NCBI RefSeq assembly: GCF_003334305.1 | Contig: NZ_QOWS01000086.1 | Length of the DNA stretch: 298 nucleotides | Direction: 5' to 3' (one strand) | Source: Escherichia coli | GTDB taxonomy: Bacteria; Pseudomonadota; Gammaproteobacteria; Enterobacterales; Enterobacteriaceae | Shown here: positions 1 to 298 of the stretch, one piece after another | Position numbering within the stretch: position 1 is the first letter of the stretch | Layout: each line of letters opens with the position of its first letter | The notes under the pieces: generated by a model | Databases searched by the model: none | Seen by the model: only the letters and a program-made list of their open reading frames with translations | What the model was told of the DNA's origin: nothing | Made by a program: the position numbers and the translations under genes

Positions 1-1
1 T

Positions 2-77
2 TGGTGGGTCGTGCAGGATTCGAACCTGCGACCAATTGATTAAAAGTCAACTGCTCTACCAACTGAGCTAACGACCC
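2..77 (-). tRNA. lysZ: tRNA-Lys (anticodon UUU), complete, 76 nt including genomically encoded CCA
   Basis: Seen in sequence: the reverse complement of 2-77 reads GGGTCGTTAGCTCAGTTGGTAGAGCAGTTGACTTTTAATCAATTGGTCGCAGGTTCGAATCCTGCACGACCCACCA. It folds as a canonical cloverleaf: acceptor stem GGGTCGT/ACGACCC, D-stem GCTC/GAGC, anticodon stem GTTGA/TCAAT (one G-U pair), 7-nt anticodon loop CTTTTAA with anticodon TTT (plus-strand 42-44 = aaa), 5-nt variable loop, T-stem GCAGG/CCTGC with T-loop TTCGAAT, discriminator A, then CCA. Established knowledge: this matches the E. coli-type tRNA-Lys(UUU) as I remember it. The paralog symbol is tentative: lysZ is the downstream gene if the 146-bp spacer is the lysY-lysZ interval of E. 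coli K-12, which I recall but cannot verify; all paralogs share one sequence, so the name depends only on genomic position. Confidence 0.96.
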
Positions 78-111
78 ATACGGGTGTTACCTGAAAGATT
101 TCTACTCGGGG

Positions 112-128
112 CCAATCTTTAAGATTGG
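112..128. repeat. Perfect 7-bp inverted repeat (ccaatct / agattgg) with 3-nt loop, overlapping the CCA of the tRNA-like fragment
   Basis: Seen in sequence: 112-118 ccaatct pairs with 122-128 agattgg, loop 119-121 tta. In the transcript it is CCAAUCU-UAA-AGAUUGG, whose first three nucleotides are the CCA of the pseudo 3' end. A second copy of aaagatt at 94-100 can pair with aatcttt at 114-120, giving a mutually exclusive alternative stem. Confidence 0.35.
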
Positions 129-143
129 TGTGTCGTGCAGGAT
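124..143 (-). repeat. tRNA-Lys 3'-end-like fragment (degenerate partial copy of T-stem 3' strand + acceptor 3' strand + CCA) inside the spacer
   Basis: Seen in sequence: 124-143 attggtgtgtcgtgcaggat versus 222-241 attggtgggtcgtgcaggat, 19/20 identical with a single t/g difference at 131. Similarity is lost beyond 144: gactcgc versus tcgaacc in the real gene. On the transcribed strand it reads ATCCTGCACGACACACCAAT, against ATCCTGCACGACCCACCAAT at the real 3' end. No intact cloverleaf can be built around it, so it is not a functional tRNA. Confidence 0.6.
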
Positions 144-168
144 GACTCGCTTCGCTTGCCCTACGGGC

Positions 169-184
169 CGTTGCTGGCGCAACG
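169..184. repeat. GC-rich 6-bp inverted repeat (cgttgc / gcaacg) with 4-nt loop
   Basis: Seen in sequence: 169-174 cgttgc pairs with 179-184 gcaacg, loop 175-178 tggc. No U-tract follows on either strand, so it is not an intrinsic terminator. Confidence 0.35.
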
Positions 185-197
185 TTATCCTTCACGC

Positions 198-220
198 TTA
201 ACATCTGAGTTTGATGTTAA
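198..220. repeat. Perfect 8-bp inverted repeat (ttaacatc / gatgttaa) with 7-nt loop, AU-rich, beginning 4 nt after the CCA end of the upstream tRNA in transcript orientation
   Basis: Seen in sequence: 198-205 ttaacatc is the exact reverse complement of 213-220 gatgttaa, with loop 206-212 tgagttt. In the minus-strand transcript this is UUAACAUC-AAACUCA-GAUGUUAA, 3 nt after the CCA of the 224-298 tRNA. Function is not determinable from sequence. Confidence 0.4.
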
Positions 221-223
221 AAT

Positions 224-298
224 TGGTGGGTCGTGCAGGATTCGAACCTGCGACCAATTGATTAAAAGTCAACTGCTCTACCAACTGAGCTAACGACC
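224..298 (-). tRNA. lysY: tRNA-Lys (anticodon UUU), 75 of 76 nt present; 5'-terminal G truncated by window edge
   Basis: Seen in sequence: 223-298 is identical base for base to 1-76, so 224-298 is the same tRNA from the encoded CCA (224-226, tgg on plus) through tRNA nucleotide 2. Nucleotide 1 would lie at position 299, outside the window. Anticodon at 264-266 (aaa on plus = UUU). The paralog symbol is tentative, as for the first copy: this is the upstream gene of the pair in the transcribed orientation. Confidence 0.94.

Follow-up and report, generated by a model that had tools for sequence, protein, structure and literature searches.

We assigned the window, by which we mean the whole 298-nt stretch of DNA analysed, to the lysT tRNA operon of Escherichia coli, with a probability of roughly 95% that it runs from a lysY lacking only its initial base, through the transcribed lysY-lysZ spacer (146 nt), into the tRNA-Lys(UUU) gene that follows. 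The gene pair is already known as an ordinary and well-studied part of this operon; the locus is a textbook one, and the finding as given is not new. The 71-nt middle of the spacer is predicted to form small hairpins closed by a helix that uses a copy of the tRNA-Lys 3' end. It belongs to a family of tRNA-linked repeats (TLRs) that has been known for decades, and the window's copy most probably serves as a structured part of the spacer that can be dispensed with.

The two tRNA genes were identified concordantly by ARAGORN, whose two minus-strand calls (2-77 and 224-299) were both tRNA-Lys(ttt), and by the Rfam tRNA model RF00005 (79.2 and 71.1 bits with a gathering score of 29, the second match being flagged as 5'-truncated), in agreement with the preliminary description of two minus-strand Lys(UUU) genes, the second partial. 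The complete gene with encoded CCA (2..77, minus strand; anticodon 42-44) is the orthologue of K-12 lysZ, and the other gene (224..298, minus strand; anticodon 264-266), whose base G1 lies beyond the window, is the orthologue of lysY. The copies are identical to K-12 lysT at 76/76 and 75/75 positions, the latter corresponding to lysT bases 2-76, and carry the anticodon UUU at tRNA positions 34-36. Alignment of bases 1-76 and 223-298 confirmed the 100% identity noted at the outset, and an exact repeat of 76 nt within 298 nt is far above chance expectation. The start-to-start distance of 222 also stood, but not its reading as the period of a tandem array, as the window holds just two copies and one interval. 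In K-12, the following Lys-to-Lys interval is 208 bp, and the sole tandem unit reported by TRF for the operon is a 304-bp Val-Lys-spacer unit in 1.9 copies. Weak Rfam plastid and YrlA matches on the tRNA sequence fell far under their gathering scores and were rejected, as were five open reading frames of 23-54 aa, four of which overlap the tRNA genes and the fifth of which lies inside the TLR, with no support for any of them.

The complete gene occupies 2-77 instead of 1-76: the trailer starts directly after each CCA, at base 1 and base 223, with an A in both copies, and the spacer, placed at 78-223, remains 146 nt long. Base 1 (1..1, minus strand; A in the RNA sense), which follows the CCA of the downstream gene, is compatible with the K-12 type, in which lysZ is followed by AUUUAAAGG, and with the W2-5 type, in which the terminator AUGUAAAAAAGCGCC comes next; it is incompatible with the FREC5 type (UCCUGAAUG), a 297/298 match.

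The internal transcribed spacer (78..223, minus strand; 146 nt) is identical to the K-12 lysY-lysZ spacer at 142/146 positions, with differences at window positions 223, 157, 131, and 102. The figure of 146 bp given for this interval in the preliminary description agrees with the K-12 annotation. Comparison with the other K-12 spacers gave 119 identical columns for lysW-valZ and 103 each for lysT-valT and lysZ-lysQ, which places the window at lysY-lysZ rather than lysZ-lysQ. A match to the window was present in all 5,426 complete E. coli genomes of the annotated genome collection, which does not include Shigella or other species; the matches listed include 298/298 identities in strain W2-5 and 14 further chromosomes. 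The chromosomal context (pal-cpoB ... nadA) was read from K-12 and from the exact-match strain W2-5, and in both strains the operon is flanked by cpoB and nadA. No observation spoke against the assignment to this locus. It is extremely unlikely that the window derives from a mobile element, for instance a tRNA array on a phage or plasmid, or from bacteria outside the genera Escherichia and Shigella: 11 of the 33,822 matching places are on plasmids, but the full-length exact matches are chromosomal and located between cpoB and nadA, and other genera have spacers of another length and sequence.

The K-12 lysT operon is expressed as a single transcript of ~1,100 nt from the lysT promoter, and both its processing and its essentiality have been documented (PMC4176162, PMC11480407); the whole operon is needed for growth because five of the six tRNA-Lys genes sit in it. 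Processing starts with removal of the terminator by RNase P, which next cleaves the tRNA 5' ends one after another, moving 3' to 5' along the transcript (PMC4176162); each Lys pre-tRNA is therefore left with a long 3' trailer, namely the spacer behind it. The trailer is removed by RNase II and PNPase, and RNase T completes the end, whereas RNase E cleaves the long lysT spacers solely when RNase P is disabled (PMC4176162). In the window, the RNase P site falls at the 77/78 junction, in line with the RNase P processing reported for the operon (PMC4176162). The distal 48 nt of the spacer (78..125, minus strand), forming the 5' leader of the downstream tRNA, contain the hairpin CCAAUC-UUAAA-GAUUGG. 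At the proximal end, the minimum free energy (MFE) fold places a trailer hairpin UUAACAUC-N7-GAUGUUAA (198..220, minus strand) 3 nt past the lysY CCA, and the K-12 lysW-valZ spacer has an identical stem with another loop. A pattern scan found no promoter-like site in the window, as expected if its genes are co-transcribed from the lysT promoter. The lone terminator-like site of the same scan was rejected, being on the plus (antisense) strand and corresponding to TLR hairpin P2 read backwards.

The TLR itself (126..196, minus strand; 71 nt) is a short-form, Lys-type element of the Rfam RtT family, detected with RF00391 at 51.7 bits (gathering score 45, E = 1.7e-9) in an alignment in which model positions 1-~58 fall on lysY with a 44-nt insertion, and the spacer element matches just the 3' half of the model. 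It begins 27 nt past the lysY CCA, within the tRNA operon. PMC8144298 traces the family to a first description in 1978 (Egan & Landy) and a catalogue in 1999 (Rudd). The hallmark of these repeats is an 18-19-bp copy of the 3' end of the upstream RNA (PMC8144298), and the window has such a pseudo-3' end (AUCCUGCACGACaCACCA; 126..143, minus strand), which copies the last 18 nt of tRNA-Lys at 17/18 positions, with a C-to-A mismatch at window 131; the K-12 allele matches at 18/18. The 20-nt repeated fragment noted earlier exists, but its extent is larger: it is a 25-nt direct repeat (119..143, unstranded, with its partner at 217-241; 23/25 identical) that bounds the insertion or deletion of the TLR and is composed of the last 18 nt of tRNA-Lys (17/18) and 7 nt of trailer (6/7). 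Likewise, the spacer is unique inside the window apart from this repeat, as had been stated, but genome-wide it holds a member of the TLR/RtT family. The K-12 operon gave five RtT matches, one for each long spacer and one after lysQ, and spacer alignment identified the TLR core in every long spacer of that operon. The window allele has substitutions at two TLR positions that are otherwise almost invariant, 157 and 131.

The structure of the element was assessed by aligning 23 short-form Lys copies from 7 genera. The closing helix P1 would be formed by the 5' strand CGUGAAGGAU (187..196, minus strand), which can pair with 134-143 at 9/10 positions with one A.G mismatch. It would enclose hairpins P2 (CGUUGC-GCCA-GCAACG; 169..184, minus strand), with a stem invariant in all 23 copies and a loop varying at 3/4 positions; P3 (GCCC-GUA-GGGC; 158..168, minus strand), with an invariant stem and a GUA or GAA loop; and the mini-hairpin P4 (GC-GAA-GC; 149..155, minus strand), which in other copies reads GAC-GAA-GUC or GGC-GAA-GCC. 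At the pair thus added to P4, 8 copies have A-U and 11 have G-C, and pairing is kept throughout. Overall, the P2 and P3 stems and 7/10 P1 pairs are invariant and the loops vary; 95.4% of cells are paired versus 27-46% when the partners were slid. Just one pair changes on both sides, too little covariation among the short-form Lys copies to establish the structure. Compared with shuffled sequence, the spacer has the more stable fold (z = -4.2). Thermodynamics do not pick out P1, which appears in the MFE structure of the TLR folded by itself (-25.1 kcal/mol) and in that of the window. For the 146-nt spacer, however, an alternative pairing is 2.5 kcal/mol better and the P1 probability is ~7%; in the whole-spacer MFE, the P1 5' strand pairs with AUCUUUCA further downstream.

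The association of TLRs with different tRNAs was analysed in a cross-species set of 148 TLR cores located <=400 nt downstream of a tRNA. The upstream tRNAs were Lys, Tyr, Arg, and Pro, and the core was also found outside Enterobacterales, in Amphritea and Marinobacterium. A copy of the cognate tRNA 3' end was present at 18/18 positions in 120 of the 148 cores and at 17/18 in 13 more, versus a best match of 14/18 for the non-cognate 3' ends used as a control for the same cores. The P1 5' strand tracks the tRNA type (Lys, CGUGAAGGAU/AUCCUGCACG; Tyr, GGGGAAGGAU/AUCCUUCCCC), and the Amphritea Lys element has the closing helix CGUAUAGGAU/AUCCUAUACG. For Pro-type elements, the closing helix was no better than the control.

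The occupancy of the spacers by TLRs is a mosaic among strains and among genera. Roughly a quarter of complete genomes appear to lack the window's TLR, as ~1,290 of the 5,426 (about 24%) match solely the distal part of the spacer. Three of the four partial matches listed cover spacer positions 81-146 and one covers positions 33-85; the one genome read, DA33135, is of the 81-146 kind, lacks the TLR, and keeps just the distal 48 nt (78..125) of the spacer. The number of TLR copies per operon is five in K-12, three in FREC5, two in SCPM, and zero in DA33135, and the breakpoints of the TLR-less alleles fall exactly at the tRNA 3'-end repeat. Thus, the view of the window as an ordinary core-genome locus holds for the tRNA genes, but not for the 98-nt TLR-bearing part of the spacer, which is variable. 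A description of this presence/absence mosaic was not found in the literature searched. The lysT operon itself has 6 or 7 genes depending on the strain, and the window's downstream gene is the final one in 6-gene strains such as W2-5. A junction query for 6-gene operons returned 399 genomes at >=80% coverage, a rough figure since separate pieces on either side of the repeated tRNA are joined into one match. The varying gene number and the mosaic of spacers show that the repeated units do recombine. Identity of the tRNA copies would be maintained by purifying selection on tRNA-Lys in combination with gene conversion or recombination between the units, and recombination on the 18-25-nt repeat shared by the tRNA 3' end and the pseudo-3' end, as well as on the 76-nt genes, probably adds and removes TLRs and whole genes.

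Whether the element is anything more than a spacer module was weighed against these data. An origin from an additional tRNA-Lys gene that decayed down to its 3' end, instead of membership in a distinct repeat family, could account for the 18 terminal nucleotides copied from tRNA-Lys and for the Rfam RtT alignment, whose 5' half is placed onto tRNA-like sequence via the lysY T arm. It is nevertheless very unlikely, and we rejected a tRNA-Lys pseudogene as the source of the 18-nt fragment: the core (GUUGC..GCAACGNCCCGNAGGG) also occurs downstream of Tyr, Arg(ACG), Arg(CCG), Pro(UGG), Pro(CGG), and Pro(GGG) tRNAs, each non-Lys copy ends in the 3' end of its own upstream tRNA, the spacer element has no remnant of a D arm or anticodon arm, and the retention of stems across genera with varying loops is unlike neutral decay. 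More plausible, while still a minority reading, is a functional RNA module with a compact body and a tRNA-like end that tRNA 3'-end enzymes release or trim, and that may insulate tRNA folding or act as a small RNA; its putative processing would involve an RNase E cut just after CCA followed by exonuclease trimming. The conserved stems with varying loops in 7 genera, the compensatory P4 pair, the closing-helix strand that follows tRNA type, and the z-score of the spacer fold point in this direction. So do the relatives RrA, RrB, and RrF, which are processed RNAs binding Hfq and CsrA, and for which the authors who studied them propose that RNase E is guided by the repeated 3' end (PMC8144298). 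Against such a role, no function is known for any TLR of a tRNA operon, the original tyrT claim having been withdrawn, and 19 tRNA-linked TLRs scored <0.01 as CsrA binders (PMC8144298). Moreover, wild-type cells degrade the lysT spacers as 3' trailers with RNase II and PNPase, and cleavage of these spacers by RNase E occurs solely with RNase P off (PMC4176162). The changes of the window allele at the near-invariant positions 157 and 131, together with whole lineages devoid of the element (DA33135 lacks all five TLRs and ~24% of genomes appear to lack the window's copy), argue against an important function. Even as a dispensable module, the TLR may, through its tRNA-like 3' end, receive the 3'-end processing signals of a tRNA, as has been suggested for the rRNA-linked members of the family (PMC8144298).

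The origin of the mosaic raises a related question. It is unlikely that TLRs, instead of being passive spacer repeats, form a cassette that is site-specific or driven by recombination, that tRNA 3' ends acquire and lose time and again, and whose closing helix co-evolves with the host tRNA. It is also unlikely that they act, or acted in the past, as a duplicative element with tRNA 3' ends as insertion sites, copying 18-25 nt of the target; the TLR-free spacers would then be empty sites and not the products of deletion. Insertion of a duplicative element would be consistent with the precise presence/absence bounded by the direct repeat of tRNA 3' end and trailer, with the mosaic occupancy among strains and genera, with the occurrence of one core at seven tRNA types and in Amphritea and Marinobacterium, and with the identity of the 12 nt past the pseudo-3' end to the 12 nt past the tRNA in 38 of 135 cases. 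However, no enzyme is associated with the TLR, and slippage or recombination classically deletes the sequence between direct repeats such as these, 98 nt apart. Filled and empty spacers could also be shuffled, without transposition, by unequal exchange involving the identical Lys genes, and the tyrT repeats are a plain tandem duplication. If the cassette reading were true, nature would already have run an experiment in the lysT operon, with a TLR copy number of 0, 2, 3, or 5 depending on the strain and about a quarter of genomes apparently devoid of the window's copy, and both the origin of TLRs and any role in tRNA maturation would be directly testable. The TLR mosaic provides natural, isogenic-like contrasts for probing what TLRs do. 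Supposedly unique spacers in enterobacterial tRNA operons often contain tRNA-linked repeats.

Among known systems, the closest is the K-12 pair b0747-b0748, which shares with the window both tRNA-Lys sequences, the spacer length of 146 nt, and the orientation relative to cpoB/nadA, as seen in the exact-match strain. The differences are the four spacer substitutions (223, 157, 131, and 102) and the size of the operon, which has 7 genes in K-12 versus 6 in W2-5, where the window's downstream gene is terminal. The rttR element of the tyrT operon, the type of RtT/RF00391, shares with the window TLR its place in a tRNA operon, right after a tRNA gene, the core hairpins (GUUGC..GCAAC, GCCCGNAGGGC), and an ending that copies the last 18 nt of the upstream tRNA and would take part in the closing helix. 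The window TLR is of the short form, with 71 nt compared to about 118-130 nt, its pseudo-3' end matches at 17/18 in the window allele, and it scores 51.7 bits with RF00391 compared to 133-137 bits for the tyrT copies. Unlike the tyrT and long-form elements, it has no T-arm-like segment, and the Rfam model therefore aligns the genuine lysY T arm in its place. RrA, RrB, and RrF, found downstream of 5S rRNA in rrnA, rrnB, and rrnD, belong to the same family and have the same 18-nt 3'-end hallmark, but sit between two rRNA-operon terminators and give detectable RNAs of 173 and ~115 nt; they bind their protein partners Hfq and CsrA in vitro, whereas the lysT copies scored <0.01 as CsrA binders. The spacer 3'ETS-leuZ and the internal spacers of metZ-metW-metV were reportedly found by Lalaouna et al. 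in 2015 to be sponges for specific small RNAs. The window spacer is likewise a transcribed spacer of a polycistronic tRNA precursor.

The window was matched in all 5,426 complete E. coli genomes, with coverage of at least 80% in 4,272, and every one of the best 15 listed of the 5,426 genomes matched at 298/298. The lysY-lysZ interval of K-12 is exactly 146 bp, and the window spacer agrees with it at 142 of 146 positions (differences at window 223, 157, 131, and 102) versus just 103-119 identical columns for the other long spacers of the K-12 operon, which upholds the placement given in the preliminary description. The window is distinct from K-12 itself. In strain W2-5, which matches at 298/298, the operon has six genes, the downstream gene of the window being the last, with the terminator AUGUAAAAAAGCGCCCUAAAGGCGCUUUUUUGC directly after it. 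The finding holds up, its interpretation is correct in the main points, and it concerns an ordinary, well-described locus. Upstream of the K-12 operon (L001, the K-12 locus, 1-128), Rfam also identified a CpoB/ybgF thermometer (RF02782, 119.2 bits), which is unrelated to the tRNA pair.

ARAGORN and Rfam agreed on two minus-strand tRNA-Lys genes with anticodon ttt, the second partial as anticipated: one at 2-77 (79.2 bits with the Rfam tRNA model) and one placed by ARAGORN at 224-299, of which 224-298 lies inside the window (71.1 bits, flagged as 5'-cut). The lysT gene of K-12 is identical base for base to both copies. Comparison of the window with itself gave 100% identity between 1-76 and 223-298 at a spacing of 222, as had been reported for the gene copies. 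The gene register is 2-77 and 224-298; in each copy the first trailer base beyond CCA (1 and 223, respectively) is A, so the repeat looks shifted by one base. The spacer proper occupies 78-223 (146 nt). What had been noted as a short internal fragment is a direct repeat of 25 nt (119-143 vs 217-241, 23/25 matching) composed of the last 18 nt of tRNA-Lys (17/18) and 7 nt of trailer.

The lysT operon of K-12 is transcribed from the lysT promoter as a single transcript of ~1,100 nt, from which RNase P first removes the terminator and then releases each tRNA 5' end in the 3' to 5' direction; RNase II and PNPase clear the long 3' trailers of the Lys pre-tRNAs, RNase T completes the trimming, and RNase E cleaves the long spacers solely in the absence of RNase P activity (Agrawal, Mohanty and Kushner, PMC4176162). 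A pattern scan revealed no promoter-like site in the window, consistent with co-transcription. Deletion of the transcription unit requires complementation, since tRNA-Lys from lysV alone is insufficient (PMC11480407).

Described beforehand as unique sequence, the spacer in fact carries a tRNA-linked repeat (TLR), a member of the known RtT RNA family and the sole substantive omission from that description. The family model (RF00391) matched 126-292 on the minus strand at 51.7 bits (gathering score, 45), a result that derives in part from alignment of the 5' half of the model onto the real T arm of lysY, over a 44-nt insertion. The TLR itself spans only 71 nt (126-196, minus strand) and is therefore counted as a short form. 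The K-12 operon contains five RF00391 matches, one per long spacer and one after lysQ, the long spacers being matched because they share one core, which in side-by-side reading is ...CGUGAAGGAUAACGUUGC-N4-GCAACGGCCCG(A/U)AGGGCGAG(A)CGAAG(U)CGAGUC AUCCUGCACGACCCACCA; its final 18 nt, hereafter the pseudo-3' end, are the 3' end of tRNA-Lys. The window allele carries G-to-A at 157, just after hairpin P3, and C-to-A at 131, within the pseudo-3' end, the two positions being G and C, respectively, in 22 of 23 aligned short-form Lys TLRs. The spacer is matched at ≥99% in 1,465 E. coli genomes.

A scan of a species-representative genome collection with the core pattern GTTGC-N4-5-GCAACGNCCCGNAGGG yielded at least 120 stretches, mostly from Enterobacterales (Citrobacter, Enterobacter, Pantoea, Serratia, Yersinia, Erwinia, Edwardsiella, Gilliamella, and others among the matches listed), the other genera listed being Marinobacterium, Amphritea, Marinobacter, Alloalcanivorax, and one Pseudomonas. 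For 148 cores among the matches listed, a same-strand tRNA lay no more than 400 nt upstream; 120 of these had an 18/18 copy of the 3' end of that tRNA within 90 nt and 13 further cores a 17/18 copy, whereas the 3' ends of other tRNA types, used as a control, reached 14/18 at best. The upstream tRNAs of the cores listed were Lys(UUU), Tyr(GUA), Arg(ACG), Arg(CCG), Pro(UGG), Pro(CGG), and Pro(GGG). Among the matches listed, the 12 nt that follow the pseudo-3' end are also identical to those that follow the tRNA in 38 of 135 elements. Outside Enterobacterales, the hallmark was confirmed for Amphritea and Marinobacterium only, among the matches listed. An origin of the TLR from a decayed Lys gene was considered and rejected, as the element belongs to a family with ends that follow the host tRNA across tRNA types. 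Loci of the Oceanospirillales-type genera (L031:3248-3362 from an Amphritea MAG; L054 and L086 from Marinobacterium) have TLR cores with an 18/18 tRNA 3'-end copy; the T stem of Amphritea tRNA-Lys differs, and the pseudo-3' end shows matching changes, as does the strand it pairs with.

Opposite the first 10 nt of the copy, the pairing strand varies with tRNA type: CGUGAAGGAU/AUCCUGCACG for Lys, GGGGAAGGAU/AUCCUUCCCC for Tyr, CAGGGAGGAU/AUCCUCCCGG for Arg(ACG), and CGUAUAGGAU/AUCCUAUACG for the differing Lys of Amphritea. Among the matches listed, 34/40 Lys elements and 28/31 Tyr elements were paired at 9 or more of the 10 positions of this closing helix (P1), compared with 2/200 and 10/155 non-cognate controls; Pro-type elements were no better than the non-cognate control. 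In an alignment of 23 distinct short-form Lys copies (Escherichia, Citrobacter, Pseudocitrobacter, Phytobacter, Pluralibacter, Enterobacter, and one further enterobacterium), the P2 stem, the P3 stem, and 7/10 P1 pairs are invariant, the P2 and P3 loops are variable, and the mini-hairpin P4 has one pair, never broken, that switches between A-U (8 copies) and G-C (11 copies). Overall, 95.4% of cells are paired, a share that drops to 27-46% after the partners are offset by one to three columns. This pattern is in keeping with a selected fold, but the invariance of most stem pairs means that it hardly amounts to proof. The spacer RNA (-44.4 kcal/mol, z = -4.2) is predicted to be more stable than shuffled sequence. 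The closing helix is part of the minimum free energy structure of both the TLR alone and the entire window. Folded within the 146-nt spacer, it competes with a rival pairing that is better by 2.5 kcal/mol and has itself ~7% probability.

The window spacer is covered at ≥80% in 4,066 of the 5,426 complete E. coli genomes, with a smaller match in ~1,290, and the lysZ-lysQ spacer of K-12 is full length in just 1,996. Three of the partial matches listed cover spacer 81-146, that is, the pseudo-3' end and the distal 48 nt, and one covers spacer 33-85; in the partial matches listed, spacer 81-146 was aligned on annotated tRNA-Lys. Window 126-223, the 98-nt TLR-bearing segment from the lysY CCA to the pseudo-3' end, was set against L125:1219-1266, L124:1437-1469, and L001:1724-1869. 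In the strains read, this segment is a precise presence/absence polymorphism with breakpoints exactly at the 18-25-nt direct repeat, the missing part in the example strains always running from the tRNA CCA to the CCA of the pseudo-3' end. K-12 has seven tRNA genes and five TLRs; W2-5 has six genes, the last being the downstream gene of the window, and four TLRs; FREC5 has seven and three, with a 33-nt lysZ-lysQ spacer and without a terminal TLR; SCPM-O-B-8794 has seven and two, in lysY-lysZ and lysZ-lysQ only; and DA33135 has seven and none, with spacers of 35, 2, 51, 3, 48, and 33 nt. Comparable mosaics occur in related genera, and no description of the polymorphism in E. coli was found in the literature searched. 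The number of tRNA-Lys genes also varies, as W2-5 (L002:1780-2900) lacks one Lys gene and the lysZ-lysQ spacer relative to K-12 (L001:1055-2320). A junction query placed the six-gene form in perhaps ~400 genomes, an unreliable count, as pieces were joined across the repeated tRNA.

The 222-bp period proposed for the array did not hold. Tandem Repeats Finder (TRF) detected in K-12 (L001:1244-1821) a 304-bp Val-Lys-spacer unit in 1.9 copies at 97% identity, corresponding to valT-lysW-spacer and valZ-lysY-spacer, and the cluster is therefore made up of nested duplications. The K-12 spacers form two subfamilies, one of lysW-valZ and lysY-lysZ and the other of lysT-valT and lysZ-lysQ, distinguished by the P3 loop, the length of P4, and the proximal trailer. 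Downstream of lysQ (L001:2154-2345), the terminator AUGUAAAAAAGCGCCCUAAAGGCGCUUUUUUGCUAU is present twice, after lysQ and after the terminal TLR, so the duplicated unit comprises TLR, tRNA 3' end, and terminator; this terminal TLR is a long form with an inverted T-arm fragment (GAUUCGAACCUGC). Together, the strain mosaics and the duplications show frequent recombination between repeated units, which supports the earlier suggestion of gene conversion as a possible cause of the identity of the copies, alongside purifying selection.

The name tRNA-linked repeats is established in the literature, which counts 22 TLRs at ten K-12 loci, one to five each, and gives as their hallmark 18-19 bp identical with the 3' end of the upstream tRNA or rRNA (PMC8144298). 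At tyrT, the family-defining locus, we found four RtT matches (133-137 bits), each ending in AAUCCUUCCCCCACCACCA, the tRNA-Tyr 3' end. Lys-type TLRs come in two sizes (loci L021, L031, L048, L050, L051, L087, L093, L095, L108, L109, L111, L119, and L120): short, of 71-74 nt, in Escherichia, Citrobacter, Enterobacter, Pluralibacter, and Phytobacter; and long, of 101-115 nt, in Pantoea, Erwinia, Rosenbergiella, Hafnia, Mangrovibacter, Mixta, Cedecea, and Amphritea, the latter with an additional T-arm-like segment (…GCAGGUUCGAGUC…), like the tyrT RtT. A function is known for none of the tRNA-operon TLRs, an early claim for that of tyrT having been withdrawn; in the rRNA-linked RrA, RrB, and RrF, the repeated 3' end is suggested to direct the same RNase E cleavage that occurs after 5S rRNA (PMC8144298).

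Follow-up and report, generated by a model that had tools for sequence, protein, structure and literature searches.

Stems that pair a leader with a trailer bracket mature RNAs whose processing they serve, as in the rRNA operons. Two stems that have a strand in common, and so cannot coexist, are familiar from bistable RNA switches such as the terminator/antiterminator attenuators. RtT units of the tyrT type (RF00391) are repeats linked to tRNA genes: they stand behind a tRNA gene and carry a copy of its tail with the CCA.

Processing of the lysT transcript of E. coli, roughly 1100 nt in length, has been described in some detail. RNase P separates it in the 3'→5' direction, is inefficient at cleaving RNAs with a long 3' trailer, and leaves long Lys trailers to be removed by RNase II/PNPase and then by RNase T, while RNase E cuts the long spacers only if RNase P is inactive (PMC4176162). 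The basis of this directionality, on lysT and on valU, was left open, with transcript secondary structure or Hfq suggested (PMC4176162). Pairing of the RCCA end is an established anti-determinant of RNase P and inhibits formation of the active complex (PMC9433436); the pairing of RCCA with leader and the leader stem-loops of valV-valW belong here (PMC9433436, PMC4176162), and inhibitory 3' trailers are already recognised (PMC4176162, PMC9433436). On RtT units in lysT or on the spacer structures considered below, a search of the literature found nothing specific, the mentions of lysY and lysZ being lists of genes.

A first-pass annotation of one lysT spacer proposed that overlapping inverted repeats allow two mutually exclusive hairpins, one of which folds the CCA of a tRNA-like fragment into a stem, and that the alternation could influence the order of processing. 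The hairpins are these:

112-128, minus strand: hairpin 1, RNA 5'-CCAAUCU UAA AGAUUGG-3', closing on the CCA or pseudo-CCA (predicted fold and comparative evidence)
94-120, minus strand: hairpin 2, RNA AAAGAUU (120 to 114) with AAUCUUU (100 to 94), a real complementarity whose structure is unsupported

I propose a different account, to which as a whole I give a probability of about 0.7: hairpin 1 is the native trailer hairpin of a tRNA-Lys, displaced by an insertion; hairpin 2 is incidental; on genuine tRNA-Lys precursors hairpin 1, together with a helix between leader and trailer, would act as a lock on the RCCA end; and at this locus the hairpin would be a relic. All structures discussed are thermodynamic predictions, joined to comparative counts.

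The lysY–lysZ spacer and its RtT insertion

The window, by which I mean the whole stretch of 298 nucleotides that was analysed, is the lysY–lysZ spacer of the E. coli lysT operon, an operon flanked by cpoB and nadA. Its parts, in the order of transcription, are as follows.

224-298, minus strand: upstream tRNA-Lys(UUU), lysY, its first base lost at the window edge (ARAGORN; Rfam tRNA, 71.1 bits)
217-241, minus strand: direct repeat copy 1, the true tRNA 3' end plus AUUUUAA, a boundary of the insertion (repeat search)
126-223, minus strand (equally 119-216, given the flanking direct repeat): RtT-family repeat unit of 98 nt, after the true lysY CCA (Rfam RF00391)
198-220, minus strand: first RtT hairpin, RNA UUAACAUC AAACUCA GAUGUUAA, an inverted repeat of 8 bp found in the MFE structures
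126-143, minus strand: pseudo 3' end of tRNA-Lys, RNA AUCCUGCACGACACACCA, 18 nt, within direct repeat D2, its CCA the complement of 126-128
119-143, minus strand: direct repeat copy 2, the pseudo 3' end plus AUCUUAA, a boundary of the insertion (repeat search)
78-125, minus strand: ancestral lysY-lysZ spacer of 48 nt, lysY trailer plus lysZ leader, which is the whole spacer in RtT-free alleles
2-77, minus strand: downstream tRNA-Lys(UUU), lysZ or, in strains with four Lys genes, a lysZ/lysQ fusion (ARAGORN; Rfam tRNA, 79.2 bits)

Because both tRNA-Lys genes lie on the minus strand, transcription is from that strand and the RNA is the reverse complement of the window: lysY, then the spacer (223→78), then the next tRNA-Lys. 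A reading of the plus strand is ruled out, as both tRNAs and the RtT unit match on the minus strand; the stems are unaffected by this correction, since inverted repeats are strand-symmetric. By ARAGORN and Rfam the two tRNA-Lys genes are identical. The 146-nt spacer has matches in 5354 of 5426 complete E. coli genomes, and the record of strain RM9131 is among those that cover the window completely at an identity of 100% (two BLAST pieces, joined). This strain carries four Lys genes only, lysZ and lysQ being merged, with a terminator directly 3' of the downstream tRNA-Lys. A scan of the window found no promoter-like site on either strand, and the only open reading frames are mechanical ones, all of which run into the tRNA genes.

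The covariance model for RtT (RF00391) matches window 126-292 on the minus strand with a score of 51.7 bits (E=1.7e-09), above the gathering score of 45. In its 5' part the alignment falls on the real tRNA and includes an insertion of 44 nt, and the homology is convincing only in the core and at the 3' end. The unit also sits where members of the family sit, inside a tRNA operon, and it ends in a copy of the 3' end of the upstream tRNA, CCA included. The tRNA-like fragment seen in the first pass is therefore a real one: window 126-143 copies the tRNA-Lys tail in 17 of its 18 nucleotides, with a single C→A change. The change falls at window 132, in what was the acceptor strand, the pseudo tail reading ACACACCA where K-12 has ACCCACCA (locus L002, 1590-1597). 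The direct repeats that bound the insertion, 119-143 and 217-241, are 25 nt long and 92% identical.

In constrained folds the segment AUCCUGCACG of the pseudo tail is predicted to pair with the 5' strand of the RtT unit, CGUGAAGGAU, and the CCA to pair within hairpin 1. The closing stem of the unit (CGUG-A-AGGAU/AUCCU-G-CACG) and hairpin 1 would together keep this decoy tail almost fully paired. At the other end of the unit, the first RtT hairpin begins 4 nt 3' of the true lysY CCA (window 224-226). Hairpin 1 itself is no part of the described RtT structure: the model stops at the pseudo-CCA (window 126), its final 9 positions being unpaired, and the hairpin reaches 14 nt further, into an older spacer that exists without any RtT unit.

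That older spacer can be seen on its own in E. coli AF10 and SCU-116. Both lack the RtT unit between lysY and lysZ and have a spacer of 48 nt, in which AUUUUAAA(G/C)AUUGGUUCCGAGUAGAAAUCUUUCAGGUAACACCCGUAU comes immediately after the genuine lysY CCA, the RtT-free continuation after the CCA being AUUUUAAAGAUUGG. Spacers of this 48-nt type without RtT are found in many other Enterobacteriaceae (spacers among the matches listed). It follows from the absence of the unit in AF10 and SCU-116 that window 78-125 is the old spacer and that hairpin 1, as predicted, is a native trailer hairpin. It now closes on a copied CCA because an RtT unit carrying a copied tail was inserted between the direct repeats. 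This is what the first-pass annotation missed: the hairpin that it saw on a pseudo-CCA is native to the trailer of a genuine tRNA-Lys and was moved when an RtT-type unit was inserted. The RtT-bearing form of the spacer is nonetheless the majority form in E. coli, at 4066 of 5426 genomes; the exact window allele accounts for 1412 of the 5426 and the exact AF10 allele for 891.

Units of this type number three to five in a lysT operon. Sister units stand after lysT, after lysW, and after the lysQ terminator (47.5-60.2 bits), and at five sites of the operon the units vary independently among E. coli, K-12 having all five and SCU-116 none. The number of tRNA-Lys copies in the operon varies as well.

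A few observations on the family may be set down here. RefSeq annotates only the unit past the lysQ terminator, calling it "RtT sRNA, processed from tyrT transcript" despite its place in the lysT locus, and the unannotated internal units (51.7-60.2 bits) outscore it. This last unit repeats the lysQ terminator after its pseudo-CCA (L001, 1863-1987; L002, 1960-2085). Photorhabdus has tandem arrays in which up to six units recur every 176 or 352 nt (L006, 8994-9589; L023, 8544-10306). Each unit ends in a copy of the tRNA-Lys tail, after which come the same 36-nt spacer and the 5' start of tRNA-Lys; the arrays look like large expansions of tRNA-linked repeats. There is also an Rfam match to YrlA (Y RNA-like) across the lysZ-lysQ pair (L001, 1667-1807), below threshold at 44 bits against 69, which is probably caused by the tRNA-like module of the YrlA family.

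The hairpin on the CCA

The stem sequences, coordinates, pair numbers and loop sizes given in the first pass are exact for both hairpins. Hairpin 1 has its arms at 112-118 (CCAATCT) and 122-128 (AGATTGG), 7 bp with a loop of 3 nt; hairpin 2 has its arms at 94-100 (AAAGATT) and 114-120 (AATCTTT), 7 bp with a loop of 13 nt. Partition-function folding, the check that had been suggested, finds hairpin 1 stable in every context. Its predicted energy is -6.4 kcal/mol; in six sequence contexts the pairing probability is at least 0.98 for six of the seven pairs and 0.79-0.81 for the innermost, so that the complement of 126-128, the pseudo-CCA, is indeed predicted to lie in a stem. Folds at the scale of the operon, in which the tRNAs are held as cloverleaves, give the same probabilities, and the hairpin appears in both the MFE and the centroid structures of both the spacer and the whole window. 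It does not resemble an intrinsic (Rho-independent) terminator: there is no terminator-like site at 94-128 on either strand, and the RNA goes on to read CCCCGAG.

The segment that adjoins hairpin 1 on its 3' side, window 101-111 (RNA GGCCCCGAGUAGA; columns 31-37 of alignment A2), is predicted to be mostly single-stranded. Its sequence, (N)NCCGAGU(A/G)AAA, is nearly invariant across genera, with the C, A and T positions invariant, and it could be a site for a nuclease or another protein.

How widely is the hairpin kept? Species-representative genomes were scanned for a tRNA-Lys tail separated by 36-60 nt from a tRNA-Lys head, which gave at least 120 stretches; from these and four E. coli loci 197 spacers were extracted. 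Among the matches listed the orthologs come to 35 distinct spacers, drawn from about 15 genera of enterobacteria. Pairing of the trailer with the CC of the CCA is predicted at P>0.5 in 31 of the 35 (median 0.97), as against 17% of shuffles and 14% of other Lys-Lys spacers (all among the matches listed). In trailers of the lysZ-lysQ type among the matches listed the figure is 0 of 26. Nor is the pairing tied to the pseudo-CCA. Where there is no insert, in E. coli alleles and in other Enterobacteriaceae, the trailer segment ..AUUGG(U) pairs with the real discriminator and CCA and with the first bases of the trailer; the paired RCCA is on a genuine pre-tRNA in the RtT-free alleles and in 18 of the 35 distinct orthologous spacers among the matches listed.

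The stem takes several forms in the orthologs: CCAAUCU/AGAUUGG, CCAUCU/AGAUGG, CCACUU/AAGUGG, ACCAAUU/AAUUGGU and ACCAGU/AUUGGU. In the MAFFT alignment the stem is paired in 89% of cells, a share that drops to 19-45% once the 3' partner is slid. Changes on both sides of the stem occur in 18 cells, and covariation is 0.254 against 0.101, a value matched in 0 of 500 shuffles, a control that ignores phylogeny. Pair 10-30, for example, is AU in 19 cases, CG in 5, UA in 3 and GU in 1. RNAalifold, unaided, predicts a 5-bp core of the hairpin. The compensatory changes come from few independent events, roughly one in Kluyvera and one or two in the group with CCAC/GUGG, and three of the eight pairs are unable to covary because the invariant CCA takes part in them.

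One might suppose that a hairpin with no function at the level of RNA has simply been carried along, kept by the closeness of the species and by gene conversion among the units with tRNA tails. The RtT units are, after all, gained and lost by recombination at repeated tRNA tails, the compensatory events are few, and in the window the hairpin sits on a pseudo-CCA, where it has no obvious role in processing. Moreover, about 20% of E. coli genomes have a weakened form: the SCU-116 allele, present exactly in 1064 of the 5426, has a G→C change in the segment common to both hairpins that trims hairpin 1 to 5-6 bp and breaks hairpin 2. I consider neutrality unlikely, since the stem stays paired although its inner part has four different sequences among the genera, and does so in true-CCA and pseudo-CCA contexts alike, since the loop drifts freely in length and sequence while the arms stay complementary, and since the neighbouring lysZ-lysQ trailers of the same operon have no such pairing.

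The palindrome might instead matter as DNA, in the form of a cruciform, a recombination site or a protein-binding site involved in the gain and loss of RtT units. It does fall at the junction marked by the 25-nt direct repeat on either side of the insertion. The idea is scarcely credible, for the wobbles seen at three pairs (UG in 6 cases, UG in 4, GU in 1) are compatible with the transcribed strand only, each tolerated U-G pair corresponding to a mismatched A-C on the opposite strand and to a mismatched G-T in DNA, and the palindrome is present also in species and alleles without the insert. As far as predicted structures can, the folds and the comparative counts show that hairpin 1 forms in the RNA with the (A)CCA included, is conserved, and is native to the 3' trailer of tRNA-Lys.

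Sequestration of the CCA is not a general rule for tRNA-Lys trailers. Besides the lysZ-lysQ trailers, it fails in the spacers that lead from Lys to Val, of which 27% exceed a probability of 0.5 (median 0.02); among these only the lysW-valZ type of Escherichia and Kluyvera sequesters the CCA. There a pairing between the lysW trailer and the end of the tRNA, CCCACC...GGUGGG, is predicted at P about 0.99 (L001, 1290-1311; L004, 1309-1330). This pairing, seen only in Escherichia and Kluyvera, takes in bases of the acceptor strand and could compete with the acceptor stem.

The second hairpin and a predicted helix around the downstream tRNA

The two hairpins overlap in five bases, 114-118, so the first-pass claim of mutual exclusion holds to the extent that both stems exist and cannot coexist. 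The further claim is that they alternate, the balance between them setting the order or rate of precursor processing. There is something to be said for it. Among dinucleotide shuffles of the 146-nt spacer, 7% contain a perfect hairpin of 7 bp or more (loop 3-20), with a mean of 0.075 per shuffle, and the real spacer has 3; an overlapping pair of alternative hairpins was found in 0 of 5000 shuffles, an arrangement beyond chance. A complementarity like that of hairpin 2 also recurs in Kluyvera georgiana, at -8.2 kcal/mol.

A switch demands more than two stems with a strand in common, and here the energies are unbalanced. Hairpin 2 is predicted at -3.0 kcal/mol, weaker than hairpin 1 by 3.4 kcal/mol; its probability is at most 0.02 in the shortest context, set against at least 0.98 for hairpin 1, and at most 0.002 in longer contexts and that of the operon, so the suggested folding check goes against it. 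Transcription does not help, for both arms of hairpin 1 are made before the 3' arm of hairpin 2, so that kinetics would not favor hairpin 2 either. The comparison of orthologs, also suggested in the first pass, finds hairpin 1 with compensatory changes and hairpin 2 not conserved. Among the orthologs in the matches listed, cognate arms of hairpin 2 pair no better than non-cognate ones (-3.6 vs -3.8 kcal/mol, permutation p=0.81), and on the alignment only 63.7% of cells are paired, with slid controls reaching up to 53%. The hairpin is broken outright by the G→C allele in its 1064 genomes. Finally, unlike the attenuators, the spacer offers no trigger and no expression platform.

There remains the 3' arm of hairpin 2, which has a covarying partner elsewhere, in a helix better supported than the hairpin. 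The strand concerned is:

90-100, minus strand: leader strand, RNA AAUCUUUCAGG, read from 100 to 90 (cognate-duplex test, pair counts and constrained folds)

This strand, which includes the arm, is complementary to CCUGAAUGAUU, a segment located beyond window position 1 that begins 0-1 nt 3' of the CCA of the downstream tRNA. The helix would stand 12 nt before the 5' end of that tRNA and would thus enclose it (in L001, 1624-1634 with 1724-1734). In the spacers among the matches listed, cognate duplexes of leader and trailer have a mean energy of -12.4 kcal/mol and non-cognate duplexes -8.8, a difference met in 0 of 2000 permutations. The complementary segments flank the mature RNA with different sequences across the Enterobacteriaceae, held together by covariation: UUCAGG/CCUGAA, UUCAGGC/GCCUGAA, UUCAGGA/UCCUGAA, CUUCGAAG/CUUCGAAG and CUCU…/…AGAG. 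Pair 55-81 is CG in 9 cases and AU in 2. Counts of pairs on alignment A2 understate the helix because MAFFT shifts the CUUCGAAG group by 2 columns, and the test of duplex energies is the fairer measure. In constrained folds the probability of the helix is 0.85-1.0 where the trailer lies directly 3' of the tRNA (L001, L003, L004) and about 0.3 in K-12, where another RtT unit intervenes.

The likeness to the stems of rRNA operons is plain, in that the AAUCUUUCAGG/CCUGAAUGAUU helix brackets a mature RNA and covaries between species. It differs in bracketing a tRNA and in starting 0-1 nt after the CCA, and its 10 pairs over 11 nt, with one mismatch, are too short for a classical RNase III site.

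In RM9131, the record examined among the four-Lys strains identical to the window, the segment that would pair with the leader strand has been deleted from the trailer. The leader strand is there predicted to pair with the 5' closing strand of the RtT unit, UGAAGGAU, at P≈0.44, while hairpin 2 has P=0.0003. This pairing (L126, 553-562 with 651-660; window about 90-99 with 188-197), known from the folding model only, encloses hairpin 1 and competes with the RtT closing stem on the pseudo tail.

Hairpin 2 exists because the leader strand has AAUCUU in common with the 5' arm of hairpin 1. It is almost certainly an accident of sequence, and in this the other thought of the first-pass annotation, that the arrangement is a by-product of a repeated AAGATT, was right. 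With hairpin 2 unsupported and only hairpin 1 conserved, there is no bistable switch, and I regard alternation of the two as very improbable.

Processing order in the lysT operon

If not a switch, could hairpin 1 still bear on processing? For a genuine CCA the role is plausible by analogy, because pairing of RCCA is an anti-determinant of RNase P and the operon is processed 3'→5'. As in the systems where the anti-determinant is known, RCCA is predicted to lie in a helix, on genuine tRNA-Lys alleles, within an operon that RNase P processes directionally. Unlike those systems, the partner is the 3' trailer and not the leader nucleotides N(-1)N(-2), and an effect on cleavage would have to be supposed from the likeness. 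The idea does not apply directly to the pseudo-CCA, for the CCA that is paired in the window is a copy without a tRNA body.

The mechanism I propose is as follows. On a genuine tRNA-Lys, hairpin 1 would be a structural anti-determinant, a lock on the RCCA end that lasts as long as the trailer does, and the leader-trailer helix would be a second such lock. Both would hinder RNase P until a cut by RNase P downstream exposes the trailer to 3' exonucleases. With RCCA buried in the trailer until the trailer is degraded, the observed 3'→5' order would be favored. In the window allele hairpin 1 would be a relic carried over with the old spacer which, together with the RtT closing stem, may at most keep the decoy tail fully paired.

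Several facts weigh against this account. Trailers that sequester the CCA are not general in the Lys-to-Val spacers, hairpin 1 is down to 5-6 bp in about a fifth of E. coli genomes, and the four-Lys strains identical to the window have lost the trailer partner of the leader strand. Any lock on lysY must in addition be dispensable, because the RtT-bearing arrangement, which leaves the true CCA outside hairpin 1, is the one found in most E. coli.

A different use of the same hairpin would be as a barrier to exonucleases. Hairpin 1 would stall RNase II/PNPase after the cut of RNase P at lysZ and so set a defined 3' end; the CCA of a true tRNA would be protected from over-trimming, and in the window allele the released RtT-like RNA would be stabilised. 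These are the enzymes that reportedly remove long Lys trailers ahead of RNase T (PMC4176162), the hairpin abuts or includes the CCA, and the RtT of tyrT is annotated as a processed and released RNA. A stem of -6 kcal/mol is a weak block, and the published study of processing maps no 3' ends at hairpin 1; I consider the barrier improbable. It is compatible with the proposal of locks on RCCA and does not exclude it.

As for the window itself, its two hairpins do not make a switch. The one on the pseudo-CCA is inherited and marks the junction of a known repeat family, an ordinary junction made of an RtT unit and a pre-tRNA trailer hairpin that is conserved, to judge by the predicted folds.

The strongest form of the proposal would have RNase P physically held to its 3'→5', one-at-a-time order by hairpin 1 and the leader-trailer helix, with RtT insertions shifting the lock from a tRNA to a decoy. 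I hold this to be doubtful. If it were true, each tRNA would become a good substrate for RNase P only after the cut downstream had let exonucleases remove its trailer, and RtT insertions would modulate the processing of individual tRNA-Lys copies from strain to strain. A trailer hairpin that buries RCCA and a covarying leader-trailer helix are concrete, mutable candidates for the structure that sets the directionality, and the natural alleles of E. coli with and without the RtT insert offer ready-made comparisons.

Follow-up and report, generated by a model that had tools for sequence, protein, structure and literature searches.

A near-copy of the tRNA-Lys 3' end between lysY and lysZ of Escherichia coli as the 3'-terminal repeat of an already catalogued tRNA-linked repeat

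Why does the spacer between two intact tRNA genes contain a near-copy of the end of those very genes? The question arises from a window of 298 nucleotides from Escherichia coli (the window being the whole stretch of DNA analysed here), in which ARAGORN places one tRNA-Lys(UUU) gene at 2-77 and a second, identical one at 224-299, both on the minus strand. The window is consequently the reverse complement of the transcript, and its genes and spacer parts described below are located on the minus strand. According to the locus annotation, the upstream gene (224-298, cut by the window end; Rfam tRNA, 71.1 bits) occupies the lysY position, and the downstream gene (2-77; Rfam tRNA, 79.2 bits) the lysZ position. 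Across its whole length, the window matches the lysY-lysZ interval of many complete E. coli genomes at 100% identity. The lysT operon is a single transcript (PMC4176162), and its locus is flanked on one side by tolB, pal and cpoB, with nadA, pnuC and zitB also near. No promoter-like sites were found in the window. The sole terminator-like match was rejected, as it is on the non-transcribed strand and equals the P2 hairpin described below, and so was a tpr-like small protein, since the open reading frames of the window are all of 54 amino acids or less, unsupported, and none is conserved by the design of the element.

The 3' end of tRNA-Lys, ATCCTGCACGACCCACCA, is present exactly at 2-19 and 224-241, the latter being the last 18 nt of the upstream tRNA-Lys and the template of the copy, and with one mismatch at 126-143 (ATCCTGCACGACACACCA). 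A chance origin of the copy is ruled out, as none of 200 dinucleotide-preserving shuffles yields any match to the tRNA 3' end. The original prediction had described 124-143 as a near-copy of the tRNA-Lys 3' end, in agreement with our data, with 19 of 20 positions identical to 222-241. A repeat finder widens the match to 25 nt, 119-143 against 217-241 (23/25), so that the 7 nt past the CCA are also similar. The mismatch in the 18-nt copy is located at window position 131, where the plus strand has t and the RNA accordingly A instead of C. In K-12 the copy in the same spacer reads ACCCACCA and is exact (18/18), as compared to 17/18 for the window allele. Whether the t/g substitution is fixed had been left as a question, and the answer is negative. 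A 63-nt segment identical to the window, substitution included, occurs in 1411 of 5426 complete E. coli genomes, and the K-12 version of this segment in 980 genomes of the same set, i.e. the substitution is a common strain polymorphism. It is placed in the predicted unpaired tail of the element, and the window and K-12 alleles are predicted to fold identically. About one in four complete E. coli genomes retain the substitution, so that a perfectly matching tail is not a strict requirement.

Judged by its sequence, the fragment is the 3'-terminal hallmark of a tRNA-linked repeat (TLR), a class already catalogued in E. coli. As recounted in PMC8144298, TLRs were first described by Egan and Landy in 1978, and Rudd listed 22 of them at ten loci in K-12 in 1999. 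By definition, they are situated in tRNA or rRNA operons and share their final 18-19 bp with the 3' end of the gene that directly precedes them (PMC8144298). The strain table of the same work lists the TLRs of the lysT locus as rtTWYZQ (PMC8144298), and the window element is hence the catalogued K-12 TLR that follows lysY. In conjunction, the Rfam family RtT (RF00391; gathering score 45) reaches 51.7 bits over 126-292 (minus strand) if the upstream tRNA is part of the query, in an alignment that places the 5' half of the model on the tRNA body. With the spacer by itself, RtT scores 38.0 bits (E 2.2e-6), below the gathering score, and this match spans model positions 46-130, which identifies the spacer element as a short-form RtT relative without the 5' domain. 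It is literally true, as previously stated, that nothing tRNA-like lies 5' of the fragment, in that ARAGORN finds no tRNA there. The label 'orphan' is nevertheless inappropriate, as a conserved element, recognised by Rfam RtT, has the fragment as its final 18 nt.

This short-form TLR/RtT-like element comprises 71 nt at 126-196, as delimited by the Rfam match, the homology to Lys and Tyr elements, the fold and pair counts, and is predicted to consist of a closing helix, P1, around three small hairpins, followed by an 8-nt single-stranded tail. In the predicted fold, the 5' strand of P1 (CGUGAAGGAU, 187-196) has the initial 10 nt of the copy as its partner, in agreement with the pair counts. It is followed by the P2 hairpin (CGUUGC-N4-GCAACG, 169-184), a part of the core common to all TLRs, by the P3 hairpin of the shared core (GCCC-GUA-GGGC, 158-168), and by the mini-hairpin P4 (149-155), placed by alignment and pair counts, which in the window reads GC-GAA-GC. 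The 18-nt copy at 126-143, established by repeat search, shuffles and fold, is thus split into the 3' strand of P1 (AUCCUGCACG, 134-143) and the unpaired, CCA-ended tail (ACACACCA, 126-133), with 9 of the 10 P1 positions paired between CGUGAAGGAU and AUCCUGCACG in the window. Upstream of the element, fold and spacer alignment define a variable 5' part (197-223), which opens A/U-rich directly behind the tRNA CCA (AUUUUAAC...) and is predicted to form a hairpin at about 198-221; in the spacer alignment, only the spacers of lysW and lysY have this part in common. The other 48 nt of the spacer (78-125), delimited by the 25-nt repeat and the fold, represent the 5' leader of the downstream tRNA. The first 7 nt of this leader, AUCUUAA (119-125), resemble the AUUUUAA found after the real tRNA-Lys and are a candidate A/U-rich endonuclease site.

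The predicted fold is supported by comparison across elements. A stretch of 98 nt, which starts behind the tRNA CCA and ends with the copy, has a fold of z = -3.6. Pair counts were obtained from an alignment of 26 different short-form elements, of either the Lys or the Arg(ACG) type, in which 94.6% of cells are paired, compared to 28-50% with the partners slid, and the observed covariation score is reached by none of 500 shuffles. P2 is 98.7% paired with pairs that hardly vary, and P3 99% paired and nearly invariant, so that the support for P3 derives from conservation and not from covariation. The closing helix is 88.8% paired over the 26 sequences, with three of its ten pairs differing in both bases between the Lys type and the Arg type, and P4 has one pair changed on both sides (pair 46-55: GC 10, AU 8, CG 1, UA 1, UG 1); elsewhere P4 is longer and covaries (GAC/GUC, GGC/GCC, GCC/GGC, GACGC/GCGUC). 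Also in the Tyr type, the 5' strand of P1 is complementary to the copy (GGGGAAGGAU/AUCCUUCCCC, 10/10), pairing is retained with the Budvicia tRNA-Tyr variant (GGAGAAGG/CCUUCUCC), and the strand likewise tracks the tRNA-Arg variant of Hafnia and Yersinia. Comparative support for the closing helix thus appears good but not conclusive, because the independent events are few and the sequences related. Significant covariation in the Rfam RtT family has been reported in an independent study (bioRxiv 10.1101/2020.02.04.933952). Three elements (L023, ~2748-2800; L025, minus, ~3442-3500; and the third copy of L059, minus, ~5823-5880) keep the 10-nt helix strand intact with the 8-nt tail replaced by unrelated sequence, which suggests that helix strand and tail are under different constraints. 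These data already bear on the view that the copy is a recombination by-product with no role at the RNA level, originating from tandem duplication or unequal crossing-over with the junction in the tRNA 3' end, homogenised by short-tract gene conversion and representing neutral or selfish spacer DNA. For the closing helix and P4 to change in a compensatory manner, the folded strand must be under selection, and the retention of the helix strand in elements that have lost their tail is likewise difficult to reconcile with such an origin.

The element is not confined to the lysY-lysZ spacer. In the lysT locus of strain RM9131 and of K-12, a homologous element ending in ATCCTGCACGACCCACCA is present in every spacer that follows a tRNA-Lys gene, i.e. 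after lysT, lysW, lysY, lysZ and the last gene, and Rfam finds five elements in the K-12 locus. Alignment with four elements of the tyrT locus reveals a shared core, AACGUUGC-loop-GCAACG, GNCCCGNAGGG and GAGU(C/A)AUCC, in which AACG..GC..GC.ACG.CCCG.AGGG and GAGU.AUCC are invariant, with the final 13 nt being those of tRNA-Tyr in the tyrT-locus set and those of tRNA-Lys in the Lys set. A scan with the core pattern over one representative genome per species, with host tRNAs assigned by ARAGORN, returned 120 loci; chance matches in unrelated phyla and a dispersed Alcanivorax repeat were left out of the results. The upstream tRNAs are Lys(UUU), Tyr(GUA), Arg(ACG), Arg(CCG) and Pro(UGG), and the genera include Escherichia, Citrobacter, Enterobacter, Klebsiella, Pluralibacter, Pantoea, Hafnia, Yersinia, Budvicia and Acerihabitans, among others. 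With the fragment recurring at orthologous and paralogous loci of many Enterobacterales, the concern that the similarity might be coincidental or lineage-specific noise, absent from the other spacers or from orthologous loci, falls away. Among the 73 elements with an upstream tRNA in range, representing 11 distinct tRNA 3' ends, the last 18 nt of that tRNA are repeated exactly in 60 and with at most one mismatch in 68. All eight elements that adjoin a species-specific tRNA variant carry the variant, and positions of the tail outside the helix track the tRNA as well (L019, L020, L114). From the 68 matches and the eight variants we infer that the copy follows its tRNA through evolution, the opposite of decay. 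Sequences of other kinds also match or resemble the core, namely the dispersed repeat of Alcanivorax sp. 24 (L035-L049), tandem hairpin repeats without a tRNA tail in Pectobacterium (L071), and hairpin modules of Alteromonadales (Arsukibacterium and Alishewanella; L109-L112, L116).

The same core hairpins (GAACGUUGCGAAGCAACGGCCCGGAGGG) are also found downstream of 5S rRNA genes, where they are preceded by a 5S-like GAGAGU(A/G)GGAC and followed by a copy of the 5S 3' end, AACUGCCAGGCAUCAAAU (L017, 80-231; L075, ~240-470; L065, minus, ~1-200; L124, minus, 2230-2400, the K-12 rrF). The variant of K-12 rrfF (CCAGACAT; CCAGACAU) is mirrored in the repeat downstream of this gene. Rfam RtT misses the 5S-linked elements scanned with it (L017, L065, L097), which correspond to the published rrA/rrB/rrF TLRs. 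Between rrfD and thrV, the 5S-linked TLR is a presence/absence polymorphism, present in 572 of 5426 E. coli genomes. The site is empty in K-12 (L124, 2656-2700), with a 12-nt spacer only, and at the filled site (L017, 60-240) the borders are formed by direct repeats that comprise some 20 nt of 5S 3' end and trailer.

Long forms of the element carry, 5' of the core, the 5' strand of the T-stem and TTCGA, as observed for Lys (GCAGGUUCGA), Tyr (AAGGUUCGA) and Arg (GGAAGUUCGA) elements (L003, 1354-1509; L002, minus, 1267-1444; L052, 609-773; L069, minus, 120-281; L090, minus, 1742-1910). Because of these parts, they can be read as the 3' portion of a tRNA with the core inserted between TTCGA and AUCC; the short form of the window is without the T-stem strand and TTCGA. 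In two Citrobacter genomes (L006, minus, ~9240-9440; L018, minus, ~1460-1660), a tRNA-Tyr-like 5' body with a mutated D arm and the anticodon loop GCA joins the TLR core at AAGGUUCGA, and the tail after AUCCUU is decayed; these fusions look like recombinants of tRNA-Tyr and a long-form TLR. Furthermore, a second core-like unit, AACAACGCG..GCGUUGG.CCG.AGGGCGAG, is nested in the Lys long form upstream of the regular core (L009, minus, ~80-260; L030, minus, ~50-230). The T-loop-split long forms, the Citrobacter fusion, the nested core and the filled and empty rrfD-thrV sites together hint that TLR cores are, or were, small mobile modules that insert in the 3' regions of stable-RNA genes, the 'copy' then being the displaced original 3' end. 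Insertion would take place in the T loop of a tRNA or the 3' helix region of 5S rRNA, and the 3' end of the gene would be regenerated. We consider this improbable, since no movement is shown and recombination between repeats explains the same facts.

The long forms also resemble the 3' portion of a tRNA interrupted in the T loop, with the cognate T-stem 5' strand and TTCGA, and in this respect, as in the single substitution of the window copy, they are compatible with the fragment being a decaying remnant of a tRNA-Lys gene copy, i.e. a pseudogene fragment. The original prediction had favoured such a decayed remnant as the likeliest origin, a ranking that is not upheld by the conservation of the copy. 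Progressive decay is not seen, the exact matches and carried variants given above being its reverse, and in the very same spacer K-12 has an exact copy. Moreover, the rest of the spacer is homologous to elements beside other tRNAs and 5S rRNA and not to tRNA-Lys. ARAGORN detects no cloverleaf in 78-223, and the similarity to tRNA-Lys is limited to the 18 nt and 7 nt of trailer. Finally, the spacer segment that serves as partner of the copy's first 10 nt changes to match the type of tRNA, as expected of a maintained element and not of a decaying relic. A pseudogene origin is therefore very unlikely.

Recombination in the array is a separate matter. The lysT locus has six tRNA genes in the source-type strain (L001, 2408-3453) and seven in K-12 (L003, 255-1509); the extra K-12 tRNA-Lys gene is lysQ, and the unit by which the arrays differ is one tRNA-Lys plus TLR, with a spacer of the lysZ-lysQ type. 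Unequal recombination between repeated units thus probably shapes the lysT array, and hence its copy number and not decay; of the earlier suggestion of a remnant left by unequal recombination, the recombination part stands. The terminator after the last tRNA-Lys of the locus is present twice, the second copy following the terminal TLR. It had further been considered that the fragment is a relic of an att duplication (attR-like), left by an integrase that inserted at the tRNA 3' end. The layout is formally alike, with gene, insert and copy of the gene's 3' end in this order, and the rrfD-thrV polymorphism of the 5S-linked element is bounded by direct repeats. Nevertheless, no integrase or phage genes are present within 3 kb on either side, with tolB-pal-cpoB and nadA-pnuC as flanks, and the 'insert' between the repeats measures only about 80 nt. 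There are five units in one operon, and the elements are orthologously placed across genera. The core is also found beside at least six different stable-RNA genes, which is not what a site-specific integrase would target. An att origin is, in our assessment, extremely improbable.

Based on these comparisons, we regard it as probable, though well short of certain, that this TLR, a short-form relative of RtT, has its tRNA-like end processed by the tRNA 3'-end machinery, and that its copy is kept by recombination or conversion, possibly together with selection. The spacer is co-transcribed with the tRNAs, and the tail of the 71-nt element ends in the ACCA of the tRNA. Stem, CCA tail and A/U-rich trailer would then recreate a tRNA-type 3' processing site, and because the element ends like a tRNA, it is presumably processed by this machinery at window position 126. 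An endonucleolytic cut just downstream of the copy, for which RNase E has been proposed, would be followed by exonucleolytic trimming to the CCA at 126, whereby the spacer may be freed as an RNA of its own and parted from the leader that precedes the downstream tRNA. Recombination or gene conversion among the repeated units, possibly aided by selection, would hold the copy identical to the tRNA; gene conversion is indicated because the tail outside the helix tracks the tRNA, which the helix model leaves unexplained. RNase E recognition is what the authors of PMC8144298 propose as the function of the repeat, based on the 3' end of RrB, which maps 3 nt after the 5S repeat (PMC8144298). In the K-12 annotation, RttR starts 8 nt past the CCA of tyrV, and its 3' end coincides with the CCA of the repeat copy in tyrT. 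The notion of a mimic for processing enzymes, placed last as speculative in the original prediction, is thus a proposal of the literature (PMC8144298) and fits the 3' end of RttR, so that the ranking of the three readings is not retained. A minihelix mimic recognised by RNase P was set aside on sequence grounds, the CCA being 8 nt, and not 1 nt, from the helix end.

Experimental work on the operon is available. RNase P, working from the 3' side, and not RNase E is the main processing enzyme of the lysT operon (PMC4176162). With RNase P inactive, cuts by RNase E occur in the lysY-lysZ interval and upstream of lysZ, at sites that were not mapped to the nucleotide (PMC4176162). Northern probes for the lysY-lysZ spacer reportedly detected only large precursors, in mutant strains, and a stable small RNA in the wild type is not mentioned (PMC4176162). 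A K-12 derivative deleted for all 22 TLRs has been built (PMC8144298), hence TLRs are not essential. They are stated to have no known function, and the effect on the stringent response, the sole functional claim for RtT, was withdrawn (PMC8144298). The dispensability, the withdrawn claim, the small RNA not reported for the wild type and the tracking of the tRNA by the tail lend substantial weight to the view that the copy is a by-product of recombination, in agreement with the arrays of one to three tyrT repeats, the variable number of tRNAs in the lysT locus and the presence of the rrfD-thrV element in only a minority of E. coli genomes. Against it, besides the compensatory changes and the retained helix strands, RttR and RrB are discrete RNAs with ends set by the repeat, and the core is kept from Escherichia to Hafnia, Budvicia and Yersinia. 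On balance, we deem a mere by-product a serious, though less likely, alternative.

Under either the processing-signal reading that we prefer or this alternative, the feature is real, correctly located and already known, and the window contains no new kind of element. The element class, its 18-19-nt hallmark repeat and even the lysY copy are already present in the literature and in K-12 catalogues. For annotation, the lesson is that a copy of a tRNA 3' end in an enterobacterial tRNA or rRNA spacer represents a TLR/RtT-type end, and not a pseudogene fragment or att scar. RefSeq labels some TLR/RtT-type elements only; in the source-type genome, the terminal element is the only one of the lysT locus labelled 'RtT sRNA'. 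The data on the copy that tracks its tRNA and on helix covariation would be useful for testing the idea of a processing signal.

Compared to known systems, the window element agrees with the K-12 TLRs in location, in the lysT operon right behind tRNA-Lys, in its 3' repeat (17/18 in the window, 18/18 in K-12), in the core shared with the aligned Lys and Tyr elements, and in being listed among the 22 K-12 elements; it departs from the K-12 lysT set by the one substitution of its allele and by one tRNA-Lys/TLR unit fewer in the locus. Relative to RtT/RttR of the tyrT operon (RF00391; Bosl and Kersten 1991), the Lys element has a homologous core and closing helix, and in both the CCA-ended 3' end copies that of the upstream tRNA. 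The RtT closing helix, in which a 5' strand is paired with the tRNA-derived 3' strand, is present with three pairs changed on both sides. In contrast, the RtT 5' domain (positions 1-45, a T-arm-like hairpin), which occurs in the long forms after tyrT/tyrV and after the final tRNA-Lys, is absent from the window spacer, and so is any tpr-like open reading frame. The current version of the CoCoNuT preprint no longer mentions RtT. RrA, RrB and RrF, located between the dual terminators of rrnA, rrnB and rrnD (PMC8144298), share the core and the 3'-copy design, whereas their upstream gene is 5S rRNA and not a tRNA; they contain GGA motifs and show in vitro binding to both CsrA and Hfq, with TLRs of tRNA operons scoring <0.01 for CsrA binding (PMC8144298). 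Of the regulatory RNAs derived from tRNA spacers, the 3'ETS-leuZ sponge (Lalaouna et al. 2015, as cited in PMC8144298), going by that citation, is similar in being a by-product of a tRNA precursor that could persist as an RNA, and differs in that it is without sequence relation to the lysY-lysZ spacer. The closest counterparts of the window element are hence the TLRs of the lysT locus itself.

Follow-up and report, generated by a model that had tools for sequence, protein, structure and literature searches.

The stretch of DNA analyzed here, a window of 298 nucleotides from the lysT tRNA operon of Escherichia coli, carries a short palindrome between two tRNA genes, and the question raised by this locus is whether the palindrome is a structural element of the tRNA precursor or a chance arrangement of bases, both of which the original prediction had allowed. 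The window contains two identical tRNA-Lys(UUU) genes on the minus strand, identified with ARAGORN and Rfam. The downstream gene occupies positions 2-77 (Rfam tRNA, 79.2 bits), and the upstream gene, which sits at the position of lysY in strain K-12 and is truncated by the end of the window, occupies 224-298 (71.1 bits; annotated as tRNA-Lys in strain W2-5). E. coli chromosomes match the 298 bases at up to 100% identity, and 4272 of 5426 complete genomes contain at least 80% of the window. The W2-5 genome has the window within a tRNA operon flanked by cpoB and nadA. The original prediction had placed the palindrome in a spacer of a polycistronic tRNA operon, which agrees both with its position between two tRNA-Lys genes and with the single RNA of ~1100 nt, running through all spacers, as which the lysT operon is transcribed (Agrawal, Mohanty and Kushner; PMC4176162).

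The number of tRNA-Lys copies differs among strains. The W2-5 operon (locus L001) has six tRNA genes (four Lys, two Val) and the K-12 operon (L003) has seven; one tRNA-Lys with its spacer is missing from W2-5, consistent with unequal recombination among the repeats. Upstream of the operon, the pal-cpoB junction gave a 142-bit match to the CpoB/ybgF ICR thermometer of Rfam (RF02782; L003 490-628), which is unrelated to the hairpin studied here.

The palindrome at 169-184 reads CGTTGC TGGC GCAACG, a perfect 6-bp stem with four G-C pairs and a 4-nt loop, just as originally given. That description, however, was of the non-transcribed strand. Since the tRNA genes and their transcript lie on the minus strand, the RNA is CGUUGC-GCCA-GCAACG and its loop is GCCA, not UGGC. 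We refer to this helix as P2. Folded alone, it has a predicted energy of -7.7 kcal/mol on the minus strand and -6.8 kcal/mol on the plus strand. Dinucleotide-preserving shuffles of the 146-nt spacer held at least one perfect 6-bp hairpin in 12% of cases, and one with at least four G-C pairs in 3.9%; on chance alone, P2 is weak and unremarkable. It is conservation, not shuffle statistics, that marks P2 as non-random. The fold of the whole spacer was better than those of all 200 shuffles (z = -4.2). P2 had also been called the most GC-rich local structure of the spacer, a description that belongs instead to the adjacent GCCC/GGGC hairpin (158-168), which is 100% G+C.

A search with Rfam provided the identity of the element. 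The RtT model (RF00391) matches window positions 126-292 on the minus strand with 51.7 bits (E = 1.7e-09; gathering score 45), and the same match was recovered in the W2-5 operon. P2 aligns exactly on the central <<<<<<____>>>>>> hairpin of the model. The element lies on the same strand as, and downstream of, a tRNA gene within a tRNA operon, between two tRNA-Lys genes; its 3' end repeats the terminal ~18-19 nt of the preceding tRNA, including CCA, with one mismatch; and its central 6-bp hairpin is followed by the segment GCCCGNAGGGC within the closing helix. No homology was found to model positions ~1-60, the 5' half of the element as seen at tyrT, as that part of the alignment covers the body of tRNA-Lys. 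The 5' half of the RtT alignment has a 44-nt insertion and non-canonical pairs; the true Lys-type core starts at window position 195, and the truly matched model positions are ~66-130 only, in the 3' half. We conclude, with a probability of about 0.9, that the element belongs to the RtT family as a Lys-type member and that the stem-loop forms its helix P2, both in identity and as a structural module. The family is already known, and P2 is a real, conserved RNA structural module of RtT.

The stem-loop is not isolated, contrary to its first description. P2 is one helix of a four-helix, RtT-like element of ~70 nt (window 126-195, minus strand), and the same spacer holds two further perfect hairpins of at least 6 bp, at 112-128 and 198-220, as well as a long-range closing helix. 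This closing helix, P1, encloses the hairpins P2, P3 (GCCC/GGGC) and P4 in a cloverleaf-like topology. The P1 strands of the Lys type are GUGAAGGAU and AUCCUGCAC, the former at 187-195 pairing with the latter at 135-143 in the minimum free energy and centroid folds of the lone element. P3 (GCCC-GUA-GGGC; 158-168, minus strand), likewise predicted by the folds, was found in the Lys, Arg and Tyr types. P4 (149-155, minus strand) is shortened here to GC-GAA-GC; most copies have GGC-GAA-GCC or GAC-GAA-GUC, and the E. coli Arg-type copies have GCC-GCAA-GGC. The consensus core reads GUGAAGGAU-AA-[CGUUGC-NNNA-GCAACG]-[GCCC-GNA-GGGC]-GA in its 5' half and, after this GA, [GGC-GAA-GCC]-GAGUC-AUCCUGCAC-GACCCACCA in its 3' half.

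The 3' end of the core is a copy of the last 18 nt of tRNA-Lys including CCA (AUCCUGCACGACACACCA; 126-143, minus strand). In this pseudo tRNA-Lys 3' end, the P1 3' strand (135-143) is followed by a single-stranded tail (126-134) that terminates in CCA. The pseudo 3' end belongs to the direct repeat D2, which spans 25 nt (119-143 versus 217-241, 92% identical). At window position 132 the pseudo acceptor strand reads ACGACACACCA as opposed to ACGACCCACCA in K-12 and the real tRNA, with A replacing C in the single-stranded tail. A 28-nt linker (196-223, minus strand) joins the true tRNA 3' end to the core, and linker and core together form a cassette of ~98 nt (126-223). The linker, 25-29 nt long in 86 of 86 copies, holds the perfect 8-bp hairpin P0, with arms at 198-205 and 213-220 (minus strand; RNA UUAACAUC-AAACUCA-GAUGUUAA). 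P0 was formed in many copies and genera, with compensating stem changes (CAUC/GAUG, UGUC/GACA, CACC/GGUG) and a mean z of about -2.5. It is AU-rich and begins 3 nt past the CCA of the upstream tRNA. On the other side of the core, a basal spacer of 48 nt (78-125, minus strand) upstream of the next tRNA is the sole remnant in cassette-free genomes. The perfect 7-bp hairpin CCAAUCU-UAA-AGAUUGG (112-128) overlaps the pseudo-CCA; another E. coli strain (L005) has a similar stem with a different loop.

To follow the pairing across related genomes, as the original prediction had suggested, 80 Enterobacteriaceae loci were fetched via the neighbouring gene cpoB, so that copies were chosen independently of the hairpin. 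These loci held 118 copies adjoining a pseudo tRNA-Lys 3' end outside the real tRNAs. Alignment A1, made with MAFFT, comprised 91 Lys-type copies, 77 of them distinct. The four-helix structure was paired in 92.9% of its cells in A1 versus 27-49% for slid-partner controls, and on four of five measures none of 500 shuffles reached the observed value; the exception, further standard pair types, was reached by 136 of the 500. Pairing was kept in P2, with 99.3% of its cells paired across the 77 distinct copies and seven U.G wobbles, and 96.5% of P3 was paired. Three of the six P2 pairs showed compensatory double changes, one each in Klebsiella indica (C-G to U-A), Enterobacter sp. 10-1 (G-C to A-U) and Kosakonia oryziphila (U-A to C-G). 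Since the stem sequence is very conserved, this covariation comes from few events, each in one lineage of the MAFFT set. The P2 loop is 3 or 4 nt long and hypervariable, with its first three positions free, next to a fixed stem. P4 showed compensatory GGC/GCC to GAC/GUC changes (12 A-U cells in A1) and was 98.6% paired in alignment A2.

Single-element folds of E. coli, Klebsiella and Enterobacter copies independently gave P1, P2 and P3, with or without P4. In the minimum free energy fold of the full spacer, the P1 5' strand paired instead with a different downstream segment. We preferred the comparative structure because other copies recover it and because of the covariation. P1 carries a conserved A.G mismatch (191 with 139; A1 columns 5 and 66) in 75 of the 77 distinct Lys-type copies. 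Two GUGUAGGAU variants have U.G in its place, where the real T-stem has C-G.

A covariance model derived from A1 and searched in 84 enterobacterial loci recovered ~150 sense-strand copies adjoining Lys, Arg and Tyr tRNAs, including the longer type B copies after the last tRNA, tyrT copies and Arg-type copies. Among 133 distinct model-aligned copies, double changes occurred in 15 of 22 pairs, five of the six P2 pairs included, in an alignment that leans towards the model because it was fitted to it. The unpaired P2 cells in this set were mostly the tandem G.A of type B (CGGAGCCG...CGGCGACG). The 5' and 3' strands of P1 change with the tRNA: GUGAAGGAU/AUCCUGCAC for Lys, GGGAGGAU/AUCCUCCC for Arg and GGGGAAGGAU/AUCCUUCCCC for Tyr. 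This tailoring of the P1 5' strand to the tRNA type is the strongest single argument for a folded RNA. With ~150 copies and compensatory changes, the suggestion of a structural element of the precursor is upheld, and that of a chance palindrome is not.

The choice of strand calls for more care. Cells with G.U and with A.C numbered 25:26 over the whole structure and 8:2 in P2. A strand-specific excess of G.U was considered as proof of selection at the RNA level and rejected as too weak; given this balance, the sequences by themselves do not establish the RNA strand as the one under constraint. The sense strand is taken as the RNA from the orientation of the genes and the published Northern data.

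The cassette is not present at every locus. Spacers from tRNA-Lys to the next tRNA (n = 188) were bimodal in length, with 99 of at most 65 nt, 85 of more than 110 nt and four in between, and the short spacers corresponded exactly to what follows the pseudo-CCA in the long form. In one E. coli strain, the lysT-valT spacer has 35 nt, all of them matching the final 35 nt of the 135-nt spacer of K-12. Three of the four internal copies are missing from E. coli E69, whose spacers measure 26, 51 and 48 nt versus 135, 149 and 146 nt in K-12, and the 48-nt lysY-lysZ spacer of E69 is homologous only to window segment 78-125. From the identity of the short spacers with the segment past the pseudo-CCA, we conclude that the cassette (126-223) forms a discrete indel with the repeated tRNA 3' end at its borders. 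The indel is clean, measures ~98-100 nt and is polymorphic even within E. coli (L003, L004, L005, L006). No copy was found in 12 of the 58 loci with a complete operon; thus the cassette is dispensable.

Among 50,697 phage and 72,556 plasmid records, only mislabelled chromosomal DNA gave a match. Two candidates for mobile carriage were rejected: NZ_CP093469.1 (L084), a 14-kb Klebsiella pneumoniae "plasmid", is a chromosomal csrA-serV-argV-gshA segment, and OR850888.1 (L085), an unverified 7-kb "Salmonella phage" with an RtT-like match, looks like host chromosome. In NZ_CP093469.1 the chromosomal csrA-tRNA-yqaB-gshA segment adjoins an ISKpn18 transposase.

How does the Lys type compare with the RtT of tyrT? 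Both lie downstream of a tRNA and end in a ~18-19-nt tRNA copy with its CCA, and in both the central hairpin CGUUGC(C)...(G)GCAACG precedes (G/A)CCCGAAGGGC and a helix that closes on the tRNA-derived strand. In contrast, the Lys-type core of 70-72 nt stands against ~130 model positions in the tyrT type, and its unit of ~100 nt against 178 bp; Lys copies score 52-60 bits with the RtT model, tyrT copies 133-137 bits. The tyrT rttR has the tpr (protamine-like) ORF, whereas no such ORF was found in the Lys type, which has no ATG and in which loop indels break the frame. The tyrT element is released as an RNA, the 171-nt rttR processed from the tyrT-tyrV transcript (Bosl and Kersten 1991, as cited in PMC4986893 and PMC3318445), whereas the Lys spacer is known as precursor or trailer sequence.

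Elements of an Arg type, which E. coli K-12 and K. pneumoniae carry in their serV-argVYZQ operon, have the same architecture as the Lys type. Their P2 and P3 are nearly identical to it (AUAACGUUGC-loop-GCAACGGCCCNNAGGGCGAG), while P1 and the tail come from tRNA-Arg (GGGAGGAU/AUCCUCCC...GGAUGCACCA). They score 33.8 and 39.6 bits, under the Rfam gathering score. Arg-type copies lie at L086 1652-1722, 1925-1997 and 2340-2412 and at L084 2997-3068 and 3302-3373.

The last RtT copy of the Lys operon is of another type, B (L001 2847-2972; L003 2684-2809), in which P2 is exchanged for a longer hairpin, CGGAGCCG-loop-CGGCGACG, whose internal loop is a tandem G.A/A.G. Type B retains a recognisable 5' strand of the T-stem (GCAGGUUUGA), and it therefore resembles a tRNA T-arm whose T-loop has received an insert of ~60 nt. 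This copy, annotated as RtT sRNA (L001 2810-3002, minus strand; L003 2654-2845), is flanked by two identical operon terminators (AAUGUAAAAAAGCGCCCUAAAGGCGCUUUUUUGCUAU), so that the tRNA 3' end and the terminator form one duplicated block. In some genera (L057 and L026 are examples), two or three type-B units follow one another in tandem at a spacing of ~156 nt.

Regulatory RNAs derived from tRNA spacers, such as 3'ETS-leuZ, are by-products of tRNA operon processing that could act in trans. 3'ETS-leuZ is listed as an sRNA (PMC12306157), and its likeness to the Lys-type spacer is by analogy, in the origin as a by-product of tRNA processing only.

Annotation of the family is uneven. The W2-5 operon gave four RtT matches, of which PGAP annotates only the last, past the final tRNA-Lys, as "RtT sRNA". 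In K-12 there are five RtT matches in the Lys operon, four at tyrT (where rttR is annotated) and three Arg-type copies. The internal matches at L001 3127-3293, 3431-3597 and 3718-3886 are above the gathering score and unannotated in RefSeq, likely because the Rfam alignment overlaps the tRNA-Lys gene.

The processing of the lysT transcript suggests where P2 could act. RNase P cuts this RNA in the 3'-to-5' direction, and the Lys pre-tRNAs keep 3' trailers of up to ~150 nt, which RNase II and PNPase later remove; RNase E cleaves within the long spacers only if RNase P is defective (PMC4176162). Since RNase P leaves the spacer on the Lys pre-tRNA, P2 is part of the 3' trailer of the upstream pre-tRNA. 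We propose that P2, with P3 and P4, would nucleate a compact, self-contained trailer domain. P1 would close this domain and sequester the duplicated 3' strand of T-stem and acceptor, so that the sequestered tRNA fragment could not compete with the genuine 3' end for the tRNA body. A structured, CCA-ended domain would probably slow 3'-to-5' exonucleolytic trimming, and the domain may persist as a metastable by-product RNA, like the 171-nt rtT RNA from tyrT. This specific role in insulation and processing is put forward tentatively, and we hold it to be rather doubtful. An RtT-type P2 together with the role proposed for it is, taken whole, the best explanation of the locus and in our judgment a likely one.

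Our literature search on the lysT spacers found only the study of Agrawal et al. (2014; PMC4176162) and no experiment on the Lys-type element. In that study the spacers were probed, a stable spacer-derived RNA was not reported and RtT was not mentioned. A role in the stringent response has been proposed for the tyrT rtT (Bosl and Kersten 1991, as described in the literature that cites it). Changes in expression under stress are reported for the tyrT RtT RNA; in the available text of these sources, rttR or RtT is otherwise mentioned at the level of annotation.

Several other explanations of the hairpin were weighed. A chance palindrome without biological meaning fits the 12% of shuffled spacers that hold a perfect 6-bp hairpin, but we give it virtually no credence, since the same hairpin stands at the same position in ~150 copies from ~60 species beside three tRNA types, with compensatory changes, and matches a curated Rfam model; it is the comparative data only that rule it out. 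It is also very improbable that P2 terminates or attenuates transcription, either within the operon or of an antisense RNA. On the transcribed strand the stem runs on into GCCCGUAGGGC (sense tail GCCCGUAGGG) with no U-run, and the stem-loop followed by a U-run that defines an intrinsic terminator was not found at P2 on that strand; both the absence of the U-run and the view that P2 is not a terminator had been stated correctly in the original prediction. Furthermore, the single operon RNA crosses all spacers (PMC4176162), and the real operon terminator is positioned after the last tRNA-Lys. A consensus scan did flag the plus (antisense) strand of 169-184 as terminator-like, with the tail TTATCCTT, but 0.4 +/- 0.5 such sites are expected by chance and neither an antisense gene nor a promoter-like site was seen. 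The antisense call spans 169-193 (plus strand; tail TTATCCTTCA), and no antisense gene is known there. Nor do we find it credible, beyond a very slight chance, that the conserved segment is a small coding gene like tpr, the 29-codon "protamine-like" ORF inside the tyrT rttR. A 26-codon, TTG-initiated ORF (102-182, minus strand) does read Q-Q-R-P-V-G in the frame of tpr across P2 and P3. However, the ATG of tpr (GGAUGAG) is GGAUAAC in Lys-type copies, the P2 and P3 loops differ by 1-3 nt between copies and so shift the reading frame, and what is conserved is paired stems with free loops, not codons.

The main alternative concerns function and leaves the identity of the element undisputed. It holds that the cassette is a neutral or selfish DNA repeat, which spreads and disappears as the tRNA 3' end recombines with the copy downstream of it, and that the hairpin is kept by shared ancestry or gene conversion, not by use in the cell. 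The clean indel bounded by the direct repeat, the bimodal spacers, the copy-free complete loci and the variable number of tRNA-Lys genes all agree with this, as does a stem sequence conserved far beyond the needs of pairing. Against it stand the compensatory changes in P2, P4 and P0, the adaptation of the P1 5' strand to three tRNA types, and the position-specific P4 variants, which are kept across genera while the linker diverges. The GAC/GUC form of P4 is found in the lysT-valT copy of Escherichia, Enterobacter and Citrobacter, and this retention argues for old copies under constraint, not recent homogenisation. We regard a neutral repeat as unlikely but by no means negligible. At the attL and attR sites of tRNA-targeting integrases, the duplicated segment spans the T-loop to CCA, and an element acting at the DNA level, whether an integrative remnant, a miniature or an att-like site with a protein-bound palindrome, could account for the same span of duplication here, for a nearly identical core beside three tRNA types, each with its own tRNA 3' end, for the clean indel and for the overall lack of strand asymmetry between G.U and A.C. 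But no integrase or mobile-element gene adjoined any copy seen, the phage and plasmid records yielded mislabelled chromosomal DNA only, the sense-strand copies are all oriented as the tRNA genes, and the P1 5' strand complements the tRNA-derived strand, a feature of RNA folding that an att site does not need. This reading is highly unlikely.

Returning to P2 as a helix of an RtT-family RNA, a bolder extension may be considered. RtT-like cassettes might be cloverleaf tRNA mimics of ~100 nt that are gained and lost precisely at tRNA 3' ends, with P2 as the recognition site of a factor. P2 could be such a site for a specific factor because its sequence, and not only its pairing, is conserved across the Lys, Arg and Tyr types. 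A mimic of this kind could be a decoy or titrator of a tRNA-binding enzyme, a nuclease, a toxin or a stringent-response sensor; alternatively, it could be a non-autonomous element mobilised in trans to tRNA T-loop targets. We consider this extension a speculation with a small chance of being right.

As a discovery the finding matters little, since RtT is an RNA family with a curated model, and the annotation of this operon already includes one RtT sRNA. It does show that three internal Lys-type copies per operon have been left unannotated, and that the four-helix architecture of the Lys and Arg types is compact and better defined than one would expect from the Rfam consensus, its closing helix being tailored to the tRNA next to it. 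Strains that naturally have or lack each cassette are ready material for studying the effects of RtT on tRNA maturation and stress responses.

Follow-up and report, generated by a model that had tools for sequence, protein, structure and literature searches.

The lysT operon of E. coli is expressed as a single transcript of ~1100 nt, from which RNase P separates all of the tRNAs; the terminator is removed first, and processing then proceeds in the 3'->5' direction (Agrawal, Mohanty and Kushner, NAR 2014, PMC4176162). Inactivation of RNase P reduces the mature tRNA-Lys fraction to 0.17. The rne-1 mutation alone produced no new intermediates of this operon, with a mature tRNA-Lys fraction of 0.89 vs 0.95, and the authors concluded that RNase E has a very minor role. 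The enzyme cuts the 133-150-nt spacers of the operon only when RNase P is inactive, as a backup; in rnpA49 cells, its cuts in the lysY-lysZ spacer give rise to a valZ-lysY species that carries no spacer-probe signal. For the long Lys trailers, the same authors proposed removal by RNase II/PNPase and finishing by RNase T (PMC4176162).

Trailers in which a hairpin sits directly beside the tRNA have been described at transcript ends. In the same operon family, RNase P takes off the terminator hairpin that follows lysV/lysQ with a cut at CCA-AU|G, two nucleotides past the lysV CCA and just 5' of the hairpin (PMC4176162), and the work on proline tRNAs describes RNase E cutting directly after the CCA (PMC8860583). 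A third group comprises tRNA spacers processed by RNase E, such as argX-hisR-leuT-proM and glyW-cysT-leuZ, which carry an AU-rich single strand just 3' of the CCA. A close relative of the spacer described here is the RtT RNA of tyrT. It is annotated in K-12 as the discrete RNA RttR, with its 5' end 8 nt past the CCA of tyrV and its 3' end precisely at a pseudo-CCA; a modulating role in the stringent response has been proposed for it in the literature. Literature searches on RtT, rttR and lysT spacer sRNAs returned nothing about modules in the lysT operon.

The window analyzed here is a 298-nt stretch of E. coli DNA with 100% identity to E. coli chromosomes, at a site flanked by cpoB and nadA. 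ARAGORN located two copies of tRNA-Lys(UUU), identical and both encoded on the minus strand, with a 146-nt spacer (78-223) between them, the length given in the original prediction. The upstream gene spans 224-299(-), with its first base beyond the window edge, and its CCA ends at 224. On sequence grounds, the locus was assigned to the lysY-lysZ spacer of the lysT tRNA operon. The spacer differs from its counterpart in K-12 MG1655 by four substitutions, and the operon of the matched strain, RM9131, contains six tRNAs rather than seven. The RNase P cut for the downstream tRNA-Lys falls at the 77/78 boundary (PMC4176162). The window contains the following features.

2-77, minus strand: downstream tRNA-Lys(UUU) (ARAGORN and Rfam).
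78-111, minus strand: what remains of the short-type Lys-Lys spacer, with the leader for the downstream tRNA (compared with AR Bank #0349, whose spacer has 48 nt).
112-128, minus strand: second hairpin, CCAAUCU-UAA-AGAUUGG, perfect and containing the pseudo-CCA (inverted repeat, fold and locus L071).
126-133, minus strand: single-stranded 8-nt tail ACACACCA, the pseudo 3' end (Rfam RtT match and K-12 comparison).
134-143, minus strand: 3' arm of the closing helix, AUCCUGCACG, within a copy of the tRNA-Lys 3' end (direct repeat, folds and RNAalifold).
158-168, minus strand: core hairpin GCCC-GUA-GGGC (folds and Rfam RtT alignment).
169-184, minus strand: core hairpin CGUUGC-GCCA-GCAACG (inverted repeat, folds and Rfam RtT alignment).
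187-196, minus strand: 5' arm of the closing helix, CGUGAAGGAU (folds, and RNAalifold on 31 sequences).
198-220, minus strand: the hairpin under study (inverted-repeat listing, folds, covariation and shuffle estimate).
221-223, minus strand: AUU linker leading from the CCA to the stem (sequence reading).
224-298, minus strand: upstream tRNA-Lys(UUU), equivalent to K-12 lysY (ARAGORN, Rfam tRNA at 71 bits and K-12 comparison).

The hairpin under study is formed by inverted-repeat arms at 198-205 (TTAACATC) and 213-220 (GATGTTAA), which are complementary at 8/8 positions and separated by a 7-nt gap. The minus-strand RNA reads CCA-AUU-UUAACAUC-AAACUCA-GAUGUUAA-GCG, such that the 5' arm UUAACAUC runs from 220 to 213, the loop AAACUCA from 212 to 206 and the 3' arm GAUGUUAA from 205 to 198; U221·G197 is a possible ninth pair. 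A perfect 8-bp inverted repeat had been predicted within 198-223, and these arms and their 7-nt loop confirm it, but the trinucleotide after the CCA had been given as AAU, which is the plus-strand reading; the transcript has AUU. The isolated hairpin has a predicted dG of -7.2 kcal/mol (z = -6.5 vs shuffles), and it also appears unchanged when the whole spacer is folded. Perfect Watson-Crick hairpins of at least 8 bp with a loop of 3-10 nt occurred in 0.79% of 20,000 dinucleotide-preserving shuffles of the 146-nt spacer. The hairpin therefore exceeds chance expectation; the comparative data agree, and the view that the stem is not accidental was upheld on both counts.

The spacer as a whole is related to the RtT family. 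The Rfam RtT model (RF00391) matched the window at 126-292(-) with 51.7 bits, vs a gathering score of 45, and four RtT matches were present in the RM9131 operon (47.5-60.2 bits). The hairpin at 198-220 is not an element of the RF00391 model and sits in a 44-nt insertion relative to its 130 positions. It is the 5'-terminal stem-loop, and the first element, of a ~98-nt RtT-type module, and represents a previously unmodelled stem of a Lys-type variant within this known repeat family. From the real CCA to the pseudo-CCA, folding gives the hairpin, a closing helix that encloses two core hairpins, and a tail. The original prediction did not notice the RtT-type (RF00391) membership of the spacer; treating the spacer as an RtT-type module instead of a plain RNase E linker corrects a reading that was plausible and in line with textbooks.

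Both hallmarks of RtT units were found. The tRNA 3' end is duplicated as a direct repeat (119-143 vs 217-241, 92% identical: AUCCUGCACGAC(C/A)CACCAAU(U/C)UUAA), and the CCACCA of the model aligns to CACCA at 126-130 of the window; the Rfam match stops at 126, and the tail at 126-133 reads ACCCACCA in K-12. The GGAU-type/AUCC-type closing helix is present as CGUGAAGGAU/AUCCUGCACG, both in a single fold and by RNAalifold. Its 5' arm, CGUGAAGGAU, follows the hairpin without a gap and is antisense to the tRNA-Lys 3' segment AUCCUGCACG. Its arms are invariant within the Lys family, and covariation is seen solely between the Lys and Tyr tRNA contexts. The K-12 tyrT-type unit has an analogous closing helix, GGGGAAGGAU/AUCCUUCCCC, in which the outer pairs are GGGG/CCCC instead of the CGUG/CACG of the Lys type, changed on both sides. 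The Lys and Tyr helices differ with the tRNA; therefore, the 5' arm varies with the tRNA 3' end present in the unit and is antisense to it.

Compared with RtT RNA, the window spacer shares the core AACGUUGC...GCAACGGCCCGNAGGGCGAGCGAAGCGAGUMAUCC, a closing-helix 3' arm that is a copy of the resident tRNA 3' end, the ...ACCA terminus and a score above the Rfam threshold. The Lys-type module differs in lacking ~40 nt of the Tyr-type 5' half and in carrying the hairpin within the 44-nt insertion. A discrete RNA is annotated for tyrT (rttR) only.

Several smaller observations concern the same region. The closing-helix 5' arm is antisense to the T-stem/acceptor 3' strand of the resident tRNA (CGUGAAGGAU for Lys and GGGGAAGGAU for Tyr, locus L070), and it could also pair with the genuine tRNA 3' strand. 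At window position 131, the pseudo 3' end reads GACACACCA vs GACCCACCA in K-12 and in 30/31 aligned modules of the class that carries the hairpin (class A, defined below); one of these 31 modules has GAUCCGCCA. Position 131 shows a lineage-specific C-to-A change in a copy that precedes another tRNA-Lys. A third small core hairpin showed apparent covariation at alignment columns 73-86 (window ~144-157), where the alignment is out of register, with the variants GGC-GAA-GCC, GAC-GAA-GUC, GC-GAA-GC and GGU-AAA-ACU; with this hairpin included, the core would be modeled as a four-way junction. In strains without the module, a homolog of the second hairpin sequesters the real lysY CCA (locus L071, 1316-1333).

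Homologous trailers were collected from one genome per species using a pattern of the tRNA-Lys 3' end, 35-65 nt and CGGCCCGNAGGG. The scan yielded 66 loci and 104 trailers, 97 of them distinct and all labeled or recognizable as Enterobacteriaceae, in a sample that the exact-match pattern biases toward well-conserved modules and that mixes orthologous and paralogous spacers. An enterobacterial-type lysT operon was also seen on contigs labeled Hylemonella sp. (a MAG; L023) and Chryseobacterium sp. 18061 (L067), which probably reflects contamination or mis-binning. By the sequence that links the CCA to the core, the trailers divide into classes A, B and C, of which class A carries the hairpin under study. 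Class B is the lysT-valT type (AUCGYU..GGUGGA..CGAU), and class C is the lysZ-lysQ type (AUUUAAAGGUGGUUACUGGUAGAG) and has no stable hairpin.

Covariation was assessed on the class A set, 35 distinct trailers that represent at least 15 genera of enterobacteria. Stem cells were paired in 96.5% of cases, compared with 34-45% when the partners were slid, and compensatory double changes were found in 7/9 stem pairs; examples of double-sided changes are AACGUC/GACGUU, UUCAACAU/AUGUUGAA, AAUGUCU/AGACAUU and AACACC/GGUGUU. None of 500 shuffles matched the observed covariation counts. Applied to the whole module in 31 sequences, RNAalifold recovered the same stem, flush with the closing helix and with invariant spacing. 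The loop was more variable than the stem (majority frequency of 0.70 vs 0.88), the core, including both GC-rich hairpins (158-184), was invariant, and the linker between the CCA and the stem was 1-3 nt long in all 35 homologs (A, AU or GU). The stem has decayed in the Enterobacter hormaechei subsp. hoffmannii lineage. The covariation check that accompanied the original prediction was passed, with 7/9 compensated pairs and 96.5% of cells paired across homologs.

The pairing is also strand specific. Wobble cells in the 35 class A stems comprised 33 G·U vs 5 A·C, and pairing reached 96.5% when read on the sense strand vs 87.6% on the antisense strand. Both the excess of G·U over A·C and the difference between strands indicate that the tRNA-sense RNA is the selected molecule, and the hairpin is a conserved RNA structure under RNA-level selection on that strand. 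These data bear directly on a reading at the level of DNA, in which the repeat is a protein-binding or recombination palindrome, or a by-product of module duplication with no function as RNA. The 25-nt direct repeats of the tRNA 3' end that flank the module are in keeping with such an origin, as is the fact that the module is gained, lost and swapped between spacers. A DNA palindrome or protein-binding repeat does not, however, fit a stem that keeps its pairing while its sequence changes, with 7/9 pairs compensated and the bias to G·U and to the sense strand just described. No promoter-like site was found, no terminator-like site was found at the hairpin or on the transcript strand, and the start codon of the one overlapping open reading frame is not conserved; we consider the DNA-level reading highly improbable.

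Other candidate identities for the site were rejected. An intrinsic terminator does not match the stem, which is not GC-rich, having two G-C pairs, and is followed by AAGCGUG with no U tract; the terminator scan reported none there. The lone terminator-like hit in the window lay on the plus strand at 169-184, and the real terminator of the operon follows the last tRNA-Lys. No sigma-70-like internal promoter was found in the window scan. A 54-aa open reading frame (40-204, minus strand) has its AUG in the 3' arm of the hairpin, and in homologs this codon is ACG, AUA, GUG and others; because the start codon is replaced and the core loop lengths vary, the coding reading was rejected. The frame extends from the 3' arm of the hairpin across the core and into the tRNA downstream, and it recalls the "tpr" frame annotated in the tyrT repeats; like its start codon, the reading frame itself is not conserved here. 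By eye, only UUUAACA resembles an rrn boxA, with the GCUC part missing, and the consensus for an IHF site is not matched; sequence-specific sites of either kind are also disfavored by the compensatory changes.

Within E. coli, the module is an optional feature. Strain AR Bank #0349 (locus L071, 900-1560) has seven tRNAs separated by spacers of 35/51/48/33 nt, carries no RtT units and so lacks all five of the K-12 modules; its 48-nt lysY-lysZ spacer is the same as the portion of the window spacer past the pseudo-CCA. A 54-nt query that runs from the CCA through the hairpin into the first part of the core was found in 4093/5426 complete E. coli genomes, at a median of two copies, and was absent from 1333. 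The whole ~98-nt RtT-type module, from the real CCA to the pseudo-CCA, is a presence/absence polymorphism. It is missing from about a quarter of complete E. coli genomes and is therefore not required for tRNA-Lys maturation. The trailers are also exchangeable: in E. coli 23CRST010 (locus L072, 1010-1160), the lysY-lysZ spacer carries a class B trailer, AUCGCUAAGGUGGAAGCGGUAGUAAAA, where the window has its hairpin, joined to the core and downstream part that the window also has; this indicates that 5' trailer cassettes swap between operon spacers. The first stem of the module is under RNA-level selection, yet the entire module is optional in E. coli, and strains with and without it offer a clean natural experiment on what RtT-type spacers do.

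The hairpin may serve as a boundary or 5' cap stem of this optional RtT-type module, an interpretation we favor with about an even chance of being correct. The module lies between the real lysY CCA and the duplicated pseudo 3' end, and in the polycistronic lysT transcript the hairpin would fold 1-3 nt past the CCA, stacked on the closing helix CGUGAAGGAU/AUCCUGCACG. In this position it could keep the inserted module self-contained and self-folded and limit the unpaired RNA at the tRNA 3' end to ACCA and the short AU linker. That linker would then be the only place for an endonuclease to free the tRNA from its structured trailer. RNase P and RNase E are the candidates for such a cut, and the enzymes of final trimming could act there as well. 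A cut there would leave a released spacer RNA with a base-paired 5' end. What the hairpin does for processing or stability, and through which enzyme, is our inference. RttR in K-12, which starts after the tyrV CCA and ends at the pseudo-CCA, provides a precedent for the release of such modules. Counted against a boundary role are the dispensability of the module, the exonucleolytic trailer removal proposed in PMC4176162, the lack of small lysY-lysZ spacer species described there for the wild type, and the class B and C trailers, which show that a hairpin in this place is not universal. In silico folding of the nascent transcript gave an acceptor-stem probability that dropped from 0.98 to 0.13 when the hairpin was deleted and was 0.96 when one arm was scrambled; any effect on folding would therefore be one of spacing.

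The layout of the boundary resembles that of the trailers removed from lysV/lysQ by RNase P and from proline tRNAs by RNase E, in that a CCA is followed by 1-3 AU-rich nucleotides and a hairpin. Those hairpins are GC-rich intrinsic terminators at transcript ends, whereas the window stem is AU-rich, internal and without a U tract. The finding is also relevant to trailer removal in an operon processed 3'->5' by RNase P, where the trailers are long and structured. The hairpin may position a cut or slow exonucleases, and these two proposals are considered here in turn.

On the model of the original prediction, the hairpin may position the primary RNase E cut within an AU-rich linker lying between the tRNAs. 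The enzyme prefers to cleave at RN|WUU, and CCA-A|UUU(U) in the linker is compatible with this consensus. An AU-rich single-stranded segment is present a few nucleotides 3' of the CCA, as in the argX-hisR-leuT-proM and glyW-cysT-leuZ spacers, and in the folds it is the sole unpaired stretch between two helices. Once RNase P has been inactivated, RNase E does cleave the long spacers of the lysT operon (PMC4176162), and the proline tRNAs described in PMC8860583 are cut by it right past the CCA. Unlike the tRNAs of those RNase E-processed spacers, however, the tRNAs of the lysT operon are separated by RNase P, with RNase E as backup only, and separation that depends on RNase E in vivo does not hold for K-12: rne-1 cells showed no new intermediates (0.89 vs 0.95), and loss of RNase P lowered the mature fraction to 0.17 (PMC4176162). 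Strains without the hairpin or the module are also common. The claim that RNase E is the separator was abandoned for this operon, and a primary RNase E cut positioned by the hairpin is unlikely.

The hairpin could instead act as a barrier or pause site for 3'->5' exonucleases (RNase II/PNPase) on the 146-nt trailer, protecting the CCA. The chew-back would follow the RNase P cut at the next tRNA. RNase II/PNPase are the enzymes proposed for these trailers (PMC4176162), and the stem begins 1-3 nt from the CCA. The GC-rich core hairpins would, however, be met first, and the stem (-7 kcal/mol, two G-C pairs) is weaker than these; an exonuclease stalled by a hairpin beside the CCA would be expected to hinder final trimming by RNase T, and strains without the hairpin mature their tRNA-Lys. 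A protective barrier of this kind is very unlikely.

The comparison with RttR raises a different function, in which the hairpin would cap and protect the 5' end of an RtT-like small RNA that is released from the spacer (~223->126, ~98 nt, ending in ACCA) and has a role of its own. ompA-type 5'-terminal stem-loops stabilize bacterial RNAs, and the putative spacer RNA, if cut in the linker, would similarly have a stem starting 0-2 nt from its 5' end. K-12 RttR has the same layout, with its 5' end past the CCA and its 3' end at the pseudo-CCA, and the tyrT RtT RNA is the one for which modulation of the stringent response was suggested. The core is invariant across genera, and the hairpin is flush with the closing helix. 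For spacer probes in the wild type, on the other hand, PMC4176162 describes no small species from lysY-lysZ, and a stable spacer RNA is therefore not evident; that paper does not use the words "hairpin" and "stem-loop," and the lysY-lysZ hairpin goes unmentioned. Class B and C modules have different 5' ends, and the module is optional. A functional released RNA is a rather unlikely explanation, and the boundary or 5' cap stem is the reading that we retain.

More broadly, RtT-type units might be a duplicative, possibly mobile family of modules that attach to tRNA 3' ends and release CCA-ending mimics of the tRNA end, although we consider this improbable. Each unit would carry an arm antisense to the tRNA T-stem/acceptor 3' strand together with a copy of the 3' end, a proposal that we hold just as tentatively. 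If this were true, the released mimics could have roles in tRNA surveillance or stringent control, and the hairpin would cap the Lys-type module at its 5' end, as cassette A in a set of at least three exchangeable 5' cassettes (A, B and C).

The remaining observations concern other units of the operon. Past the last tRNA-Lys, an RtT unit lies between two copies of a CCA-AUGUAAAAAGCGCCCUAAAGGCGCUUUUUU terminator (locus L001, 2347-2501; locus L069, 545-745), and it keeps a degenerate T-arm (GCAGGUUUGA), which suggests that the RtT core was inserted into the T-loop of a tRNA copy that has since decayed. Class B trailers showed apparent covarying stems (AUCG/CGAU, UACU/AGUA and UAUC/GAUA, with a GGUGGA loop) in a heterogeneous set with an unreliable alignment. 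Class B and C trailers at many loci, including L001 and L069, share a conserved GGUGG motif 8-10 nt past the CCA, a complement of the CCACC found at the real or pseudo 3' end of the tRNA.
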